In this document: positions 1 through 64,000 of the stretch, in pieces
Numbering within the stretch: position 1 is the stretch's first letter
Layout: each line of letters opens with the position of its first letter
NCBI GenBank assembly: GCA_045644325.1
Contig: JAZRGT010000010.1
Coordinates: forward strand, 48,596-112,595
Source of the DNA: Eubacteriales bacterium
Lineage (GTDB): Bacteria > Bacillota > Clostridia > Oscillospirales > CAG-272
Length of the DNA stretch: 64,000 nucleotides
Reading direction: 5' to 3'
Made by a program: the position numbers and the translations under genes
Notes under the pieces: generated by a model
What the model was told of the DNA's origin: nothing
The model's database searches: none
What the model saw: only the letters and a program-made list of their open reading frames with translations

Positions 1-72
1 ATCGTTTTCGTTGTAATTGTAAGATCTCTTGCGTTCAAGAGATGCAAAAAGCACTTAAATCATGCCAAGAGA

Positions 73-381
73 ATGCAAAAGGCAGCTAAATATCTTGAAA
101 ACGTAGTTTATGATGAAAATACGGATATATATCCTTTCGGCTCCTTACTTAATACTAAGAATCCGATAATCTTCCCTATTTTTGTCGGTGTAATAATAAC
201 GGTTTCGATTCTGATTTTGCAAAGGCTTTATGCCGATTTCGTGATGATAGGCATGCCCTCCTCTTTCTATGAGGTTTTAGAAATTATAATATCTTATATT
301 TCCGATGTCATTTTGGGGGTCATCGGTTATATAGCGGCTTATTATGCGGCGGTTTACATTTTTATTAAGAAAACAAATTAA
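73..381 (+). CDS. hypothetical small membrane protein
   Basis: 102-aa ORF with two hydrophobic helices (IIFPIFVGVIITVSILILQ; VILGVIGYIAAYYAAVYIFI). No family motif recognised and the RBS is weak. Confidence 0.35.
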   Translation: MQKAAKYLENVVYDENTDIYPFGSLLNTKNPIIFPIFVGVIITVSILILQRLYADFVMIGMPSSFYEVLEIIISYISDVILGVIGYIAAYYAAVYIFIKKTN

Positions 382-405
382 ATATAATAAAGGATGGTAT
401 TACTT

Positions 406-1212
406 ATGAACACAACTTGGCTTGAACTTGATGGTAAAACTGTTATCGTGACCGGTGGTGCATCCGGTATCGGTTATGCTACCGTTACTGAATTTCTTGC
501 AGACGGGGCTAACGTAGTCGTTGCAGATATGAATCCCGTTGCGCCTGAATTCGAAAAGGCAGCAGGCGATTACATATACGTTCCTTGTGACGTCACAAAG
601 AAGGCGGATATTGATAACGTAATCGCTAAAGCAATAGAAAAATACGGAAGAATCGACGTACTTGTAAACAACGCAGGCATCAATATTCCGAGACTTCTCG
701 TTGATCCCGGTCAGCAATACGAGCTTGATGAGGCTGTATGGGATAAGGTAATGAATGTTAACGTAAAAGGCCTCTTCCTTATGACTCAGGCAGCTGCCCG
801 CGTTATGGTCGCACAGGGAAAAGGAGTTATCATCAACGTTTCCTCCGAGTGCGGTCTTGAGGGCTCCGAAGGTCAGAGCGTTTACGCCGCTTCAAAGAAT
901 GCCGTAAACTCTCTCACACGTTCTTGGGCGAAGGAACTCGGCAGACTCGGCGTAAAGGTTGTCGGTATTGCTCCCGGCATTCTTGAAGCAACCGGTCTCC
1001 GCACCCTTTCTTATGAAACTGCTCTTGCATACACTCGCGGTATCACAATTGAACAGCTGCGCGCGGGATATTCCAAGACAAGCACAACACCTCTCGGACG
1101 TTCCGGCAAGCTTTCCGAGGTAGCATCTTCTATCGCCTTCCTCGCGTCCGAACGCTCCGCGTATATCCACGGCACAACGATCAATATTGCCGGCGGCAAG
1201 ACCAGAGGTTAA
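406..1212 (+). CDS. short-chain dehydrogenase/reductase (SDR) family oxidoreductase
   Basis: Rossmann motif TGGASGIG, NNAG, and catalytic Ser plus YAASK (YxxxK). ATG 406 is preferred to the track start 394 because the AAGGA box overlaps 394 and sits about 8-12 nt before 406. Confidence 0.85.
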   Translation: MNTTWLELDGKTVIVTGGASGIGYATVTEFLADGANVVVADMNPVAPEFEKAAGDYIYVPCDVTKKADIDNVIAKAIEKYGRIDVLVNNAGINIPRLLVDPGQQYELDEAVWDKVMNVNVKGLFLMTQAAARVMVAQGKGVIINVSSECGLEGSEGQSVYAASKNAVNSLTRSWAKELGRLGVKVVGIAPGILEATGLRTLSYETALAYTRGITIEQLRAGYSKTSTTPLGRSGKLSEVASSIAFLASERSAYIHGTTINIAGGKTRG

Positions 1213-1225
1213 TTTTAATACTAAA

Positions 1226-1262
1226 AACAACAGCAACAGCTCTCGCTTTGCTGTTGTTTTTT
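1226..1262 (+). terminator. rho-independent terminator after the SDR gene
   Basis: 11-bp stem aacaacagcaa/ttgctgttgtt followed by a T-run. Confidence 0.7.
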
Positions 1263-1303
1263 GATGAAATATACTGTTAATTGTAAAATTAATATATTTT
1301 CTA

Positions 1304-1332
1304 TTGACCTGATGCGAATATTGTAGTATAAT
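1304..1332 (+). promoter_or_regulatory. sigma-A type promoter
   Basis: TTGACC, 17-nt spacer, TATAAT, read directly from the sequence. Confidence 0.6.
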
Positions 1333-1364
1333 TAACTATGAATAATCTCGATCGGAGTACATTT

Positions 1365-3026
1365 ATGAAAAATATATCTTTTAATAAAATTATAGCGGTC
1401 ATTATTGGTCTTGTAGTATTATTTATTCCTACATATATCGCCGTAGCGTCTTATAAATCCGAAAAACCTCATATACCCGATACTACCGATAACGACACAA
1501 CTTTGACAATTCAGGATCCCGAGGGAAGAACATTCGTTATAACCTCTGACAACGATCCAAACGGAGTTATCGCTATGTTCAATAACATCAATCAAAGCGG
1601 ATCTCCCGTCGCTTCTTTACCCGATACGATTTCAGGGTCTGAATTTCTTCTTGTAACTTACTCTAAGCTTGACCAAGAGACCTCTTATAAGTATTACTTC
1701 TCTACCGATTCTTCTAAATGCTATTATGCAGACGCAATGGGCAAGATATTTAAGATTGCCGTTGTTCAAGCCAAACTGTTTTTAGGATCACAGTATTCGG
1801 TATATCTTTATAAAACCGCAATGCCCCCCGTTCTTACCGCGAACGTTGATAAAACAATTAACGCTGCTGAGCTCAATTGGTATTATCTCGTTTCGGGAGG
1901 TACTTACCAACAGTTTGATTTCACTCCCGAAGAAAACGAGCAGTTAACTTACACTGTCAACGATAACTTCTCCTTTAATTTTAATATAGTTCCCTCTGAT
2001 TCAAATCTTAAGGTCTTGAACGGTGATGAACTGCTCTATGATGGTTCGCTCGATTCTCTCAGCCAGCTTCCATTATCAAGAAACGCAATTTTAAAATTTA
2101 TTATCTCCGCTTCCTGGGAGCAAACTAACGAATGTCAGTATTACGGTACGGCAAGCTATATATTTGACGCGCTCGTTATCGCTCCCGCAGAATTTAAAAT
2201 CGGAGAGGATGAGATCGAACACGGCGACGTTTTGGTCCTTTCGGGTGTAAACGTTGTCAACCCCGAAGACATTTCCGTGACCTTTGAGCCCGCGTTACCC
2301 AATAATTACACTCCTATTTTCTTTACAGAAGGTAACTACGTGCACGCGCTTATCCCCTTTAGCTATGACGTTCCTAACGGTATGTATCAAATTACCGTAT
2401 CATACGGATCAACTACTCAGAAATTCCTTCTTAACGTAACCGATTCAAGATACGGATTCAATAAAGCTCCCTCAAATTCAAGTGCAAGCGAATCCCTTAT
2501 CTCGACTTTCTACAGCGAAGAAGATATTAACGATTATAATAACATTAAATCCGAAATCGTAAAGTCAACAGAAACTCTCAAATATTTCTCAGGCGCTTTT
2601 ATTAACTATGAAAATGCCGGCACGCTGACTTCAAAGAAATCTACTATTAAGCTTGGATTCACCCGCGAGCAAACTCTCAAGGACGGAAGAACATTTAAGC
2701 ACATGGGCATTGACTTTGAGGTTGCATCCGGAGTAGATGTTCCTGCGATGTCAAGCGGCAAGGTGGCTTATACGGGATTTTGCGACGTATTAGGAAATTT
2801 CGTAGTTTTGGATCACGGTTACGGTCTTAAGACTTGGTACGCTCACCTCAGCGAAATTTCAGTTTCTGCAGGTGACATTGTTCGTACTTCTCAATCAGTC
2901 GGAAGAACAGGCAGCACGGGATTTATTACAGAAAACAGACTTCACGTGGAATTTACCGTATTTGATATCCCCGTCGCCCCCTTCTCTATTTGGGACGAAG
3001 GAATCATCTTCCCTGATTTTAACTAA
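1365..3026 (+). CDS. membrane-anchored M23/LytM-domain peptidase family protein
   Basis: C-terminal M23 motifs HMGIDF (HxxxD), WYAHLS and RLHVEF. N-terminal TM anchor IIAVIIGLVVLFIPTYIAV. Start moved to ATG 1365 (GGAG 7 nt upstream) because the track ATG 1338 lies only 5 nt after the -10 box. Confidence 0.8.
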   Translation: MKNISFNKIIAVIIGLVVLFIPTYIAVASYKSEKPHIPDTTDNDTTLTIQDPEGRTFVITSDNDPNGVIAMFNNINQSGSPVASLPDTISGSEFLLVTYSKLDQETSYKYYFSTDSSKCYYADAMGKIFKIAVVQAKLFLGSQYSVYLYKTAMPPVLTANVDKTINAAELNWYYLVSGGTYQQFDFTPEENEQLTYTVNDNFSFNFNIVPSDSNLKVLNGDELLYDGSLDSLSQLPLSRNAILKFIISASWEQTNECQYYGTASYIFDALVIAPAEFKIGEDEIEHGDVLVLSGVNVVNPEDISVTFEPALPNNYTPIFFTEGNYVHALIPFSYDVPNGMYQITVSYGSTTQKFLLNVTDSRYGFNKAPSNSSASESLISTFYSEEDINDYNNIKSEIVKSTETLKYFSGAFINYENAGTLTSKKSTIKLGFTREQTLKDGRTFKHMGIDFEVASGVDVPAMSSGKVAYTGFCDVLGNFVVLDHGYGLKTWYAHLSEISVSAGDIVRTSQSVGRTGSTGFITENRLHVEFTVFDIPVAPFSIWDEGIIFPDFN

Positions 3027-3033
3027 AAATTCA

Positions 3034-3067
3034 ATCCGGATACAAATTTTTTGTATCCGGATTTTTC
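3034..3067 (+). terminator. rho-independent terminator after the M23 gene
   Basis: Stem atccggatacaa/ttgtatccggat followed by ttttc. Confidence 0.75.
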
Positions 3068-3117
3068 TAATTAACGCTTGCACATTGTGAACTATTTGTG
3101 AATTGTTCAAAAACATC

Positions 3118-3146
3118 TTGACAACAAGAACGATTTGTGATATTAT
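3118..3146 (+). promoter_or_regulatory. sigma-A type promoter of the T-box operon
   Basis: TTGACA (3118-3123), exact 17-nt spacer, TATTAT (3141-3146). Confidence 0.7.
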
Positions 3147-3164
3147 TTATATATATTTTAATAC

Positions 3165-3420
3165 AAAGGCATTGATCGGGATAGCGTGAAATAAGGATGT
3201 TACAGAGAGCCGTTGTCAGGTGAAAAACGGTACGGACTGTTTCGCGCAAGTCACTCGGGAGCCGAGGAAAAGAAAGCTGATTTCAGCCGTAGAATTCCTC
3301 CGTATGACTGCGTTAAAGTCTATAATAAGCGGCGCACACGCGCAATTTGAGTGGTACCGCGGGTTATGAATTTTCGTTCAGCTCGTCTCAAGATTTTTCT
3401 TGGGGCGAGCTTGCTTTTTT
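3165..3420 (+). promoter_or_regulatory. T-box leader (tRNA-sensing transcription attenuator), probable valine specifier
   Basis: AG box AGAGAG (3204-3209). Distal loop with GGTGAAA. Conserved T-box sequence AATTTGAGTGGTACCGCG (3344-3361). Terminator hairpin gctcgtctcaag/cttggggcgagc (3381-3410) plus T-run (to 3420). The Stem I layout can be aligned to the B. subtilis glyQS leader. Confidence 0.85.
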
Positions 3421-3429
3421 GGAGGTAAA

Positions 3430-5712
3430 ATGAACAGCATTTACGAAATTGACAAACAAATCAAAGCGATGGCGGGCAGAATTGCCGCGCTACGCGAAAT
3501 AGAAGGATATACAGCCGAATATATGGCCGAACGCACAGGTGTTACCGTTTCGGAATATCTCGATTGCGAGGCGGGTCGCGCAGACCTCACCTTTGCCTTT
3601 CTCTTCCGCTGTGCTTCGGCGCTCGGAATCGACGTTACCGAAATTATTGAAGGTACTGCGCCGAGATTGAAATCCTATACGCTTACGCGCAAAGGCAAAG
3701 GTCAGCGTATCGAGCAGGCACACGGAATGACCTATTACAATATCGCTCATTCCTTTGCCGACAGAACCTCGAACCCCCTTTACGTCCACTGCGAGTATTC
3801 CGCTAAGGCAGAGGAAAGTCCCATTGCCGTTACTTCTCACGAAGGTCAGGAATGTGACATTGTAATCAAAGGTAAGCTCAAGGTACAGATAGGCGAGCAT
3901 ACAGAAATCCTCGAGGAAGGTGACAGCATTTATTATAACAGCTCCACTCCTCATGGAATGATCGCACTCGGAGGCGAGGATTGTTATTTCTATGCAATCG
4001 TTCTTCTCCCCGACGAGAACAAAGAATCTGCATCCACAGTTAAGATCGAAGCCGCTCCCGCCAAAAAGCGAGATACCGAGGCGCGTGTTTACAACAAGTT
4101 TATCACCACCGAAGAGGATGAATTCGGCGCACCTCTTTCGATCACTTATAAAGGCGAAAACAGCTTCAACTTTGCATACGATGTAGTTGACGCTCTCGGC
4201 AGAACCAAGCCCGATAAGCTTGCTATGATGCATATCGGTGAAGACGGAACAGAGACGCGCATTACCTTTGCTCAGATGAAAAGAGCAAGCGCACAGTGTG
4301 CAAACTACTTCAAGTCGCTTGGCATCAAGCGTGGCGACAGAGTTATGCTAGTTCTCAAGCGCAGATACCAATTTTGGTACGCTATGATTGCGCTTCACAA
4401 GCTTGGAGCTATCGCTATTCCAGCCACCAATCAGCTTAAGACGCATGACTACGAATACAGATTCAAAACTGCGGGAGTTAAAGCAATTATTTGCGTTAAT
4501 GACGATTACGTCATCGAGCAGACAGAAGAGGCTCTCGTGACCAATCCCGACGTTGCTATCAAGATCCTTGTTGGCGGCGAGCGTGACGGTTGGAGAAACT
4601 TCAACGAAGAGTACACCCTCTTCAGCAGTCACTTTGACAGAACCGATGATTCGCCTTGCGGTGATGATCCCATGCTTATGTACTTCACCTCGGGTACATC
4701 AGGTTATCCCAAGATTGCGCTTCACAATTACAAATATCCTCTCGGACATTTCCATACCGCAAAATATTGGCATTGCGTAAATCCCGACGGTCTCCACCTC
4801 ACGATTTCGGATACCGGTTGGGCAAAAGCAATGTGGGGTAAGCTCTACGGTCAGTGGCTCTGCGAAGCAGCTATCTTCGTATACGACTTCGATAGATTTG
4901 ATGCAGCAAAGATTCTTCCTCTCTTCAGAAAGTACAATATTACTACTTTCTGTGCACCTCCCACAATGTACAGAATGATCATTAAGGAAGATCTTTCCAA
5001 ATACGACCTCAGCTCTATCGAGCATGCGACCATCGCGGGCGAAGCGCTCAACCCCGAGGTATTTCGTCAATTTGAGAAGCAGACCGGTCTTAAGATAATG
5101 GAAGGATTCGGTCAAAGCGAAACAACTCTTGTTATCGGTAATCTTGCCGGAAGATCTCACAAGATCGGTTCTATGGGCAAGCCCGTTCCTACCTACAACG
5201 TTGATCTCTTTGATCCAGAGGGCAACACAGTCGGCATCGGTACTCCCGGTGAGATCGTTATTCATACCGAAAACGGCGCACCTTGCGGTCTCTTCTGTCA
5301 GTATTATAATGACGTCGAAAAGACCTCAGAGGTTTGGCACGACGGCATTTATCACACGGGCGACCTTGCTTGGCGTGATGAGGACGGATTCTTCTGGTAC
5401 GTTGGACGTGCAGATGACGTAATCAAGTCCTCCGGATACCGCATCGGCCCGTTCGAAATCGAAAGCGTTATTATGGAGCTTCCTTACGTTCTCGAATGCG
5501 GTGTATCCGCAGCCCCTGATGAGATCAGAGGTCAGATCGTCAAGGCAAGCATTGTCCTTACCAAGGGAACGGTGCCTTCGGATGAGCTCAAGAAGGATAT
5601 CCAGAATTACGTCAAGAAGCGCACCGCGCCTTACAAATATCCGAGACTCGTTGAATTCAAAACAGAGCTCCCCAAGACGACCAGCGGAAAGATTATCCGC
5701 AGTAAGCTTTAA
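3430..5712 (+). CDS. XRE-HTH / cupin / AMP-forming acyl-CoA synthetase fusion protein (medium- or branched-chain acyl-CoA synthetase type)
   Basis: N-terminal HTH (YTAEYMAERTGVTVSEYLDCEAG). Cupin core (SHEGQECDIVIKGKL...GDSIYYNSSTPHG). Adenylation motifs YFTSGTSGYPK, GFGQSETT, YHTGD, GRADDVIKSSGYRIGPFEIES and PKTTSGKIIR. The true start is ATG 3430 behind GGAGG (3421-3425); the track start 3400 lies inside the T-box terminator. Confidence 0.85.
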   Translation: MNSIYEIDKQIKAMAGRIAALREIEGYTAEYMAERTGVTVSEYLDCEAGRADLTFAFLFRCASALGIDVTEIIEGTAPRLKSYTLTRKGKGQRIEQAHGMTYYNIAHSFADRTSNPLYVHCEYSAKAEESPIAVTSHEGQECDIVIKGKLKVQIGEHTEILEEGDSIYYNSSTPHGMIALGGEDCYFYAIVLLPDENKESASTVKIEAAPAKKRDTEARVYNKFITTEEDEFGAPLSITYKGENSFNFAYDVVDALGRTKPDKLAMMHIGEDGTETRITFAQMKRASAQCANYFKSLGIKRGDRVMLVLKRRYQFWYAMIALHKLGAIAIPATNQLKTHDYEYRFKTAGVKAIICVNDDYVIEQTEEALVTNPDVAIKILVGGERDGWRNFNEEYTLFSSHFDRTDDSPCGDDPMLMYFTSGTSGYPKIALHNYKYPLGHFHTAKYWHCVNPDGLHLTISDTGWAKAMWGKLYGQWLCEAAIFVYDFDRFDAAKILPLFRKYNITTFCAPPTMYRMIIKEDLSKYDLSSIEHATIAGEALNPEVFRQFEKQTGLKIMEGFGQSETTLVIGNLAGRSHKIGSMGKPVPTYNVDLFDPEGNTVGIGTPGEIVIHTENGAPCGLFCQYYNDVEKTSEVWHDGIYHTGDLAWRDEDGFFWYVGRADDVIKSSGYRIGPFEIESVIMELPYVLECGVSAAPDEIRGQIVKASIVLTKGTVPSDELKKDIQNYVKKRTAPYKYPRLVEFKTELPKTTSGKIIRSKL

Positions 5713-5714
5713 TT

Positions 5715-6389
5715 ATGGAAACCAAACGATTAACCCTATTTGCGGGTCATTACGGCAGCGGCAAAACGAACGTCGCCTTGAATTACGCCTTTAATTTGCG
5801 TAAGCAGGGATACGATACCGTCATCGCCGATATTGATACTGTAAATCCGTATTTCAGAACAAAAGACAGCGCAGCAGAGCTTAAGGAAGCAGGAATAGAT
5901 CTGATAGCCTCCGAATTTGCGGGGTCCAACGTCGACCTTCCTGCTCTTCCGGCGGCAATGTACGATATTATATTTCAGTCGGAAAAATACGCAGTAATTG
6001 ATATCGGAGGTGACGATCGAGGTGCATTCGCACTCGGAAGATATACACCCGAAATACTGCGAGAAAACAATTACAATATGCTGATGGTCATTAATATGTA
6101 CCGTCCGCTGACTTCCACGCCCGAAGACACCGTTGAGATCCTAAAAGAAATCGAGGCGGCTTCCGGAATACCTTTCAACGGACTTGTGAACAACTCAAAT
6201 TTAGGTCCCTCAACAGATATCGAGACAATAGAATCGTCTTTAGCGTATGCTAAAAAAGTTTCGGAGCTTTCCGGACTGCCTATCGTAGCAACGAGTTGTC
6301 CCGATAGTGATGTGTTTTCAACCTTTGAGGGATTCGGAAACGAATACGGCGAAGTTATCAAACTCAAACTCCAAAACAAAATCATATAA
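5715..6389 (+). CDS. P-loop NTPase (MinD/ParA/CooC-like superfamily), function unknown
   Basis: Walker A GHYGSGKT near the N-terminus and a Walker-B-like VIDIGGDD. It starts 2 nt after the synthetase stop codon. Confidence 0.55.
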   Translation: METKRLTLFAGHYGSGKTNVALNYAFNLRKQGYDTVIADIDTVNPYFRTKDSAAELKEAGIDLIASEFAGSNVDLPALPAAMYDIIFQSEKYAVIDIGGDDRGAFALGRYTPEILRENNYNMLMVINMYRPLTSTPEDTVEILKEIEAASGIPFNGLVNNSNLGPSTDIETIESSLAYAKKVSELSGLPIVATSCPDSDVFSTFEGFGNEYGEVIKLKLQNKII

Positions 6390-6400
6390 GGAGAACAGAA

Positions 6401-6607
6401 ATGGCAAAATTAACTTTTAACATTGAAAAATGCAAGGGCTGCGGACTTTGCGTATCTGCTTGCCCCAAGCACTTGCTCATAGTGTCTAAATCCAAGATCA
6501 ACCAGAAGGGACATTACGTTGCTGAAATCACCGATATGGAATCCTGTATCGGATGCGCATTCTGCGCTACTATGTGTCCCGATTGCATAATCAAGGTAGA
6601 AAAGTAA
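6401..6607 (+). CDS. 2-oxoacid:ferredoxin oxidoreductase delta subunit (2x[4Fe-4S] ferredoxin)
   Basis: Two CxxCxxCxxxCP motifs (CKGCGLCVSACP; CIGCAFCATMCP). AAGGAG RBS. Confidence 0.85.
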   Translation: MAKLTFNIEKCKGCGLCVSACPKHLLIVSKSKINQKGHYVAEITDMESCIGCAFCATMCPDCIIKVEK

Positions 6608-6619
6608 GGAGAAATTAAA

Positions 6620-7678
6620 ATGGCTGATAAAGTTTTAATGAAGGGCAACGAAGCCATAGCTGAAGCGGCTATAATGGCAGGTTGCAGACACTATTTTGGA
6701 TACCCCATTACTCCTCAGACCGAAATTGCCGCTTATATGGCTAAGAGAATGCCTAAGATCGGCGGTACCTTCCTTCAGGCTGAGAGCGAAGTTGCGGCTA
6801 TTAATATGGTTATAGGCGTTGCTGCTGCAGGAAAAAGAGTAATGACCTCGAGCTCCAGCCCCGGAATCTCGCTGAAGGCTGAAGGTATTTCCTACCTCGC
6901 AGGATGCGACCTTCCCGCACTCATCATCAACGTTCAGCGCGGCGGCCCCGGTCTCGGCGGCATTCAGCCCTCGCAGTCCGACTATTTCCAGGCAACAAAG
7001 GGTGGCGGACACGGTGATTTCAGAAACATCGTTCTCGCTCCCGCTTCAGTTCAGGAAATGGCAGATCTCACTGTCAAGGGATTTGATCTTGCTGACAAAT
7101 ACAGAATGGTAGCAATGATCCTCGCTGGCGGTACTATGGGTCAGATGATGGAGCCCGTTTCTCTTGATGTTTCCGAGCAGGCTACATACGAGAAGCCTTG
7201 GGCTGTTACTGGCACCAAGCTCGAGCGCAAGCACAATATCGTGAACTCTCTCTCTCTCGTTCCCGAGGAGCTTGAGCGTTTCAATTTCGAAAGATACAAC
7301 AAATATAAGACTATTGAAGAGAATGAAGTTCTTGTTGAAGAATATATGACAGAGGATGCAGATATCGTTCTCGTCGCTTACGGCATCGCGGCTCGCGTTT
7401 CCAAAAATGCAATCGCAGCAGCTCGCGCAGAAGGTATCAAGGTTGGTCTCGTTCGCCCCATCACTCTCTGGCCTTTCCCCAAAGCAACTCTTGAGAAGCT
7501 TTCGCACACAGCAAAAGCATTCATTTCAGTCGAAATGTCTATGGGTCAGATGATAGAGGATGTTGAGCTTGCAACCAGATGCCGCAAGCCCGTACTCCTC
7601 TGTAACCGTTCGGGCGGTATGATCCCCACTCCCGAGGCAGTTCTCGCTAAAATCAAAGAAGCAGGAGGTATTAACTAA
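6620..7678 (+). CDS. 2-oxoisovalerate-type 2-oxoacid:ferredoxin oxidoreductase alpha subunit (VorB-like)
   Basis: N-terminus MKGNEAIAEAAIMAGCRHYFGYPITPQTEI is typical of the alpha subunits. Gene order is delta-alpha-beta-gamma. Confidence 0.8.
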   Translation: MADKVLMKGNEAIAEAAIMAGCRHYFGYPITPQTEIAAYMAKRMPKIGGTFLQAESEVAAINMVIGVAAAGKRVMTSSSSPGISLKAEGISYLAGCDLPALIINVQRGGPGLGGIQPSQSDYFQATKGGGHGDFRNIVLAPASVQEMADLTVKGFDLADKYRMVAMILAGGTMGQMMEPVSLDVSEQATYEKPWAVTGTKLERKHNIVNSLSLVPEELERFNFERYNKYKTIEENEVLVEEYMTEDADIVLVAYGIAARVSKNAIAAARAEGIKVGLVRPITLWPFPKATLEKLSHTAKAFISVEMSMGQMIEDVELATRCRKPVLLCNRSGGMIPTPEAVLAKIKEAGGIN

Positions 7679-8421
7679 TGGTAGTTTTTGATAAACCGCA
7701 TGCGCTGACAGATGCACCTCTGCATTACTGTCCCGGATGCACACACGGCATCATCCACCGTCTCGTTGCTGAAGCAATTGATGAATTCGGCATCGAAGGT
7801 AAGACAATTGGTATCGCACCCGTTGGATGCTCGGTAATGGCATATAACTATTTTGCTTGCGATATGGTTCAGGCAGCTCACGGCCGCGCTCCGGCTGTTG
7901 CAACCGGCGTTAAGAGAGCTAATCCCGATAATATCGTATTTACATATCAGGGTGACGGCGACCTTGCTTCTATCGGTATGGCAGAAACCGTTCACGCTGC
8001 TACGAGAGGTGAGAATATCACCATAATCTTCGTTAATAATGCAATCTATGGAATGACCGGCGGTCAGATGGCTCCTACCTCTCTTCCCGGTCAGGTAACT
8101 CAGACCTCCCCTTACGGACGTGATATTAACTCCGCAGGCTACCCCATCAGAGTTTGCGAAATGCTTGCTCAGCTCGATGGCGCTGCTTATCTTGAACGAG
8201 TTGCCGTAAACAACGTAAAGAACGTTCGAAAAGCTAAAGCCGCAATCAAGAAGGCTTTCGAAAATCAGATCAACGGCGTAGGCTTCTCGCTTATTGAAGT
8301 AGTTTCGACTTGTCCTACCAACTGGGGACTTACCCCTGAGGGCGCGCTTCAGTTCGTTGAAGAAAAGATGATTCCTTATTACCCCCTCGGCGTATATAAG
8401 GATAAGACCAAGGAGGCGTAA
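7678..8421 (+). CDS. 2-oxoacid:ferredoxin oxidoreductase beta subunit (TPP-binding)
   Basis: CPGC Fe-S ligands and TPP motif YQGDGDLASIG...NNAIYGMTGGQ. The start overlaps the alpha stop (TAATG). Confidence 0.85.
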   Translation: MVVFDKPHALTDAPLHYCPGCTHGIIHRLVAEAIDEFGIEGKTIGIAPVGCSVMAYNYFACDMVQAAHGRAPAVATGVKRANPDNIVFTYQGDGDLASIGMAETVHAATRGENITIIFVNNAIYGMTGGQMAPTSLPGQVTQTSPYGRDINSAGYPIRVCEMLAQLDGAAYLERVAVNNVKNVRKAKAAIKKAFENQINGVGFSLIEVVSTCPTNWGLTPEGALQFVEEKMIPYYPLGVYKDKTKEA

Positions 8422-8423
8422 CG

Positions 8424-8960
8424 ATGAAGACTAATCAGATTTTGATTGCCGGCTTCGGCGGTCAGGGTGTCCTCTTCACCGGCAAAATGCTTGCATATAA
8501 GGGTATGTACGAGGGCAAGGAAGTAAGCTGGCTTCCTTCATATGGACCCGAAATGCGTGGCGGAACCGCTAACTGCAGCGTTATCCTCAGCGATACTCCC
8601 GTTGGATCGCCTATCGTATCCAATCCCGATATTCTTCTCGTAATGAACCTTCCTTCGCTTGATAAGTACGAAAATTCTGTACCCGCAGGAGGCAAGATTT
8701 TTGTAGATTCTACCTTTATCGAGCGCAAGGTCGAGAGAGACGACGTTGACGTATATTATATTCCCGCAACCAAAATTGCTTCTGACGCAGGCGTTCCCAC
8801 CCTTGCTAATATGGTTCTTCTCGGTAAGGTTATCAAAGAAACGGGTGTTATCAGCCTCGAAGGTATGAGAACAATGTTCGAAAAGATCATTTCCGCAAAG
8901 CGTCAGAACCTTATTGACACCAATCTCGCTACAATCGAACTCGGTTATAACTTTCAGTAA
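8424..8960 (+). CDS. 2-oxoacid:ferredoxin oxidoreductase gamma subunit
   Basis: GFGGQGV motif and a size of 178 aa typical of gamma subunits. AAGGAGG RBS. Confidence 0.8.
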
Positions 8961-8980
8961 TAGAGAAAGGAACTGTTAAA

Positions 8981-10045
8981 ATGGATATCAAAATAGAAAA
9001 GATCGCCGTTCCCAAGCAGAAGCCAGATGAATCCGCCCTTGGTTTCGGACAGTACTTCACCGATCATATGTTTATTATGGACTACACTCGCGAAAAGGGC
9101 TGGCACGATGCTAGAATCGTTCCTTTCGGAAACCTCTCGCTCCATCCCGCGTGCACTGTATTCCATTACGGCGCTGAAATCTTCGAGGGTATGAAGGCAT
9201 ACAGAACCGCTGACGGTTCGATTCAGCTTTTCAGACCCGAGCAGAACTTTGCTCGACTCAACTCTTCTGCAGAAAGAATGAGACTGCCTCTCGTTGATGA
9301 GGAATTTGCACTTAAAGCGCTTACTGAACTCATCAAGATCGATGCCGATTGGGTTCCTCACGCTCCCGGAACTTCGCTTTACATCCGCCCTTTCCTCTTT
9401 GGAGCAGACCCCAAGCTTGGAGTTCACTCGATTGACAGATCCGTATTCATCATCATTCTCTCCCCTGTTGGTTCTTACTACAAGGAAGGTATCAACCCCG
9501 TTAAGATTATGATCGAAACCGAGGACGTCAGAGCCGTAAAGGGCGGCACGGGTTACACCAAGTGCGGCGGTAACTACGGAGCTTCCAACAGAGCGGGCGA
9601 AAAGGCAGAGCAAGCAGGCTACTCGCAGGTACTCTGGCTCGACGGTGTTGAGCGCAAGTACATTGAGGAAGTTGGCGCAATGAACGTAATGTTCAAGATT
9701 GACGGCGAAATCGTCACTCCCGCGCTCACCGGTTCTATTCTTCCCGGCATTACGAGAAAATCTATTCTCCAGATTCTCCGCGATGAGGGTGCGAACGTTT
9801 CCGAAAGACTTCTTTCTATCGATGAGCTTATCGAAGCGCTTGAAAACGGCAAGCTTGAAGAAGGTTGGGGTTGCGGTACTGCGGCGGTAGTTTCTCCTAT
9901 AGGTCAGCTTTACTACAACGGAAAGACTTACACGATCAATGACAACAAGATCGGCGAAACCACACAAAAGCTTTACGATACTCTCACAGGCATTCAGTGG
10001 GGCAGAATCGAAGATACAAGAGGCTGGGTATATCCCATCAAATAA
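8981..10045 (+). CDS. ilvE: branched-chain amino acid aminotransferase
   Basis: 354-aa class IV aminotransferase. FGQYFTDHMF, HYGAEIFEGMKAY and GGTGYTKCGGNYGAS resemble the long-form IlvE (YbgE/YwaA type). Confidence 0.85.
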   Translation: MDIKIEKIAVPKQKPDESALGFGQYFTDHMFIMDYTREKGWHDARIVPFGNLSLHPACTVFHYGAEIFEGMKAYRTADGSIQLFRPEQNFARLNSSAERMRLPLVDEEFALKALTELIKIDADWVPHAPGTSLYIRPFLFGADPKLGVHSIDRSVFIIILSPVGSYYKEGINPVKIMIETEDVRAVKGGTGYTKCGGNYGASNRAGEKAEQAGYSQVLWLDGVERKYIEEVGAMNVMFKIDGEIVTPALTGSILPGITRKSILQILRDEGANVSERLLSIDELIEALENGKLEEGWGCGTAAVVSPIGQLYYNGKTYTINDNKIGETTQKLYDTLTGIQWGRIEDTRGWVYPIK

Positions 10046-10059
10046 TTATTACATATTTC

Positions 10060-10086
10060 AGGCTGTCGCTTTTTGCGACAGCCTTT
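10060..10086 (+). terminator. terminator-like hairpin ending the T-box operon
   Basis: Stem aggctgtcgc/gcgacagcct. The downstream T tract is weak (tttactatt). Confidence 0.5.
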
Positions 10087-10090
10087 ACTA

Positions 10091-10119
10091 TTGATTTTTA
10101 GTTCGAAATGTGATATAAT
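10091..10119 (+). promoter_or_regulatory. sigma-A type promoter (extended -10) with flanking inverted repeat
   Basis: TTGATT, 17-nt spacer, TATAAT preceded by TGtga. Inverted repeat aatgtgat (10107-10114) / atcacatt (10128-10135) brackets the -10 box. Confidence 0.55.
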
Positions 10120-10146
10120 TATACAAAATCACATTCGGAGTTTGAT

Positions 10147-10641
10147 ATGATTATTCGAAAAGCTTGCATTAACGATCTGAAACAGATTTCTGATATTTAT
10201 GAAAGTGCGCGCAAATTTATGAGTGCTAACGGAAATCCCAATCAATGGGGAAGAACGAATCCGCCTTATTCTCGCACCGAAGAAGATTTAAGAGAAAATA
10301 ATCTTTATATCGTTGAAGAGGGGTGCGATATACTGGCTGTGTTCTATTACAATTTTGCAGACGACCCGACTTATAAGATTATATATGGCGGCAAGTGGCT
10401 GAATGATCGCCCGTACGGCGTCATACACAGAATAGCAGTTTCCGATAAGGCGCGAGGAAAAGGCGTTTCGGGGATTTGCTTTGATTTTGCTTTTAGTAAT
10501 TGTAATAATTTGAAAATCGACACGCATAAAGATAATATCCCCATGCAGAAAGCTTTAGCAAAGCACGGATTTATTAGATGCGGAATAATCCATCTTGCTA
10601 ACGGAGACGAAAGAATTGCTTTTCAGAAATCGGAGGACTAA
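10147..10641 (+). CDS. GNAT family N-acetyltransferase
   Basis: 164 aa with acetyl-CoA-binding loop RGKGVSG and a typical GNAT size and beta-bulge region. Confidence 0.75.
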   Translation: MIIRKACINDLKQISDIYESARKFMSANGNPNQWGRTNPPYSRTEEDLRENNLYIVEEGCDILAVFYYNFADDPTYKIIYGGKWLNDRPYGVIHRIAVSDKARGKGVSGICFDFAFSNCNNLKIDTHKDNIPMQKALAKHGFIRCGIIHLANGDERIAFQKSED

Positions 10642-10643
10642 TT

Positions 10644-12134
10644 ATGAGCAACAGAAGACCTAATGTAGTTTTTATTTTGACTGACGATCAAAGATTCGAT
10701 ACTATACACGCACTCGGAAACGATGAGATTTCAACGCCTAATCTCGACAGACTCGTCGAACGCGGTGCGGCATTCACTCACGCGTATATACCCGGTGGCA
10801 CAGCTTCTGCAGTTTGTATGCCAAGCCGCGCGATGATCAATTCATCAAGAACACTTTTCAACCTTGTTCAGAACGGCAAAGAGATTCCCGAATGTGATAC
10901 GACAATGTGTCAGACTTTCAGATCTGCCGGATACAACTGCCACGGCATAGGTAAGTGGCATAACGGTACAGAAAGCTATACGCGTTCCTTCACAAGCGGT
11001 GATGACATCTTCTTCGGAGGTATGTGGGATCATTGGAACGTTCCGGTTTGCGATTACAGATCTGACGGTAATTACGATTGCGAAATTCCGTTCGTTCCGA
11101 ATTTCTCTGGTAATCAGATTCCCGTTCACGTTCTTGCTGATAAAATACACGCGGGAGTTCATTCTACCGAGCTCTTCTCCGCTGATGCAATCAATTTCAT
11201 AAACGGGTATAACGAGGAAGAACCCTTCTTCCTATACCTCTCATACCTTGCGCCGCACGACCCGCGTACAATGCCCGAGAAATACCGTACAATGTACAAA
11301 GCAGAGGACATTACACTTTCTCCTAACTTTATGGAAATGCCCGCATTCAGCTTCGGTTGGGCTGACAGAGGACGTGACGAAGCGGTTGCGTCATTCCCGA
11401 GAAATCCTGACGAGATCAAACAGCATATCGCAGATTATTATGCAATGATAAGCCATATCGATGACAACGTCGGAAAGATTATAGATAGTCTTGAAAGCAA
11501 AGGAGTCTTGGACAACACTATAATTGTTTTCTGCGGCGACAACGGTCTTGCCATCGGTCAGCACGGACTTATGGGCAAGCAGAACGTATACGAACACAGC
11601 GTTCACATTCCGCTTCTTATCAGCGGACCGGGTATTGACACAGGTATAACAATTGATAAGTACGTTTATCTTCTCGATGTATTCCCTACTCTCTGTGATC
11701 TCTGTGGCGTTAATATTCCCGCTTCTGCTGAAGGAAAGAGTTTTGCGGGTATGTTCTCAAATTCAGAGCTTGTAACGCGTAATGACCTTTATTTCGCCTT
11801 CCAGGCTCGCATCAGAGGAATAGCCGACGGTAAGTATAAGCTTATTGAATACAGAACGGACAGATTGAAGCTGACACAGCTTTTCGATCTTGAAAAAGAT
11901 CCTTGGGAGCGCTACAATTTCTATGATTTCACCGGTTACGATGAAATCGTTGAACGCCTCAGAAAACGTATGAAAGAATATCGTGCAGAATGGAACGAGG
12001 ATTCCCACATTTATGGCAGACAGTTTTGGGAACAGTATGAAAAATATGAAGCCGCCGAGGTTCACGGAGTTGATAAGCCCAAAGGAGTTTCGATGATCAA
12101 CCAGACCAAAGAATGGTCAAAATCAAGTAAATAA
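10644..12134 (+). CDS. Cys-type sulfatase (arylsulfatase family), apparently cytoplasmic
   Basis: N-terminal VVFILTDDQRFDT and the formylglycine signature CMPSR (C-x-P-x-R). No signal peptide. Starts 2 nt after the GNAT stop. Confidence 0.85.
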   Translation: MSNRRPNVVFILTDDQRFDTIHALGNDEISTPNLDRLVERGAAFTHAYIPGGTASAVCMPSRAMINSSRTLFNLVQNGKEIPECDTTMCQTFRSAGYNCHGIGKWHNGTESYTRSFTSGDDIFFGGMWDHWNVPVCDYRSDGNYDCEIPFVPNFSGNQIPVHVLADKIHAGVHSTELFSADAINFINGYNEEEPFFLYLSYLAPHDPRTMPEKYRTMYKAEDITLSPNFMEMPAFSFGWADRGRDEAVASFPRNPDEIKQHIADYYAMISHIDDNVGKIIDSLESKGVLDNTIIVFCGDNGLAIGQHGLMGKQNVYEHSVHIPLLISGPGIDTGITIDKYVYLLDVFPTLCDLCGVNIPASAEGKSFAGMFSNSELVTRNDLYFAFQARIRGIADGKYKLIEYRTDRLKLTQLFDLEKDPWERYNFYDFTGYDEIVERLRKRMKEYRAEWNEDSHIYGRQFWEQYEKYEAAEVHGVDKPKGVSMINQTKEWSKSSK

Positions 12135-12140
12135 TACAAT

Positions 12141-12177
12141 AAACCGCGGTCAACTTGCGACCGCGGTTTATTTGTTT
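12141..12177. terminator. bidirectional terminator between the sulfatase and DUF2500 genes
   Basis: 11-bp stem aaaccgcggtc/gaccgcggttt with an A-run upstream and a T-run downstream. Confidence 0.75.
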
Positions 12178-12511
12178 AGTATTTTCTGTTAAAAGAAAGA
12201 TATCTCGTTCCTTGAAACGTTAGTGTTCCTACGTCGCCTTCGACAAGCAAACCGTATTCGTGGCTCGGAACCCGAAGCTCGAGTCTGTCACCGCTCGTAA
12301 ACTGAAAAGTGACGTGATAAGAATACGACCTGTGAGAATGACCGTTGCTTGCCGTATGTCGATGCATTTGACCACGCTTGGCAACAACTGTTGCATCGAC
12401 AGTCAATCTGGGCGAATTACTGTTCTTTATCCACTCACCGATCATACGTGCGAAAGTAACGATAAAAACGCTCATTACAAGGAAGAACATCATATAAAAC
12501 ATTACTTCCAT
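12176..12511 (-). CDS. DUF2500-like small membrane protein
   Basis: 111 aa. One N-terminal TM helix, then a beta-rich domain resembling DUF2500 (TVDATVVAKR...YHVTFQF...GDVGTLTFQGTRY). AAGGA RBS. Confidence 0.5.
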   Translation of the reverse strand: MEVMFYMMFFLVMSVFIVTFARMIGEWIKNSNSPRLTVDATVVAKRGQMHRHTASNGHSHRSYSYHVTFQFTSGDRLELRVPSHEYGLLVEGDVGTLTFQGTRYLSFNRKY

Positions 12512-12522
12512 TTCACTCGTCC

Positions 12523-14406
12523 TTAACTATTCTGCAAAGATTTTTCATACTGAAGCATATAAAGCTTATGATATCGACCTCTCTGCTGAAGGAGCTCGTT
12601 ATGAGTTCCCTGCTCCATGATCTTACCGTGTGAAAGCAGAATGATGTTATCTGCGTGCTGAATCGTGGAGAGTCGGTGCGCAACGACGAGCATAGTACCG
12701 ATTTTCATCATTTTTGTCAGCGAGTCTTGAATCAGAATTTCTGTTTCAGTATCAATATTCGCTGTTGCTTCATCAAGGATCATAACGGAGGGCTTATGAA
12801 GAATAGTTCTCGCGAAAGAAAGTAGTTGGCGCTGTCCTGCAGAGAAATTGTTGCCTCTTTCTCTTACTTCTTCATCAAGACCGTTTTCAAGTTTATTTAT
12901 GAAGGTATCAGCGTTAACGTACTTACAAGCATCAATTATCTGCTGCTCTTCCACGTCATCCATTCTTAAAATAATATTGCTTCGAATAGTTCCCGAGAAA
13001 AGGAATACGTCCTGAAGCATCTGACCGAAATGTCGACGAAGAGAAGAAATTTTAATCTTCTTGATGTCAATACCGTCAATGAGTATCTGACCCTTTTGAA
13101 TATCGTAATTTCGACAGATTAACGAGAGTATTGTGGTCTTACCCGAGCCCGTAGAGCCAACAAATGCAACGGTTTGTCCTGCTTTAACCTTAAAACTGAC
13201 TCCCTGAAGCACCCATTCGTCAGGCTTATACGCAAACCAAACGTCTTTGAATTCGATCTCACCGCGAACGGTGTCAAGCTCGATTGCGTCCGGCTCATCT
13301 ACAACAATCGGTTCCATATCGAGGATAGAGAATATCTTCTCTGCAGAGGCAAACGCAGACTGCAATGCATTAAACTGCTCCGCAAGGCTCTGTATCGGGT
13401 TGAAGAACTTGGAGATATACATATAGAAAGTTACCAAGGTTTCAACCGCAATAACCTGACCAAGGAAGGTTGTGTTCTGAATATAACCTTTACCGCCAAG
13501 GTAGAACAGACAGAGTACCGATGAGATATAAAGCGCATAAACCATCGGTCTGAATATACCGAAAACAAACATTTGCTTCGATTTTGCTCTGCCAAGCTTC
13601 TTGCTTCTCGTAACGAAATCCTTCATCTTTCTTTCCTCGCGGTTGAAGATCTGAGTGATCTTCATACCCGAAAGATTCTCGGAAAGATAGGTATTGATAT
13701 CAGTAGTACCGTCCTTAACTTCTCTATACGCTTTTCTTGAGAATTTACGGAAGATAACGGTAAAAAGAACAACAAACGGCACAAAGCAAAGCACCATAAG
13801 TGTAAGCTGAACGTTTATGCAAAGCATTGCGATGAAGATACCGACTACTACAAATGCGTTTTTGATGAGATTTACCAGGATATTTGTAAACATCATAGAA
13901 ATCGCGTTCGTATCGTTTGTAACTCTTGTTACGAGCTTACCTACGGGAATATGGTGGAGCTGTTCGTGAGAAAGTGACTCAATATGGGTGAATACCTTTT
14001 CGCGAAGCGCCGAAAGTATCTTCTGTCCAATCTTTTGTAAGATTATCGCTTGGAAATAAGTACATAATACGGAAACGATAAGTATACCAACATACGCGGC
14101 GACATAGGTAAAAAGGCTATGAAGCTCAAAATCCTCCGCAACCATTCCTGTGATAGCACCAACGATGATAGGAGAAACTATATCGTATGCGATAGTAAGC
14201 GCCATTATTATCAGCACGATAAGAAACGCACCGATATGGGGCTTTGCGTATATAAGAAGTCTGCGAACTATATCGCCATCCTTCATATTTCGGTCAAAGC
14301 CGATCGCCTCGTTCTTGTTTTTCATCATTGCGTAAGCAATAATAAAGATCACTGAAACCAAGGAAATAAAAGAGGCGACAGCTATAATTGGAAAGTATTC
14401 GTACAT
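12523..14406 (-). CDS. ABC transporter permease/ATP-binding protein (type I exporter half)
   Basis: Six-TM N-terminal domain. Walker A GSTGSGKTT, signature FSAGQRQL, Walker B VMILDEAT. Confidence 0.85.
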   Translation of the reverse strand: MYEYFPIIAVASFISLVSVIFIIAYAMMKNKNEAIGFDRNMKDGDIVRRLLIYAKPHIGAFLIVLIIMALTIAYDIVSPIIVGAITGMVAEDFELHSLFTYVAAYVGILIVSVLCTYFQAIILQKIGQKILSALREKVFTHIESLSHEQLHHIPVGKLVTRVTNDTNAISMMFTNILVNLIKNAFVVVGIFIAMLCINVQLTLMVLCFVPFVVLFTVIFRKFSRKAYREVKDGTTDINTYLSENLSGMKITQIFNREERKMKDFVTRSKKLGRAKSKQMFVFGIFRPMVYALYISSVLCLFYLGGKGYIQNTTFLGQVIAVETLVTFYMYISKFFNPIQSLAEQFNALQSAFASAEKIFSILDMEPIVVDEPDAIELDTVRGEIEFKDVWFAYKPDEWVLQGVSFKVKAGQTVAFVGSTGSGKTTILSLICRNYDIQKGQILIDGIDIKKIKISSLRRHFGQMLQDVFLFSGTIRSNIILRMDDVEEQQIIDACKYVNADTFINKLENGLDEEVRERGNNFSAGQRQLLSFARTILHKPSVMILDEATANIDTETEILIQDSLTKMMKIGTMLVVAHRLSTIQHADNIILLSHGKIMEQGTHNELLQQRGRYHKLYMLQYEKSLQNS

Positions 14407-16181
14407 CAGATATCTCCTCCTTCATCCTCAAGCTTCTGAAGCTTGACCATTTTAGCGTATTCTTCACAGTTTTGGCAAAGATCCTCGTGTGTTCCAACAG
14501 CAGTAACGGAACCGTCTTCTACCAAAATAATCTTATCCATATTTTCGACCGTGGAAATTCTGTGCGCGATAAGAATGGTAGTCTTTCCTTCACGCTCGCG
14601 CTTGAGATTCTCAAGGATCGTTTTTTCCGTCTTGGTATCAACCGCCGATACGGAATCGTCGAGAATCAAAATAGGCGCATTCTTAAGCAAAGCTCGTGCA
14701 ATGGAAATTCTCTGCTTCTGTCCTCCGGAAACGGTAACGCCTCTTTCTCCAAGCATTGTATCGTATCCCTCAGCAAACTCGGATATATTACCGTGAACGT
14801 CAGCAAGCGCTGCTACACGCTGAATCTCATCCATATCCTGATCATCGGTGTAAAATGAAATATTGCTCTTTATTGTGTCGCTGAAGAGGAAATTATCCTG
14901 CGGCACGTAAGCAGCAGCGCCACGCACCCGCTTGATAGGAATAGTGTTGACGTCTTTTCCGTCGATATAAAGCATATTATCGTCAATATTATAGATTCGA
15001 AGTATCAAATCAACGATTGTGGTTTTGCCCGAACCGGTTTTGCCGACGATTCCGACGCGTTCTCCTGCATTGATCTTAAACGATACGTTCTTAAGCGCGT
15101 CTCTGTCTCCGTCCGGGAAGGTAAAGGAAAGATTTCTGAACTCTATGTCTCCCTTGATAGCATCCACTTCAACGAGATCCGCACGGTCCTTTACATCGAT
15201 AGGAGCATCAAGAAGCTCACTGATTCTCTTAAGGGACGCGCGTCCGCGCGATGTCATATCTATAAGTTCAGAGACTGCCATAACCGGCCATATTACCGAA
15301 GTAAAGTAACCGATAAATTCGACAAGCTGTCCCGCATCGAATTTTCCGAGATAGACAAGATATCCTCCATAGCCGAGAATAACGCATACCACGGACTCAA
15401 CGAACAGAGTAACAAAAATTCGCATCAATACGCTTGCTCGAGTGTAATCAAGGTTGGTTTCCTCGTTTTTAACGTTGAGCTTTTTAAACGCAAGAAGCTC
15501 TTTAGCCTCCTTAACGTAAGCTTTGATAACGGCAATTCCCGAAAAGCTCTCCTGCGCAAAATCCGAGAGATCGGAATATGCTTCCTGACGCTTGTCCCAT
15601 TTTTTCATAAGCGATTTTCCGATTATTGCGGAAACGATGAAAAGACATACGAGCGGCAGACAAGAAAGCAGAGCGAGAGAACTGTTCAATCTCCACATTT
15701 TGACTATTGCAAGTACACCGAGCAAAAGAGCGTCGAAGAACATCATTATGCCCCAGCCAAAGCATTCCTGAACGGTATCAAGATCATTGGTATAAAGTGA
15801 CATAAGATTACCGACTTTATTTACCTGATAATACTGATGAGACAGATCCTTTGAACGCTCAAACATTCTGTTTCTCAAGTCGGTTTCAAGCCTGATTCCT
15901 GCGCCGAAAAAGCAAACACGCCAAAGGAATCTGCCAAGGAGCATTATTGCTATTACAAAAATCATCGGCAAGCAAATTTTGTCAAGTAAGAAACTCATAT
16001 CAAACGGATATATCATTCCATCCAAGTTGACACTTCCCGTATTGAATCCGTTTACTATCATCTGATAAAATTCAGGAATCTCAAGCTGAAAGTAGTCGAC
16101 ACCGACAAGAGCAACTATGCCAATCAGCAGCATCCAACTGAATCTAAAATAATATTTGTTGATATGTTTACCGAATATCAT
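14406..16181 (-). CDS. ABC transporter permease/ATP-binding protein (type I exporter half)
   Basis: Walker A GKTGSGKTT, signature VSGGQKQR, Walker B ILILDDS. Start set to ATG 16181 behind AAGGAG; the track TTG 16208 lies right after the -10 box. There is a 1-nt stop/start overlap with the next gene. Confidence 0.85.
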   Translation of the reverse strand: MIFGKHINKYYFRFSWMLLIGIVALVGVDYFQLEIPEFYQMIVNGFNTGSVNLDGMIYPFDMSFLLDKICLPMIFVIAIMLLGRFLWRVCFFGAGIRLETDLRNRMFERSKDLSHQYYQVNKVGNLMSLYTNDLDTVQECFGWGIMMFFDALLLGVLAIVKMWRLNSSLALLSCLPLVCLFIVSAIIGKSLMKKWDKRQEAYSDLSDFAQESFSGIAVIKAYVKEAKELLAFKKLNVKNEETNLDYTRASVLMRIFVTLFVESVVCVILGYGGYLVYLGKFDAGQLVEFIGYFTSVIWPVMAVSELIDMTSRGRASLKRISELLDAPIDVKDRADLVEVDAIKGDIEFRNLSFTFPDGDRDALKNVSFKINAGERVGIVGKTGSGKTTIVDLILRIYNIDDNMLYIDGKDVNTIPIKRVRGAAAYVPQDNFLFSDTIKSNISFYTDDQDMDEIQRVAALADVHGNISEFAEGYDTMLGERGVTVSGGQKQRISIARALLKNAPILILDDSVSAVDTKTEKTILENLKREREGKTTILIAHRISTVENMDKIILVEDGSVTAVGTHEDLCQNCEEYAKMVKLQKLEDEGGDI

Positions 16182-16310
16182 TTCTTTCTCCTTAACGATT
16201 GTATTCAATGTTTTATATTATACTACAATGAAACTAAAAAGTCAACATTTAAAAGCATTTACTTATCAACATCTTGTTGAATTATAAATATTTGTGCTAT
16301 ACTGAAGGTT

Positions 16311-16341
16311 GAAAAAACGGCACCGGAAAATCCGGTGCCGT
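16311..16341 (-). terminator. rho-independent terminator after the GH4 gene
   Basis: Stem acggcaccgg/ccggtgccgt. There is a T-run on the minus strand (A-run 16312-16317 on plus). Confidence 0.75.
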
Positions 16342-16350
16342 AATATACAT

Positions 16351-17670
16351 TTAAAAGATTGGGTAGCCTGCGTTCGTGTGCGCCTCAACAAGTTCATTTA
16401 CCATTGCAACGATCTCATCGGTAGAAAGACACATACCTGTTCTGGGATCCATCATTGCGGCTTGATAAAGCGTTTCTATCTTACCTGTTACAGCAGCCTC
16501 TATCGTAAGGAGCTGCGGATAAATGTTGGATGAGTTCATAGCGGCAAGCTGTGTAGGAAGAGGTCCAACGTAGGTCGGTGTAATTCCGCTCTTGTCAACG
16601 AAGCAAGGTACTTCAACGCAAGCTTCTGCGGGGAGATTGGGAATAAGACCGTTATTAATGACGTTACCGCCTATCTTAAAGGGCTTACCTGTAACTATAG
16701 CTTCCATAATTCTCGATGCATACTCGTGCGAACGCTTATGCTCGGGAGTGATGCCGCTCAGCAGGTCTTCTCTCTGATGCGCCCACTTCACGATATGCTT
16801 TTCACATCTGCGCGGATACTCATCAAGCGGAATGTGGAACTTTTCAACGAGATCCTCACGACCGGGCTTAATGTAGAAATTGTTGTACTCAGCGTTATGC
16901 TCACTTGACTCGGTGCAGTAGTAACCGAACTTATCAATATAGTCAAAACGAACCATATCCTTATGAGGTTCACCTGCATTCTTGACTTTCGCGCGACGCT
17001 TTATCTCAGGATAAAGATCATTACCGTTCTTATCGCGGATCTCAAGAAGCCAAGCCATATGATTAATACCGGCAATTTTCTCCTGACGCCCTTCAAGGAA
17101 TTCCTCCATCTCAAGACTTTTCAAGAGCTTTTCGGAACAAACCTGAACGCTGTGGCAAAGACCGATGGACTTGATTGGAGTGAATCTCTCCATGTATCCG
17201 GCGAGTATCGCCATGGGATTGGTGTAGTTAAGGAAATATGCGTCGGGGCATACCTTTGCCATATCTGCGGCAAAGTCCTTAAGTACGTGGATAGTACGCA
17301 TACCTCTCATAATACCGCCGATACCGAGAGTGTCACCGATGGTCTGATTGATACCGTATTTCTTCGGAATAGCAAAGTCAATCTTCGTGCAAGGATCATA
17401 AAGACCGACCTGAATTGCGTTTATAACGAAATTGGAGCCTTTGAGAGCTTTTCTTCGATTCTCAACGCCGAGATACTTCTTTACTTTAGCCCTGTTACCG
17501 TTGATGACCTTATTGAGCCGGGTGATCAGCATATAAGAATCTTCGAGTCTTTCTGCATCAATGTCGTAAAGCGCAATTTCAACGTCCTTAAAGCACTCGC
17601 ACATAAGAGTATCTCCGAGCACTTTCTTTACAAAAACGCTGCTTCCCGCGCCCATAAATGTAATTTTCAT
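16351..17670 (-). CDS. glycoside hydrolase family 4 (NAD/Mn-dependent alpha-galactosidase/alpha-glucosidase type)
   Basis: N-terminal Rossmann MKITFMGAGSSVF, the GH4 Cys-His motif SIGLCHSV, and a size of 439 aa. Confidence 0.8.
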   Translation of the reverse strand: MKITFMGAGSSVFVKKVLGDTLMCECFKDVEIALYDIDAERLEDSYMLITRLNKVINGNRAKVKKYLGVENRRKALKGSNFVINAIQVGLYDPCTKIDFAIPKKYGINQTIGDTLGIGGIMRGMRTIHVLKDFAADMAKVCPDAYFLNYTNPMAILAGYMERFTPIKSIGLCHSVQVCSEKLLKSLEMEEFLEGRQEKIAGINHMAWLLEIRDKNGNDLYPEIKRRAKVKNAGEPHKDMVRFDYIDKFGYYCTESSEHNAEYNNFYIKPGREDLVEKFHIPLDEYPRRCEKHIVKWAHQREDLLSGITPEHKRSHEYASRIMEAIVTGKPFKIGGNVINNGLIPNLPAEACVEVPCFVDKSGITPTYVGPLPTQLAAMNSSNIYPQLLTIEAAVTGKIETLYQAAMMDPRTGMCLSTDEIVAMVNELVEAHTNAGYPIF

Positions 17671-17784
17671 ACTAAAACTGCCTCCGTAATTTTTGCATAT
17701 ACATTATAACATATTTTATGGTCGAATACAATACGGTTTTCAAAAAAACTCCGGATATATTTCATATTTGAATTTATTATTCTA

Positions 17785-17813
17785 TTGACAAAAACGAAAG
17801 TCGATGCTATAAT
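17785..17813 (+). promoter_or_regulatory. sigma-A type promoter
   Basis: TTGACA, 17-nt spacer, TATAAT. Confidence 0.6.
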
Positions 17814-17846
17814 AAATCCAAATTGATTTGGGAGATATTTGTTCAA

Positions 17847-18506
17847 ATGAAACTGGAATTAATGGGCGAATTCTTTGATGCGAGGCTCGCTGAATATGAA
17901 TCTCACATGCTTGATTGCATTGAGTCGGCTAGAACCTTCTATCCATTTACAGCAAAGCTTTTGCCAATGGAAGCCAATACGCAGATTCTTGATCTCGGTT
18001 GCGGCACCGGACTTGAGCTTGATGAATATTTCAAAATCAATCCGTCAGCGCATATAACCGGTATTGACCTCGCTCCGGGTATGCTCTCTACACTAAAAGC
18101 AAAACATAACAACAAAAATCTTACGCTGATCTGCGATTCATATTTTGATTATGATTTCGGAGTAAATTGCTTTGATGCAGCAGTATCTGTTGAATCGTTG
18201 CACCACTATACACCGGAAGAAAAGTCAGATCTGTATTCAAAGCTTTTTGCTTCTTTAAAATCCACCGGTTATTTCATTTTAACCGATTATTTTGCAAAAG
18301 ACAACACTGAAGAAGCGTTTTTAAGAAGCGAATATTCACGTCTCAAGCTGGAGCAAAACATAACTGATAACAGGTTTTACCATTTCGATACTCCGCTTAC
18401 TGTAGAACATGAGATTCAAATTTTGATCGAGAGTGGCTTTATGAAAGTAGAAGTTCTGTCAAATTGGAAAAATACGTTTATAATCAGAGCTAATAAAAGC
18501 ATTTAA
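17847..18506 (+). CDS. class I SAM-dependent methyltransferase
   Basis: Motif I ILDLGCGTGLE and post-I/II acidic residues. Start set to ATG 17847 downstream of GGAGA; the track start is a TTG. Confidence 0.75.
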   Translation: MKLELMGEFFDARLAEYESHMLDCIESARTFYPFTAKLLPMEANTQILDLGCGTGLELDEYFKINPSAHITGIDLAPGMLSTLKAKHNNKNLTLICDSYFDYDFGVNCFDAAVSVESLHHYTPEEKSDLYSKLFASLKSTGYFILTDYFAKDNTEEAFLRSEYSRLKLEQNITDNRFYHFDTPLTVEHEIQILIESGFMKVEVLSNWKNTFIIRANKSI

Positions 18507-18594
18507 CTTGTACGCTATTGACAAACGATAAATTTTGTGATATAATATTTAAATATAAATTATAAAACAAGAAAAGGAGAAACATTTTATTTCC

Positions 18595-19629
18595 ATGGAA
18601 GGCGACAGTTTATTGTTGATCGGCTTATTTGTACTGTGCTTAATTTTCAGTGCTTACTTTTCTGCTTCTGAGAGCAGCTTTGCTCGTATGAACAAGATTC
18701 GCATGAAGAACCGTGCGGATGACGGAGATAAGAAAGCCAAAAACGCTATGTACATTTCAAACAATCACGATAAAGCACTCACCGCAATTTTGATTGGTAA
18801 CAATATAGTAAATATCGGTGCGGCTTCTATCGCAACTCTGCTTATGAGTAAATGGCTGACCGACATTGACCCCGACACCGTTACCCTGCTCACCACAGTC
18901 ATCACAACCGTAATCGTATTTGTTTTCGGCGAGATGACACCCAAAACCTTCGCAAACGACAAGCCCGATACGATGGCTCGATTCAGCGCAGGAATTCTTC
19001 GTGCGATTATGACCATTCTCAAGCCTCTCGTATTCCTCTTCAACCTTATATCAACTGCAGCTTCGAAACTCTTTAAAGGCGAGGATATCCCCTCCATTTC
19101 GGAAGAAGACCTCATTGAGATCATTGAAAAAGCAGAAGAACAAGGCGTCGTTGATGAGGATCAATCTGACCTTCTCCTCTCTGTTCTTGACTTTCAGGAT
19201 AAGACAGCTGCGGACGTTATGACCCCCAGAGAAAAGATCGATTCGGTTGACATTAATATGTCTGCTAAGGAGATCATTGAAATTCTCAAGAATACATCTT
19301 ATTCCAGAATGCCCGTTACCAACGGAAGCATCGACCACATTATCGGAATTATGTCCACCCGTACCTATCTCAAGGAATATATGGCGAACAAGAATTTCGA
19401 TCTACGTTCAACACTGAGCAAACCGCATTACGTCAGAACTACCGACGGGATCCACGATTTGCTCGACAATATGCGTAATCACAAAAAATACATAGCGATC
19501 GTTCGTGACGAATCCAACAAAGTCAGCGGTCTCGTAACAATTGAGGACTTCCTCGAAGAGCTTGTTGGCGAGATTTGGGACGAAGACGACGTCAAGAAGC
19601 CTGCGTCTGCTTCGGAGGTGACAAAATGA
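18595..19629 (+). CDS. CNNM/HlyC-CorC family transporter-like protein (DUF21 + CBS pair, no CorC_HlyC domain)
   Basis: Four-TM DUF21 N-terminus (GEMTPKT), then a CBS pair (ADVMTPRE...VTIEDFLEELVGEIWDE). It ends right after the CBS pair. Confidence 0.75.
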   Translation: MEGDSLLLIGLFVLCLIFSAYFSASESSFARMNKIRMKNRADDGDKKAKNAMYISNNHDKALTAILIGNNIVNIGAASIATLLMSKWLTDIDPDTVTLLTTVITTVIVFVFGEMTPKTFANDKPDTMARFSAGILRAIMTILKPLVFLFNLISTAASKLFKGEDIPSISEEDLIEIIEKAEEQGVVDEDQSDLLLSVLDFQDKTAADVMTPREKIDSVDINMSAKEIIEILKNTSYSRMPVTNGSIDHIIGIMSTRTYLKEYMANKNFDLRSTLSKPHYVRTTDGIHDLLDNMRNHKKYIAIVRDESNKVSGLVTIEDFLEELVGEIWDEDDVKKPASASEVTK

Positions 19630-20936
19630 TCGCACTTTATATAATTATAATTTTCATAATGGTCGTGTTATCGGCTTGCTTCTCGGGAACCGAGGCGGCA
19701 TTTAACTCGGTCAACAATATGCATCTTCGCCGCGAGGCTGAAGAAAAAGGTGCATCTTCCGCAAAGCTCGCTTATAAAATCAGTCAAAATTTTGCAGATG
19801 CGCTGTGTACCATTCTTATCGGAAACAATCTTGTAAATATTGCGGCATCTGCTTGCGCTACGGTAATTTTCGTTGATCTTTTCATCAATGTGTTGAAGAT
19901 GGAAAAGAGCACCGGCGAGGCACTTGCTTCTGCCGTTTCCACCGCCGTGCTTACGATCATCGTTCTAATCTTTGGTGAGATCATACCCAAAATCCTTGCA
20001 AAACAGCACGCAAACAGTATAAGTAAAACGGTAGCTTGGCCTCTGCAAATATTAACTTACGTTCTCTTCCCTATCGTATTTATTGTAATGCTTCTTATGA
20101 ATCTGTTGCGTAAATTTTGGGGAAAGGATTCGGATGATGCCCCGGAAATCACAGAGGATGAGCTATCTTCCATAATCGATACTGTTGAAAAAGAAGGCGT
20201 AATTGACGAGGACCAGAGCGATCTGCTTCAATCGTCACTTGAATTTTCAGATACGACCGTTGAAGAAATTATGACGCCCAGAACAGAGCTTGTTACCATA
20301 GATCTTGATGACAACATCGGCTATATCAAAAAGATTATCAACAAATCCACCTACTCCCGTCTACCCGTATATCGCGACAGTATAGACGATATTCTTGGAA
20401 TTCTCCATTTGAATATTTACTACAAGCAAGCTGTTGATTGCGATAAGATTGATATCGAATCTATGCTTCTTGAAACCTGCTATATGCATAAGACGTTAAA
20501 ATTGCCTGCGGCGCTCAAGATGCTTCGTGAAAAGCAAGTCCATATGGCGATTGTTATCGATGAATTCGGTGGAACTCTCGGTGTAGTTACCATTGAAGAT
20601 ATTCTTGAGGAAATTGTTGGTGACATCTGGGATGAATCCGATGAAATCGTTTCGGAAATTGTAGAAAAGTCCCCCAATCAATATGAAATTCTCGGTGAAA
20701 TGAGCATAGGCGACCTATTCTACGAGCTCGATTTTCATCCAAAGGATTTCGAATGTGAATATTCAACAGTTGGAGGTTGGGCGATTCAAAGTCTTGAAGC
20801 TGAGCCTCACGTCGGAGACAAATTCACTTATGAGCATCTTGAAATCGAAGTTACCGAAATGGAAGACGACATACTTGTAACCAAGCTTAAGGTTACCGTC
20901 GGCGAGATCAGTGACGACGAAGACGAAGATGAATAA
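19626..20936 (+). CDS. CNNM/HlyC-CorC family transporter-like protein (DUF21 + CBS pair + CorC_HlyC)
   Basis: Same architecture (GEIIPKI; VEEIMTPRT; VTIEDILEEIVGDIWDE) plus a C-terminal transporter-associated domain. ATG 19626 overlaps the upstream stop (ATGA). Confidence 0.75.
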   Translation: MIALYIIIIFIMVVLSACFSGTEAAFNSVNNMHLRREAEEKGASSAKLAYKISQNFADALCTILIGNNLVNIAASACATVIFVDLFINVLKMEKSTGEALASAVSTAVLTIIVLIFGEIIPKILAKQHANSISKTVAWPLQILTYVLFPIVFIVMLLMNLLRKFWGKDSDDAPEITEDELSSIIDTVEKEGVIDEDQSDLLQSSLEFSDTTVEEIMTPRTELVTIDLDDNIGYIKKIINKSTYSRLPVYRDSIDDILGILHLNIYYKQAVDCDKIDIESMLLETCYMHKTLKLPAALKMLREKQVHMAIVIDEFGGTLGVVTIEDILEEIVGDIWDESDEIVSEIVEKSPNQYEILGEMSIGDLFYELDFHPKDFECEYSTVGGWAIQSLEAEPHVGDKFTYEHLEIEVTEMEDDILVTKLKVTVGEISDDEDEDE

Positions 20937-20940
20937 TCCA

Positions 20941-20975
20941 TAACAGCCGTCGGCTTTTTACCGACGGCTGTTATT
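20941..20975. terminator. bidirectional terminator
   Basis: 12-bp stem aacagccgtcgg/ccgacggctgtt between convergent genes. Confidence 0.7.
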
Positions 20976-21462
20976 ATATCTTTGAAAGTTTTCTTTTAGC
21001 ACACGTCAGCAGCTCAACGGTTCCGTTATTATATATTGCTTGACAAGGGTTACCGTCGCTATTTATCAGAGCCGCACCTTTCCTTACCCCAAGAAGCTTC
21101 GGAGGTATAATCATATCATCGCGGAAAACGGCAGTATCAATTTTATGTGACAGTAATCTCCCTCCCGCTTCAAGCGTTACTGTTATTAAATATGAAAATA
21201 TATGCTCCGATGAATAAGTCTCCTTGATATCGAGCTTATACGAAAATTTGCCAAACGGAGTTCCTTTGTTGCAGGCGGAAATATAACTATCCTTTATTTC
21301 TTCATATAAAACCGTACCTGCAAATTTATAACATTCAGAAGCGTATTGATTCAGATAATCATACTTTGTGCCAAGGCATTCCTCCGGGAAATCAATTACC
21401 ATCGTATAAATGATTTTGCCGTCAAAGGCGCACATCGTGTACCGTTTTCGATTAAAATGCAT
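20974..21462 (-). CDS. hypothetical protein
   Basis: ORF with no recognised motif. Start trimmed to ATG 21462 (GGAG 6 nt upstream); the track start is a TTG without an RBS. Confidence 0.4.
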   Translation of the reverse strand: MHFNRKRYTMCAFDGKIIYTMVIDFPEECLGTKYDYLNQYASECYKFAGTVLYEEIKDSYISACNKGTPFGKFSYKLDIKETYSSEHIFSYLITVTLEAGGRLLSHKIDTAVFRDDMIIPPKLLGVRKGAALINSDGNPCQAIYNNGTVELLTCAKRKLSKI

Positions 21463-21519
21463 AAAAATCTCCGCTGATTCTTGATACAAAAATGTATTCA
21501 AGCTCAGCGGAGATTATGA

Positions 21520-22626
21520 TTAAAACTCTAACGTATCCTCACCGTGAATATCGCCGTTCGAATCTATAAATTTGACCTTACATATATTCTTTTCAAATAC
21601 GAGAGAGCCGCACACGATGTTCTCTTCTCCCTTGAAAGGTTTGGAGGCGGTGACAACGTGACAAGGCTGTCCCTGAGCTTTTGATTCCTCAGTTTGCTTG
21701 TAAATCGAGCAATTATGCACGTGACCGCAAAGCATCATATCGGGCTTAACGTTATCACTTAAAAGCTTGCACCAGTAAGCATACCTATCCTCTTCAATAT
21801 TGAAAGGCGGATTAAAATGTCTGTTAAAGGGTATATGAGAAATGACCATCTTATATTTGACATCATCTGCATTATATTCCTTGTCAGCATCCTTGATAAC
21901 GCTTTCGATATATTTAGTCTGACGCTCACGGAAGTTTGCGCAGCAAATGGTATGTCCGTATTCGGGATTCGTATCAGGCTTATCCTCTGCGCAGTCAAGG
22001 ACTAATGCCCAAATCGGTCCGACCTTTACCGAGAAATAAGATCTGCCATTGTCGGTAGGAGTATGATCCTGGATAAATTCTGCGTAGATTCCTCTCATGT
22101 CGTGGTTGCCTCTCGAGAAGATTACGGGATATTCGCCCTTTGTTATTTCGCCCGCGATACAGTGAATTGCCGCAAAATATTCGATCTTTCCCGAATGATT
22201 GGGAATGTCACCGTTCAGAATAAGCAGATCATGCTCTCCGTCAGCCTTTGCTGCGTTTACGGGACCTTCGATTCTGTTATGGGCATCCGCAATATGAAAA
22301 ATGCGAACGGTATCGCCCTCTACGGGTCTGAATTTCGCAGAGTATTCTCCAACATCCTCGAGCTCGGAAAAATAAGGCTTACGCTCGATTACCTTTCTGA
22401 AATAAACCGTGTATTCCTTGAAGAAATCAAGCTCGGAAGCAGGTACTTCTATTTTATGAGTAAGAGAAGAAGTGCGAAGAATACCGTTGGAATCATCAAA
22501 ATATTCATTATCTCCTATCTTAACCCACATAGTACAAGGCTCGTTAACAGCAACGATTATAACGTATCTGTCTCTTACCGCGTACACGGCAGGATATGTT
22601 TTAAAAATTTCAGGATAATTTTTCAT
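21520..22626 (-). CDS. metallophosphoesterase (calcineurin-like) with N-terminal beta-sandwich domain
   Basis: Motifs HIADAHN, LNGDIPNH, GNHD and GHVHN in canonical order. GGAGG RBS. Confidence 0.8.
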   Translation of the reverse strand: MKNYPEIFKTYPAVYAVRDRYVIIVAVNEPCTMWVKIGDNEYFDDSNGILRTSSLTHKIEVPASELDFFKEYTVYFRKVIERKPYFSELEDVGEYSAKFRPVEGDTVRIFHIADAHNRIEGPVNAAKADGEHDLLILNGDIPNHSGKIEYFAAIHCIAGEITKGEYPVIFSRGNHDMRGIYAEFIQDHTPTDNGRSYFSVKVGPIWALVLDCAEDKPDTNPEYGHTICCANFRERQTKYIESVIKDADKEYNADDVKYKMVISHIPFNRHFNPPFNIEEDRYAYWCKLLSDNVKPDMMLCGHVHNCSIYKQTEESKAQGQPCHVVTASKPFKGEENIVCGSLVFEKNICKVKFIDSNGDIHGEDTLEF

Positions 22627-22744
22627 GATAACCTCCGAATGTTTTTTATAAGTATAGCATTCATTTGATAAAAAGTCAAGATTTGTATTGACAAAAAATT
22701 AAATTAGTGATAAAATTATAAAAAATCCAATAGGGTGTGATATT

Positions 22745-23698
22745 TTGATTTTCATTTACGTTACCGCCGCCGTCATCTTGACGGTTACGTTGGCTTCGAT
22801 TGTATTTGCCAATGTTGTGTTTCAGCTTTGCTTTACACGCGCCCGTGACCCTGAAGGAAACGTCGAAAGAGGTATTCAACATATTGAAAAAAGCGGAGGC
22901 AACGGTGCTGCGATCCGCGAAGGACGCGAATGGATGTTTTCGCAAAACGTCGAGCACCATTATATTACTTCGCGAGACGGATTACGTTTACACGGTTTTC
23001 TGATTCCCAATACCAATACAGAAAAGAAAAGAATGGCTGTTCTCGTCCACGGCTATCAAGGTTCTCCTGCGTTTGACTTCTCTGCCGCGGCACGTTACTA
23101 TTACGATAATGGCTTTGCACTTTTCCTGCCAGACCAAAGAACACATGGCGATAGTGAAGGAAAGTACATCACCTTCGGCGCTTACGAGCGTTACGATGTT
23201 GTCGACTGGTGCAAATATCTTGACTCCTATACTTCCCATCAATATGAGTTCATTTTAAGCGGAGTTTCTATGGGAGCCACCACGGTACTTCTCGCCGCGG
23301 CTGAACCGGATATGATAAAGCTCAATTACATTACTGCTGACTGCGGCTTTACAGATCCCAAGCGTATCTTTACTCACGTATTCAAGCAGTGGTATCATCT
23401 TCCGGTTTTTCCGATATTGAATTTTGCAAGACTGTTATGCAAGAATAAAGCCAAATTCTCTTTCGATGAATTTTCTACGACTCAAGCTGTTAAAAATCTT
23501 CGCGCACCTATAACCTTTATTCACGGTGAGGCAGATGACTTTGTTCCCCCGGATAACTCAATTGATAATTACAACGAATGCACATCGGAAAAGCAATTAA
23601 TTACCATACCCGATGCCGCACATGGAGTATCTTATATTAAAGATCCCGTTCGAGTTCAACAAGAGCTACAAAGAATTTTTGATAACTATTTCTCATAA
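22745..23698 (+). CDS. alpha/beta hydrolase with N-terminal TM anchor
   Basis: Nucleophile elbow GVSMGA, acid HGEADDFVP and His AAHG. TTG start as in the track. Confidence 0.7.
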   Translation: MIFIYVTAAVILTVTLASIVFANVVFQLCFTRARDPEGNVERGIQHIEKSGGNGAAIREGREWMFSQNVEHHYITSRDGLRLHGFLIPNTNTEKKRMAVLVHGYQGSPAFDFSAAARYYYDNGFALFLPDQRTHGDSEGKYITFGAYERYDVVDWCKYLDSYTSHQYEFILSGVSMGATTVLLAAAEPDMIKLNYITADCGFTDPKRIFTHVFKQWYHLPVFPILNFARLLCKNKAKFSFDEFSTTQAVKNLRAPITFIHGEADDFVPPDNSIDNYNECTSEKQLITIPDAAHGVSYIKDPVRVQQELQRIFDNYFS

Positions 23699-23732
23699 TA
23701 AAAGCGGCTGCCGAATCGCAGCCGCTTTATTG
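23699..23732. terminator. bidirectional terminator
   Basis: Stem aaagcggctgc/gcagccgcttt between convergent genes. Confidence 0.7.
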
Positions 23733-23736
23733 TTAA

Positions 23737-24966
23737 TCAGAAAGCCCAGTTTCCGTCTCTGAAGATCGGTACTGTTTTTCCATCGTTACAAATTGCATCA
23801 ATAGAAAGATCCTCTGATCCGATCATAAAATCAACGTGAATCATCGAATCGTTTACGCCCATTTCTCTGCACTCGTCAAGAGTATAATTACCGTAATCCT
23901 TAACACAGTTTGCAAATCCCATACCGAGCGCAAGATGGCAGCAAGCGTTCTCATCGAAGAGAGTGTTATAGAAGGTAAGGCCTGAATTTCTGATAGGAGA
24001 ATCATAGGGAACAAGGGCGACCTCACCAAGATACGCAGCTCCTTCATCCATTGAAATCATTTGCTTAAGAAGGTCCTCGTTCTTTTCCGCGTGTGCCTCG
24101 ACAGCCTTTCCGCCTTCAAAGCGAATGCTGAAATTTTCGATAAGCTCGCCTCTGAAGGAAAGGGGGCGGGTTGCTACAACGGTGCCTTCTGCAAGACCTC
24201 TCATAGGAGTTGTAAAGCACTCCTCGGAAGGAATGTTGGGATTAAACTCAATGCCGGAACCGAGCGCATCCTCGCTGCCGCCAAGGAAAGTTCCGTTCTT
24301 CATCATACCTACAGTAAAATCAGTTCCGTTTGCGGATTTGAAGTGAAGTTCCTTTATGCCGAGAGAATCAAGGTAGTTGCATCTGCTCTTGAGATCAGCA
24401 TTGTGCTTGATCCAGGCAAGAATAGGGTCTGCGCCGTCAGCTCTTGATGTATAAAGAATAGCTTCCCAAAGCTTTTCAATAGCTTTATTTTTGGTTTCGC
24501 CGGGGAACATCTTCTTTGCCCACTTTTCGCCGGGAATAGCGGCGATACACCACTGATACTTGTTTTCCAGCTTGTCGCGGTAGGGCTTGATTATGGGATA
24601 GATCGCCTGCTGAGACTTTGCAAGCTTTTCCTGATTGATTCCGGCGAGTCCATCGGGATCTTCGGATTCAACGTAGATCATAACGGGAAGCACATCACAG
24701 CGGTGCGCAAGCTTTGAAACCTCCCACTCTTCCATTTTAGAAAGAGTTTTAAGGCTGCGGTATCTATAATTTACCTTAGTCAGCGGCTGATAAGACCACT
24801 CAACCATTACCTTCGCCGCTCCCGCACGATAACATTCCTCTGCAAGCATCTTAACGAATTCGGGATTTTCAACCGAAGCGTTGATGATTACCTCCTGGCC
24901 TTTCTGAACGTTTGCGCCTTTGACGGCGATCAGTTTTGCATATTGTCTGATGACTGTTTTTTTCAT
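23737..24966 (-). CDS. aminopeptidase, M29 (AmpS/PepS) family
   Basis: About 409 aa. N-terminal IRQYAKLIAVKGANVQKGQEV and C-terminal CHLALGMGF...IHVDFMIGS are typical of M29. Start set to ATG 24966 behind GAGGTG. Confidence 0.75.
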   Translation of the reverse strand: MKKTVIRQYAKLIAVKGANVQKGQEVIINASVENPEFVKMLAEECYRAGAAKVMVEWSYQPLTKVNYRYRSLKTLSKMEEWEVSKLAHRCDVLPVMIYVESEDPDGLAGINQEKLAKSQQAIYPIIKPYRDKLENKYQWCIAAIPGEKWAKKMFPGETKNKAIEKLWEAILYTSRADGADPILAWIKHNADLKSRCNYLDSLGIKELHFKSANGTDFTVGMMKNGTFLGGSEDALGSGIEFNPNIPSEECFTTPMRGLAEGTVVATRPLSFRGELIENFSIRFEGGKAVEAHAEKNEDLLKQMISMDEGAAYLGEVALVPYDSPIRNSGLTFYNTLFDENACCHLALGMGFANCVKDYGNYTLDECREMGVNDSMIHVDFMIGSEDLSIDAICNDGKTVPIFRDGNWAF

Positions 24967-25137
24967 TTTACACCTCAATGGAATTTTGTTCATACGAGAT
25001 TATAGCACATTTTCGGTATAATTGCAAGTAATAAGATAATATTTTTCTCAAAATGAAAAGATTGTTATGTTTTTAACTTGAATAATTTTCAATTATATTG
25101 TATAATATGCTTAATGACAATTTTGGAGGTATTCCTT

Positions 25138-26001
25138 ATGAAATTATGCGGAATGACGCTTTTATACAGAGATATTCGCGGTTCTCAAGAAAAGCAGCCT
25201 ATTTCCGACGCTATACGCAGGCTTGCGGCGATTGGATACGATGCGGCGGACGCCAATCTCGTAATGATCTGCAACAAGACCTTAAGACTCCACGAGGACG
25301 ATTGGAAATATGAGGCTGAAAAGATCGCACTTGCTTCAGAAGAAACAGGAATCGAGATCGCACAGTGTCATCTTCCATTCAAGGGCAAAAGAGTCAAATG
25401 CCACACTCCCGAGGATCTTGAATTTTATTACGAAATGATGTACCGTGCTATTGACGTTGCATCCTTCCTCAATATCCCATGGGGTGTTTTCCATCCCGAA
25501 ACGCTTCGCGGAAGGGATCTTACTGACGAGGAGTGCGCAAAGATCAACCACGAAACGAATGACAAATATATTGAATACGCACTAAGCAAAAATTTGAATA
25601 TCGCGTATGAAAATATGACACTCGGCAAGTGCGCGGGTTATTGCACTTACGTTGAACAGCTGATACATCTGATCGATTCATACAATGACAGCAGAATCGG
25701 GGCTTGCTGGGATACCGGACACGCAAACATGGTCTACGATGATCAGTACGAGCCGCTTTTGAAGCTCGGTCACCGACTTCACTGCACTCATTTGAATGAC
25801 AATCTCGGCGCAGATGATCTCCATCTCGCACCCTTCTCCGGTACAGTCAAATGGGAGTCAGTAATGAAGGCTCTTCGAGATATTAATTATCCGGGAGCGC
25901 TGAATCTTGAAATCGGTCTTAACAATCAATCCCCTGATAGCCTCAAGGACGCAGGTGCAAAATATGCACTCGAAACGCTCCGCACATTAGTTAACTTATA
26001 A
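25138..26001 (+). CDS. sugar phosphate isomerase/epimerase (xylose-isomerase-like TIM barrel)
   Basis: Metal-site motifs YEN, WDTGHAN, HLNDN and LE. Start at ATG 25138 behind GGAGG. Confidence 0.7.
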   Translation: MKLCGMTLLYRDIRGSQEKQPISDAIRRLAAIGYDAADANLVMICNKTLRLHEDDWKYEAEKIALASEETGIEIAQCHLPFKGKRVKCHTPEDLEFYYEMMYRAIDVASFLNIPWGVFHPETLRGRDLTDEECAKINHETNDKYIEYALSKNLNIAYENMTLGKCAGYCTYVEQLIHLIDSYNDSRIGACWDTGHANMVYDDQYEPLLKLGHRLHCTHLNDNLGADDLHLAPFSGTVKWESVMKALRDINYPGALNLEIGLNNQSPDSLKDAGAKYALETLRTLVNL

Positions 26002-26005
26002 AGAT

Positions 26006-27139
26006 ATGAAATTCACTTATGTAGCAACCTGCATGTTTGGTCTCGAGAAGCTCCTCGGCGAAGAGATAGATGCCCTCGGACTTAAAAGAACCTTTACGAT
26101 GGACGGCAGAGTTTTCTTCACAGGAGACGCCGTTGACTGCGCAAGAGCAAATATCAATTTAAGAGTCGCCGAACGAGTATATATTCTCGCAGGCGAGCCA
26201 TTCACCGCCACTACCTTTGACGAGCTTTTTGAAAAGTGCAAACTCATAGAGTGGGAGAATTTCATTCCCCAATCAGCAGCATTCCCGGTGTCAGGTCATT
26301 CGATAAAGAGCACTCTTGCTTCCATACCCAACTGCCAGAAGATACTTAAAAAATCAATCGCAGTAAGACTTGGTGAAAAATACGGTCTTATCAGAATGCC
26401 CGAAGACGGTCAGCTTACGAAAATTGAATTCTTCATCTTCAAAGATACTGTTTATATGATGATCGACACGTCGGGCGTTGCGCTTCACAAACGTGGATAC
26501 AGACCCGTAGCTAATGCTGCTCCTCTCAGGGAAACTCTTGCCGCTGCAATGGCGCTCACCGCTCGTATAAGGCCCGATATCTTCCTCTGGGACCCTTTCT
26601 GCGGTTCGGGTACGATTGCAATAGAAGGCGCCTTAATTGCAACACGGCGTGCTCCCGGACTTCACAGAAGCTTCTCGGGAGAGGACCTTTCATTCATTGA
26701 CAAAGAATGTTGGGTGGATGCACGGAATGAAGCCAACGCTAACGTAATCTCTGATTCTGCTTACCGCGGCTTCGGATCGGATATAAACCCGGAATGTATT
26801 GAAACCGCAATTTCAAATGCAGACAGAGCGGGTGTAGGAAAGCATATCAAATTTTTTACTGCTGACGCGCAAAAGATCTCAAAGCCTTCTTTCGATTGCA
26901 AGGGAACTCTGATCTGCAATCCTCCCTACGGCGAGAGAATGATGAGCATGCGCGATGCGGAGGAGCTTTACCGTAACATCGGCAAATGCTTTGCCGAAAT
27001 GTCACCGTGGCAAATTTACGTTCTGACTTCTTGCGAATATTTCGAGCGCCTTTACGGCAGAAAAGCCGATAGAGTCAGAAAGCTCTACAACGGAACGATC
27101 CCTTCATTCTTATATCAGTTCTACAAGCCTCAAAGATAA
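26006..27139 (+). CDS. THUMP-domain class I SAM-dependent RNA methyltransferase
   Basis: N-terminal THUMP-like region, motif I DPFCGSGTI and motif IV NPPYGERM. Confidence 0.8.
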   Translation: MKFTYVATCMFGLEKLLGEEIDALGLKRTFTMDGRVFFTGDAVDCARANINLRVAERVYILAGEPFTATTFDELFEKCKLIEWENFIPQSAAFPVSGHSIKSTLASIPNCQKILKKSIAVRLGEKYGLIRMPEDGQLTKIEFFIFKDTVYMMIDTSGVALHKRGYRPVANAAPLRETLAAAMALTARIRPDIFLWDPFCGSGTIAIEGALIATRRAPGLHRSFSGEDLSFIDKECWVDARNEANANVISDSAYRGFGSDINPECIETAISNADRAGVGKHIKFFTADAQKISKPSFDCKGTLICNPPYGERMMSMRDAEELYRNIGKCFAEMSPWQIYVLTSCEYFERLYGRKADRVRKLYNGTIPSFLYQFYKPQR

Positions 27140-27144
27140 TATCA

Positions 27145-27180
27145 AAGCCTCCCGAATAAATTCGGGAGGCTTGATTTTTA
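27145..27180. terminator. bidirectional terminator
   Basis: 12-bp stem aagcctcccgaa/ttcgggaggctt plus a T-run. Confidence 0.75.
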
Positions 27181-29385
27181 TTTTTCCCAATAAGTGATCT
27201 TATCGCCCTGCTTGAAAGGCAAGCCTATTGTTGCTGTAGGCTCGGCGTAAATATTCACGGGCACCTTCAAAGTCTGTAAAATGTAAGTGTCAACCTTCAA
27301 ATAATTGTTGGAGGTCTTTCCGCTCGACATAGTGGCGAAATTCTCTGCAGAGGTCGGCCACAGGCAGGTCTGAGGGTTGAGATATCTATAAAGCTCCTCA
27401 GTACCGCCATCGTAACCGTGATGAGATACCTGAACTATATCGCACTTAAGCTCATTCTTATATCTGTCGCTCATAATATCTGAGCCTTCCCAACGGACGT
27501 CGCCGAGATAGGTAATCGTCTGTCCTGCTATCGTAATTCGGGATACCATCGTACAATCGTTGAAGAAATAGAGCTTGGTAGGATGCAGATCTTCCTGAGT
27601 ATAGATAATTTCAACGCAGGCATTTCTGATATAGAACTTCATTCCGGTATGAACGATATACTTTTTAACTCCTCCGAGCGTACCCGAAAGATTAGCAAAA
27701 TCGCTGTTCATATAGTAGTTAGGATTGTAACCATTATATGCGTAGGAGCCGGAAGGAGTGTTGCAGTACATTCCTTCAAGCTTGATCTTGCTAGAATAGT
27801 TCTTGCAAAACGTCGAGAAGTTCGTATAATGGTCCCAGTGCTCATGAGTTAAGATCCAAGCAGCAATAACTATCTTTCCGTCGGAACGCTTGTTAAGCGA
27901 ATCAAGCGTGTTGTAGAGCTGTACGTAGTCGCTGTTCGAGTTTCCTCCGCCGTCATAAACGATAAAGGAGCCGTCCTCGAGTGTGATTATATGGCAAAGG
28001 CCGAAATTACCCGCGGCGTAGCTGAGGGACATCTGAGTGATAGCCGGCTCTGCGATCTTTTCGTAAGCGGGAACCATTTCGGGTGTTGTATATTCGGGAA
28101 GATTATACTTACCTTCAGGGCAGCTAATGATTCTTACGGAATTTTCAACGGGCACGTAATAAACATAAAGCAAGCCGTCCTTAGAAGTGTAAGCCTTATG
28201 TACATTGCCTGCCAAAGTATTCTGCATATACAGCGAGAAACCGTTTTCTTCAAGAGTCTTGCAATATGCCTCGTATGCATCAAGGGTTGTTTCGTTAAAC
28301 ATCACCTGAAGATTTCCATAGCCAGCATCCTGCACTCCAACAATCTTTCCTTCGGTAAATGCGGGAAAATCAACGTACCAATTGCCGTAGTCAAATACAG
28401 CACTTTCACCTTCAAGCATTCTGAACGAAACAGTACCGTCCCCGTTCTTTTTAAGATTAGCCTTGAAATAATTTTCAAAGTTCTTTACGGCAAGCTCGGT
28501 AGTCGTTTCATTCCATCCCGCTACAACTATCTTATTACCCAATACAGCAAATCCGTATCCGTTATAATCAAGCGTAGACAAGAATTCAGCCGTTTCGGGA
28601 CGTGTAGTGTTACCTACAAGTATCTCATAATTCTGCGAGATATCTGTACCTTTCTTGTACCAGTCTGTTGATAAACCAACCTTGACATCAGCTATGTCCT
28701 GAATGTAAGTACGGAGCTCTTTAGCATAAACGACGTCAAGATCAAGTCTGTCATTTTCATCATTCGCGTTCATCGAATTATCAAGTGAATCGAGATATAC
28801 AACATTCATATTAAGCTGACCGTTATCAATAAAAGTGATCTGCTTGAGCGGTTCGCTAACATAACAGAGATTTTCAGGGAGCATCAGAACGCCTTCTGAT
28901 AACGAGGAAAGATAATTATCCATAAAATACTGAACGCCCTTTGAAACCAGTGAAGTGCGCTCGGCGTTAATAACAATTTTATTGCCTATTACGGTTATGA
29001 TAAAGCAAGTCGAATCAACGCCCTCAAGGGCTTTAGCGGACTCGGGACGAGTGGTGTTACCAATGAGAATTTCCTTGGCAGCAGTGATCTCGTCAGTAAT
29101 TACCCCGCCCTTGATCCAGTCATCCGTGATCGGGACTACGTAATCACCGAGCATTTCATTTAACTGCTTTCTCAAGGATACAGCAGAAGTAATTACCTCA
29201 TTTGTAGAGTTTTCGGGTCTGATAACCGTATATTCGGAAATCAAATAGGGTACGCTCTTCCCTTCAGCTACGGCGCTGTTCTCTTCTTCGCCCGAATCGC
29301 CGTTCGGACCACAAGCTGTCATAGCTGGAAGAAGTAAGGATGCAACAATCAACAATAAAGCTGTCAATAAAATGATCTTTTTCAT
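27178..29385 (-). CDS. predicted lipoprotein: duplicated N-terminal domain + MBL-fold metallo-hydrolase (ComEC-type beta-lactamase fold)
   Basis: Signal peptide with a lipobox-like AMTAC. An internal repeat carries EIL(I/V)GNTTRPE(S/T)A twice. MBL motif THEHWDHY and distal QVSHHG. Start at ATG 29385 behind GAGGT. Confidence 0.75.
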   Translation of the reverse strand: MKKIILLTALLLIVASLLLPAMTACGPNGDSGEEENSAVAEGKSVPYLISEYTVIRPENSTNEVITSAVSLRKQLNEMLGDYVVPITDDWIKGGVITDEITAAKEILIGNTTRPESAKALEGVDSTCFIITVIGNKIVINAERTSLVSKGVQYFMDNYLSSLSEGVLMLPENLCYVSEPLKQITFIDNGQLNMNVVYLDSLDNSMNANDENDRLDLDVVYAKELRTYIQDIADVKVGLSTDWYKKGTDISQNYEILVGNTTRPETAEFLSTLDYNGYGFAVLGNKIVVAGWNETTTELAVKNFENYFKANLKKNGDGTVSFRMLEGESAVFDYGNWYVDFPAFTEGKIVGVQDAGYGNLQVMFNETTLDAYEAYCKTLEENGFSLYMQNTLAGNVHKAYTSKDGLLYVYYVPVENSVRIISCPEGKYNLPEYTTPEMVPAYEKIAEPAITQMSLSYAAGNFGLCHIITLEDGSFIVYDGGGNSNSDYVQLYNTLDSLNKRSDGKIVIAAWILTHEHWDHYTNFSTFCKNYSSKIKLEGMYCNTPSGSYAYNGYNPNYYMNSDFANLSGTLGGVKKYIVHTGMKFYIRNACVEIIYTQEDLHPTKLYFFNDCTMVSRITIAGQTITYLGDVRWEGSDIMSDRYKNELKCDIVQVSHHGYDGGTEELYRYLNPQTCLWPTSAENFATMSSGKTSNNYLKVDTYILQTLKVPVNIYAEPTATIGLPFKQGDKITYWEK

Positions 29386-29416
29386 TAGATTACCTCTTGT
29401 ATTTAATATTGTATAT

Positions 29417-29446
29417 AGTATAGCAGATAAACCACTCATTTGTCAA
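29417..29446 (-). promoter_or_regulatory. sigma-A type promoter of the MBL lipoprotein gene
   Basis: Minus strand: TTGACA (29441-29446), 18-nt spacer, TATACT (29417-29422). Confidence 0.55.
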
Positions 29447-29454
29447 TAGATTTA

Positions 29455-29490
29455 AAAAAGAAAAGCCCTTGAGTTTTAAACTCAAGGGCT
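29455..29490 (-). terminator. rho-independent terminator after tRNA-Thr copy 1
   Basis: Stem agcccttgag/ctcaagggct followed on the minus strand by a T-run. Confidence 0.75.
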
Positions 29491-29494
29491 GTGC

Positions 29495-29570
29495 TGGAGC
29501 TGCTAATCAGAGTCGAACTGATGACCTCATGCTTACCAAGCATGTGCTCTACCAACTGAGCCATAGCAGC
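29495..29570 (-). tRNA. tRNA-Thr (anticodon GGU), CCA encoded
   Basis: 76-nt cloverleaf folded by hand. Acceptor GCTGCTA/TAGCAGC, D arm GCTC-AGTTGGTA-GAGC, anticodon arm CATGC-TTGGTAA-GCATG, T arm ATCAG-TTCGACT-CTGAT, then T-CCA. Confidence 0.9.
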
Positions 29571-29590
29571 GTCTCTTTAGCACGGGTAAT

Positions 29591-29619
29591 ATTATACCAC
29601 AAAACGAATCGTTTGTCAA
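29591..29619 (-). promoter_or_regulatory. sigma-A type promoter of tRNA-Thr copy 1
   Basis: Minus strand: TTGACA (29614-29619), 17-nt spacer, TATAAT (29591-29596). Confidence 0.65.
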
Positions 29620-29639
29620 TAGTTTTTTGAAAAATAAAT

Positions 29640-29670
29640 TAAAAAACCCTTGAGAAATTTTCTCAAGGGT
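29640..29670 (-). terminator. rho-independent terminator after tRNA-Thr copy 2
   Basis: Stem aacccttgag/ctcaagggtt followed on the minus strand by a T-run. Confidence 0.75.
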
Positions 29671-29677
29671 TGTCTGC

Positions 29678-29753
29678 TGGAGCTGCTAATCAGAGTCGAA
29701 CTGATGACCTCATGCTTACCAAGCATGTGCTCTACCAACTGAGCCATAGCAGC
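29678..29753 (-). tRNA. tRNA-Thr (anticodon GGU), CCA encoded, identical to copy 1
   Basis: 76/76 identity to 29495-29570, so the cloverleaf is the same. Confidence 0.9.
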
Positions 29754-29774
29754 GTCTCTCGCAGCACGTGTTAT

Positions 29775-29803
29775 ATTATATCACAAACGCTCGATTTTGT
29801 CAA
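29775..29803 (-). promoter_or_regulatory. sigma-A type promoter of tRNA-Thr copy 2
   Basis: Minus strand: TTGACA (29798-29803), 17-nt spacer, TATAAT (29775-29780). Confidence 0.65.
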
Positions 29804-29869
29804 TACCTTTTTTGAAGTTTTTTCGAAAAACATCAAATATTTTTTTGAAAAAGCGAGAATTTATAGATA

Positions 29870-30163
29870 TCAGTCAAATGCGATGGGGGTTGTAGCGGTC
29901 GCCTGTCTGGGGGAAGCCATATAATCCGCCACTTCTTCTCTCCACTTGAGGTAATGAGCGGTCTGCTTATGCGCCGCAGCGGCAGCTTCGTCAACGAAAA
30001 CCTCGTAAAGAACAAAGCGGCAAGGATCATCGTTGGCCTTAAGAACGTCGAATCTGACGTTACCGGGTTCTTTTCTTGTGTTATCGTGATTGTAAACGGT
30101 GATTTTTTCAAAAGCCTCTACGTTTTCAGGCTTAACGTGAACGTAAACAAGTGTAGCGATCAT
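29870..30163 (-). CDS. antibiotic-biosynthesis-monooxygenase (ABM) domain protein
   Basis: About 97 aa with a ferredoxin-like ABM pattern (VYVHVKPENVEAFEK...RFDVLK...FVLYEVF...AAAAHKQTAHY). Start chosen 7 nt after AAGGAG; 30169 is an alternative. Confidence 0.65.
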   Translation of the reverse strand: MIATLVYVHVKPENVEAFEKITVYNHDNTRKEPGNVRFDVLKANDDPCRFVLYEVFVDEAAAAAHKQTAHYLKWREEVADYMASPRQATATTPIAFD

Positions 30164-30191
30164 AATCATTCTCCTTATTTGTAAGTAATAT

Positions 30192-31709
30192 TTATTCAAT
30201 CGTCATATATAAAATGGAGTGAATATCAGAATATCTGTAGCCTTCGTATTTATATGAAGTTGAATCTTCAAAAAGAACATAATCTCCGTCTATCGGATCG
30301 TATGCTGCAGAATCACAAACCATAAACTTAAGCTTAGACGCCGTCTTTTCCTCAGGATTCAAGCACTCGGCGAAAACGAGATAATGATTCTTGTTGCCCT
30401 TCATAACCTGCACTACGATTCCTTCGGGGTGTTTAGCCAAAAGCTCTTTAAGCTTTGTCCTCGTGGGATAGTAGATCTTATTCATCTGAACGGTTTTTCC
30501 ATCAACGTTGAATTGATTGATAACGTACTCCCAACGCATATAAATGGGATCACCGCTCAAATTAGTGGTGGTTGAATCCGAACCGTATTTGCCCGTATTT
30601 GCCAGTCCTACGGTATACGGGTCCGCAACGAGATTGCCTTCCTGGCCCGAACGGAAATCATACCCCTTTGTTTTGACCGCGCCCATATTATTAAGAACCA
30701 TAGCCACCGCACAATTTCCGCAGCCTTCGTCCATCCAGCAGTAGTTGCCGTTAGGTTCCCGCGAATCGATTGCAAATTTCTTTTTGACGCCGTTTGAGGT
30801 GAAGCTCAAAAACTTCAGTTGAGTCGCATCCCAATCGCTTGTATAGATATTGTTTTGGCTATACCATGTAAAAGCGTCTCGATCTACAACAGTAACGGTA
30901 AAGCTGCGGCTAAGTCCTTCAACTGATGCAGTTATGGTAGACTTACCGAGACCGAGGGCGCACCAAGTACCGTCTTCTCCGATAAGTATAACGTCTTCAT
31001 TGCTGGAGGACCACGTTATATCGTCAGTAAATACGTTATAAGGGTGCTTTCTTGCATAAAATACGCCCGTGGAATAAAGACGAACCTTGGTGGAGGTAAA
31101 AACAACAGAAAGCTTTTCGGTTTTGATCGGCTCTATCGTCCAAAGCTGATTTTTATAATCCGAGGTTATCTCCTGAAGCTCGGTGTAATAGTCACTATAC
31201 TCGGTGACCGTATTCGACTGAGTCATGACCAGCTTATTATTCTTGGTGTTAGAGGGCGCAAATATAAACCGATTGTTATAGTATTCAACTATATCAAACT
31301 TAGAGGAAGCTCCCGCTGAAGAGAGCTTGGTCTTCTTGATCTTACTATCCTTTGAGGTATCCAGCGTATAGCTATATGCATATTCCCCATTATCGTTCTG
31401 CGGGATAATCATATATGTACCGTCGTCACAAGGCAAGAGGTGGAACACCTGCCCCATACTGCTCTCGGAATACTTTTCAAGATAAGATTTAGCTTTGGTC
31501 TTTGCCGTATACTTATAAGAACCAAGATATAAGCCTGTGGAGACGTTGCGGATTCGGCAAACCATTTCAGTAAGCTCTACGTCATCCGTTACCGAATCGA
31601 CCGTTGCATTAGCCGCAAAAACACTCACGCCGGGGTAACATTGCACCAGCGTTAATATGGCAAAGAAAACGCAGATGGCGCGTTTTGATTTGTCATTAAA
31701 GAAATTCAT
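30192..31709 (-). CDS. secreted protein: ricin-type beta-trefoil lectin + Big_2 Ig-like domain + C-terminal papain-like (C39-like) cysteine peptidase domain
   Basis: Signal peptide (AILTLVQCYPGVSVFAANA). QxW-type motif NQLWTI. Big_2-like SSSNEDVILIGEDGTWCALGLGKSTITASV. Candidate nucleophile region GCGNCAVAMVLNNMG and His in NHYLVFAE. Confidence 0.55.
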   Translation of the reverse strand: MNFFNDKSKRAICVFFAILTLVQCYPGVSVFAANATVDSVTDDVELTEMVCRIRNVSTGLYLGSYKYTAKTKAKSYLEKYSESSMGQVFHLLPCDDGTYMIIPQNDNGEYAYSYTLDTSKDSKIKKTKLSSAGASSKFDIVEYYNNRFIFAPSNTKNNKLVMTQSNTVTEYSDYYTELQEITSDYKNQLWTIEPIKTEKLSVVFTSTKVRLYSTGVFYARKHPYNVFTDDITWSSSNEDVILIGEDGTWCALGLGKSTITASVEGLSRSFTVTVVDRDAFTWYSQNNIYTSDWDATQLKFLSFTSNGVKKKFAIDSREPNGNYCWMDEGCGNCAVAMVLNNMGAVKTKGYDFRSGQEGNLVADPYTVGLANTGKYGSDSTTTNLSGDPIYMRWEYVINQFNVDGKTVQMNKIYYPTRTKLKELLAKHPEGIVVQVMKGNKNHYLVFAECLNPEEKTASKLKFMVCDSAAYDPIDGDYVLFEDSTSYKYEGYRYSDIHSILYMTIE

Positions 31710-31732
31710 TGTTATTCTCCAAAACTAATAAT

Positions 31733-32461
31733 TTATTTAGCTCTTTTGATACGTCTTTTCATTTTTATAATATCGCGGAGCATTCTGACGGTATCTCTAA
31801 CGATACGCACCTTTGATTCTCCGTGAACGAGAACGCTGACGGGCATCTCGGTAATTTTATACTTAAATTTAGATGCCCACAAAAGCGCTTCAAAGTCAAA
31901 AGCAAATCCGTTTACTTCAAGACGGGGGAAAATTGTATCTACTGCCTCGCGCCTGAAGCCTTTGCAGCCGCACTGAGAATCCGAAAGCCTGAAGCCGCCA
32001 ACTATGCAAAGAACCTTTATATAAGCCTTGGAAGCTATCTTTCGGATAAGGGTATAATTCGAATAACCATCCTTATCAAGGTTTCGGGATCCTATAACGA
32101 GCTGACTATCGGGGGCAGCATCGAAGTACCGCACCATCTTTGCTATAACGTCGGTGCCGTATGCCATATCAGCGTCTGTAAACATCGCAATATCACCGCG
32201 AGATTCAAGCATAGCTGTCTTTACCGCAGCACCCTTGCCTCGATTTTTTTCGTAGCCGACTACTCTTACTCCGGGAAGATTCAAATCGCGGACTATTTTA
32301 TCACAACCGTCGGAGCTTCCGTCGTTGGAATAAATAATCTCATAATCGCGGGTTCCATCTTCCAAAACAAAATTTTTCTCCATATACTCCCACAGCTTCT
32401 TTGCATTTTCGGCAATTATGGAAGCTTCATTATACATAGGAATACAAACCGAAATTTTCAA
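31733..32461 (-). CDS. glycosyltransferase family 2 (polyprenyl-phosphate hexosyltransferase type)
   Basis: N-terminus KISVCIPMYNE, NDGSSDG and a DxD-like FTDADM. TTG start supported by the family-typical N-terminus. Confidence 0.8.
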   Translation of the reverse strand: MKISVCIPMYNEASIIAENAKKLWEYMEKNFVLEDGTRDYEIIYSNDGSSDGCDKIVRDLNLPGVRVVGYEKNRGKGAAVKTAMLESRGDIAMFTDADMAYGTDVIAKMVRYFDAAPDSQLVIGSRNLDKDGYSNYTLIRKIASKAYIKVLCIVGGFRLSDSQCGCKGFRREAVDTIFPRLEVNGFAFDFEALLWASKFKYKITEMPVSVLVHGESKVRIVRDTVRMLRDIIKMKRRIKRAK

Positions 32462-32484
32462 TTTATAAAGTGCCTTTCAAAGTA

Positions 32485-33318
32485 TTATTTTTTATAAACG
32501 TAAAAATCAACGTTCACTTCAGTTTCAAGATAATCACGTGCATTTAACAGCTCAATAGACTTAGATGAGGTTCTGAACTTATAAGGAGTCATTCCAAAAA
32601 GTCTCTGAATATCTTCATTGTTATCGATATTTATACGATACGACACGTTCGTCTTTTCGAGAAGCGTCATAGAAGTAGGCAAATCTGCCCGATCTTCGTT
32701 AATGTGCACTTCATCGTAAATAGCTTCTTTAAGGTCATATAAATGCCGATCTCCGGCAGCACCGATTATCAGTATACCGCCGTCCTTCAAAGCTCTCAGA
32801 CACTCATCCTGTGCAATGGGGGCAAACATAGAGAGCATACCGTCAGCAATAGCAGAACGCACGGGCAGAGCAAAAACTGAAGCAACGGAATAAAAGCTAT
32901 TGTTACCGCCACGAATATTTCTGCGAACCGATGCCCGATGAACAGCGTGCTTTGAGAGATCTGCACCAAATACAAATGAATCAGCGAAATTCATTGCAAT
33001 ATAATCGGAATAATATCCTTCTCCGCAACCGGCATCAACCAAAAAGAAATCGTTGCGCAAATACTTTTCACAAATTCGTTTGATTTCATCCGCGAGAGGA
33101 AGATAATACTGTTTATTCAAAAAAGCAGTTCTGTCATTAACAGCTTCCTTGGAATCGCCTCTCCCGCCCGATCGGTAAGAAAGATCAACGTACCCCGAAG
33201 AAGATAAATCAAAGCAATGGCTCTTTTGTCCTTGCATTGGCTTGCAGCGATAACTTTTTCCGTCAACATATAGCTCCGAGCCACATATCGGACATAATAA
33301 GAAATCTGTTGTAACCAT
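32485..33318 (-). CDS. rlmA: 23S rRNA (guanine-N1)-methyltransferase RlmA-like
   Basis: N-terminal Zn ribbon CPICGSEL...YRC, then VDAGCGEGYY. By eye it is collinear with E. coli RlmA over its length (LDIGCGEGYY, APxxxxEL..V.KPGG). Confidence 0.7.
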   Translation of the reverse strand: MVTTDFLLCPICGSELYVDGKSYRCKPMQGQKSHCFDLSSSGYVDLSYRSGGRGDSKEAVNDRTAFLNKQYYLPLADEIKRICEKYLRNDFFLVDAGCGEGYYSDYIAMNFADSFVFGADLSKHAVHRASVRRNIRGGNNSFYSVASVFALPVRSAIADGMLSMFAPIAQDECLRALKDGGILIIGAAGDRHLYDLKEAIYDEVHINEDRADLPTSMTLLEKTNVSYRINIDNNEDIQRLFGMTPYKFRTSSKSIELLNARDYLETEVNVDFYVYKK

Positions 33319-34331
33319 TATCTTTCAACTTTTATTAATTTAGCGTGGATGGCATATCTACCGTCTTCATTTCCTAGAATGCAAGTAGAAAGCGTGATAA
33401 TAATATCGTCTTTGGAAAAACTGACATCATCTCTGTGATAAAGTGATTTAGCTTCGCGTTCATAAAGAAAGCTTACAAATTCATCGTCAGTTGCAAAATA
33501 CGTTCTGAAATATTTATCGTATTTATCAGTAGGATAAGCCGAAAAAACTCTGAATGTATAATGGCCGTCGAAAGTAGTAATTTCTATATCGTTGTCCGTA
33601 TTCATAAAGAAATTCACATCGTCAACGAATTTTGTGGCATCGCAAAACATAGAGCCGTTAAACATATTATGTCCGTAAATTATGATATTACGGTTGTTTT
33701 CGATATTCTTATTATTTCTGAAATCTATAAATATTGCGCCTACTGCCAAAGGATGACCGTCGAAGCCGTGAGTAAGATAAAAATCATTATCTTCACATTG
33801 AACCATCGGATAACTGATCTTCGTATTCGGAATATGAATAAAACCGTAAGTATCTTTATTCTTTGTATCGCGCCACTCTTGAATTTTTGCAAGCAATTTT
33901 TGGAACTTTGCACTTGTCACGTCTTTAACGATACCGTCGGCAGCGGGAACATAAACCGGACTGCCATTTAACAAAACGTCATGATAACTGCTCAAAGGCA
34001 TATCGGAGGTAGAAAGAACCATATTGGTTACGCCCGAGTCCGTAAAGCTGTTGAGAAGTGACATATAGTCGTCCTTGATATCTTCATAAAGCTCCTCGCC
34101 CTTGCCGTAATCAGAAACAATTACAAACAGCTCGGAAACACAGTATGCAAATACACATATACAAATAAAAATCATAAAAAATCGATAAGCTTTAAAAGCG
34201 GAAAAATCAGCTTTAAAAGTTCTTTTTCTATGAGGAGGTACTACGTCGTCAAGCTTGAGAGTGTCGAGCGAATCAATAAAATCGTCATTTGGGGTTTGTG
34301 CGGCATTTACGAAATCTTTTTTATCTGACAT
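33318..34331 (-). CDS. srtB: class B sortase
   Basis: N-terminal TM anchor, catalytic His region IIIYGHNM, signature TLSTC and a downstream Arg (RYAIHAKL). AAGGAGG RBS. Confidence 0.8.
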   Translation of the reverse strand: MSDKKDFVNAAQTPNDDFIDSLDTLKLDDVVPPHRKRTFKADFSAFKAYRFFMIFICICVFAYCVSELFVIVSDYGKGEELYEDIKDDYMSLLNSFTDSGVTNMVLSTSDMPLSSYHDVLLNGSPVYVPAADGIVKDVTSAKFQKLLAKIQEWRDTKNKDTYGFIHIPNTKISYPMVQCEDNDFYLTHGFDGHPLAVGAIFIDFRNNKNIENNRNIIIYGHNMFNGSMFCDATKFVDDVNFFMNTDNDIEITTFDGHYTFRVFSAYPTDKYDKYFRTYFATDDEFVSFLYEREAKSLYHRDDVSFSKDDIIITLSTCILGNEDGRYAIHAKLIKVER

Positions 34332-34450
34332 TCGTGAGCCTCCTTTCCGGTCTTACAAAATTATTTTTTATACTATTATATTACAAATATGTACTAAATA
34401 CAAGATATTGAATTCTTTTTTTAAGAAATTTATACACTTAGTACACAAAT

Positions 34451-34481
34451 CCCGTCGGATTTTGAGGAAATATCCGACGGG
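34451..34481 (-). terminator. terminator-like hairpin after the histidine kinase gene
   Basis: 10-bp stem cccgtcggat/atccgacggg. The tail on the minus strand is moderately T-rich. Confidence 0.5.
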
Positions 34482-34507
34482 AAATACACTCGTTATATTG
34501 TGATAGA

Positions 34508-36031
34508 TTAATTTACTTTAAGTTCGAACCAAAAAGTAGTTCCCTTTCCTTCTGCTGACTCAACACCGTAAGAAGCTGAATGAAGACGCAAGAGCTTGCT
34601 GACTATCGAAAGACCGATGCCACTTCCAACAATTGCGCGCTTATGAGATTTTTGCTCGGTGTAGTATCTATCCCATATTTTTTCGATATCATCTTTGGAG
34701 ATTCCTTCACCCGAATCGGTTATGGAAATACGAACGGTTTGATCCGATACAAGAGTTTGTTTAATTATAACTGTCTTGTCTGTGCCTGTATAGTTTATTG
34801 CGTTATTAAGCAAATTATAGATGACTTGAAGAATCATACCTTCGTCGGCTTGAATCTCTACGTTTTCAGATGCTTTAAATTCAATAACATATCCATAACG
34901 GCGAACCAGCTCGCTGTAGCGGTTAATCGTAGCACTGATTGATTCCGTAAGATTGATAACTCTGAAATTGGGTTCTAGACAATCCGAGCTGTATTTCGAA
35001 AAACCAAGCACGTCGTTGACAAGAGTAGTAAGTCTTTTCGTCTCGTCTATAATATATTGACAATTTTCAGGAGAGTTTTCCCCCGGAATATCGCGCATCA
35101 TTTCGGCATATCCGCTAATCAACGTCAGAGGGGTACGCAAATCGTGCGATACGTTGGCAATCAACTCCCGCTGAAATCTTTCTGTTTTAGATATTTCACC
35201 AACCGCATAATTGAGCGCATTTGCCAGTCTTTGAGTCTCATTGTATCCCTCTTCTTCAAATACCGCAGTATGTCCTATCTCAGCCATACGTTCCGCTTCT
35301 GCAGTCATCTTCTCCAAAGGACGCGAAATCTTCCTTGAAAAAGCCCACGAAAAAATTACGGTTAATAGCACGATCAAGGCGGCAATGTAGCCAAATTGGA
35401 CGTTTCGGGTTTGCTGTACAGTGCTGATCGGTGTAAATTCAAGGTTGATAAATACAGCAAAACGATCATTTTGCGAATTCAAAACCGACTTGACAGCAAC
35501 CGCTACAACAAGCTCCCGTGCATCAAAATCGCTTTGAAGCGGGAATTCAGCTACTAAGCCCTCTCCAGGCCCACCTTTCATTTTCCCTCTTTTATCACCG
35601 ATTGTAAGGGCATAGCGGTGAGTTACGGCTCCCCCGGATTCAACCGCTTCTGCATAATAAGCGTCAAGCGATGAACTGTCTACATAATGAATGATGCAAG
35701 TCGGAGAAACCTCCTTATTAACGATCGGATCTCCAAGTGCTTCGTTTACAACTTCATAAACGGAAATACAAACATCGTACTGTGATGCCAAATCGCCGCA
35801 TATTGAATCAAGGTCTTCGCTGTCAATGCATTTTTCAATAGATGAGAGAACCTTATCGAGCTGGCTAAGCTTTGTTCTTTCATAAAAGAAATCAAGAAGC
35901 AGGACTTGAAATATCCAAATCACAGCTAAAATCAGTAAAACAAAAACAGTAAAACCTAAGATCAGATGAGTGCGTATTCCACCCTTAGCTTTGAAATCAG
36001 AAGCAGAACGCTTTTTGTTATGTTGTTTCAT
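34508..36031 (-). CDS. sensor histidine kinase
   Basis: Two TM segments flank an extracytoplasmic domain. H box VSHDLRTPL, N box NLLNNAINY, G boxes DSGEGI and GSGIGLS. Confidence 0.85.
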   Translation of the reverse strand: MKQHNKKRSASDFKAKGGIRTHLILGFTVFVLLILAVIWIFQVLLLDFFYERTKLSQLDKVLSSIEKCIDSEDLDSICGDLASQYDVCISVYEVVNEALGDPIVNKEVSPTCIIHYVDSSSLDAYYAEAVESGGAVTHRYALTIGDKRGKMKGGPGEGLVAEFPLQSDFDARELVVAVAVKSVLNSQNDRFAVFINLEFTPISTVQQTRNVQFGYIAALIVLLTVIFSWAFSRKISRPLEKMTAEAERMAEIGHTAVFEEEGYNETQRLANALNYAVGEISKTERFQRELIANVSHDLRTPLTLISGYAEMMRDIPGENSPENCQYIIDETKRLTTLVNDVLGFSKYSSDCLEPNFRVINLTESISATINRYSELVRRYGYVIEFKASENVEIQADEGMILQVIYNLLNNAINYTGTDKTVIIKQTLVSDQTVRISITDSGEGISKDDIEKIWDRYYTEQKSHKRAIVGSGIGLSIVSKLLRLHSASYGVESAEGKGTTFWFELKVN

Positions 36032-36758
36032 TATTACTGATCAGATCAAATTTCTTTGTGATCTTCCCTTCCAAACGATATCCGATTCCGCGAAGCGTAA
36101 CAATAAGCGATGAATATCTGCCGAGAGATTTGCGGAGAAGCTTGATGTGAGTGTCCAGCGTTCTGGCGTCACCGTAAAAATCATATCCCCATACCTCACT
36201 GATCAGCTTTTCTCGCGAAAGAGCGATATTGTGATTCAAAAGCATATAGAAGAACAATTCATACTCCTTGGGCGACATATTGATCCGATTTCCGTCAATA
36301 TAAACGATCCGAGCAGTAATATCTGCCTTCAGCATACCGTCATCAATTTCCATAATTTCATGCGGATTTGCTAAAGCTTCAGAAGAGGTAACGTTAGAAT
36401 CCACTCTTTTCATAACAGCTTCGATTCTGAGTATAAGCTCTCGGGGAGAAAACGGCTTAACCACGTAATCGTCAATACCGAGATTAAAACCGTTAATCTT
36501 GTCATATTCCTCCCCACGGGCTGAAAGCATTATTATGGGAACGTTGCTCGACTTCCTGATCTCCCTGACTGCAGAAAATCCATCAAGCTCGGGCATCATA
36601 ATATCCATAACAATGATATCTATACTTTGAGAATGAAAAACCTCTATGGCTTCCATTCCGTCAGAGGCTTCGATTACCTCATGGCCTCCGAATTCCGCAT
36701 ATTTCTTAATGAAAGAACGGATACCGTCTTCATCATCAACTACCAAAATTTTATACAT
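36018..36758 (-). CDS. OmpR-family response regulator
   Basis: Receiver ILVVDDE...IVMDIMMPELDG...VVKPF and winged helix RTLDTHIKLLRKSL. Start at ATG 36758 behind GGGAG. Confidence 0.85.
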   Translation of the reverse strand: MYKILVVDDEDGIRSFIKKYAEFGGHEVIEASDGMEAIEVFHSQSIDIIVMDIMMPELDGFSAVREIRKSSNVPIIMLSARGEEYDKINGFNLGIDDYVVKPFSPRELILRIEAVMKRVDSNVTSSEALANPHEIMEIDDGMLKADITARIVYIDGNRINMSPKEYELFFYMLLNHNIALSREKLISEVWGYDFYGDARTLDTHIKLLRKSLGRYSSLIVTLRGIGYRLEGKITKKFDLISNNETT

Positions 36759-36777
36759 CTGTTTTACTCCCAAGAAA

Positions 36778-38175
36778 TCAAAGGCTCGAATCCTGCTGTG
36801 CACCTTCCGGGATATATTCGATGAGCTTGATTTTCAATTCGTAATATTTCCTGTCGCGCTTGATTCTTACAACAACTTCATCACCTATTACATTTGAAGA
36901 AATGCTGAATGAAACATCGTCAAGGTCAACTATTGAATAACCGTTAACACTGACTATAATATCATTTGTTTTCAATCCATATTTCTCAATGTCAGCGGAT
37001 ACGATAACCTGTGCATAGATGTCTCCGAAAATACCGGCACTGTACTGCACTTGCTTCAAGGGTATACCGAGCGACGGTCTTCCCGAAACATAACCGTTCG
37101 TTATCAGCTGTTTAGCAATATCCCAAGCTGTATCCACGGGAATGGCGAAGCTGATACCTTCAACACCCTGCCCGCTGGTTTTTGCATTTACAACGCCTAC
37201 AAGTCTGCCGTAGAGATCAAAAAGTCCTCCGCCGGAGTTTCCGGGGCTTACTGCGGCGTTTGTCTGAAGCAAGGTCATGCTTCCATTGCCTTCCATTACA
37301 ACCTCGCGTGCAAGAGAGCTGATAATTCCGTTTGTCACGGTACCTCCGAGCTCACCAAGAGGATTTCCTATAGCGATTACAGCTTGTCCGAGGCGAAGAT
37401 TGGATGCCGTTCCTATAACCGCAGGAGTAAATTCCTTTCCGGACTCGGGTGTTATGGAAATTACCGCCACGTCAGTTTTACTGTCAGTGCCTATCAAAAC
37501 AGCTTCATACTCACTTCCATCCGTAAGTCTTACGATTATATTCGACGCACCCTCTATAACGTGATTGTTTGTGATGATATATCCCCCCGTCGAAATAATA
37601 ACGCCACTTCCTGCGCCGCTGACAACGTACTGAGAATATCCTCCAAAGCCGCTTTTAACGGTTTCCGTGGTTATTTCAACGACAGAATCTCTGACAGCCT
37701 CAATTGCCTCTTCCATCGCCATCGGCTGCCCCGGCAAAGTGGCGGACTCTGTACGCGGCGGTTCGTTTTTATCAATATATGATCTGTCGTCTTCAGGCTT
37801 CGGCTTAACCAAATCGATTTGAGCTTGGGTTTCGGCAGAATGTGCAACAAAATATTCGTTAGCAAAATAAGCAGCTATAAAGCCCGAAGCGAATGAAGCT
37901 AATATGCACAGAACAAGTATGACAGCAGCGAACGGAATAGCAAGCTTCAAAACTCCTGAAGAACTTCTTGAGGGCTTTTTTTGATTATCAGCACCCAAAT
38001 TATCCTGAGCAGTTTTATTCGCACCGCCAGATTGATACCTATCTATCGTATACCCGCTGTTTGTCTGATCGGGACTGTAAATCACGCCGTGAACTACATT
38101 TTCTGCAGCATCATTTTTGCTTTCACATTCATCCTTCTGATTTTGATCATTTAGTCTATCGAAATCGTTAATCAT
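36778..38175 (-). CDS. htrA: HtrA/DegP-family trypsin-like serine protease with PDZ domain
   Basis: TM anchor, catalytic His (TNNHVI), Asp (DVAV) and Ser (GNSGGGL), and a C-terminal PDZ. AAGGAG RBS. Confidence 0.85.
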   Translation of the reverse strand: MINDFDRLNDQNQKDECESKNDAAENVVHGVIYSPDQTNSGYTIDRYQSGGANKTAQDNLGADNQKKPSRSSSGVLKLAIPFAAVILVLCILASFASGFIAAYFANEYFVAHSAETQAQIDLVKPKPEDDRSYIDKNEPPRTESATLPGQPMAMEEAIEAVRDSVVEITTETVKSGFGGYSQYVVSGAGSGVIISTGGYIITNNHVIEGASNIIVRLTDGSEYEAVLIGTDSKTDVAVISITPESGKEFTPAVIGTASNLRLGQAVIAIGNPLGELGGTVTNGIISSLAREVVMEGNGSMTLLQTNAAVSPGNSGGGLFDLYGRLVGVVNAKTSGQGVEGISFAIPVDTAWDIAKQLITNGYVSGRPSLGIPLKQVQYSAGIFGDIYAQVIVSADIEKYGLKTNDIIVSVNGYSIVDLDDVSFSISSNVIGDEVVVRIKRDRKYYELKIKLIEYIPEGAQQDSSL

Positions 38176-38350
38176 AACAAATCTCCTTTCATAATTCTTT
38201 TATATTATAATACCGAAATGTGACGGCTATATGATAACTCGATAAAAATATGTTGAATGAAATCCATTTAAAACAAAATTCAAAGTTTTTATTGTAATGT
38301 ATAAATAAATATGATATAATTTAAGTATAACAATAACGGAGTTTGAAGAT

Positions 38351-39178
38351 ATGAAACGAATCACTGAAATAATCCGAAAAAACGGAGCCGCTGAGGTTGG
38401 GGTTCTGCCCTACAATGAATGCGAAATTATCAATCCTCATCTTGCAAACAAGCTTCCGTTCATTCCAAAATCTGTTTTTATAGGAATCGTGCCATACTAT
38501 ACTCACCACTGCGATAATCCTCACACCATTTCGGCATATGCTTTGGCATATGACTATCACAAGCTTCTTTTCGATATTTGTAATAAAACCATAGAAGACC
38601 TAAAAGAAATATATCCCGAATCACATTTTGCAGGCTTTGCGGATCATTCCCCAATAAACGAAAAGCTTGCTGCCGCAAAATCAGGCTTGGGAATCATAGG
38701 GGACCATAGCCTTTTGATTACCGAAAGATACTCTTCATTTGTTTTTCTATTCGAAATTATTTCTGACCTTGAATTTGACGCGCCCGTCTTCGATATCAAA
38801 TACTGTGAACACTGCGGAGCGTGCAAAAACGCTTGCCCCGCAAATATCAGCGACAAAAAAACTTGTCTTTCCGCAATAACGCAAAAAAAGGGAGCGTTAA
38901 CCGAAGATGAAATCGATTTAATTAAAAGCACAGGATTTATATGGGGATGTGATTTGTGTCAGCTTGCTTGCCCTCATACATTAAATGCCATTTCCCAAAA
39001 CACAATCTACTCTGATTCGTTGTGGTTTAACTCTAATATAATCGCGTCCCCAAGCGAAAATACCGTTGAGGACACAAGCGATTTTAATATGCGCGCCTAC
39101 AGCTGGCGCGGACCGAAAACTATTTTAAGAAATATCCTTATTTTGAACAAACAATCTCAAGAGGACTACGATGATTAA
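38351..39178 (+). CDS. epoxyqueuosine reductase (QueG)-like 4Fe-4S protein, short form
   Basis: Two ferredoxin motifs, CEHCGACKNACP and CDLCQLACP, preceded by a DUF1730-like region. At 275 aa it is shorter than the QueG proteins I recall. Confidence 0.55.
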   Translation: MKRITEIIRKNGAAEVGVLPYNECEIINPHLANKLPFIPKSVFIGIVPYYTHHCDNPHTISAYALAYDYHKLLFDICNKTIEDLKEIYPESHFAGFADHSPINEKLAAAKSGLGIIGDHSLLITERYSSFVFLFEIISDLEFDAPVFDIKYCEHCGACKNACPANISDKKTCLSAITQKKGALTEDEIDLIKSTGFIWGCDLCQLACPHTLNAISQNTIYSDSLWFNSNIIASPSENTVEDTSDFNMRAYSWRGPKTILRNILILNKQSQEDYDD

Positions 39179-42100
39179 ATTTATATACGGAAATCCCGGA
39201 ACGGGAAAAACCGAGGAAATATTCAAAATGCTCGAGAGAGACGCTGCGGTAAAACAAAAAGCGATTCTTATCGTACCCGAGCAAATGACAGTATCTGTAG
39301 AGCGCGAGCTGTTGTTGCGACTTCCCGCTTCTGCTCAGCTTTACGTTGAGGTTCTGAATTACACGCGCCTTGCAAACAAATTATTCCGAGAGTATGGCGG
39401 CATAGACTATAATTCAGCCACTCGCGGACTTCAAAAGCTGTTAATGTGGAAGACTTTATTGATTTCCGCACCTTTACTTTCCGAATATTGCAGATCAGGT
39501 GATGATGACATTGCTCTGGCGGATTCATTTTTAGCTACCTATAACGAACTCACAGCCGCAGGAGTATCTCTTGACGATTTAGAAAAAATAGCAGCAAGAG
39601 GAAACGATTCCACTTTGACAAGAAAAATCAAAGATATTGTCACTATAAGCTCGATATATTCCTCGCTTCTTTCTTCGAGTTACTCTGACACCAACGGAGA
39701 ATTAGTGCGTTTGTGCGAGCTTTTGAAGCGTATCGATTGCCTTAAAGGCGCAAACGTATATTTTGACGGATTTTCGAGCATAACAGGAATCGAGCATGCC
39801 ATAACAAAACAGATTTTTGCGCAAGCAGATAATTGCGCCATTACTTTAAATCTACCTTCGCAAAGCTACAAGGGACTTGATACTGTATCTATAAAAAGGT
39901 TTTCTGACAAATTGCGCGCCGATTGCGCATCTTTAGGATTAAAAAGCGAAACGGTATCTCTCCAACAAAACCGCAGAACCGCTTCAACACGTTTATCATA
40001 CCTTTCTTCAAATTTGTGGGAAATGACCACTTTACCGCTCTCTTCAGATGACTCAATTCAAGATAAATCTATATCGCTGTACAGAGCGGCTGACATTTAT
40101 GACGAATGCGAGTATGCTGCAGTTCTTGCGAGAGAGTTAACCGAACAAGGCTACCGTTACAATGAAATAGCAATAATAGCAAGAAATGCGGATAAATACA
40201 AAGGAATTATCGAGCCTGCTCTTGAAAACCTTGATATACCTTATTTTATCTCAGAAAAAACAGACTCTTCACTTTGTCCCATAGCAAAGCTTATACTCTC
40301 CGCGTTAAGGGTGACGATCAGGGGTTGGCAGCGAAACGATGTTATCTCACATCTTAAAACAGGGTTATGCGGTATTTCGCCGCGCGAGGCTGATATATTT
40401 GAGGAATATACCTCAAAATGGAACATCAGCGGCACAAAATTCACATCCCCTGAGCCTTGGAATATGAATCCCGACGGTTATACCACTCAAAAAACAGAGC
40501 GCGGTGAGCAGGCACTCTTAATCGCAAATTCTGTTAAGAATAATTTTATTTCAAAGCTGATCGCCTTTTCATCTGAGCTCAAATCTGCTTCCAACTGCAA
40601 AGAAATGTGTCTTGCAACTATAAATTACCTTGAAGAGATAAACGTTAAGGAGTCGTTGAAAAATCTCGCAGAAAAGTACCTGTATCACGGTAAACAGCGG
40701 CAGGCGGCTGAATGTGTCAGAATGTATGACGTTGTAATTGATGCACTTGACTGTGTTTGCGATGCCTTTTCCGACTACGAGAAGTTTGATCTTTCAAAAT
40801 TCTATGTTGCAATAAAGACAGCATTGGAAGAAGCCGATCTAGGTTCAATTCCTACTTCTATGGATGAGATTACTATCGGCTCAGCAAATATGCTTCGAGC
40901 TGATAATATCAAATGTGCTATTTTGTTAGGTGCATGCGACGGCGAATTTCCGTCAAACGTACAAGATGCGGGACTTTTGAATGATGCTGACCGCGAATAC
41001 TTAATAAACCATAAGATCGTATTGTCAGGAGATAAAGAAATGCGTGCTTCGGATGAACTCTTTTTCTTCCGACGCGCCGCTTCTTCTCCCTCGGAAAGGT
41101 TAATCATATTTACTCGGGCAGACACCGAACCATCTATAGCCTTTTCACGAGTCAAAAAACTTTTCAGCGATGTAAAGACAGTCGAAACAGCCGCAGAAAC
41201 TCTGCCACGATTCAAATCCGTAAAGATTATATCAGAATACTTGCCGCTTTATGCAGGCACCGATCTTGGAGAAGCGCTTAAAAGATTGGCACTTGAGAAT
41301 ACATCTGAAGATCAATTACCATTCATTTCGCATGCTTATCCCGTTACCGCAGAAAACGACTGTGTAACTCCTGCTACGATAAATAATTATATTGGAAACG
41401 AGCTGAGGTTAAGTCAATCAAAAATCGAAGAATTCGTAAAGTGCAAGTTCGCGTATGCTTGCAAATACTATCTTAAGTTAAACGATACAAAACGCATAAC
41501 TTTCGCTTATAACAACATAGGAACGCTTGTTCATACCGTGCTTGAAAAATTCTTGTATTTCGTATACGTAAACAACAAGGGGGTTCATCCCGATGAAGCC
41601 CAAAAGTCTAAAATAATCGACAGCATCATCTCTGCATATATTGAAGAGTTGATTCCGAGTAAAGAGAAGACCAGCGCACGCCTGAATCATCTTATCGAAA
41701 GACTGAAAAAACTGTCAACTCTCATCCTTGACGATCTATTGGCGGAATTATCCGACAGTTCTTTTGTACCGACCTTTTTTGAGTTACCAATCGGAACTTC
41801 AAAAGTACCTTCTATTACAATCAGGCTGAAAGACGGTAAACGCATTTCAATAAACGGTATCGTCGACAGAGTGGATATTTTTGAAAACAACGGCAAAACT
41901 TATGTACGGGTTATTGACTACAAAACAGGTAATAAAACATTTTCTCTTTCTGATATCGCAGAAGGAACAAATCTGCAATTATTGATATATATATTCTCGT
42001 TAACAAGCCAAAGCTCTTCTCATTTGTTCAACGGAGGAGCCGCCGAGCCTGCAGCAATTACATACATTTCAGCCAATTCATCAAAGATCAAATCTCAAAG

Positions 42101-42422
42101 ATTCAATGACTCGAGCGAGTCGATCAATGCAGCAACAAACGAAATCAAGCGATCCGGGCTTATACTTGACGATTGTGACGTAATTTCTGCAATCAGCAAA
42201 TCTCAGAATAGCAGATTTTTGATGGCATCTGCAAGGAAAAAATCAACGGTATCAAAAGAATCGCTTGACTTAATTTATGAAGAAGTGTGCGACGTTCTAC
42301 AATCTATCGGTGACGAAATAATGACCGGAAATGCCAACGCCGTACCCAAAAACGGATCAGACACTTGCAAATACTGCCCTTATTCGCACGTTTGCAGAAT
42401 CTCAAGAAAAGATCAGAATTAA
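39171..42422 (+). CDS. addB: helicase-exonuclease AddAB, subunit AddB
   Basis: N-terminal Walker A GNPGTGKT. C-terminal RecB-type nuclease GIVDRVD...VIDYKTG. Fe-S cysteines include CKYCPYSHVC. Confidence 0.85.
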   Translation: MIKFIYGNPGTGKTEEIFKMLERDAAVKQKAILIVPEQMTVSVERELLLRLPASAQLYVEVLNYTRLANKLFREYGGIDYNSATRGLQKLLMWKTLLISAPLLSEYCRSGDDDIALADSFLATYNELTAAGVSLDDLEKIAARGNDSTLTRKIKDIVTISSIYSSLLSSSYSDTNGELVRLCELLKRIDCLKGANVYFDGFSSITGIEHAITKQIFAQADNCAITLNLPSQSYKGLDTVSIKRFSDKLRADCASLGLKSETVSLQQNRRTASTRLSYLSSNLWEMTTLPLSSDDSIQDKSISLYRAADIYDECEYAAVLARELTEQGYRYNEIAIIARNADKYKGIIEPALENLDIPYFISEKTDSSLCPIAKLILSALRVTIRGWQRNDVISHLKTGLCGISPREADIFEEYTSKWNISGTKFTSPEPWNMNPDGYTTQKTERGEQALLIANSVKNNFISKLIAFSSELKSASNCKEMCLATINYLEEINVKESLKNLAEKYLYHGKQRQAAECVRMYDVVIDALDCVCDAFSDYEKFDLSKFYVAIKTALEEADLGSIPTSMDEITIGSANMLRADNIKCAILLGACDGEFPSNVQDAGLLNDADREYLINHKIVLSGDKEMRASDELFFFRRAASSPSERLIIFTRADTEPSIAFSRVKKLFSDVKTVETAAETLPRFKSVKIISEYLPLYAGTDLGEALKRLALENTSEDQLPFISHAYPVTAENDCVTPATINNYIGNELRLSQSKIEEFVKCKFAYACKYYLKLNDTKRITFAYNNIGTLVHTVLEKFLYFVYVNNKGVHPDEAQKSKIIDSIISAYIEELIPSKEKTSARLNHLIERLKKLSTLILDDLLAELSDSSFVPTFFELPIGTSKVPSITIRLKDGKRISINGIVDRVDIFENNGKTYVRVIDYKTGNKTFSLSDIAEGTNLQLLIYIFSLTSQSSSHLFNGGAAEPAAITYISANSSKIKSQRFNDSSESINAATNEIKRSGLILDDCDVISAISKSQNSRFLMASARKKSTVSKESLDLIYEEVCDVLQSIGDEIMTGNANAVPKNGSDTCKYCPYSHVCRISRKDQN

Positions 42423-42437
42423 ACCTAGGAGAATAAA

Positions 42438-45400
42438 ATGGATTTCACAAAATCCCAGCAAACCGCTATAGACTTGCGCGACAGGAATATCCTCGTTTCT
42501 GCAGCTGCAGGATCGGGAAAAACCGCCACGCTTACAGAACGCATTTTGCGACTTTTGACGGACGAAAACAATCCCGCCGACATAGATTCTATGCTCATTG
42601 TCACGTTCACGAGAGCCGCAGCGGGAGAGCTAAGAACGCGAATATCCAGAAAGCTCGGTGACGCTCTTGCAGATGATCCCGCAAATACACACATTGCCAG
42701 GCAAATCACTGCGCTTCCCTCTGCAAAGATCTGCACGATCGACTCATATTATCTCGATTTGATCAAAAACAACTTCCAAAAATTAGGTATTCCCGCACGA
42801 TTCAGATTAGCTGAGGAAACCGAGTTGCAGATCATGCGATATGAAATAATGAACGCCGTTATTGAGAGAAGATATGAAACAGATTCGGATTTCAGTCCTT
42901 ATGCAGATGAAATTACAACCGCAAAGGGCGAAAACCAATTGGCGGAAATTTTGCTGAACATTTGGTTCAAGATAAGATCCTCTCCCGACGGCACACAGAT
43001 TCTTGAAGACAGCGTTCGAAAATATATACAATATTCCGACCAAGACCTCTTCTGCACACCTATAGGAAAGGAGCTTCATAAGGCAGTCGTCGAAAGCGTC
43101 CAATACTTAATCAATAGAACTAATCGTATTTTGCAAATGCTTACAGACGAGCCGGCAGCAGCGCCTTACGGTAAAGCCGTATCATCCGACCTGGATTTTC
43201 TCAATCAATTTATGTTGTCTTTGAATAAGCATTCATATCTTGAGGCAAGAAAAGTCTTATTTGATTATTCTCCCATTTCATTGGGAAGAATTTCGAGCGG
43301 AGCGAAAAGCGAAGTAACAGAGACAATCAAAGAGGAACGCAGTGATATCAAAGAGCGAATTTTAAAGTTTCGCGAAAAAGAGTTTTGTGCTCACCCTGAC
43401 GATTTGCCATACATTTGTAAGAAAAGTGCGCAAATGTGCTTAAAAACAAAGGAATTGCTTGATGACTTCATCAGCGCTTACCAAACGGAGAAATCTTCAA
43501 GGTCAATTTGCGAATTTTCGGATCTAAGTCGGTATGCGCTTCAGCTGCTTATAGATGATAGTGGCAATCCTACTCAGACTGCGATTGAGGAACAAGGTAA
43601 ATATCAGCACATTTTTGTTGATGAATATCAGGACACCGACAATATCCAGGATCTGGTTTTCAAAACGATATCCAAGGGAAATAATCTCTTTTTCGTTGGT
43701 GATATCAAGCAGAGTATATACTCCTTCCGCGGCGCTAATCCAACGGTTTTCGCCTCATACCGAAAATCTTACTTGCCTGCAGAGAGCAACAAAGATATTC
43801 CCGATATTCCGCTTTCTGTATTTATGTCTGAAAACTTCCGTTGCTCACCAAATATCATACACTTCACAAATTCGGTTTGCTCATATCTCTTCAGAGAAAC
43901 CGAGGGAGAAGGCTGTGGTATCGGATACGTTGCAGAAGACGATCTGATCGCCTCAAGAGGCGAGCCGACAAGCACCGATAAAGTAAGGGTTGTGCTTTTA
44001 GATAAAGATAATGAGAGCGATTCTGATAATTCGGAATATTCTTTCGTCATTTCCGAAATTCGTTCTATGCTCAAGAACAAAATGAAGCCCGACGGTGAGC
44101 CTTATTTGCCACGTGATATTGCAATCCTGACAAGATCAAACAAGGAAGCGTCCGCTATGGCAAATGCATTGGCTCAGGCGGGAATTCCGCATGCTAACAG
44201 TACAGGAAACGATCTGTTTGAAAATCCGGAAGTTCTTTTAATGCTTTCGCTTCTTTCCGTGTCCGATAATCCACAGCGAGATATCCCCCTTGCCGCAGTT
44301 TTACGTTCACCTATATTCCGATTCAGCCTCGACGACCTCATCAACGTACGAATCGGGCGACAAAACATGTCGCTTTTTGATGCCGTGGAAGAATATTCTC
44401 TTTCCGAGGAATCTTCGCAGGAACTTAAATTAAAATGCACCTCAGCCATCGAAAGAATCTCATATTACCGCACAGAGGCAGAATCCTTACCCGTTCATAT
44501 ATTTATGAAGTTTTTGTGGAAAGACACTTCGGCTCTTTCCTTTGCGGGATCTGATAAAAGTTCGCAAAAACGAACGCCGATCGAAAGAAGAAGAAATCTT
44601 CGTAAATTTTATGAATACGCAAGAAGATACGAAGCGTCGTCATACAAGGGTTTGCATGATTTTGTAGAATACATAAACGGAATAATCAGCCAAAACACTA
44701 AAATTTCAGATGAAGATGCTGTAACCGACAATACCGTCAGAATCATGACGGTACACAAATCCAAAGGATTGGAATTTCCTGCGGTATTTTTGATCGGTTG
44801 TTCAAAAAGCACTAACGCAAAGGATTCGCGATACGGTATGATCTTTGAGCCTTCTTGCGACGTATCTCTTGCTTTCAAAGTTTCAGACTCCACAGGCTTC
44901 GGACAGTTAGATACTCCCTTCAGGGTAGCTCTATCAAACAAGGTGGCTGAGCTTTCGTCAGAAGAAGAAATACGCATTCTTTACGTTGCACTTACGCGAG
45001 CTCGCGATAATTTATGCATAATCGCTTCCGGCAAGGAAGATAATTCTAAAAAGGTTATCGCTGAAGCTTCCGGGAAAGCTGCTTTAGGCGGCAGACTGAC
45101 TGTTCTCGGTTCTTCGAGCTGGATTGATAGGATAATGCTCGGACTCATGGCAGATATTCGATCGGAATTTTATCAGATTGAAACTCCCTCTGCTACCGTT
45201 AACACCGAAGATTATGATCGTAATTGTGAAACATACGTACCTGACGAAAACGAAATTGAAAATCTTTGTAATCAAATCAGACCTTCCCTCAACTTCAGGT
45301 ACGAAAATTCCTATAATTCGCTGATCCCCGCCAAGGTCTCCGTCTCTCGGTTATATCCCGAAATGCTAAACGAAACCGATGATTCTTACGATATTACAAA

Positions 45401-46010
45401 GAAAATTGAATCTATGGAACCTCGCAAGCCAAGGTTTATAGGCGGTGAGGCAACCTCAGCGGACAAGGGAACTGCAACTCATCTATTCCTGCAGTTTTGT
45501 GATTTTTCAAGGCTTAAGCCCTGCTTATCATCCGTAAATGAAGAAATTGCACGTTTGATAGAGTTGAAGTTTTTACCTTCAAATATTACCGAGCTGATCA
45601 GGGCGAATGAAATTGCCGCCTTCGCATCTTCAAGGTTCTTTAATACCATTTTGAATGGCAAAAAGATCCACAGAGAGTTTCGTTTCAACGTATTCTTGCC
45701 TGCAGAAGATTTTACAGATATTCCCGAGCAAAAAATTATATTCTCGGGAGAAAAAATATTGGTACAAGGCGTTATTGACTTATGTCTCGAGGATGCGGAC
45801 GGAAATCTGATTCTATGCGACTATAAGAGCGACCGTCTGAGTCGTGAAGCTTTAAACGATCGCAACCTCGCTAAACGATTTTTGTCCGAGCGACACGCAA
45901 AACAATTGAAATATTATGCTCAAGCCTTAGAAGTGATTATGGACAAAAAACCTGATAAAATCTATATCTATTCTCTCGCGTTTGGAGATGCGATAGAAAT
46001 AGACGTCTGA
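42438..46010 (+). CDS. addA: helicase-exonuclease AddAB, subunit AddA
   Basis: UvrD-type motifs AAAGSGKT, VDEYQDT, SFRGA, TVHKSKGLEF and YVALTRA. C-terminal nuclease QGVIDLC...LCDYKSD. Confidence 0.9.
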   Translation: MDFTKSQQTAIDLRDRNILVSAAAGSGKTATLTERILRLLTDENNPADIDSMLIVTFTRAAAGELRTRISRKLGDALADDPANTHIARQITALPSAKICTIDSYYLDLIKNNFQKLGIPARFRLAEETELQIMRYEIMNAVIERRYETDSDFSPYADEITTAKGENQLAEILLNIWFKIRSSPDGTQILEDSVRKYIQYSDQDLFCTPIGKELHKAVVESVQYLINRTNRILQMLTDEPAAAPYGKAVSSDLDFLNQFMLSLNKHSYLEARKVLFDYSPISLGRISSGAKSEVTETIKEERSDIKERILKFREKEFCAHPDDLPYICKKSAQMCLKTKELLDDFISAYQTEKSSRSICEFSDLSRYALQLLIDDSGNPTQTAIEEQGKYQHIFVDEYQDTDNIQDLVFKTISKGNNLFFVGDIKQSIYSFRGANPTVFASYRKSYLPAESNKDIPDIPLSVFMSENFRCSPNIIHFTNSVCSYLFRETEGEGCGIGYVAEDDLIASRGEPTSTDKVRVVLLDKDNESDSDNSEYSFVISEIRSMLKNKMKPDGEPYLPRDIAILTRSNKEASAMANALAQAGIPHANSTGNDLFENPEVLLMLSLLSVSDNPQRDIPLAAVLRSPIFRFSLDDLINVRIGRQNMSLFDAVEEYSLSEESSQELKLKCTSAIERISYYRTEAESLPVHIFMKFLWKDTSALSFAGSDKSSQKRTPIERRRNLRKFYEYARRYEASSYKGLHDFVEYINGIISQNTKISDEDAVTDNTVRIMTVHKSKGLEFPAVFLIGCSKSTNAKDSRYGMIFEPSCDVSLAFKVSDSTGFGQLDTPFRVALSNKVAELSSEEEIRILYVALTRARDNLCIIASGKEDNSKKVIAEASGKAALGGRLTVLGSSSWIDRIMLGLMADIRSEFYQIETPSATVNTEDYDRNCETYVPDENEIENLCNQIRPSLNFRYENSYNSLIPAKVSVSRLYPEMLNETDDSYDITKKIESMEPRKPRFIGGEATSADKGTATHLFLQFCDFSRLKPCLSSVNEEIARLIELKFLPSNITELIRANEIAAFASSRFFNTILNGKKIHREFRFNVFLPAEDFTDIPEQKIIFSGEKILVQGVIDLCLEDADGNLILCDYKSDRLSREALNDRNLAKRFLSERHAKQLKYYAQALEVIMDKKPDKIYIYSLAFGDAIEIDV

Positions 46011-46064
46011 AAGAAATTCGAAGACACTCTATGAACCAATCCGTTAAAATCGGAAATTGAATAT

Positions 46065-46119
46065 CTCCTCCTATGGTAGAACAGAATCAAATCTATTTGA
46101 CCATAGGAGGAGTTTTTTA
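46065..46119 (+). terminator. terminator after addA (long-loop hairpin)
   Basis: 13-bp stem ctcctcctatggt/accataggaggag with a 22-nt loop, followed by tttttt. Confidence 0.6.
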
Positions 46120-46149
46120 TCTGCGCGTTACATTATATTCACGTTATAT

Positions 46150-46185
46150 AACAAAACCGACACCGCTTGAAAAGCGGTGTCGGTT
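46150..46185 (-). terminator. rho-independent terminator after the isocitrate dehydrogenase gene
   Basis: 12-bp stem aaccgacaccgc/gcggtgtcggtt with a T-run on the minus strand. Confidence 0.7.
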
Positions 46186-46262
46186 AGTTAAATATAATAT
46201 TTTTCTACTTTTTCTATGCAGTAGGGGAATTTCTGTCAAAATACCGGAAAGAAATTCTGAAA

Positions 46263-47435
46263 TTATAAGCTTGCGCAAACTTTCATTACATAATCGCCGA
46301 AATCCTTGCAGCTTGCGCCGTCGCGTCTTCCGGTGATCTTGAGCTCTGCGTCGGGTGCGGTACAAATATCAAGTGCCTTTCCGAGCTTCTTCGCCTCATC
46401 TACGAAACCAATGTGTTTGAGAAGCAGCTCTGCGGCACGGAGCATACTCGAAGGATTTGCATAATCGCCGTCACCGCGCTCGATCATTCTCGGAGCAGAG
46501 CCGTGGATCGCCTCAAACATCGCGTATCGGCTACCGATATTTGCGCTTCCCGCGGTACCTACGCCGCCCTGAAGCTGTGCCGCCTCATCGGTAATGATGT
46601 CACCGTAAAGGTTGGGGAGCAAGAATACTTGGAAATCAGAGCGACCTCTCGTGTCAACGAGCTTTGCGGTCATAATGTCGATGTACCAATCTTCTACGGT
46701 AAGAGTAGGATATTCCGCAGCAGCAATATTTCTTGCTATACGAGCAAACTTTCCGTCAGTCTTCTTCATAATGTTTGCCTTAGTAACAACCGCTACGTTA
46801 GTCTTACCGTTCTTTACCGCAAAATCAAACGCCATACGCGCAATTCTTTCACAGCCGGCGTCGGTAGTTACCTTAAAGTCACAGCAAAGGTATTCGGGTA
46901 TCTCTACACCTCTGCTTCCGAGAACGTATTCACCCTCGGTATTCTCTCTGAAGAACGTCCAATCCACACCTTCCTCGGGAATTGCTACGGGACGTACGTT
47001 AGCAAAGAGATCGAGTTCTCGTCTCATAGCAACGTTAGCGCTTTCAAGCTCCTTGGCTCCGGTTCCTCCCTTGGGAGTTGTTGTGGGACCCTTGAGGAGG
47101 ACGTGGCAATCCTTGATCTCAGCAAGAACATCTTCGGGAATAGCTTTACCGCATGCGATTCTGTTCTCGATTGTAAGACCATTGATATCTCTGAGCTCGA
47201 CCTTACCAGATGCTACTGCATCCTTGAGCAGGTATTCAAGAACTCTGCGAGCCTCTGCGGTAATGATCGGACCTATGCCGTCGCCACCGCAACAGCCGAT
47301 AACGATCTTATCGAGTTTAGCGTAATCGACTGCCTCGGGAGCATTCTTCATCATTTCTGCACGAGCATACTGCTCTCTGAGAAGCGTTTCAAACTGCGCT
47401 ACCGCTTCATTAATATACTGTTCGTTGTTCGCCAT
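46263..47435 (-). CDS. isocitrate/isopropylmalate dehydrogenase family enzyme, probable NAD(P)-isocitrate dehydrogenase
   Basis: Family signature NLYGDIITDEAAQLQGGVGTAGSANIG. Its context behind the aconitase supports the call. Start at ATG 47435 behind GAGGT. Confidence 0.75.
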   Translation of the reverse strand: MANNEQYINEAVAQFETLLREQYARAEMMKNAPEAVDYAKLDKIVIGCCGGDGIGPIITAEARRVLEYLLKDAVASGKVELRDINGLTIENRIACGKAIPEDVLAEIKDCHVLLKGPTTTPKGGTGAKELESANVAMRRELDLFANVRPVAIPEEGVDWTFFRENTEGEYVLGSRGVEIPEYLCCDFKVTTDAGCERIARMAFDFAVKNGKTNVAVVTKANIMKKTDGKFARIARNIAAAEYPTLTVEDWYIDIMTAKLVDTRGRSDFQVFLLPNLYGDIITDEAAQLQGGVGTAGSANIGSRYAMFEAIHGSAPRMIERGDGDYANPSSMLRAAELLLKHIGFVDEAKKLGKALDICTAPDAELKITGRRDGASCKDFGDYVMKVCASL

Positions 47436-47446
47436 AGCAATTAACC

Positions 47447-49378
47447 TCACTTGTTTTTAGCAGTAGCGGCAATAAGACCGCCTGCAAGAATAATTTCAAT
47501 CTGTCTATCGGAAAGAGCACACTCAAGCTCGATGGAATCGCCTGTGTTCTTATCCTTGAGTATATACTTACCGCTCTTAACGCTTTCAAACATACAGCTG
47601 ATGGAAATATCATCGCCCTCGGAGATCTTATCGTAATCATCAGCATTTACAAATGTCAGAGGAATAATACCAGCATTAATAAGGTTATCCTTATGGATAC
47701 GTGCAAAGCTCTTTGCAACGACTGCCTTAACGCCGAGGTAAAGAGGAACGAGAGCCGCGTGTTCTCTTGAAGAGCCCTGACCGTAGTTGGAGCCGCCAAC
47801 GATAATGCTTCTTCCCATAGCCTTTGCTCTCGCGGAGAATTCGGCATCGCATACGTTGAAGCAGAACTCGCTCATCTTGGGAATGTTTGAACGGTACGGA
47901 AGAATAGCCGCACCCGCGGGCATAATGTGGTCGGTGGTAATATTATCGCCAACCTTAAGGGAAACGGCAACGTTAAGCTCATCCTCAAGAGGCGTGGTAT
48001 CGGGATAAGACTTGATATTGGGACCCTTGATAACTTCGGCTGTCTTAGCTTCCTCAACGGAAAGAGGAGGAATTACGCCGCTGTCATCAATTATAAATGA
48101 ATCAACCTTAATATTGGGGTACTCACCGAGTGTTCTCGGATCAGTGATCACACCTGTAATTGCGGATGCTGCCGCAACTTCGGGAGATACAAGATATACG
48201 CCTGCATCTCTAGTGCCGCTTCTGCCCTCAAAGTTTCTGTTGAAGGTTCTAAGGGAAACGCCCTTGGATTCGGGAGAGAATCCCATACCTATACAAGGAC
48301 CGCAAGCGCATTCAAGAAGTCTTGCGCCGGAATTGATGATATCAGTTAGCGCACCACTGCTTGACATCATACTGAGAACCTGCTTTGAACCGGGCGAAAC
48401 AGACATTCCAACCTCGGGAGAAACAGTCTTTCCCTTAAGAATTGCCGCAACAGTATACATATCAACGGCAGAAGAATTGGTGCAAGAACCTACACAAACC
48501 TGAGTAACGGGAGTGCCGGCAATCTCGCTGATTTTTTTAATATTATCGGGAGAATGAGGACAAGCAGCCATAGGCTCGAGCTCCGAAAGATTGATATCAA
48601 TCACTCTGTCGTAAACGGCATCGGGATCAGAATATACGGGAGTAAAGTCATCTTCTCTGCCCTGCGCTCTTAAGAAATCCTTGGTAATCTCGTCGGCGGG
48701 GAAAATAGACGTGGTAGCACCAAGCTCGGCTCCCATATTGGTTATAGTCGCTCTCTGAGGCACGGTAAGCGTCTTAACGCCCTCGCCGCCCCATTCAATG
48801 ATCGCGCCAACTCCGCCCTTTACAGAAAGAATACGGAGTATCTCAAGGCTTACGTCCTTGGCGGTAACCCAAGGAGAAAGCTTACCGGTAAGATTAACCT
48901 TGAACATCTTCGGCATTACCATACAGTAAGCACCTCCGCCCATTGCAACGGCAACGTCAAGACCGCCTGCTCCGAACGCGAGCATACCGATACCGCCTGC
49001 GGTAGGAGTATGGCTGTCAGAACCGATAAGAGTCTTTCCCGGAACGCCGAATCTCTCAAGGTTAACCTGATGACAAATTCCGTTGCCGGGGCGCGAGTAC
49101 TGAATACCGTACTTTGCAGCGGCAGTTCTGATAAATCTGTGGTCGTCAGCGTTCATAAAACCCGACTGGAGTGTATTGTGATCGATATACGCTACGGAAA
49201 GCTCGGTTTTTACACGGTCGATGCCCATAGCCTCAAACTCGATATACGCCATAGTACCGGTGGCGTCCTGAGTGAGAGTACGGTCGATCTTTATTGAAAT
49301 CTCGCTTCCGGGCGTCATATCACCCGATACGAGATGTGCGCTAATTATCTTTTCAGCTATTGTTTTCGGTGTCTTCAT
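47447..49378 (-). CDS. aconitate hydratase
   Basis: 643 aa with Fe-S ligand regions GSDSHT, VGSCTNSS and CGPCIGMG, plus a swivel domain. Confidence 0.85.
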   Translation of the reverse strand: MKTPKTIAEKIISAHLVSGDMTPGSEISIKIDRTLTQDATGTMAYIEFEAMGIDRVKTELSVAYIDHNTLQSGFMNADDHRFIRTAAAKYGIQYSRPGNGICHQVNLERFGVPGKTLIGSDSHTPTAGGIGMLAFGAGGLDVAVAMGGGAYCMVMPKMFKVNLTGKLSPWVTAKDVSLEILRILSVKGGVGAIIEWGGEGVKTLTVPQRATITNMGAELGATTSIFPADEITKDFLRAQGREDDFTPVYSDPDAVYDRVIDINLSELEPMAACPHSPDNIKKISEIAGTPVTQVCVGSCTNSSAVDMYTVAAILKGKTVSPEVGMSVSPGSKQVLSMMSSSGALTDIINSGARLLECACGPCIGMGFSPESKGVSLRTFNRNFEGRSGTRDAGVYLVSPEVAAASAITGVITDPRTLGEYPNIKVDSFIIDDSGVIPPLSVEEAKTAEVIKGPNIKSYPDTTPLEDELNVAVSLKVGDNITTDHIMPAGAAILPYRSNIPKMSEFCFNVCDAEFSARAKAMGRSIIVGGSNYGQGSSREHAALVPLYLGVKAVVAKSFARIHKDNLINAGIIPLTFVNADDYDKISEGDDISISCMFESVKSGKYILKDKNTGDSIELECALSDRQIEIILAGGLIAATAKNK

Positions 49379-49379
49379 T

Positions 49380-50747
49380 TCATTCTTCTTCTTTCTGGAA
49401 GGTTACAATAAGTTTTTCAAGCTCTGCGGTAGAGATAACGGTCGTTCTGCCCTGAGCATACTGCTCGTCGACCCAAGCCTTGATCTTTGTTACAAGAGGA
49501 TCGCGCTTGTTGACCATTTCGTCACCCGTCAAGCGATAATGACCGTTGATCCAATATGCAATTCCGGCAGCACCCGAGGTCGAGCTTACGGTTACGCCCG
49601 CAGGTCTGTTAAGGATTGCGCCTGTATCAAAGATGTTGTAAATTTCCTCGTCCTTGAGCATTCCGTCTGCGTGGATTCCCGCGCGAGTCTTATTAAAGTC
49701 TTCGCCTACGAAGGGAGTCATGGGCGGAATGTGATAATTCATTTCTTTGGTGAAGTAATCGGCAATTTCGGTAATAACCGTGGGATCCATACCGTCGAGC
49801 GATCCGCGGAGCGACGCGTATTCGAATACCATAGCCTCGAGCGGTACGTTACCCGTTCTCTCGCCTATGCCGAGCAACGAGCAGTTGACGGCGCAAGCAC
49901 CGAAGAGCCAAGCGCAAGTAGCGTTTGCGACACCCTTGTAGAAATCGTTGTGACCGTGCCATTCAAGCTGTTCGCTGGGAACGTCGGAATAATGCTGCAG
50001 ACCGTAAATGATACCGGGAACGCTTCGAGGAAGGGCGACTTCGCTATAAGGTACGCCATATCCCATAGTATCGCAAGCTCTGATCTTGACAGGGATTCCC
50101 GCTTCACGCGACATTGCCTGAATTGCGTTGACAAAAGGAACTACGAAGCCGTAGAAATCTGCACGAGTTATATCTTCAAAGTGACATCTCGGACGTATTC
50201 CCATCTCGAGAGCTGCGTGGATAGTCTTAAGGTAATGGTCCATAGCCTGGCCGCGCGACATACCGAGCTTTTTGAAAATATGATAGTCGGAGCAGGAAAC
50301 GAGAATTCCCGTTTCTTTGATTCCGAGATCCTTGACTAATTTAAAATCCTCAAGGCTCGCTCTTATCCAAGTGGTTATTTCGGGGAATTCAAGGCCGAGC
50401 TCCTGGCAAGCGTGTAACGCCTTTCTGTCGTTTTCGCTATAAACAAAAAATTCGGTTGCCCTGATTATTCCATTAGGACCTCCGAGCTTATTTAGTAGCT
50501 TAAACAGATCAACAATCTGCTTTGGGGAATAAGGAGCCTGCGACTGCATTCCGTCCCTAAAAGAAGTGTCAGTAATCCAAATATCGTGTGGCATACCCAA
50601 AGGAACTCGGCGATGGTTAAACGGAACCTTTGGAATTTCCGTATAAGTATATATTTCGCGATACAGATTAGGTTCATCTATATCCTGTAACTGATATCTA
50701 TATGACTTCTGCTCAAGCAGATTAGACTTTTTTGAAATCTCTATCAT
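49380..50747 (-). CDS. homocitrate/isopropylmalate-synthase-family enzyme, probable Re-face citrate synthase
   Basis: DRE-TIM motifs TDTSFRDGMQS and HGHNDFY. The gene order synthase-aconitase-dehydrogenase matches clostridial Re-citrate synthase loci. Start at ATG 50747 behind GGAGG. Confidence 0.65.
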   Translation of the reverse strand: MIEISKKSNLLEQKSYRYQLQDIDEPNLYREIYTYTEIPKVPFNHRRVPLGMPHDIWITDTSFRDGMQSQAPYSPKQIVDLFKLLNKLGGPNGIIRATEFFVYSENDRKALHACQELGLEFPEITTWIRASLEDFKLVKDLGIKETGILVSCSDYHIFKKLGMSRGQAMDHYLKTIHAALEMGIRPRCHFEDITRADFYGFVVPFVNAIQAMSREAGIPVKIRACDTMGYGVPYSEVALPRSVPGIIYGLQHYSDVPSEQLEWHGHNDFYKGVANATCAWLFGACAVNCSLLGIGERTGNVPLEAMVFEYASLRGSLDGMDPTVITEIADYFTKEMNYHIPPMTPFVGEDFNKTRAGIHADGMLKDEEIYNIFDTGAILNRPAGVTVSSTSGAAGIAYWINGHYRLTGDEMVNKRDPLVTKIKAWVDEQYAQGRTTVISTAELEKLIVTFQKEEE

Positions 50748-51024
50748 CACAATACCTCCGTAATTTTTTAATATTATACTACATTTCAATTCAAATTGCA
50801 AGCCTTTTGATGAATTTTTTCATATTTTATTGATATTTTATGTTTTTAACGATTAATCTGCAACTTTTTGGCATTCATAATGCATTTCATTCCGTCATTT
50901 GACAATATTTGTTAACATTCTTTTCAATTCAATAAAACTAACTTCAAATATTTTTGCAAAAGGACTTGATTTTTCTGTAATTTTCTGCAATAATATATAT
51001 ACACTCAATACTCGGAGGTTTACT

Positions 51025-51789
51025 ATGCTTAAAACAGACGGACTTCAATATCATATCAATTGCTATCCCGGCGACGTTGGCGGATACTGCATTCTGCCCG
51101 GCGATCCCGGCAGAGTGCCTAAAATTGCAGCTTATCTTGATGACGCGGAATTAATTTCGCAAAATCGGGAATATACCATATATACCGGATATTTATGCGG
51201 AGAAAAGGTCAGCGTTTGCTCAACAGGCATCGGCGGTCCATCAACCGCAATCGCTGTTGAGGAATTGGCTGCTTGCGGCGTGCATACATTCATAAGAATA
51301 GGAACTTGCGGCGGAATCTCAACAATGGTAAGAGCGGGCGACGTTGTTGTCGCGACCGGTGCCGTCAGACAGGATGGTACAAGCGGAGAATACGCACCAT
51401 ACGAGTTCCCCGCCGTTTCCGATCCCGATGTACTGTTTGCTTTGATAGAATCAGCCAAGGAACTTAAATTCCCCTACCATGCGGGAGTTGTTCAAAGCAA
51501 GGATTCTTTTTACGGTCAGCATAGTCCCAATAGAATGCCAACCGCTTCCGCTTTGAACGAAAAATGGGAGGCTTGGAAGCGTCTTGGCGTGCTAGCCAGC
51601 GAAATGGAGGCTTCTACCCTCTTTGTAGTCGGTGCCGCGCTCGGTCTCAGATGTGGTGCTGTATTTCACGTTGTGTGGAATCAGGAACGTTTTGAGCTCG
51701 GTTTAGATACCGACGCCGAACAGCAACACGATACAGATAAAGCAATCCAAACAGCTGTCAAAGCGATCGAAATACTTATCACTCAATAA
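51025..51789 (+). CDS. udp: uridine phosphorylase
   Basis: Collinear with E. coli Udp by eye ([51 protein letters not shown]). Start at ATG 51025 behind GGAGG. Confidence 0.8.
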
Positions 51790-51792
51790 AGC

Positions 51793-51818
51793 AAAAAGCC
51801 CCGTATTGGGGCTTTTTT
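51793..51818. terminator. bidirectional terminator
   Basis: Stem aaaagcccc/ggggctttt with flanking A and T runs. Confidence 0.75.
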
Positions 51819-51825
51819 AATTTGC

Positions 51826-52770
51826 TTATTCAATATCCTCGATAACTTCGGTAGCTCTATCCTCGAGAACGTCAGGATTTTCGATAAGCTTCTTAAAATA
51901 TTTGAACGCGGATGCAAAATAAAATCCGTCACAGATTCTTTCATCCGTCACTGCTTTGATATCTATATAGCGCTTCTTGATCAAATTTCCGCATCTGTCA
52001 TATTCAAAAGCAGTTCTCTTTCTTCCATATGACAAGAAAACGGGAAGGTTTCCGAAATCGTAAATGTGATGGTAAATCGGATTGATACCGAGTGATCCCA
52101 TGCTTGTGACGATCATAGAGCCGTAGAAAGGCAGGAGATCCATAAAGGCTTTGGGAAGTATTCCAATATAGTCCATACACTTGATCACCCAAACAATAAA
52201 GCGGAGAACGAAGCCGGGAATATAGTTGAAGAACTTTATAAGCTTATCAAAAGAGGTCTGCGTATCGAGAGAGGCAATTGCATCGGTTGCGACTACGTTG
52301 AACTTCTCATAAACTTCATCAAGCGTATCGTCGGGCGAAAATTTAACCTTGATAACGGTGTCAGGCGCGCTCAGAGACATTTCCTTCTTGATCGTCATAA
52401 CGAAAACGATCTCGTTTCTCGCATAAATCTTTTGTCCGCTTACAAATCTGTTGATAGCGGGACGCTGAGTAATCGTTCTCAAATACGCTGCCAGCAAAAC
52501 GTGCAAAAAAGAAAAATTCGTCTTGCCTTCAAGAACCTTTTGTCTGCAAAGCGCATCCGCCTTCGATACTTCGATCTTGTCAGCAAAAGTATTCTGCGCA
52601 TCGCTTCTGTTTTTCATTATATAGGGCATAAGCCTGTTCATAGGCTGCAGAGTCCGAAGCTTTCTTCCGTCAGAACGGTCACCGAGTCTGCGGCGGCGTT
52701 TTTTGTATATTACTTTTGCATTATCGTTGTCAACATTTTCAACAGACGTCTGCTTTTCAATTTTGGACAT
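51826..52770 (-). CDS. 2-oxoacid-dehydrogenase-E2/CAT-like acyltransferase catalytic-domain protein (stand-alone)
   Basis: The C-terminal motif TDERICDGFYFASAF matches the E2 signature DHRxxDG, except that His is replaced by Glu. There is no lipoyl domain. Confidence 0.55.
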   Translation of the reverse strand: MSKIEKQTSVENVDNDNAKVIYKKRRRRLGDRSDGRKLRTLQPMNRLMPYIMKNRSDAQNTFADKIEVSKADALCRQKVLEGKTNFSFLHVLLAAYLRTITQRPAINRFVSGQKIYARNEIVFVMTIKKEMSLSAPDTVIKVKFSPDDTLDEVYEKFNVVATDAIASLDTQTSFDKLIKFFNYIPGFVLRFIVWVIKCMDYIGILPKAFMDLLPFYGSMIVTSMGSLGINPIYHHIYDFGNLPVFLSYGRKRTAFEYDRCGNLIKKRYIDIKAVTDERICDGFYFASAFKYFKKLIENPDVLEDRATEVIEDIE

Positions 52771-52939
52771 ATATAAACCTACCTTTTCAATATTAATTTT
52801 TTAAATTATACATTATTTTTTAATCATTTGCAATAGTTTTTCAAGAAAATTTCAATTAATCAACGAAATTTGAACTTTATTACTTGAAAATAATTCTGAT
52901 ATGTGGTATACTTAAATCAGAAATAATAGGAGCGTTTAT

Positions 52940-53377
52940 ATGAAACAAGTACAAATATACACGGACGGCGCCTGTCGCGGCAATCCGGGCCCAGGCGGAT
53001 GGGGCGCTATTCTCGTTTGCGGAGAGCACAAAAAGGAGCTTTCAGGCGGCGAACCGTCTACTACCAACAACAGAATGGAGCTGTTAGCTGCGATTTATGC
53101 TCTTGAGCAATTAAAATATCCTTGCTCTGTAACACTGACGACTGATTCAAAATATCTTTGTGATGCCATTATCAAGGGTTGGGCTATGCAATGGAAAAGA
53201 AACGGATGGAGACGAAGCAACAAAGAGCAAGCAGCCAATCCGGACCTTTGGGAGCGGCTTTTAGGATTGCTCGCAATCCATAGGGTCGAATTCGTTTGGG
53301 TAAAGGGGCATAACGGACACCCTTATAACGAAAGATGCGATGAAATGGCAACTCAAGCCGCCGATTCCTTCAAATAA
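52940..53377 (+). CDS. rnhA: ribonuclease HI
   Basis: [28 protein letters not shown] and [14 protein letters not shown]. 145 aa. Confidence 0.9.
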
Positions 53378-53386
53378 CAAATACGA

Positions 53387-53423
53387 GAAAACGCACACGT
53401 CAACCGTGTGCGTTTTCTTTTTT
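53387..53423 (+). terminator. rho-independent terminator after rnhA (overlaps the 3' end of the convergent CDS)
   Basis: 13-bp stem gaaaacgcacacg/cgtgtgcgttttc followed by tttttt. Confidence 0.75.
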
Positions 53424-54224
53424 ATCGCTCTGCTTTGCATAAAATCTTTGCACAGCTTCGGGAGTGATTCTCGAAAGCCAAACAAGCATAAAAACGAGCG
53501 CGAATACTCCCAGAATCGCGGTAATCGTAACCGTTACGGGATCCCATATAACACCTTCACCCAAAGTCGGAATAAGATATCCGCAAAAATCGTATATCGC
53601 GTGCAACAATACGCATATCCATATACAACCCGTATGCAACAGCACAATAGCGCACATTCCGCCAATCAGGAAGGAATAGCCGATCTGCAAAAGTACTCCG
53701 CCAATTCCGGCACCTGCAAACAAATTGAAAATGTGGATGCCTCCGAAAGCCGCGGAGGATATTACGGTTGCCCAGAATATACTTTTGCGCGTTGTAGCGC
53801 GATTTTCAAGTACAAAAGGAAGCAATACTCCTCTGAAAGCGAATTCCTCAAAAAGACCTATCATAAAAGCCTCGAGGGCAAAAATCACAATATACCAATT
53901 CGGTGCAGTAACGTATGCATCTCCGCTTATGACGCCTATGATCGGAAAGTTGTTGACAACAACGGCAAGCGGAACAAGAGTGCAAAGCAATACTTTTAGT
54001 CTGTTCTCTTTAACCAATCCGAATACGTTGTATTTCATATAAATTGCAAGCGGTATGAACACCAAGCAACCAACGAATCGGGTTGCGATAACACGAAATA
54101 AAGTATTTAGAGTCGGATCAGCAGAATATGAAATACCCGAAGACTCCAAAATTACGAGAGCAAGTGAAGGCACTGCTATCATAAAGCCGAACCAATTCTT
54201 TTTAACAAACTCACTAATTCTCAT
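53400..54224 (-). CDS. CPBP family intramembrane glutamic endopeptidase
   Basis: Polytopic membrane protein with motifs EEFAFRG (EExxxR), FGGIH (FxxxH) and HAIYD. Confidence 0.8.
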   Translation of the reverse strand: MRISEFVKKNWFGFMIAVPSLALVILESSGISYSADPTLNTLFRVIATRFVGCLVFIPLAIYMKYNVFGLVKENRLKVLLCTLVPLAVVVNNFPIIGVISGDAYVTAPNWYIVIFALEAFMIGLFEEFAFRGVLLPFVLENRATTRKSIFWATVISSAAFGGIHIFNLFAGAGIGGVLLQIGYSFLIGGMCAIVLLHTGCIWICVLLHAIYDFCGYLIPTLGEGVIWDPVTVTITAILGVFALVFMLVWLSRITPEAVQRFYAKQSDKKENAHG

Positions 54225-54993
54225 ATTCCACCTTACTTCTTTTACTCATTCGCCAAGTATAGAAAAATATGATTCCCGAACCGATAAACAAGATCAAAGC
54301 GGTAAGCTGAGAGGGGGTAAGAAAGTCAACAACAGTGCTTCCACGGTAATCGTCTCTGAAATATTCAGCAATGAATCTCCAAACGCCGTACGTAAACATA
54401 TAGATCGCCATAGTGCCCGGGATACGTTTATACACAAGCACAGCAAGGATTACGGCGAGCGAAAAGAGGAACAAAGATTCAAACAGTTGCATCGGCACGA
54501 CTTTTGCATCCAATGCAACGTGATATATGCCGTACCACGCATCAGTCTCAGCTCCGTAACAGCATCCCGCCATAAGACAGCCGAGTCTGCCGAAGCCGTG
54601 TGCGGAAGTTATACAAACCGCTGCAATATCAAGAAGTCGAGGGAAATACTTAACGTTCTGCTTATCCTTGAAAACAAAATGACCGACGATAAAATACCCA
54701 ATAAGGAAGACGGTAACACCGCCTACAAGGCCTCCGAGAAAGGTTGCGCCCGTTGATGTATTGATAACAAAAGGATCTCCGTCAAGCCAATTGTATATAG
54801 CTTGAAAAAGTACTGCGCTGCAATAGCCCAATCCGATAGCGCAAGCACCCGTCAGCAAAATGAAGTTAAACAGCTTAGCGCTCGTTTTATCATAGTCAGA
54901 AAAAATTCTGACTATCAAAAGCGCCGAAACAACTCCTATTGCCAAAAATATGTCATACAGCGTCATTCCGAAAATAATTTCATAAGGATACAT
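54214..54993 (-). CDS. prolipoprotein diacylglyceryl transferase (Lgt) family protein, divergent
   Basis: About seven TM helices and Lgt-like size and topology. However, the central loop reads GRLGCLMAGCCYG rather than the GRxGNFxNxE motif I recall for Lgt. Confidence 0.55.
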   Translation of the reverse strand: MYPYEIIFGMTLYDIFLAIGVVSALLIVRIFSDYDKTSAKLFNFILLTGACAIGLGYCSAVLFQAIYNWLDGDPFVINTSTGATFLGGLVGGVTVFLIGYFIVGHFVFKDKQNVKYFPRLLDIAAVCITSAHGFGRLGCLMAGCCYGAETDAWYGIYHVALDAKVVPMQLFESLFLFSLAVILAVLVYKRIPGTMAIYMFTYGVWRFIAEYFRDDYRGSTVVDFLTPSQLTALILFIGSGIIFFYTWRMSKRSKVEYEN

Positions 54994-55013
54994 AAATACA
55001 CCTTCAATTCATA

Positions 55014-56324
55014 TCAATTCGCATATTTCATAGCGAGATAAGCGTAAAATGCCGCGGCAGAGGTAAGAGAGCTTTCATCAAAATCAAAATCAGGAGTGTG
55101 GTGCTTATCTGCGAGGTTAGTGCCAAATAACATATATGTCGCCTTTCCGCCACATTCGCAAACCCTCGTCATAAACGAAGTACAATCTTCGCTTGCATTC
55201 AGGTCGGCGTAGTCATCAACTCTATTGAAAATGCCCGCTTCTTCTGCAAGCGCCTTGATTTCCGATGCGAAATCATTATCTGACAATTCAAATGACCGTG
55301 CTCTGCCTACGCAGGAAATTTCTGATTTTACATTATACATTAAAGCCGCAGATGAAATTATGCGTTCTGCGCACTCTATCATATAGTCGTTGATCTTTTG
55401 TGTCTGTCCGCGGGTCTCGAACTTGAGGATCGCGCGATCCGGTATCACGTTTCTGCCGCTTCCGCCGCTAATGACACCAACGTTAATTCTCGACGCACCC
55501 TCACCATGGCGCGAAATAGCGTGCAGAGCAAGAGTAGCCTGCGCCGCCGCAAGCAAAGCGTTATTACCCTCATGCGGTGCATTTCCTGCGTGTGCACTTT
55601 TGCCTTCAAAGGTCACGTCGAATTTAGTTGCACACAAAAATCCGCCGGTGGAAGCGCAAAGCGAACCGCTCTTGTCTGCGCCCAATCCGAGATGACCCGA
55701 AAAGAAATAATCAACGTCATCAACTATTCCTGCGGCGACCATAGCCTCCGCTCCTCTTACTCCCTCTTCCGCAGGCTGAAAGATCAGCTTTACAGTACCG
55801 GAAAATTCAGATTCATAATCCTTCAGAATCCGGGCAAGCGTTAAGCCGATGGCGGCGTGACCATCGTGACCGCAGGCGTGAGTCAAGCCCTCGTGAGTCG
55901 ATCTGAAACCAAGTGTCATGGGAATATGATTTGAATTTTCGGATTCGGTAAGCTCATTGCAGTCAATATCAAATCTGAAAGCCACCACTTTTGAATTGCC
56001 GTTCTTTTTGCCTTTGAGTGTAGCAACGACAGCAGTATGGCCGCAATCAAGTAAATCGCACACGGCGGGATCAGCCCCCTCTTTAACAGCGCGTTCCTTG
56101 GCAGCGGAAAATGTGTCAGCAGACGGAACGCCAAGCAGCGAATCGTCTGCAACAACTTCTTTACCAAACTTAACGTCATATCCCAAATCCTGCAAAAATC
56201 CGATTATAATGCTCGCAGTTCGGAATTCAAAAAAGCCGCTTTCCGGATATTTATGAAAATCTCTGCGCAAGCGCACGGTTTCATCCTTCAATGCCGTGGC
56301 AGAGGATATTATCTTATCAATCAT
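55014..56324 (-). CDS. M20D-family amidohydrolase (N-acyl-amino-acid / hippurate hydrolase type)
   Basis: Metal-site motif HACGHDGH, plus EEG and the dimerisation insert. ATG 56324 forms an ATGA overlap with the upstream stop; the track start 56336 is an alternative. Confidence 0.75.
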   Translation of the reverse strand: MIDKIISSATALKDETVRLRRDFHKYPESGFFEFRTASIIIGFLQDLGYDVKFGKEVVADDSLLGVPSADTFSAAKERAVKEGADPAVCDLLDCGHTAVVATLKGKKNGNSKVVAFRFDIDCNELTESENSNHIPMTLGFRSTHEGLTHACGHDGHAAIGLTLARILKDYESEFSGTVKLIFQPAEEGVRGAEAMVAAGIVDDVDYFFSGHLGLGADKSGSLCASTGGFLCATKFDVTFEGKSAHAGNAPHEGNNALLAAAQATLALHAISRHGEGASRINVGVISGGSGRNVIPDRAILKFETRGQTQKINDYMIECAERIISSAALMYNVKSEISCVGRARSFELSDNDFASEIKALAEEAGIFNRVDDYADLNASEDCTSFMTRVCECGGKATYMLFGTNLADKHHTPDFDFDESSLTSAAAFYAYLAMKYAN

Positions 56325-57628
56325 TTTATTACACATCCGCGTTCTTCAATAAATTTGTTGAGCTCATCGAGAGGCAAGGAATATACAGCTTCGTTCTTAT
56401 CGCACGCAATAGATGCCGCCACACCTGCACATTCACCGATGCTCATTAACGTTGCCTGAACGCGAAGCGAAGCGTAAGGCTTGCTCTCCGCCGAAATGCA
56501 TCTTCCTGCTGCTATTACGTTATCAAGCGAGTAGGATACCATAGTTTCGTAGGGAACATAACTGTTTTGATCAAAATATATGAGCACCTGATCGTCATCC
56601 TTCGCTTTATGTATATCCACGGGATGAGCGCATTGAGCTACAGGACAAAGGCAAGAAAGTCCATTGCAAAAATCTTCATCCGTTAAGGTATATACGCCCT
56701 TGATATTGCGGGTTTCGCGAATGCCTGCATTAATACCCGAAACTACAATTTCGGCATCTTTGAATTCAGGATACTTAGCTTTCAGCATATCAATGAGCTT
56801 GAACATATCTCTGTGCAAGCGTCCCTCGGCTTCGGTATAAGCCTGTCTGTCTGACGCGTCGCATTGCGCGCGCGTGATATTAACAGCCAGACTGTTTCCT
56901 TTGAGAAGGACGTTGAACCAAGGACCGCCAAACTGAGGAATCTCTTCTGTCTTGCCAAGCTCGGCAAGATAATCGTGAATTTCCTTATTAACTGAACTTC
57001 CGTGCTTGCCGTCGTGATGTATGCAATACTTCAAAAGATCGGTGCTTGTGTCCACTCCCGTGATAACAAAGCACAAGGACATCGGCTGAAGCTCATTTTT
57101 CTTTTCTAACATTGGTGCACCGGCGCTGACGAATAAGTCCGCATCACCGGTCGCATCAATGAAAACCTTGCCCGCGATCGCTTCGTAACCGTTTTTACTG
57201 TTGATAATGACGTGAGTTACCTTGTTGCCTTCCTTTATACAATCAGCAAAATAGGAATTGGTATAAATATCAACACCTGATTCTTCGAGCATTTGTCTTG
57301 CGATGAGCTTATAATATTCGGGGTTTACGGAAACGTGTCCCTTGGGGTACTCGACCATTGCGGCACCAAGTTCTTCAAGTCTTTCTACAAACTCCCAAGC
57401 AATTCCGCCTACAACTCGCTTGCCTCTGAAAAAGAATCCGCTGATCGGAACAACATAGCCAGCCGTTGCGGTTCCGCCTATGAATCCGTATCGTTCAATA
57501 AGCGCTGTCTTCTTCCCCGCTCTCGCTGAGGACACAGCTGCAACCCATCCCGCGGGGCCTCCCCCACAGATAACGGTATCATATGATGCGATGACTTTTA
57601 TTTCTCTGTTGATACTAACAAAACTCAT
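56321..57628 (-). CDS. FAD-dependent oxidoreductase (FAD_oxidored-type)
   Basis: Dinucleotide fold DTVICGGGPAGWVAA, IDATGDADL and C-terminal AAGRCIS...GECAGVAA. Confidence 0.7.
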   Translation of the reverse strand: MSFVSINREIKVIASYDTVICGGGPAGWVAAVSSARAGKKTALIERYGFIGGTATAGYVVPISGFFFRGKRVVGGIAWEFVERLEELGAAMVEYPKGHVSVNPEYYKLIARQMLEESGVDIYTNSYFADCIKEGNKVTHVIINSKNGYEAIAGKVFIDATGDADLFVSAGAPMLEKKNELQPMSLCFVITGVDTSTDLLKYCIHHDGKHGSSVNKEIHDYLAELGKTEEIPQFGGPWFNVLLKGNSLAVNITRAQCDASDRQAYTEAEGRLHRDMFKLIDMLKAKYPEFKDAEIVVSGINAGIRETRNIKGVYTLTDEDFCNGLSCLCPVAQCAHPVDIHKAKDDDQVLIYFDQNSYVPYETMVSYSLDNVIAAGRCISAESKPYASLRVQATLMSIGECAGVAASIACDKNEAVYSLPLDELNKFIEERGCVIK

Positions 57629-57641
57629 ATTTATACCTCAA

Positions 57642-58070
57642 TTAATTCAATCGTTTTTTCATCCAAATATGCGGACAGCCTTCATCCAATTCGATTTCTC
57701 CGAATTCGTGATATCCGCATTTTTGATAAAACTGCTTGGCTCTCAGCTGAGAATGCAAATGAATGTATTCAGCTCCTTTTGCACGCGCCGACTGTTCGGC
57801 AGAAGAAAGCAGTGCACTTCCGACCTTCGATTTTCTGAAATCCTTTAATACCGCAAGACGCCCCAAATAATAGATTTCATCGGAATCCTCGGTGAAAATT
57901 CTACACGTTCCGATCGGGACTCCCGAATCATCATACGCTACAAAATGTACGGCACGGCAATCCACTGTATCAAATTCCTCTTGAAATCCCTGCTCTTTAA
58001 CAAAAACTTCTTCTCTGATAACTTTAGAGTCTTCGGGGAGTTTATCGTAAACTTTTATTTTCATATTCAT
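57642..58070 (-). CDS. GNAT family N-acetyltransferase
   Basis: About 142 aa with GNAT core YLGRLAVLKDFRKSKVGSALL. Start trimmed to the ATG behind GGAG. Confidence 0.7.
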   Translation of the reverse strand: MNMKIKVYDKLPEDSKVIREEVFVKEQGFQEEFDTVDCRAVHFVAYDDSGVPIGTCRIFTEDSDEIYYLGRLAVLKDFRKSKVGSALLSSAEQSARAKGAEYIHLHSQLRAKQFYQKCGYHEFGEIELDEGCPHIWMKKRLN

Positions 58071-58074
58071 TATG

Positions 58075-58953
58075 TTACTCCGATCTTCCGAGCAAATATA
58101 CTGCGGCAAGAATAAGCACTATACCGACAATCGACGGTATATCGGGTATTTCAAGAAACAGCACGGCGCTGAATACTGTTGCCGCCATAGGCTCAACCAC
58201 GCTGAGCGCCGAAGCAATACCCGCGGGCAGATGCTTCATCGACCAGGTAAACAGGAAATACGGCATAACAAACGTAACTATACCAAGTCCGATACAAAGC
58301 GGAACGGTAGGCATCGGTGCGGATGCGACGTTACCGATAAGATCAGCGGGATTACAGATCGCTAACGAAATAACACTCATAAACATAAAGCTATATAAGG
58401 TAACTGTAACCGGCTCGAGCTTTTTCTGCATTGATACTTTAGTAAGTATGTTATACGCCGCATAAACAAAGCTTGTAAGTATGCCGACGAGTATACCTGC
58501 AATATTAAATTTCAGTCCGGTAATTATTCCGGAAACAAGACAGCAGCCCAGAAGCATCATTATGAGCGCGACAAGCTTTCCTTTAGAAAACTTTTCTCCG
58601 AAGAAAATAACAGAAAACAGCATTACGTAAATCGGAGCGGTATACATAAGCACAACGGCTGTGGCGGCCGACGTCATCTGCATTGCAGAATAGTAGCAGA
58701 ATGCGGTACCAAAGAGTGTTGCGCCTATAACAGCACATAGTAAAAGATCCTTAAATTTGATCTTGAACAGCTTTCTGTTTGAAATCAGCGCGTAAACGAG
58801 CATACATATAAAGGATACAGTACCTCTTACCGCGGTCATTTGCTGAGAGGTGAAACCGTGCGGGGCAAGATAATGCACAAAGATCGGAGACGTACCCCAA
58901 CCGATTCCCGCCAGAATTATAAAAGCGAATGAGAGAGATTTTTTGTTTGTCAT
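58075..58953 (-). CDS. EamA/DMT-family transporter
   Basis: 292 aa with ten predicted TM helices in two EamA-like halves. Confidence 0.75.
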   Translation of the reverse strand: MTNKKSLSFAFIILAGIGWGTSPIFVHYLAPHGFTSQQMTAVRGTVSFICMLVYALISNRKLFKIKFKDLLLCAVIGATLFGTAFCYYSAMQMTSAATAVVLMYTAPIYVMLFSVIFFGEKFSKGKLVALIMMLLGCCLVSGIITGLKFNIAGILVGILTSFVYAAYNILTKVSMQKKLEPVTVTLYSFMFMSVISLAICNPADLIGNVASAPMPTVPLCIGLGIVTFVMPYFLFTWSMKHLPAGIASALSVVEPMAATVFSAVLFLEIPDIPSIVGIVLILAAVYLLGRSE

Positions 58954-58974
58954 TCGGAATAAATACCTTTAAAA

Positions 58975-60612
58975 TTATTTATTGTTGCTCGGAATCTTTG
59001 CACCCTTTCCGAGTCTGTCCGAAACAGCATTATAGATGCGCTGATAATCGTTTGTAAGAATAGTGTCGATTCCCATATCCAAGAAGTAATTTGCCTTCTC
59101 TGCTGTATCACAGTAGAAATAGTTGCAAATTATTCCGTGTTCATGTGCAAGAGTAACCTTCTCGGGTGTAATATGCTCCTTAAAGAACTGAACCATTTCG
59201 CAACCGAGTTCAATTGCTCGCTCTACTACAAAATCCTTAGCGTCACCGCCACCGACACATCTCTTGAGATGCGGTGCAAGCGCGCCGAGCTGTTTGAGTA
59301 CTTCGTCGTTTCCGGACATAAAGTAAATGTACTTGTCGCAGTCGTAAATATCGATGAGGCTTATTATCTTCTTAAGATAGCTTTCAGGCAGAGGATTCTT
59401 GTTATCACGTGATTTAATATGAATATTCATAATAACGTGACTCGAGAACTTTTTAAGTATATCTTCAAACGTAATAACCTTTAAGCCGTCATATACACCG
59501 TCAAAGCCTTTTCCGAAGTTAAATTTGCGAAGCTCTTCGAGTGTGTAATCCCATACGTATCCGGTTCCGTCGGAAACTCTGTCAAGCTTGCTGTCATGGA
59601 TAGAAACGATCTCGCCGTCCTTTGTTTCCCAGAGGTCAAATTCGATCTCGGTCGCACCGAGAGCAACGGCAGCACCAAACGCGGGAAGGCTGTTTTCGGG
59701 GGCGGCGGTATTGAATCCTCGATGTGCACAAAGTCTCGGATAAGACGCAAGATGATCGGGCAGAGCTATCGCGCTACCTGCAGGTCTGTACTTCCAAGGT
59801 CTTCTGCCGTGTTCGATATACTCATAATGCGCAATTTCAGGATTGCCGAAGCCTGCCGGCTTATAATATTTTTTAGCAGGATCAAATTCGCACACTTCCA
59901 TTCCAACTCGCGACTTCATATCGATAATAGTTGTGCCGTCAGCTGCAACTACCATGCTTCCTCCGCCGATAGTCTTATCCTCTCCCATGCTTACGGAAGA
60001 ACGAACAACGTAGGCGTTAGTGTTATAAGCGAGGAATCTGCACATCATATCAAGTGCATCCTGTCTGTCGGTACGCTGATGTGAACAACCGATAATTATA
60101 TCGGGATGGCGACGTGCGATATTCGCAAAGCTCTCGTAGAAATAGAAATCGTAGCAAGTAAGGAAGCAATATCTTATGCCGTCAATGTCAATGTAAGTGG
60201 GTTCGGAGAATTCATAAGAATATTGACTGTCAAGCTCACGATTAAATACTTCACCGTTGGTCGGGTGCTGTTTAAAATAGTGTCCGACAATATTTCCGCT
60301 TCTGTCAAATGCATATGTGGTATTACGAAGTCCGACACCCGAATCGTAAAGCGCGTTAATAAAAAGCACACTGTTGCATCTTTTAGCAGTTTCAGATGCT
60401 TTATCAAGAATCGCTTTGTTATATCTGCGATAGCTTTCGCGGTGCTGCTCGAAGGTCTTGGCATACGCGGGAACGTCGGTAGATTCGGGAAGTACGATAA
60501 GATCCATACTCTCATCGCATTTATCCATAATATCAAGCTGCCACTTAAAAAGCTTTTCGGAATCATTCCAATCGGCAGAATACAAGGGTTGAATTATACA
60601 AACTTTCATCAT
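58975..60612 (-). CDS. carbon-nitrogen hydrolase (nitrilase superfamily) / glycerophosphodiester phosphodiesterase fusion protein
   Basis: The N-terminal half has Glu (LIVLPE), Lys (HYFKQHP) and Cys (LTCYDFYFYE). The C-terminal half has the GDPD motifs CAHRG...PENSLPAF...EIEFDLWETKDGEIVSIHD. Confidence 0.75.
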   Translation of the reverse strand: MMKVCIIQPLYSADWNDSEKLFKWQLDIMDKCDESMDLIVLPESTDVPAYAKTFEQHRESYRRYNKAILDKASETAKRCNSVLFINALYDSGVGLRNTTYAFDRSGNIVGHYFKQHPTNGEVFNRELDSQYSYEFSEPTYIDIDGIRYCFLTCYDFYFYESFANIARRHPDIIIGCSHQRTDRQDALDMMCRFLAYNTNAYVVRSSVSMGEDKTIGGGSMVVAADGTTIIDMKSRVGMEVCEFDPAKKYYKPAGFGNPEIAHYEYIEHGRRPWKYRPAGSAIALPDHLASYPRLCAHRGFNTAAPENSLPAFGAAVALGATEIEFDLWETKDGEIVSIHDSKLDRVSDGTGYVWDYTLEELRKFNFGKGFDGVYDGLKVITFEDILKKFSSHVIMNIHIKSRDNKNPLPESYLKKIISLIDIYDCDKYIYFMSGNDEVLKQLGALAPHLKRCVGGGDAKDFVVERAIELGCEMVQFFKEHITPEKVTLAHEHGIICNYFYCDTAEKANYFLDMGIDTILTNDYQRIYNAVSDRLGKGAKIPSNNK

Positions 60613-60625
60613 AAGCTCTCCTTGG

Positions 60626-62011
60626 TCAATAAATCTTCATAGGCAACGGCGAGGAAAGAATATCGTCCATAACAACGTAAACGTTTCTTAAATCAGGATT
60701 CTTTCTCATCATATATGCGCGGGATCTGATAACGCCGGTATTATGTGTATTAAGTCCCTCTCCGCAATCGCTGTACCAGAATTTTTCACCGACAGGCCAG
60801 ATATATGCGTCAGCATCTATCATTTCATAGCACATTGCAGATACGTTTCCGCATCCGTGGTGGCCAACCTGAACGATATCGCTCTTAAGCTTGTCCGCGC
60901 AATTCTCGGTAAGATCGTTACTGCACACCCATTCTGCATCGCCGAGAAGCATCATAGTCTGTCCGCCGTCGTAGGTCATTTTATAGACAACGCTCGAGTC
61001 ATTCATATTCATTTTGTCAGCAAAAGCAAGATCGGGGACGTGGATCACTTCAAATTCGATCTCGTCAACCGCAATTTTCTCGCCTTTCTTGACGGTATGA
61101 ACCGTTGCACCCGTGGGAGACTCCGATGAGATCATAGCGGAACGAATGAAATTGGCGTCAGTAACCTTTTCTTTAGCAAGCTTTGTATAGAACTCCTCAG
61201 TCAGAAGATCGCAATAGAACGTACCTACTGTCACCTTACCGCGGAACTTTTCATTTGTGCAAAGGGTATAATATACACCGTAATGATCGGTATGCATATG
61301 CGAGAAAAGCCAAGCGTCCACGTGGGGTACTTCTCTGCCGCTTATCTTTTGAAGAATGCGCAAAAATCTTTCTGTATCGGGGATGCGCCCGCCGTCAATA
61401 ACAGCTATTTTGCCCTCTCTCGACTTAAAGATCATACCTCCCATATTACAATGAAGTTCCTCTGCGCCTTGCAAGGTGTAGAACGCCGCACCGTCAAACA
61501 AGACGGGATCCTTGGCTCTTAAAGCCTCTTTTGTAAATTCATAACTATAATTATCGGGAATCACAATATCGGGATTTTCGGGAATGTCTATATATGAACC
61601 GTAAAGAAAATCATAACCGAGGATATCCTCAACGAAATGATAAGCAGCCATTACTGTACCGATCTTTCCGTCGTCAAGATGCTTATATGCAGAGGTGTAA
61701 GAACCTTCACTTTCCGGGGGACAACCGAGACCGGTGAGGTACAGTCTTGTTCCTACCGTTTTAATGAAATATTCCCAAACGCCGCCGGATGAGTTATCTC
61801 TATAGCGGTTAATAACCAATCCATCAAATTTCTCTCGGTTGGTTTCGCCGACTACTATTTCATTTTCAATCGCAGGTTGAGTATCATTTACAATTGGAAT
61901 CAGCTTTCCGTACACAAGACGGATATTATCGCGAATAAACGCAGCGGCGCGCCGTTCGTTTTCTGTTGCATTTGGGGAAACAACTATAACGTAATCGGTA
62001 ACTTTTTTCAT
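60626..62011 (-). CDS. MBL-fold metallo-hydrolase with N-terminal alpha/beta domain (cytoplasmic paralogue of 27178-29385)
   Basis: FSHMHTDHYG (HxHxDH) and QVGHHG. The N-terminal domain (DYVIVVSPNATENERRAAAFI...NEIVVGETNRE) is related to the repeat in the lipoprotein paralogue. Start at ATG 62011 behind GAGGAAG. Confidence 0.7.
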   Translation of the reverse strand: MKKVTDYVIVVSPNATENERRAAAFIRDNIRLVYGKLIPIVNDTQPAIENEIVVGETNREKFDGLVINRYRDNSSGGVWEYFIKTVGTRLYLTGLGCPPESEGSYTSAYKHLDDGKIGTVMAAYHFVEDILGYDFLYGSYIDIPENPDIVIPDNYSYEFTKEALRAKDPVLFDGAAFYTLQGAEELHCNMGGMIFKSREGKIAVIDGGRIPDTERFLRILQKISGREVPHVDAWLFSHMHTDHYGVYYTLCTNEKFRGKVTVGTFYCDLLTEEFYTKLAKEKVTDANFIRSAMISSESPTGATVHTVKKGEKIAVDEIEFEVIHVPDLAFADKMNMNDSSVVYKMTYDGGQTMMLLGDAEWVCSNDLTENCADKLKSDIVQVGHHGCGNVSAMCYEMIDADAYIWPVGEKFWYSDCGEGLNTHNTGVIRSRAYMMRKNPDLRNVYVVMDDILSSPLPMKIY

Positions 62012-62021
62012 AATGTCTTCC

Positions 62022-62972
62022 TCAATCAATATTCAGTCCAACGATCTTTGTTGCTCCGAATAACTTTCCGAATATGTATTTTGTTGACGCACTTTCGGTA
62101 AGGGTTATGATCTTTCCATCATAATGATCAAGATCCTCTCCCATTGCGGGTCCGTGGATCTCTTTTTCGAGATTGTCAAGATAATATACGGGTGCGCCGT
62201 CGAAGGTTTCATCTGAAACCTTTATGTCAGCAAGATTGTATACATAGTAAACCGTATCTGTCAAGCCGTAGGATGTTGACAGCACAACCTTTCCGTCGGG
62301 AGTAAAGCATATTCCCTGTACGTTGTTGCGGAGCGTATAGACCGCTATGGGCGTTTCGAGATCGTTCAAGGCATACTTTGTGCAGATCGCGTAATGTGTA
62401 CCTTCCGCAGTTTCGTGATCGTGATTTTCGATCACGTATTTACCGCCGTCGTGGAATTCGCCAACGTAAAGGAACTCTTCGTCGGTATAAACGAAAGAAG
62501 CATTGGTATTGACCTTAGTTCCCGAGCCGATATCGACGATGTCACCGTTCTTTGCGGAAAGCACCGACTCAAGCGGGAAGGAATAAATCTTCTTCGCATT
62601 CGCTATATAAACGGTGTCCCCCGTAATAGCGAGACCGCCTGCGTGACCGGTGTATTTCTCGCCCGAGCGAGTCAGCTCTACATAATATGAATTACTTTCA
62701 AAATCAGTAACGTAGATTCTTGAATTGGATTTATCCTTCATATAGCCGCAAACGAGAATAACACCGTTATCTTCGGATACGGCAATTCCCTGACAAACAA
62801 AGCCATCGTTAAGTCCGGGATTTTTGCAGATATTTGTCTTGATAGAATAATATTCGCTGTAAATAAAGTGCTTTGCCACATTAAGTCCGATCACGGTAAG
62901 CAGAAACAAAGCAAGAACTCCGAGAATAATAAACATAACTACTTTTCCTACGATAAGAAGTATTTTTTTCAT
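62022..62972 (-). CDS. membrane-anchored hypothetical protein (beta-rich ectodomain)
   Basis: N-terminal TM helix ILLIVGKVVMFIILGVLALFLLTVIGL, then a beta-strand-rich domain. No family motif recognised. Confidence 0.45.
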   Translation of the reverse strand: MKKILLIVGKVVMFIILGVLALFLLTVIGLNVAKHFIYSEYYSIKTNICKNPGLNDGFVCQGIAVSEDNGVILVCGYMKDKSNSRIYVTDFESNSYYVELTRSGEKYTGHAGGLAITGDTVYIANAKKIYSFPLESVLSAKNGDIVDIGSGTKVNTNASFVYTDEEFLYVGEFHDGGKYVIENHDHETAEGTHYAICTKYALNDLETPIAVYTLRNNVQGICFTPDGKVVLSTSYGLTDTVYYVYNLADIKVSDETFDGAPVYYLDNLEKEIHGPAMGEDLDHYDGKIITLTESASTKYIFGKLFGATKIVGLNID

Positions 62973-62985
62973 AATATCAAATTCC

Positions 62986-64000
62986 TTAAATAATAGATTC
63001 TTCGTGGAGAACGACGCCGTATTTTTCAAGCTTTCCTTGGAGCGCGGAAATATCTATTGATGAAAAATCGGCGGTCATAGCTGCTGCGGTTCCTGCGGCT
63101 TGTCCGGTAACGGCACAGCAAGGGATAACTCTCATAACGTCCCACAGCTCATCATCAACGGACGTACATCTTCCCGCCATAATCAGATTCTTGACAGAAG
63201 AATTGAAAAGCGTTGCGAAAGGCACCTCAAATATCGGACCGCGTTTTCTCCAATCGGAAACCATACCGATAGAATCGTCAAAGCGCTTGTGCATTTCGTC
63301 ATATGTAAGAGTGTAATCTCCGATAATCCTGCGAGTCATTCTGACCTGAGGAATAGTAGCAATTGTAGACACAACAGCCTCGGGATCGTTTTCTCTGCGT
63401 TTAAGCCAATCGTGAAGTATCTGTTCATGTGACATACGCGTCATAAGAGAAAGCTCCTCTGCTTCGAGCGCGGCATAGCGGTTTGAATACATTTCGCAGA
63501 CTTTCGCGTCCTCGGGAAGCTTTTTAGGCATTCGCGATCCGCCGAGCATTTTCAATTTATATCCTTCAGCATCGGTGAAGTAATACCACGCGGCAAGGAG
63601 ATTCCCCGGCTTGTATGTTTCGGTCGGCGCACCGGCAAATTTTGCGATATCCGCATCACCGGTTGCATCAACCACCGAATCAATATAGCAATCGGTTTTG
63701 CCCGTCTTATTAGCTACGGTGAGATATTCAATTTTATCATTTTTAACAGAAGCGTCAATAACATAGCTACCGTAAAGAATATCAACTCCCGCCCCGGTCA
63801 AAAGCTGTTCGGCAAGAATAGCGAAGACTTGCGCGTTATACTGAACTTGAAAGCGCTTGTCTTCTTCAGTTCTCGTACCGATACCGTCAAGCCAATTTTC
63901 TGGATACTTTGCCTCCGCGCCGTATGTGATAGAAAGCCGCAACAGCTCTTCGGCTATTCCAAAAGAGACCTGATGACCTACACCGTCGCAAAGAGGGAGA
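62986..64000 (-). CDS. FAD-dependent oxidoreductase (FAD_oxidored-type), 5'-truncated by the window edge
   Basis: The reading frame stays open to position 64000. VDATGDADI and MAGRCTS...TGQAAGTAAA parallel the paralogue at 56321-57628. Confidence 0.7.
   Translation of the reverse strand, partial: LPLCDGVGHQVSFGIAEELLRLSITYGAEAKYPENWLDGIGTRTEEDKRFQVQYNAQVFAILAEQLLTGAGVDILYGSYVIDASVKNDKIEYLTVANKTGKTDCYIDSVVDATGDADIAKFAGAPTETYKPGNLLAAWYYFTDAEGYKLKMLGGSRMPKKLPEDAKVCEMYSNRYAALEAEELSLMTRMSHEQILHDWLKRRENDPEAVVSTIATIPQVRMTRRIIGDYTLTYDEMHKRFDDSIGMVSDWRKRGPIFEVPFATLFNSSVKNLIMAGRCTSVDDELWDVMRVIPCCAVTGQAAGTAAAMTADFSSIDISALQGKLEKYGVVLHEESII

Follow-up and report, generated by a model that had tools for sequence, protein, structure and literature searches.

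The window, by which we mean the whole 64,000-nt stretch of DNA that was analysed, contains a unit of seven genes that is preceded by a strong sigma-70-type promoter and a T-box leader and closed by a terminator hairpin (Table 1). An earlier note on this sequence had proposed all of these elements, and each was recovered at the same place. The reading frames are separated, in order, by 2, 11, 12, -1, 2 and 20 nt, and ribosome-binding sites of the GGAGG/AAGGAG type were found ahead of six of the seven genes, the exception being the second gene, which encodes a P-loop NTPase. The next gene beyond the closing hairpin has a promoter of its own (10091-10119). The protein families named in the earlier note agreed with the matches to Pfam and NCBIfam models, apart from the first product. 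This protein does belong to the AMP-forming acyl-CoA synthetases, but it is not the plain synthetase that had been described, because Pfam domains place a fused HTH-cupin module at its N-terminus.

Table 1 Features of the seven-gene unit (positions refer to the window)
Feature	Position	Strand	Basis
Sigma-70-type promoter, TTGACA-17-(TG)TATTAT	3118..3146	+	11/12 matches, extended -10 (TG)
T-box leader (Stem I, Stem III, antiterminator)	3163..3393	+	Rfam RF00230
Specifier codon GUC (Val), followed by purine A at 3253	3250..3252	+	Covariance-model alignment columns
T-box bulge UGGU, complementary to the tRNA ACCA 3′ end (discriminator A)	3352..3355	+	
Leader intrinsic terminator, 14-bp stem (3380-3411) plus U run	3380..3420	+	-23.8 kcal/mol, z = -7.6
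HTH(XRE)-cupin-acyl-CoA synthetase fusion, 760 aa	3430..5712	+	Pfam domains
Fusion, HTH segment	3481..3645	+	HTH_3, residues 18-72
Fusion, cupin segment	3829..3999	+	Cupin_2, residues 134-190
Fusion, catalytic part	~4160..5709	+	AMP-binding, residues 258-615; AMP-binding_C, residues 676-754
P-loop NTPase, 224 aa, Walker A GHYGSGKT	5715..6389	+	Start 2 nt past the synthetase stop
Oxidoreductase delta subunit, 2x[4Fe-4S] ferredoxin-like, 68 aa	6401..6607	+	Fer4, 47.6 bits, two stretches
Oxidoreductase alpha subunit, 352 aa	6620..7678	+	NF005507 'VorB' (subfamily model), 546.6 bits (cut-off 399); POR_N plus PFOR_II
Oxidoreductase beta subunit, thiamine-diphosphate binding, 247 aa	7678..8421	+	TPP_enzyme_C, 82.5 bits
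Oxidoreductase gamma subunit, 178 aa	8424..8960	+	PF01558 POR, 130.2 bits
IlvE, branched-chain amino acid aminotransferase type II, 354 aa	8981..10045	+	Equivalog models NF009897, 479.4 bits (cut-off 307), and TIGR01123, 402.8 bits (cut-off 250)
Operon-closing terminator hairpin	10060..10084	+	-19.9 kcal/mol, z = -6.2

The search with the Rfam T-box family that the earlier note had suggested returned a match to RF00230 over the full model (1-219) with 97.6 bits (E = 3.2e-20), above the gathering score of 93. In related leaders, the specifier columns of the covariance model, which hold GUC in the window, contain GUA, AUC, CUC or CUG. The antiterminator (3347-3391, -11.4 kcal/mol) carries a 7-nt unpaired bulge, UGGUACC, and has the strand CUCGUCUCA in common with the terminator. 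Since the 5′ arm of the terminator doubles as the antiterminator's 3′ strand, the two structures are mutually exclusive. In the established T-box mechanism, uncharged tRNA signals starvation for the cognate amino acid and switches the downstream genes on.

Among NCBIfam models, the synthetase matched MbcS best (442 bits, below the cut-off of 850), compared to 351 and 240 bits for the acetate-CoA ligase models. With Macs of M. acetivorans (3ETC) it shares 54% identity over 515 residues (646.7 bits). The preferred substrate of Macs is 2-methylbutyrate (PMC10455477), and MbcS of S. aureus, whose documented role is the supply of fatty-acid primers, is selective for 2-methylbutyrate and isobutyrate (PMC10026030). 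In the alignment, the pocket Trp of acetyl-CoA synthetases is replaced by Gly in both the window synthetase and Macs (PMC10455477), and the equivalent of Macs Trp259 is present.

The 'VorB' model passed by the alpha subunit has subfamily rather than equivalog rank at NCBI, and the NCBIfam models for the beta, gamma and delta subunits all remained below their cut-offs; hence, the substrate assignment of the oxidoreductase rests mainly on context. Among solved structures, those closest to the oxidoreductase are of a generic '2-keto acid' enzyme and of 2-oxoglutarate enzymes. For IlvE, the best solved relatives are branched-chain aminotransferases throughout. The P-loop NTPase gave a weak CbiA/MinD match (24.9 bits versus a cut-off of 25.4), and its AF2 model (pLDDT 69) led in Foldseek to SIMIBI-class NTPases with a TM of ~0.55. 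Its gene lies directly upstream of vorD in loci with fused and with split synthetase genes alike, and the protein is taken as an oxidoreductase-associated NTPase, possibly a maturation factor.

The arrangement occurs in hundreds of species of uncultured bacteria from gut and rumen, with at least 588 related loci, of which the best 80 were examined, all from Oscillospirales-type genomes. These relatives were picked by synthetase similarity and are all metagenome-assembled, and the counts that follow are not phylogenetically independent. Together with the window, the order synthetase-Ploop-vorDABG-ilvE was found in 42 of 81 loci; ilvE was shifted to just after the synthetase gene in five, and another 16 were cut by contig ends. 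A T-box motif was located within ~600 nt of every synthetase gene with 300 nt or more of sequence ahead of it, and at the Rfam gathering score 10 T-boxes were confirmed in 8 loci. In the related loci inspected, each leader was preceded by the same type of promoter.

Two classes of synthetase paralogues occur in tandem in the relatives, and each gene with enough sequence ahead of it has its own promoter and T-box. For the upstream class, all 47 leaders that could be parsed have Ile (AUC) as specifier. For the class of the window synthetase, whose genes typically precede the P-loop gene, vorDABG and ilvE, a script parsed 66 leaders and read Val (GUA/GUC) in 63 of them; by eye, the three odd calls and three of nine unparsed leaders were GUA as well. 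One clade of this class has a Leu (CUG) specifier. A LeuA-like gene follows ilvE in 27 of the 81 loci, 18 of these 27 with a T-box motif of its own, and the T-boxes that were read had Leu specifiers. In locus L016, AUC, GUA and CUC leaders succeed one another ahead of synthetase 1, the operon of synthetase 2 and the LeuA-like gene, respectively. Synthetase 1 has no oxidoreductase of its own in the relatives, and no terminator was found between it and the Val leader in those inspected; thus, starvation for Ile alone has no obvious way of inducing the oxidoreductase and IlvE.

These data bear on the reading that a general pyruvate, 2-oxoglutarate or 2-oxobutyrate oxidoreductase was joined to an acetate or propionate synthetase in a generic carbon-assimilation unit that lies behind a T-box by chance. 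It would accord with the alpha subunit alone passing a named model, and only a subfamily one, and with the nearest solved structures. We nevertheless regard it as highly improbable, given the scores against MbcS, the acetate-CoA ligases and 3ETC, the Gly shared with Macs, the presence of ilvE inside the operon in 47 of the 50 loci whose oxidoreductase genes were fully seen, and the Ile, Val or Leu codons that the associated T-boxes carry without exception.

More than 100 clusters retain the HTH-cupin-synthetase fusion. Within each paralogue class, conservation is 0.61-0.66 for the HTH, 0.69-0.75 for the cupin and 0.74 for the catalytic domain, and the His/Glu/His positions of the cupin are at least 97% conserved. 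Between the classes the module is much more divergent than the catalytic domain: 11 of 13 class-discriminating positions fall in the N-terminal region and only two in the catalytic domain, where the Ile class has the Macs residue at both. Stand-alone HTH-cupin homologues share 35-45% identity with the fused module; in seven of eight places their genes lie immediately upstream of unfused synthetase genes, and one (on two identical contigs), at the single split-type place where such a neighbour was visible, is separated by 86 nt from a divergent Ploop-vorD-vorA cluster. We infer a conserved, paralogue-specific regulatory part of the synthetase, probably descended from a transcription factor local to the synthetase genes. 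BirA-type fusions of enzyme and repressor provide no more than an analogy. An evolutionary leftover or purely structural appendage, with the T-box as sole regulation, appears unlikely: no conserved palindromic operator was found in the promoter regions and the T-box alone would be a sufficient switch, but the conservation close to that of the catalytic domain, the highly conserved cupin residues, the clustering of class-discriminating positions and the neighbourhood retained by the stand-alone homologues all speak against it.

We consider the operon likely to be a valine-demand-controlled salvage unit that makes valine from isobutyrate and CO2. With tRNA-Val charged, transcription would halt at the leader terminator. 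With tRNA-Val uncharged, pairing of the anticodon with the specifier GUC and of the ACCA end with the bulge UGGU would stabilise the antiterminator and allow RNA polymerase to read into the seven genes. The Macs-type synthetase would then convert isobutyrate to isobutyryl-CoA, with ATP cleaved to AMP and PPi, the four-subunit 2-oxoisovalerate:ferredoxin oxidoreductase would form 2-oxoisovalerate from isobutyryl-CoA, CO2 and reduced ferredoxin, and IlvE would transaminate it to valine. In relatives, 2-oxoisovalerate may also feed the neighbouring LeuA-like enzyme and so supply leucine, a route more likely than one from isovalerate, and the synthetase paralogue behind the Ile T-box is predicted to lead from 2-methylbutyrate to isoleucine via the same oxidoreductase and aminotransferase. 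This reading, which the earlier note had put forward as reductive carboxylation to valine, is supported by sequence and comparative genomics: by paralogue classes behind T-boxes of different branched-chain specifiers, by the LeuA-like neighbour, which would use 2-oxoisovalerate, by the substrates of the closest characterised synthetases, and by the models that the alpha subunit and IlvE pass.

Judged by gene content alone, the same enzymes might instead supply branched acyl-CoA. IlvE and the oxidoreductase would run oxidatively from valine via 2-oxoisovalerate to isobutyryl-CoA, in a Bkd-like manner, and the synthetase would salvage external isobutyrate to the same product, as MbcS does in S. 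aureus, for branched-chain fatty acid primers or for energy (Stickland-type oxidation). All three enzymes converge on isobutyryl-CoA, 2-oxoacid:ferredoxin oxidoreductases and IlvE are reversible, and the best NCBIfam match of the synthetase is to a fatty-acid primer supplier. Yet a valine-consuming route induced by uncharged tRNA-Val would be senseless under valine starvation, and the Ile and Val/Leu specifiers of the paralogues and the LeuA-like neighbour behind a Leu T-box fit amino-acid supply. Energy-conserving degradation normally ends in phosphotransacylase plus kinase or in an ADP-forming synthetase rather than in an ATP-consuming AMP-forming ligase. We judge this alternative to be distinctly unlikely. 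The biosynthetic direction, preferred over Stickland-type degradation in the earlier note too, is supported because the T-box induces upon amino-acid starvation and because AMP-forming ligases of the ANL superfamily commit the acid to the CoA ester.

The physiology has long been known. Rumen bacteria were reportedly found by Allison and co-workers in the 1960s-70s to carboxylate branched-chain volatile fatty acids reductively to amino acids, methanogens use their 2-oxoisovalerate:ferredoxin oxidoreductase anabolically, and 'L-isoleucine biosynthesis V' is an entry in MetaCyc. At the enzyme level, a 2020 Prevotella paper called the reverse route 'not proven yet' (PMC7709123). On the reading preferred here, the operon encodes the same three steps of activation, reductive carboxylation and transamination; what was known physiologically and enzymologically would thus be encoded as one regulated operon of Oscillospirales-type gut and rumen bacteria. 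We found no published description of this genetic and regulatory arrangement, which looks new.

Macs and MbcS have the catalytic fold and motifs of the window synthetase, which differs by ~240 additional N-terminal residues (XRE HTH plus cupin) and by its position behind a T-box together with an oxidoreductase and IlvE. Moreover, MbcS supplies fatty-acid rather than amino-acid synthesis, and the window synthetase scores under the MbcS equivalog cut-off. The domain pair HTH_3 plus Cupin_2 is common to stand-alone XRE-HTH/cupin regulators (~185 aa; e.g. PDB 1Y9Q, HTH_3 family), whereas here it forms one polypeptide with the enzyme whose gene was presumably under its control in the past.

The known branched-chain T-boxes of the Firmicutes ilv-leu operon, of ileS/valS/leuS and of branched-chain transporters resemble the window leader in RNA architecture and transcription-attenuation logic, including the specifier followed by a purine, the UGGN bulge and the overlap of terminator and antiterminator. 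A 2008 open-access T-box survey makes no mention of oxidoreductase, CoA or ferredoxin (PMC2494555). These known T-boxes act on the canonical pathway, on tRNA ligases or on transporters; the window T-box acts instead on a synthetase that activates an acid, on a ferredoxin oxidoreductase and on IlvE. In relatives, three leaders with different specifiers divide one locus among two synthetase paralogues and a LeuA-like gene.

The elements that the earlier note had placed in this operon, from promoter and T-box leader to the closing hairpin, were all recovered at their positions by pattern scan, Rfam search and folding. The coordinates are collected in the table below. The T-box match spans the entire Rfam model (1-219) and is the sole riboswitch-type match in the 64-kb window. 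T-boxes turn genes on when the cognate tRNA is uncharged. As the specifier columns read GUC, the leader was assigned to valine, and the UGGU bulge fits a tRNA with discriminator A. In the folding analysis, antiterminator and terminator have one strand in common and are mutually exclusive, with the terminator being far stabler. Seven open reading frames follow the leader with gaps of 2, 11, 12, -1, 2 and 20 nt, and ribosome-binding sites of the GGAGG/AAGGAG type precede every gene except the second. With these signals, and because the upstream M23 peptidase gene has its own terminator and the downstream GNAT gene its own promoter, the operon is well delimited.

Coordinates and assignments of features in the operon and elsewhere in the window
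Feature	Position (strand)	Details
Terminator of M23 peptidase gene	3033-3063	
TTGTGAA, two copies	3091-3110	12 nt apart, ahead of the -35 hexamer
Promoter	3118-3146 (+)	TTGACA, 17 nt, TG-extended TATTAT; 11/12 matches (pattern scan)
TTTGTGAT	3133-3140	at the extended -10 of the promoter
T-box	3163-3393 (+)	RF00230, 97.6 bits vs gathering score 93, E = 3.2e-20
Specifier	3250-3252	GUC, then purine A at 3253 (covariance-model alignment)
Antiterminator	3347-3391	-11.4 kcal/mol, 7-nt UGGUACC bulge (folding)
Bulge UGGU in T-box sequence AAUUUGAGUGGUACCGCG	3352-3355	
Leader terminator	3380-3411	14-bp stem, then U run (pattern scan); -23.8 kcal/mol, z = -7.6 (folding)
Gene 1, synthetase		760 residues: XRE-type helix-turn-helix 18-72, cupin 134-190, catalytic part 244-758
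Junction of genes 1 and 2	5713-5715	gene 2 begins 2 nt past the stop codon of gene 1
Gene 2, P-loop protein		224 aa; CbiA/MinD match sub-threshold only
Gene 3, delta subunit		68 aa, two [4Fe-4S] (Pfam)
Gene 4, alpha subunit		NF005507 'VorB', 546.6 bits vs 399; model type 'subfamily'
Gene 5, beta subunit		thiamine diphosphate (Pfam)
Gene 6, gamma subunit		Pfam
Gene 7, IlvE		type II; NF009897, 479.4 vs 307; TIGR01123, 402.8 vs 250 (equivalogs)
Closing hairpin	10060-10084	strong (pattern scan)
Open reading frame, 753 aa	27178-29439 (-)	no Pfam match at E <= 1e-6
tRNA-Thr(GGT), first copy	29495-29570 (-)	107 nt from the second, identical copy
tRNA-Thr(GGT), second copy	29678-29753 (-)	
Open reading frame, 505 aa	30192-31709 (-)	no Pfam match at E <= 1e-6
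Three-gene cluster, minus strand	46263-50801	HMGL-like protein without LeuA dimer domain (473 aa), single-chain aconitase (643 aa), Iso_dh-family dehydrogenase (395 aa)

The first gene had been described as encoding an AMP-forming acyl-CoA synthetase. Pfam and NCBIfam matches bear this out (AMP-binding, 207.7 bits; AMP-binding_C, 72.9 bits), but the enzyme is not a plain one, since an N-terminus with an HTH_3 domain (29.7 bits, cut-off 23) followed by a Cupin_2 domain (46.9 bits, cut-off 27.2) had been overlooked. This fusion is common: in a protein search, these four domains recurred in more than 100 clusters, with lengths of 759-787 residues. Among solved structures, the catalytic part is most similar to Macs, the acyl-CoA synthetase of Methanosarcina acetivorans (PDB 3ETC; 646.7 bits, E = 4.5e-193, 54% identity), which prefers 2-methylbutyrate as substrate (PMC10455477). 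A Gly replaces the pocket Trp of acetyl-CoA synthetase (GFGQSE in the window, GFGQTE in Macs) and the alternative Trp, Macs Trp259, is present (TAKYW in both); the roles of these residues are from PMC10455477. The top NCBIfam model is MbcS (NF047394, equivalog), and membership of this equivalog was ruled out by a score of 442 bits, below the cut-off of 850. The purified MbcS of S. aureus is selective for 2-methylbutyrate and isobutyrate and poor on isovalerate (PMC10026030).

Pfam domains agree with the delta, alpha, beta and gamma subunits of the 2-oxoacid:ferredoxin oxidoreductase assigned before, and the branched-chain aminotransferase assignment of gene 7 stands likewise. For beta, gamma and delta, all NCBIfam subunit models score under their cut-offs. 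A carboxylating enzyme specific for branched-chain 2-oxoacids and acyl-CoAs has support solely from the context, namely IlvE, the Ile, Val and Leu T-boxes and a synthetase of branched-chain type; the same gene context speaks against a generic pyruvate or 2-oxoglutarate enzyme, which we consider unlikely.

A scan of one genome per species yielded at least 588 stretches encoding a relative of the synthetase. The best 80 of these, all from metagenome-assembled genomes, originate from the guts of humans, ruminants and other animals and are labelled Eubacteriales, Acutalibacteraceae, Oscillospiraceae, Christensenellaceae or Clostridia. In the set of 81 loci formed by these 80 and the window, synthetase and oxidoreductase genes co-occur with T-boxes, a point that the earlier note had suggested checking. 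The gene order synthetase, P-loop gene, vorD, vorA, vorB, vorG, ilvE is found in 42 of the 81; ilvE has moved to just behind the synthetase gene in five, and three have no adjacent ilvE. Contig ends cut the cluster in 16 loci and follow soon past the synthetase gene in another five, while ten consist of T-box and synthetase alone among unrelated neighbours. Directly upstream, 49 of the 81 loci have a second fusion paralogue (about 62% identical). A LeuA-like gene with HMGL-like and LeuA_dimer domains is adjacent in 27; its top NCBIfam models are 2-isopropylmalate synthases, with scores under cut-off. It has its own T-box motif in 18 of these 27 loci, where the leaders read carry Leu specifiers, and no such motif in nine, mostly with a position directly after ilvE. 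Those directly after ilvE include the genes of L001 and L002, the closest relatives of the window (synthetase 88-90% identical). The two parts that flank the operon in these relatives, the Ile T-box with its synthetase paralogue and the LeuA-like gene (compare L001, 4950-8000 and 14620-16052), are both missing from the window. In the window, the M23 peptidase terminator is followed at once by the Val-type promoter (3027-3165), and ilvE by the GNAT gene and a sulfatase gene.

In the window and the best 80 loci, a T-box core motif is present ahead of all synthetase genes for which 300 nt or more of upstream sequence are available, and a separate TTGACA-17-TGnTAtAAT promoter serves each leader. 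The Rfam gathering score was passed by ten T-boxes, from eight loci. Specifiers were read as the codon ahead of the Stem I closing helix by a script, in some cases by eye or from the covariance-model alignment, and Rfam alignments support the register. The upstream paralogue has AUC (Ile) in 47 of 47 parsed leaders, and the window's orthologue class GUA or GUC (Val) in 63 of 66 leaders parsed by script; among the three odd and nine unparsed leaders of the latter class, reading by eye gave five GUA and two CUG. In a clade made up of four genomes with a mutual identity of at least 91%, CUG (Leu) is present in both complete leaders, L021 (7678-7940, Rfam alignment) and L043, the leaders of L008 and L054 being cut off by contig ends. 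One locus, L016, combines AUC, GUA and CUC leaders before the upstream paralogue, the operon of the window's class and the LeuA-like gene, respectively. Three loci have an insertion of 300-550 nt between T-box terminator and start codon of the synthetase gene (L058, ~1290-1830; L068, ~7640-8000; L077, ~4450-4770); in that of L058, a ~130-nt element with inverted repeats inside is present twice and looks like a small mobile repeat.

No terminator was found between the upstream paralogue and the Val promoter and leader in tandem loci (e.g. L001, 7640-7712), so Ile-controlled transcripts would run into the Val T-box. In these loci, the Val (or Leu) T-box thus seems to be the sole control of oxidoreductase and IlvE; Ile starvation alone might raise them by basal read-through, through further oxidoreductase copies or under co-limitation.

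In the catalytic domain, just two positions tell the two paralogue classes apart. At position 465, which follows the conserved GW[G/A]K Trp directly, the Val/Leu class has Ala and the Ile class Gly; at position 570, the Val/Leu class has Gly and the Ile class Ala. With one misassigned truncated copy put right, 78 of 81 and 48 of 51 sequences keep this signature, and the CUG clade retains A465 and G570 in an otherwise Val-type synthetase/oxidoreductase/ilvE operon. Macs, with its preference for 2-methylbutyrate, has the Ile-class residues at both positions. The residue after the Trp presumably matches a known acyl-pocket residue of acetyl-CoA synthetase. Together, the correlation between specifier and paralogue and the two class-specific positions point indirectly to a preference of the synthetases for isobutyrate or 2-methylbutyrate.

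Divergence between the classes is strongest in the N-terminal part, with 11 of 13 class-discriminating positions within the first 220 residues. Mean identity within each class is 0.61-0.66 for the HTH, 0.74 for the inter-domain region, 0.69-0.75 for the cupin and 0.74 for the catalytic domain, whereas between classes it is 0.46, 0.46 and 0.58 for the first three versus 0.69-0.87 for the catalytic parts. The cupin-type residues His137, Glu141 and His175 are at least 97% conserved. Conservation within classes combined with divergence between them indicates that the HTH-cupin module is functional and paralogue-specific. When residues 1-235 were used for an exhaustive search, stand-alone HTH-cupin proteins of ~185 residues (35-45% identity) were found. 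At seven of eight places looked up, the gene immediately downstream encodes a Macs-like synthetase without the fusion, with 43-52% identity to the catalytic part of the window protein. One of the seven (two identical contigs) has a divergent cluster of P-loop gene (46%), vorD (50%) and vorA (75%) 86 nt away; no T-box motif was found in this gap, which is too short for one. Hence, there is also a split form, with the HTH-cupin protein encoded where a local transcription factor of these genes would be. In the window's family, the HTH-cupin part is fused to the enzyme, with a T-box present.

Inspection, k-mers and inverted repeats disclosed no conserved operator for the HTH module in the promoter regions of ~120 leaders, the k-mer search being weak as its anchoring partly matched the K-turn sequence TTGACGAAGA. 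The three closest relatives, L001, L002 and L004, have repeats similar to the TTGTGAA pair of the window (TGTGAA), and more distant loci lack them; these repeats could be an operator for the fused module or merely an A/T-rich upstream element. By analogy to BirA, we tentatively consider the synthetase as a bifunctional enzyme and transcription factor, although we regard this as rather doubtful. The HTH-cupin module would bind DNA at the promoter of its own gene, with the branched-chain acid, its acyl-adenylate or CoA ester, or the amino acid produced as the signal. In that case, the operon would act as an AND gate for demand, sensed as uncharged tRNA by the T-box, and for supply or feedback, to which the HTH-cupin module would respond; separate Ile and Val/Leu channels, with oxidoreductase and aminotransferase in common, would result from the paralogue-specific modules and specifiers.

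The P-loop gene precedes vorD directly in the single split-type place seen, and in fused-type loci it is flanked by the synthetase gene and vorD. It has no recognisable ribosome-binding site which, with the 2-nt gap, suggests translational coupling to the synthetase. The protein is annotated as hypothetical in the sources, and a PDB sequence search gave no meaningful match. Its AF2 model (pLDDT 69, medium confidence) resembles only generic SIMIBI NTPases, among them SRP GTPases, ArsA and ATPase-type HypB. NifH-like electron transfer was rejected because conserved cysteines are lacking, the only Cys not being conserved. Our guess is a maturation or assembly factor of the oxidoreductase.

The operon probably serves amino-acid supply from branched-chain acids. 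Isobutyrate would be converted via isobutyryl-CoA and 2-oxoisovalerate to valine, 2-oxoisovalerate via LeuA to leucine, and 2-methylbutyrate via 2-methylbutyryl-CoA and 2-oxo-3-methylvalerate to isoleucine. A role other than amino-acid supply is hard to reconcile with the gene arrangement, since Ile versus Val/Leu specifiers track the synthetase paralogues and the synthetase gene stands with those of a VorB-type oxidoreductase and IlvE, beside a Leu-controlled LeuA-like gene. An oxidative function or the provision of fatty-acid primers is compatible with the gene content but conflicts with starvation-induced control and with the specifier pattern, and we regard it as improbable. Moreover, activation by an AMP-forming ligase is effectively irreversible and spends ATP, which suits assimilation and not energy-conserving degradation. 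A third synthetase paralogue for isovalerate was not found among the loci examined; this absence and the low isovalerate activity of MbcS suggest that the lineage makes leucine by way of 2-oxoisovalerate.

Within the 64-kb window, neither other synthetase or oxidoreductase copies nor canonical ilv/leu genes were found. The cluster at 46263-50801 does not look like leuABCD but like a citrate-to-2-oxoglutarate branch, probably of the Re-citrate-synthase type. The two tRNA-Thr genes and the two long open reading frames are listed in the table as separate observations.

Rumen and gut anaerobes have been known for decades to use, and often to require, branched-chain volatile fatty acids for valine, leucine and isoleucine. 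The genes and control of this use in gut Firmicutes are so far poorly defined, and a 2020 paper treated the reverse route in Prevotella as unproven at the enzyme level (PMC7709123). Neither an operon of synthetase, oxidoreductase and IlvE under T-box control nor the fusion of HTH-cupin and synthetase was found described in the full-text literature searched, which included few subscription journals, or in a T-box survey (PMC2494555). From an old physiological observation, the locus yields a testable set of genes for synthetase, oxidoreductase, aminotransferase and P-loop partner, in which the T-box specifier is a built-in functional label naming the amino acid served by each paralogue. Uncultured Oscillospirales in the guts of humans, ruminants and other animals share the arrangement, which is present in at least several hundred of their species-level genomes. 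If the proposed role is true, metagenomes could be scored for the conversion of branched-chain acids to amino acids, and cross-feeding of these acids as well as the effects of feeding them to ruminants would be better explained. Reductive carboxylation of branched-chain volatile fatty acids and every component family are already known; the operon would bring a ferredoxin-dependent salvage route with CO2 fixation into the T-box regulon and add a new regulator-enzyme fusion.

Follow-up and report, generated by a model that had tools for sequence, protein, structure and literature searches.

Positions 3430-5712 of the window (the whole 64,000-nucleotide stretch of DNA that was analyzed) hold one unbroken open reading frame, from the ATG at 3430 to the stop codon at 5710-5712, which encodes a single protein of 760 amino acids. 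The start given by mechanical ORF calling, a TTG at 3400, lies within the terminator of a T-box leader and is not the true start. The region upstream of the gene contains the following elements:

3033-3063, bidirectional, no strand assigned: terminator-like hairpin, a perfect stem of 14 bp with a T run after it, which ends the upstream M23 peptidase unit
3084-3141, plus strand: three TTTGTGA(A/T) direct repeats, including a 13-nt pair, GAAC(T/G)ATTTGTGA, at 3089-3101 and 3128-3140
3118-3146, plus strand: sigma-70-type promoter, TTGACA, a 17-nt spacer and TATTAT with a TG extended -10 (11/12 matches)
3163-3393, plus strand: T-box leader RNA (Rfam RF00230, 97.6 bits against a cut-off of 93, full model 1-219)
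3250-3252, plus strand: valine specifier codon GUC in the specifier loop of Stem I, with a purine after it (RF00230 alignment and comparison of about 80 orthologous leaders)
3350-3361, plus strand: T-box core sequence AGUGGUACCGCG, where the tRNA 3' end pairs with the antiterminator bulge (RF00230 alignment)
3380-3421, plus strand: intrinsic terminator of the T-box, a 14-bp stem and a U tract (hairpin analysis; the terminator is also given as 3380-3411)
3421-3425, plus strand: ribosome-binding site GGAGG, 4 nt before the ATG and directly after the T-box terminator (read in the sequence)

The 5' edge of the locus is set by the hairpin at 3033-3063. As a canonical T-box, the leader has a covariance score above the gathering threshold, a specifier codon for valine, the T-box sequence and a terminator, and in this it resembles the leaders of the T-box-controlled branched-chain amino acid operons of Firmicutes. 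These elements are conserved: the specifier reads GUA, GUC or GUG in all of about 80 orthologous leaders, the T-box core motif lies upstream of 79 of 82 fusion-gene loci, and the promoter core TTGACA-N17-TGTGATATAAT is also found upstream of about 70 orthologous loci.

A Pfam scan of the 760-residue protein gave four domains, all above the cut-offs: HTH_3 (residues 18-72, E = 6.6e-7), Cupin_2 (residues 134-190, E = 2.3e-12), which contains GDSIYYNSSTPHG at 164-176, AMP-binding (residues 258-615, E = 3e-61, 207.7 bits against a cut-off of 29.9) and AMP-binding_C (residues 676-754, E = 4e-20, 72.9 bits against 24.5). This result bears out the preliminary description of the protein, made from the sequence alone, as a fusion of a helix-turn-helix (HTH), a cupin and an acyl-CoA synthetase (ACS). 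The regions of the protein are encoded as follows:

3430-3663, plus strand: residues 1-78, XRE-type five-helix HTH-like domain with a net charge of -6 and the recognition helix at residues 38-49 (Pfam, AF2 and charge analysis)
3664-4014, plus strand: residues 79-195, beta-hairpin (92-104) and cupin barrel (Pfam, alignments and AF2)
4015-4137, plus strand: residues 196-236, linker, poorly conserved (within-type identity about 0.35) and of low AF2 confidence
4138-5409, plus strand: residues 237-660, ACS N-terminal (adenylation) domain, with motif A3 at 420-428, W447 and A465 (codon 4822-4824)
5410-5712, plus strand: residues 661-760 and the stop codon, ACS C-terminal domain, with motifs A8 and A10 (K754)

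In the AF2 model, the HTH-like domain has helices at residues 2-25, 29-36, 40-47, 55-65 and 69-74, with the beta barrel after them, and the linker leads into a diverged ACS N-terminal segment with the motif FIxxxEDENG. The full-length model has a pTM of 0.65 and low pLDDT at residues 75-115 and 193-210, so that the confidence in the domain packing is moderate.

The same four domains are present in all of the best 120 protein clusters, at lengths of 759-787 aa, and, among 593 related stretches in reference genomes, each of the 80 best spans residues 1-760. More than 120 protein clusters, and at least 80 species of Clostridia from gut and rumen, have this architecture. Because it recurs across clusters and reference genomes, the fusion is no artefact. 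A frameshift or an assembly join between two genes, which had been named at the outset as a possible refutation, is ruled out by the unbroken reading frame and by the recurrence of the architecture in at least 80 genomes; the HTH-cupin-ACS fusion is a genuine conserved protein of gut bacteria. An apparent natural split copy in one relative proved to result from the loss of one nucleotide within a run of A (GAAAAC to GAAAC), and short matches that looked like stand-alone modules were mostly fragments ending at contig edges or had an uninformative gene context. In the papers searched, neither this fusion nor a T-box-controlled operon of the kind described below is directly described.

In the ACS half, we read each of the ANL core motifs A3 (TSGTSGYPK, residues 420-428), A5 (GFGQSET), A7 (YHTGD, residues 641-645), A8 (GRADDVIKSSGYRIGPFEIE) and A10 (PKTTSGK, with K754 as the catalytic Lys) in the sequence and found them invariant among homologues, in alignments of 12 and of 49 sequences; they had been described as intact, and they are. 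Among solved proteins, the best match is MacsMa of Methanosarcina acetivorans (PDB 3ETC), which aligns end to end with the full ACS half (E = 1.5e-193) and has all of the ANL motifs in common with it. W447 aligns with Trp259 of MacsMa, the alternative pocket Trp. The preferred substrate of MacsMa is 2-methylbutyrate, and Trp259 has a role in its pocket (PMC10455477). In their solved or curated forms, both MacsMa and the S. aureus enzyme MbcS differ from the window protein in standing alone, without an N-terminal HTH-cupin. The best NCBIfam match, MbcS (NF047394), scored 442 bits against an equivalog cut-off of 850, which leaves the protein outside that family. The identification of the enzyme half as a Macs-type branched short-chain acyl-CoA synthetase is well supported. 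Because the enzyme scores under the MbcS cut-off, the assignment of its substrate rests on the gene context and on one pocket residue.

This context is provided by the genes that follow:

5715-6389, plus strand: CbiA/ParA-like P-loop protein of 224 aa, between the ACS and oxidoreductase genes (Pfam CbiA, 24.9 bits, just under the cut-off)
6401-8960, plus strand: 2-oxoacid:ferredoxin oxidoreductase (VOR) genes (Pfam and synteny)
6401-6607, plus strand: VOR delta (Fer4, ferredoxin; Pfam)
6620-7678, plus strand: VOR alpha (Pfam)
7678-8421, plus strand: VOR beta (Pfam)
8424-8960, plus strand: VOR gamma (Pfam)
8981-10045, plus strand: class IV (branched-chain) aminotransferase, BCAT (Pfam Aminotran_4, E = 6e-32; synteny)

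The CbiA-like gene keeps its place in most of the VOR-linked loci, with 46-82% identity, and its product gave no match to the PDB or to curated families. A GNAT gene at 10147-10641 was considered as an acetyltransferase partner of the ACS and rejected, as it is syntenic in no relative. Genes for acid activation, a four-subunit oxidoreductase and a branched-chain aminotransferase are co-located, as in a reductive route. It is long established that anaerobes of the rumen and gut require isobutyrate, 2-methylbutyrate and isovalerate, or make use of them, for the branched-chain amino acids, and reductive carboxylation of branched short-chain acids has been described in rumen bacteria. The window gene set (ACS, VOR delta, alpha, beta and gamma, BCAT) matches their classical isobutyrate-to-valine route. 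The gene order and the valine T-box fit this route, provided that flux runs in the direction of synthesis: uncharged tRNA-Val would gate transcription of the operon through the T-box, the ACS, as the first enzyme, would convert isobutyrate to isobutyryl-CoA, VOR would carboxylate this reductively to 2-ketoisovalerate, and BCAT would transaminate the latter to valine. The T-box match and the downstream genes bear out the place that the preliminary description had given the ACS, at the head of a T-box-controlled VOR pathway. Adjacency to VOR genes, a question raised there, is not universal: the fusion gene precedes VOR and BCAT genes in 45 of 60 loci, and no conserved downstream partner was found in the other 15. 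The setting of T-box, VOR and BCAT points to amino-acid synthesis and not to fatty-acid priming, and whereas the usual T-box-controlled ilv and leu operons of Firmicutes encode the acetolactate pathway, the T-box in the window would govern a salvage route.

The relatives differ from those operons in a further respect: their tandem ACS paralogues, which feed one common VOR, each have a T-box of their own, one for Ile and one for Val. Many of them carry a tandem paralogue whose leader is an isoleucine (AUC) T-box, and such a T-box precedes 43 of the 44 tandem upstream paralogues. Within the enzyme domains, the sole position that tells the paralogues apart is residue 465, in the acyl pocket. It is Ala in 72 of 73 Val-type proteins, including that of the window, and Gly in all 36 Ile-type proteins; MacsMa, like the Ile-type paralogues, has Gly. 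Judged from the Val T-box and from A465 as against G465, the window enzyme is probably an isobutyrate-CoA ligase.

The remaining differences between the paralogues are concentrated in the N-terminal module. Thirteen of the 14 discriminating positions fall within residues 11-117. Paralogue-specific residues of the hairpin and cupin are 97, 98, 100, 102, 117, 118 and 142, the strongest being 97, 98, 100 and 102; further positions lie in HTH helices 4-5 and the linker (46, 53-54, 59-60, 72-73 and 78). As a fraction of within-type identity, between-type identity amounts to 0.64-0.68 in the HTH and hairpin, 0.81 in the cupin core and 0.95-0.99 in the ACS domains, and the ACS halves of tandem paralogues look homogenized, with a same-locus identity of 0.90 in the C-domain. 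The earlier suggestion of a layer beyond the T-box agrees with these data insofar as the N-terminal module adds something: it is under strong purifying selection and holds nearly all of the residues that separate the Val and Ile types.

Within this module, the metal triad H137/E141/H175 (codons 3838-3840, 3850-3852 and 3952-3954) and the GD and PH motifs are invariant in 59 diverse members with 35-60% identity. The best PDB profile match of the module was HppE, over its full length (E = 1e-12), followed by MPnS, and the best fold matches were 1y9q, the top one, which is annotated as an HTH_3 regulator, and HppE, to which the identity is 17-23%. Besides 1y9q, the only solved proteins that combine an HTH-like alpha domain with a cupin beta domain are HppE, Psf4, HEPD and MPnS; the H-x3-E...H triad aligns with theirs, and H137, E141 and H175 align with the iron ligands of HppE, a 2-His-1-carboxylate arrangement. 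The TM-scores to the HppE-type enzymes are only 0.4-0.5 because the orientation of the domains differs. HppE, a metalloenzyme, has a similarly acidic HTH-like alpha domain in which the equivalent of the recognition helix is acidic too, and this domain is not known to bind DNA. Hairpin positions 97, 98, 100 and 102 align with what we take to be the substrate-proximal hairpin of HppE.

Such likenesses would be expected if the module were a second catalytic domain, an HppE-like mononuclear-metal enzyme that isomerizes, epimerizes or edits branched acids, acyl-CoAs or 2-oxo acids within a bifunctional protein, and a close operonic link to an enzyme, or fusion with one, is what consecutive steps of a pathway typically show. 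We consider this reading very unlikely. The predicted pathway from acid to amino acid needs no added step, least of all for achiral isobutyrate; the chemistry of HppE, HEPD and MPnS needs O2 or H2O2, whereas the hosts are gut and rumen anaerobes; no phosphonate biosynthesis genes are present near the locus; and the identity to HppE is low. Moreover, the non-catalytic regulators PuuR and SutR have the same triad. Because they do, the H/E/H triad separates no models, and we rejected it as a discriminator between enzymes and regulators.

The module could also be a structural scaffold that senses nothing and holds the synthetase as a dimer or tetramer. HppE, an enzyme on this two-domain scaffold, forms a homotetramer (PMC9088020), and its N-domain superposes on Xre dimers (PMC3406030). 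Discriminating positions 46, 53-54, 59-60, 72-73 and 78 are typical dimer surfaces, and, because the ACS halves of the tandem paralogues look homogenized, insulation of the interfaces would be useful. In that case the paralogue-specific residues could form an oligomer interface that prevents mixed Val/Ile oligomers, which counts against reading them as parts of a sensor. Even so, a pure scaffold seems improbable to us: the invariance of the triad and of the GD and PH motifs implies a conserved ligand or metal site, the strongest discriminating positions lie on the hairpin that presumably corresponds to the substrate-proximal one of HppE, and MacsMa and other Macs-type enzymes work without such a module.

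The nearest non-fused relatives of the module are 184-aa proteins. In 69 of 70 loci, the gene for this split form is followed on the same strand by a Macs-type ACS (48-58% identity), with a median gap of 21 nt, and the pairing was also found in 3 of 3 cultured or MAG genomes. This XRE-cupin clade always accompanies this type of ACS, either fused to it or as a separate 184-aa upstream gene within one operon, a constant pairing that is missed by the preliminary premise that HTH-cupin proteins are normally stand-alone. The succession of an XRE HTH and a cupin is evident from Pfam, from AF2 and from a distant full-length match to PuuR, which lies far under the model cut-off. Known XRE-cupin transcription factors (PuuR, SutR/YdcN, PsdR, PauR and ErfA) resemble the split form in the two-domain build, in size (about 185 aa) and in conserved gene pairing, and in PuuR and SutR the His/Glu/His cupin positions are conserved as well. 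Such factors are local repressors of an adjoining metabolic gene and form conserved regulator/target pairs with it (PMC7901475), and for this reason the 69/70 adjacency is equally expected for a repressor. In the window lineage, unlike in these factors, the module is covalently joined to the enzyme.

The preliminary description had proposed a trigger enzyme that itself binds DNA. In this case the split form would autoregulate the xre-cupin/acs operon in response to a branched acid, and the fused enzyme would bind its own promoter atop the T-box, in the manner of BirA or PutA. BirA is an adenylate-forming ligase, and BirA, PutA and NadR all join a DNA-binding-type fold to an adenylate-forming or metabolic enzyme. 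The acyl-CoA synthetase FadD1 of P. aeruginosa has been reported to bind DNA as a transcription factor (PMC12754631). The Pfam matches to HTH_3 and Cupin_2, the top fold match to 1y9q and the distant match to PuuR are in line with this proposal. In BirA, PutA, NadR and FadD1, however, DNA binding is demonstrated and the operators are known, whereas the chemistry of the window HTH argues against it. The net charge of the HTH ranges from -3 to -14 across the family (mean -5.9), acidic in every member, compared with +1 for PuuR, +4 for SutR and +3 for 1y9q, and the helix2-turn-helix3 segment carries -3 to -5 against 0 in the controls. The recognition helix reads V-S-E-E-E-Y-x-x-C-E-x-G, with Glu at positions 40-42, where 434-type repressors read bases; this is not the neutral or basic surface with a polar or basic recognition helix that is compatible with DNA. 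In the Val type, E42, Y43 and E47 are invariant, while the residues at positions of base contact are free to vary within each type, and the paralogue-specific residues avoid the recognition helix. We infer that the HTH has turned acidic and has most likely lost the ability to read DNA.

The TTTGTGA repeats flank the window promoter, in the region proposed at the outset as a candidate operator, and the third copy overlaps the extended -10. They are kept in one close relative (L004, 90% protein identity), which favors a repressor, and are absent in another (L005, 76%) and in remoter loci. As a family-wide operator they were rejected, since one copy is the TG extended -10 common to all promoters and the upstream copies are gone at 76% protein identity; they may be a lineage-specific operator of the window and L004. 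No operator-like motif or palindrome is common to the upstream regions of about 80 fused or 77 split loci, a negative result of little weight, since an operator may change together with the recognition helix that reads it. Enrichment analysis of k-mers and inverted repeats upstream of the 77 split loci yielded nothing above the AT-rich background; perfect 8-nt inverted repeats occur at 11 of them, against 4.6 expected (maximum 10), without a common sequence. The fused clade, furthermore, already has a dedicated transcriptional switch in its T-box. With an acidic HTH and no family-wide operator, control through DNA binding appears unlikely. The fallback offered at the outset, a decayed HTH kept only as structure, comes closer to the evidence and yet does not go far enough, as the module clearly has a function and is specific to its pathway.

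Taken together, the data are best explained by a conserved fusion of a putative isobutyrate-activating enzyme with a pathway-specific ligand-sensor module that would act on the enzyme, a reading to which we give nearly an even chance, the sensor being its conditional part. The cupin would bind a pathway-specific small molecule at its His/Glu/His metal site, candidates being the cognate amino acid, its 2-oxo acid, the branched acid or the acyl-CoA, and the ligand-bound module would modulate the attached synthetase post-translationally. End-product feedback on the ATP-consuming committing step would be the most natural logic, and the second regulatory layer would then be allosteric, not transcriptional. 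We extend this view, tentatively and with rather less than an even chance of being right, to the whole XRE-cupin clade (more than 5,700 clusters): its members would have given up DNA binding, would have become obligate partner subunits of branched short-chain acyl-CoA synthetases or, in gut Clostridia, domains fused to them, and would bind a small ligand at the metal site. In the fused Val/Ile pairs it would be the module, not the catalytic domain, that carries the pathway specificity, senses the cognate amino acid or its precursor and gates the ATP-consuming first step allosterically.

The acid-activating enzymes for branched acids in anaerobes, and their control, remain poorly defined. The locus described here is a complete and testable gene set, in which ACS, VOR and BCAT come with amino-acid-specific T-boxes, and it offers a simple prediction of specificity, Ala versus Gly at residue 465. 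Either outcome for the module would be informative. If it binds DNA, we would have a new trigger enzyme of the BirA type, acting on top of a riboswitch. If it is a sensor that does not bind DNA, thousands of annotations as "XRE family transcriptional regulator" or "cupin domain-containing protein" beside AMP-binding genes would be wrong, and a new mode of ACS control would stand besides lysine acetylation. Should the sensor reading hold across the clade, a regulator would have been exapted from transcription to the direct control of an enzyme, alongside a T-box of matching specificity.

The gene at 3430-5712 is an unbroken reading frame that runs from ATG 3430 to a stop codon at 5710-5712 and encodes a product of 760 aa. 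Because a GGAGG at 3421-3425 lies directly 3' of the T-box terminator (3380-3411), ATG 3430 is taken as the true start; the TTG at 3400 of the mechanical ORF call falls inside that terminator and was rejected. The preliminary description of the product as a helix-turn-helix (HTH), a cupin and a complete acyl-CoA synthetase (ACS) is borne out by Pfam domains that all score above their curated cut-offs (HTH_3, 18-72; Cupin_2, 134-190; AMP-binding, 258-615; AMP-binding_C, 676-754) and by the ANL motifs A3, A5, A7, A8 and A10, which are intact and invariant across homologues. A frameshift or an assembly join had also been considered there, and we found neither: the same four domains recur across protein clusters and across species genomes. 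They are present in all 120 best clusters of a 5.8-billion-protein collection (759-787 aa, at least 66% identity), and the best 80 of 593 related stretches, found when a single genome of each species was scanned, all span residues 1-760. The sources of these 80 are all gut or rumen Clostridia MAGs, with Oscillospiraceae, Acutalibacteraceae, Christensenellales, Ruminococcus, Faecousia and Saccharofermentans among the taxa, and NCBI labels the fusion proteins merely "AMP-binding protein". What looks like a natural split of a paralogue in the related locus L003 (7001-9294), with an HTH-cupin of 238 aa and an ACS of 518 aa, was rejected: one A is missing from a run (GAAAC instead of GAAAAC), and the break is evidently a frameshift or an assembly error. 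In a distant fused homologue of 758 aa (P0274), the A3/P-loop is degenerate, with FLQSYSYGMAKPV instead of FTSGTSGYPK, and further core motifs are altered; this protein may be a pseudoenzyme that still carries the HTH-cupin module.

The fusion gene is preceded and followed by these features of the window:

3033-3063, bidirectional terminator, 5' of the promoter
3084-3141, three TTTGTGA(A/T) direct repeats flanking the promoter
3089-3101 and 3128-3140, a 13-nt pair GAAC(T/G)ATTTGTGA within the TTTGTGA repeats
3118-3146, strong promoter TTGACA-17-TATTAT with TG
3163-3393, T-box leader, 97.6 bits in Rfam against a cut-off of 93
3250-3252, T-box specifier codon GUC, with a purine next
5715-6389, CbiA/ParA-like P-loop protein of 224 aa, between the ACS and the ferredoxin of the 2-oxoacid:ferredoxin oxidoreductase (VOR)

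The T-box core motif lies 5' of 79 of 82 fusion genes, and the specifier position in about 80 orthologous leaders is GUA, GUC or GUG, which is always valine; Rfam confirmed the leaders of three related loci (L004, L009 and L016). Downstream of the fusion gene follow the CbiA/ParA-like gene, a 2x[4Fe-4S] ferredoxin, VOR alpha, beta and gamma, and a class IV (branched-chain) aminotransferase (BCAT). Whether the fusion always sits next to VOR genes had been left to a survey, and the answer is that it usually does but not always: among the 60 genomic loci that extend 2.5 kb or more downstream, the block of CbiA-like protein, ferredoxin and VorABG, usually with the BCAT, is directly 3' in 45, and the neighbours in the remaining 15 are unrelated and variable. 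Most loci with VOR have the CbiA/ParA-like protein at this same place (46-82% identity); its Pfam CbiA score is just below the cut-off, it has no match in the PDB or in curated NCBIfam models, and it may act in the maturation of Fe-S clusters or of VOR. A GNAT acetyltransferase gene (10147-10641) 3' of the aminotransferase shows synteny in 0 of 80 related loci and is probably unrelated to control of the ACS via lysine acetylation. Farther along the window are two tRNA genes, 29498-29570 and 29681-29753 (-), 183 nt apart and with equal Rfam scores (72.4 bits).

MacsMa of Methanosarcina acetivorans (PDB 3ETC) matches residues 244-760 over their entire length (E = 1.5e-193), and W447 of the fusion protein aligns with MacsMa Trp259. 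The preferred substrate of MacsMa is the branched acid 2-methylbutyrate, and an alternative Trp259 shapes its acyl pocket (PMC10455477). The top NCBIfam model is MbcS, the branched short-chain acyl-CoA synthetase of S. aureus, at 442 bits; this is below the equivalog cut-off of 850, so the enzyme is outside curated MbcS membership. By its sequence, the enzyme half would work like MbcS and Macs. The natural reading of this enzyme together with a valine T-box, VOR and BCAT is synthesis of valine from isobutyrate, in which the ACS would convert isobutyrate, ATP and CoA to isobutyryl-CoA, VOR would carboxylate this reductively to 2-ketoisovalerate, and transamination would yield valine. Isobutyrate to valine through these two intermediates is the classical rumen route. 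Our literature search found no paper that describes an ACS/VOR/BCAT T-box operon.

The window has only this valine (Val-type) copy. Directly upstream, 44 loci have another full-length fusion gene, whose product is 59-65% identical to the window protein, as in two examples among loci L004-L083:

L009, 5408-7654, upstream paralogue
L016, 435-2681, upstream paralogue

The upstream paralogue has its own T-box in 43 of the 44 loci, with the isoleucine specifier AUC (Ile-type), and one such leader also exceeds the Rfam cut-off (L016 132-374). Comparison of 73 Val-type with 36 Ile-type proteins revealed 14 positions that are fixed differently, 13 of them in residues 11-117 and a single one in the enzyme. 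This position, residue 465, lies in the motif DTGW(A/G)K of the A4 region; 72 of the 73 Val-type proteins have Ala there, and all 36 Ile-type proteins have Gly. Its equivalent is Gly in MacsMa and, in Salmonella acetyl-CoA synthetase, Val310, which presumably lines the acyl pocket. We predict a one-methyl difference in pocket size that would match isobutyrate versus 2-methylbutyrate. Between-type identity divided by within-type identity gives 0.68 (HTH), 0.64 (hairpin region) and 0.81 (cupin core), versus 0.95 and 0.99 for the N- and C-domains of the ACS. Furthermore, in 33 loci with tandem pairs, the ACS C-domains of the same locus are more alike (0.90) than those of same-type orthologues between species (0.86), whereas the N-modules of these pairs are only 0.42-0.56 identical, a pattern that hints at gene conversion confined to the enzyme half and sparing the N-module. 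Each paralogue would therefore owe its identity to its T-box, its N-terminal module and residue 465. A third kind of T-box, with the leucine specifier CUG, was seen in L016 (9833-10078, +) and in L003 (3647-3890, -), where it is 5' of a LeuA/HMGL-like gene and another fusion of at least 837 aa, AP_endonuc_2 (TIM barrel) plus AMP-binding; many loci also have a distant AMP-binding gene nearby (about 24% identity), and the system may include a leucine arm.

The N-terminal module has a large family of relatives. Among 1.84 billion representatives, searched exhaustively with a profile, there were 7,492, of which 156 were at E <= 1e-30; a few fusions head the list, and then come mostly stand-alone proteins of 182-190 aa. 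The stand-alone family exceeds 5,700 clusters at E <= 1e-20. Its hosts include the cultured Clostridia C. thermosuccinogenes and Pseudobacteroides cellulosolvens, and its annotation is transcriptional regulator or cupin protein. An AMP-binding gene of about 550 aa follows on the same strand in all three genomes inspected. Likewise, of 70 metagenomic loci that extend far enough downstream, 69 have a same-strand AMP-binding gene at this place. These enzymes are of the same Macs type and share 48-58% identity with the enzyme half of the window protein; the P. cellulosolvens one has 55% across 519 residues. The short intergenic gaps (median 21 nt; 40 nt or less in 56 of 73) indicate that the paired genes are co-transcribed, and none of three split pairs tested has an upstream T-box. 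A diverged junction motif, FIxxxEDENG, is common to the fused proteins and is missing from the split ACS genes, which suggests one ancient fusion event.

Canonical XRE-cupin factors are palindrome-binding dimers that act as local repressors of adjoining metabolic genes, in conserved regulator/target pairs (PMC7901475). Adjacency alone thus cannot tell a repressor from a partner subunit, and the HTH itself has to be considered. It is acidic in every member, with a net charge of -6 in the window protein, -1 to -10 (mean -5.8) in 109 fused proteins and -3 to -14 (mean -5.9) in 59 fused and split members, whereas the HTHs of the experimentally studied E. coli regulators PuuR and SutR are at +1 and +4. 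The helix2-turn-helix3 segment carries -3 to -5 in the module clade, compared with 0 in both E. coli proteins and +3 in the uncharacterised structure 1y9q. The sequence of the recognition helix is V-S-E-E-E-Y-x-x-C-E-x-G, and E42, Y43 and E47 never vary among Val-type proteins; at the base-reading positions of 434-type repressors, the residues are Glu or freely variable within each type. We found no shared operator in the fused loci, which have only the TTGACA-N17-TGTGATATAAT promoter in common, and no shared k-mer or palindrome above the AT-rich background upstream of 77 split loci. The TTTGTGA repeats recur in L004 (90% protein identity) and are absent from L005 (76%) and beyond; they may be a lineage-specific site for some factor or reflect mere low divergence. 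Taken together, the acidic HTH, the lack of a shared operator and the solved relatives make it fairly probable that the module has lost DNA binding. A DNA-binding trigger enzyme or local repressor, which the canonical factors and the repeats would favor, is unlikely.

The solved relatives are headed by HppE (E = 1e-12, full length), the top PDB match of the family profile, followed by 1y9q (2e-11) and methylphosphonate synthase (MPnS). Residues 1-200 gave a confident AF2 model (pLDDT 88.9), with which Foldseek retrieved 1y9q (1.9e-14), HppE (about 1e-13), and HEPD and MPnS (1e-11 to 1e-9). HppE, an Fe(II) enzyme, forms homotetramers whose subunits combine an all-helical alpha domain with a cupin beta domain (PMC9088020); the former can be superposed on Xre dimers (PMC3406030). 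The recognition-helix equivalent of HppE, ETPETVAAWENG, is acidic like that of the module; that of 1y9q, VSKAMLGQIERG, is not. All of 59 members with 35-60% identity have the triad His137/Glu141/His175, which matches the iron ligands of HppE in the alignment, a correspondence expected of a second catalytic domain of the HppE type. The same triad is present in PuuR and SutR; it appears to mark a site, shared by the whole class, where a metal helps to hold a ligand, and in itself it does not speak for catalysis. We regard a second catalytic domain as improbable. The AF2 model places the strongest paralogue-specific residues (Val/Ile-type A/E97, H/D98, M/I100, Y/I102, L/Y117 and C/F142) on beta-hairpin 92-104 and the strand after it. 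In the alignment with HppE, the counterpart of this hairpin is the stretch that holds Arg97 and Tyr102/103/105 and presumably closes over the substrate. The diverged residues would serve to insulate the paralogues if the module were a purely structural oligomerisation scaffold; with the predicted ligand site in the same module, we consider this doubtful.

Each part of the system is of a known kind: an ANL synthetase, an XRE-cupin module, a T-box and VOR. In the literature searched, we found no description of an acidic-HTH XRE-cupin clade obligately paired or fused with Macs-type synthetases, of tandem Ile and Val T-box paralogues feeding one VOR, of paralogue identity concentrated in a non-catalytic module, or of the predicted Ala/Gly pocket switch at residue 465, and all four appear undescribed. 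Our preferred explanation is a module that would bind a small molecule specific to the pathway and directly control the attached synthetase. The identity of the ligand, its effect on catalysis and the module-enzyme contact are what we infer here; in the full-length AF2 model, confidence in the domain packing is moderate (pTM 0.65), with low pLDDT at 75-115 and 193-210. Valine end-product feedback on the ATP-consuming first step would be the most natural logic, and it would complement the T-box, which senses the charging of tRNA-Val.
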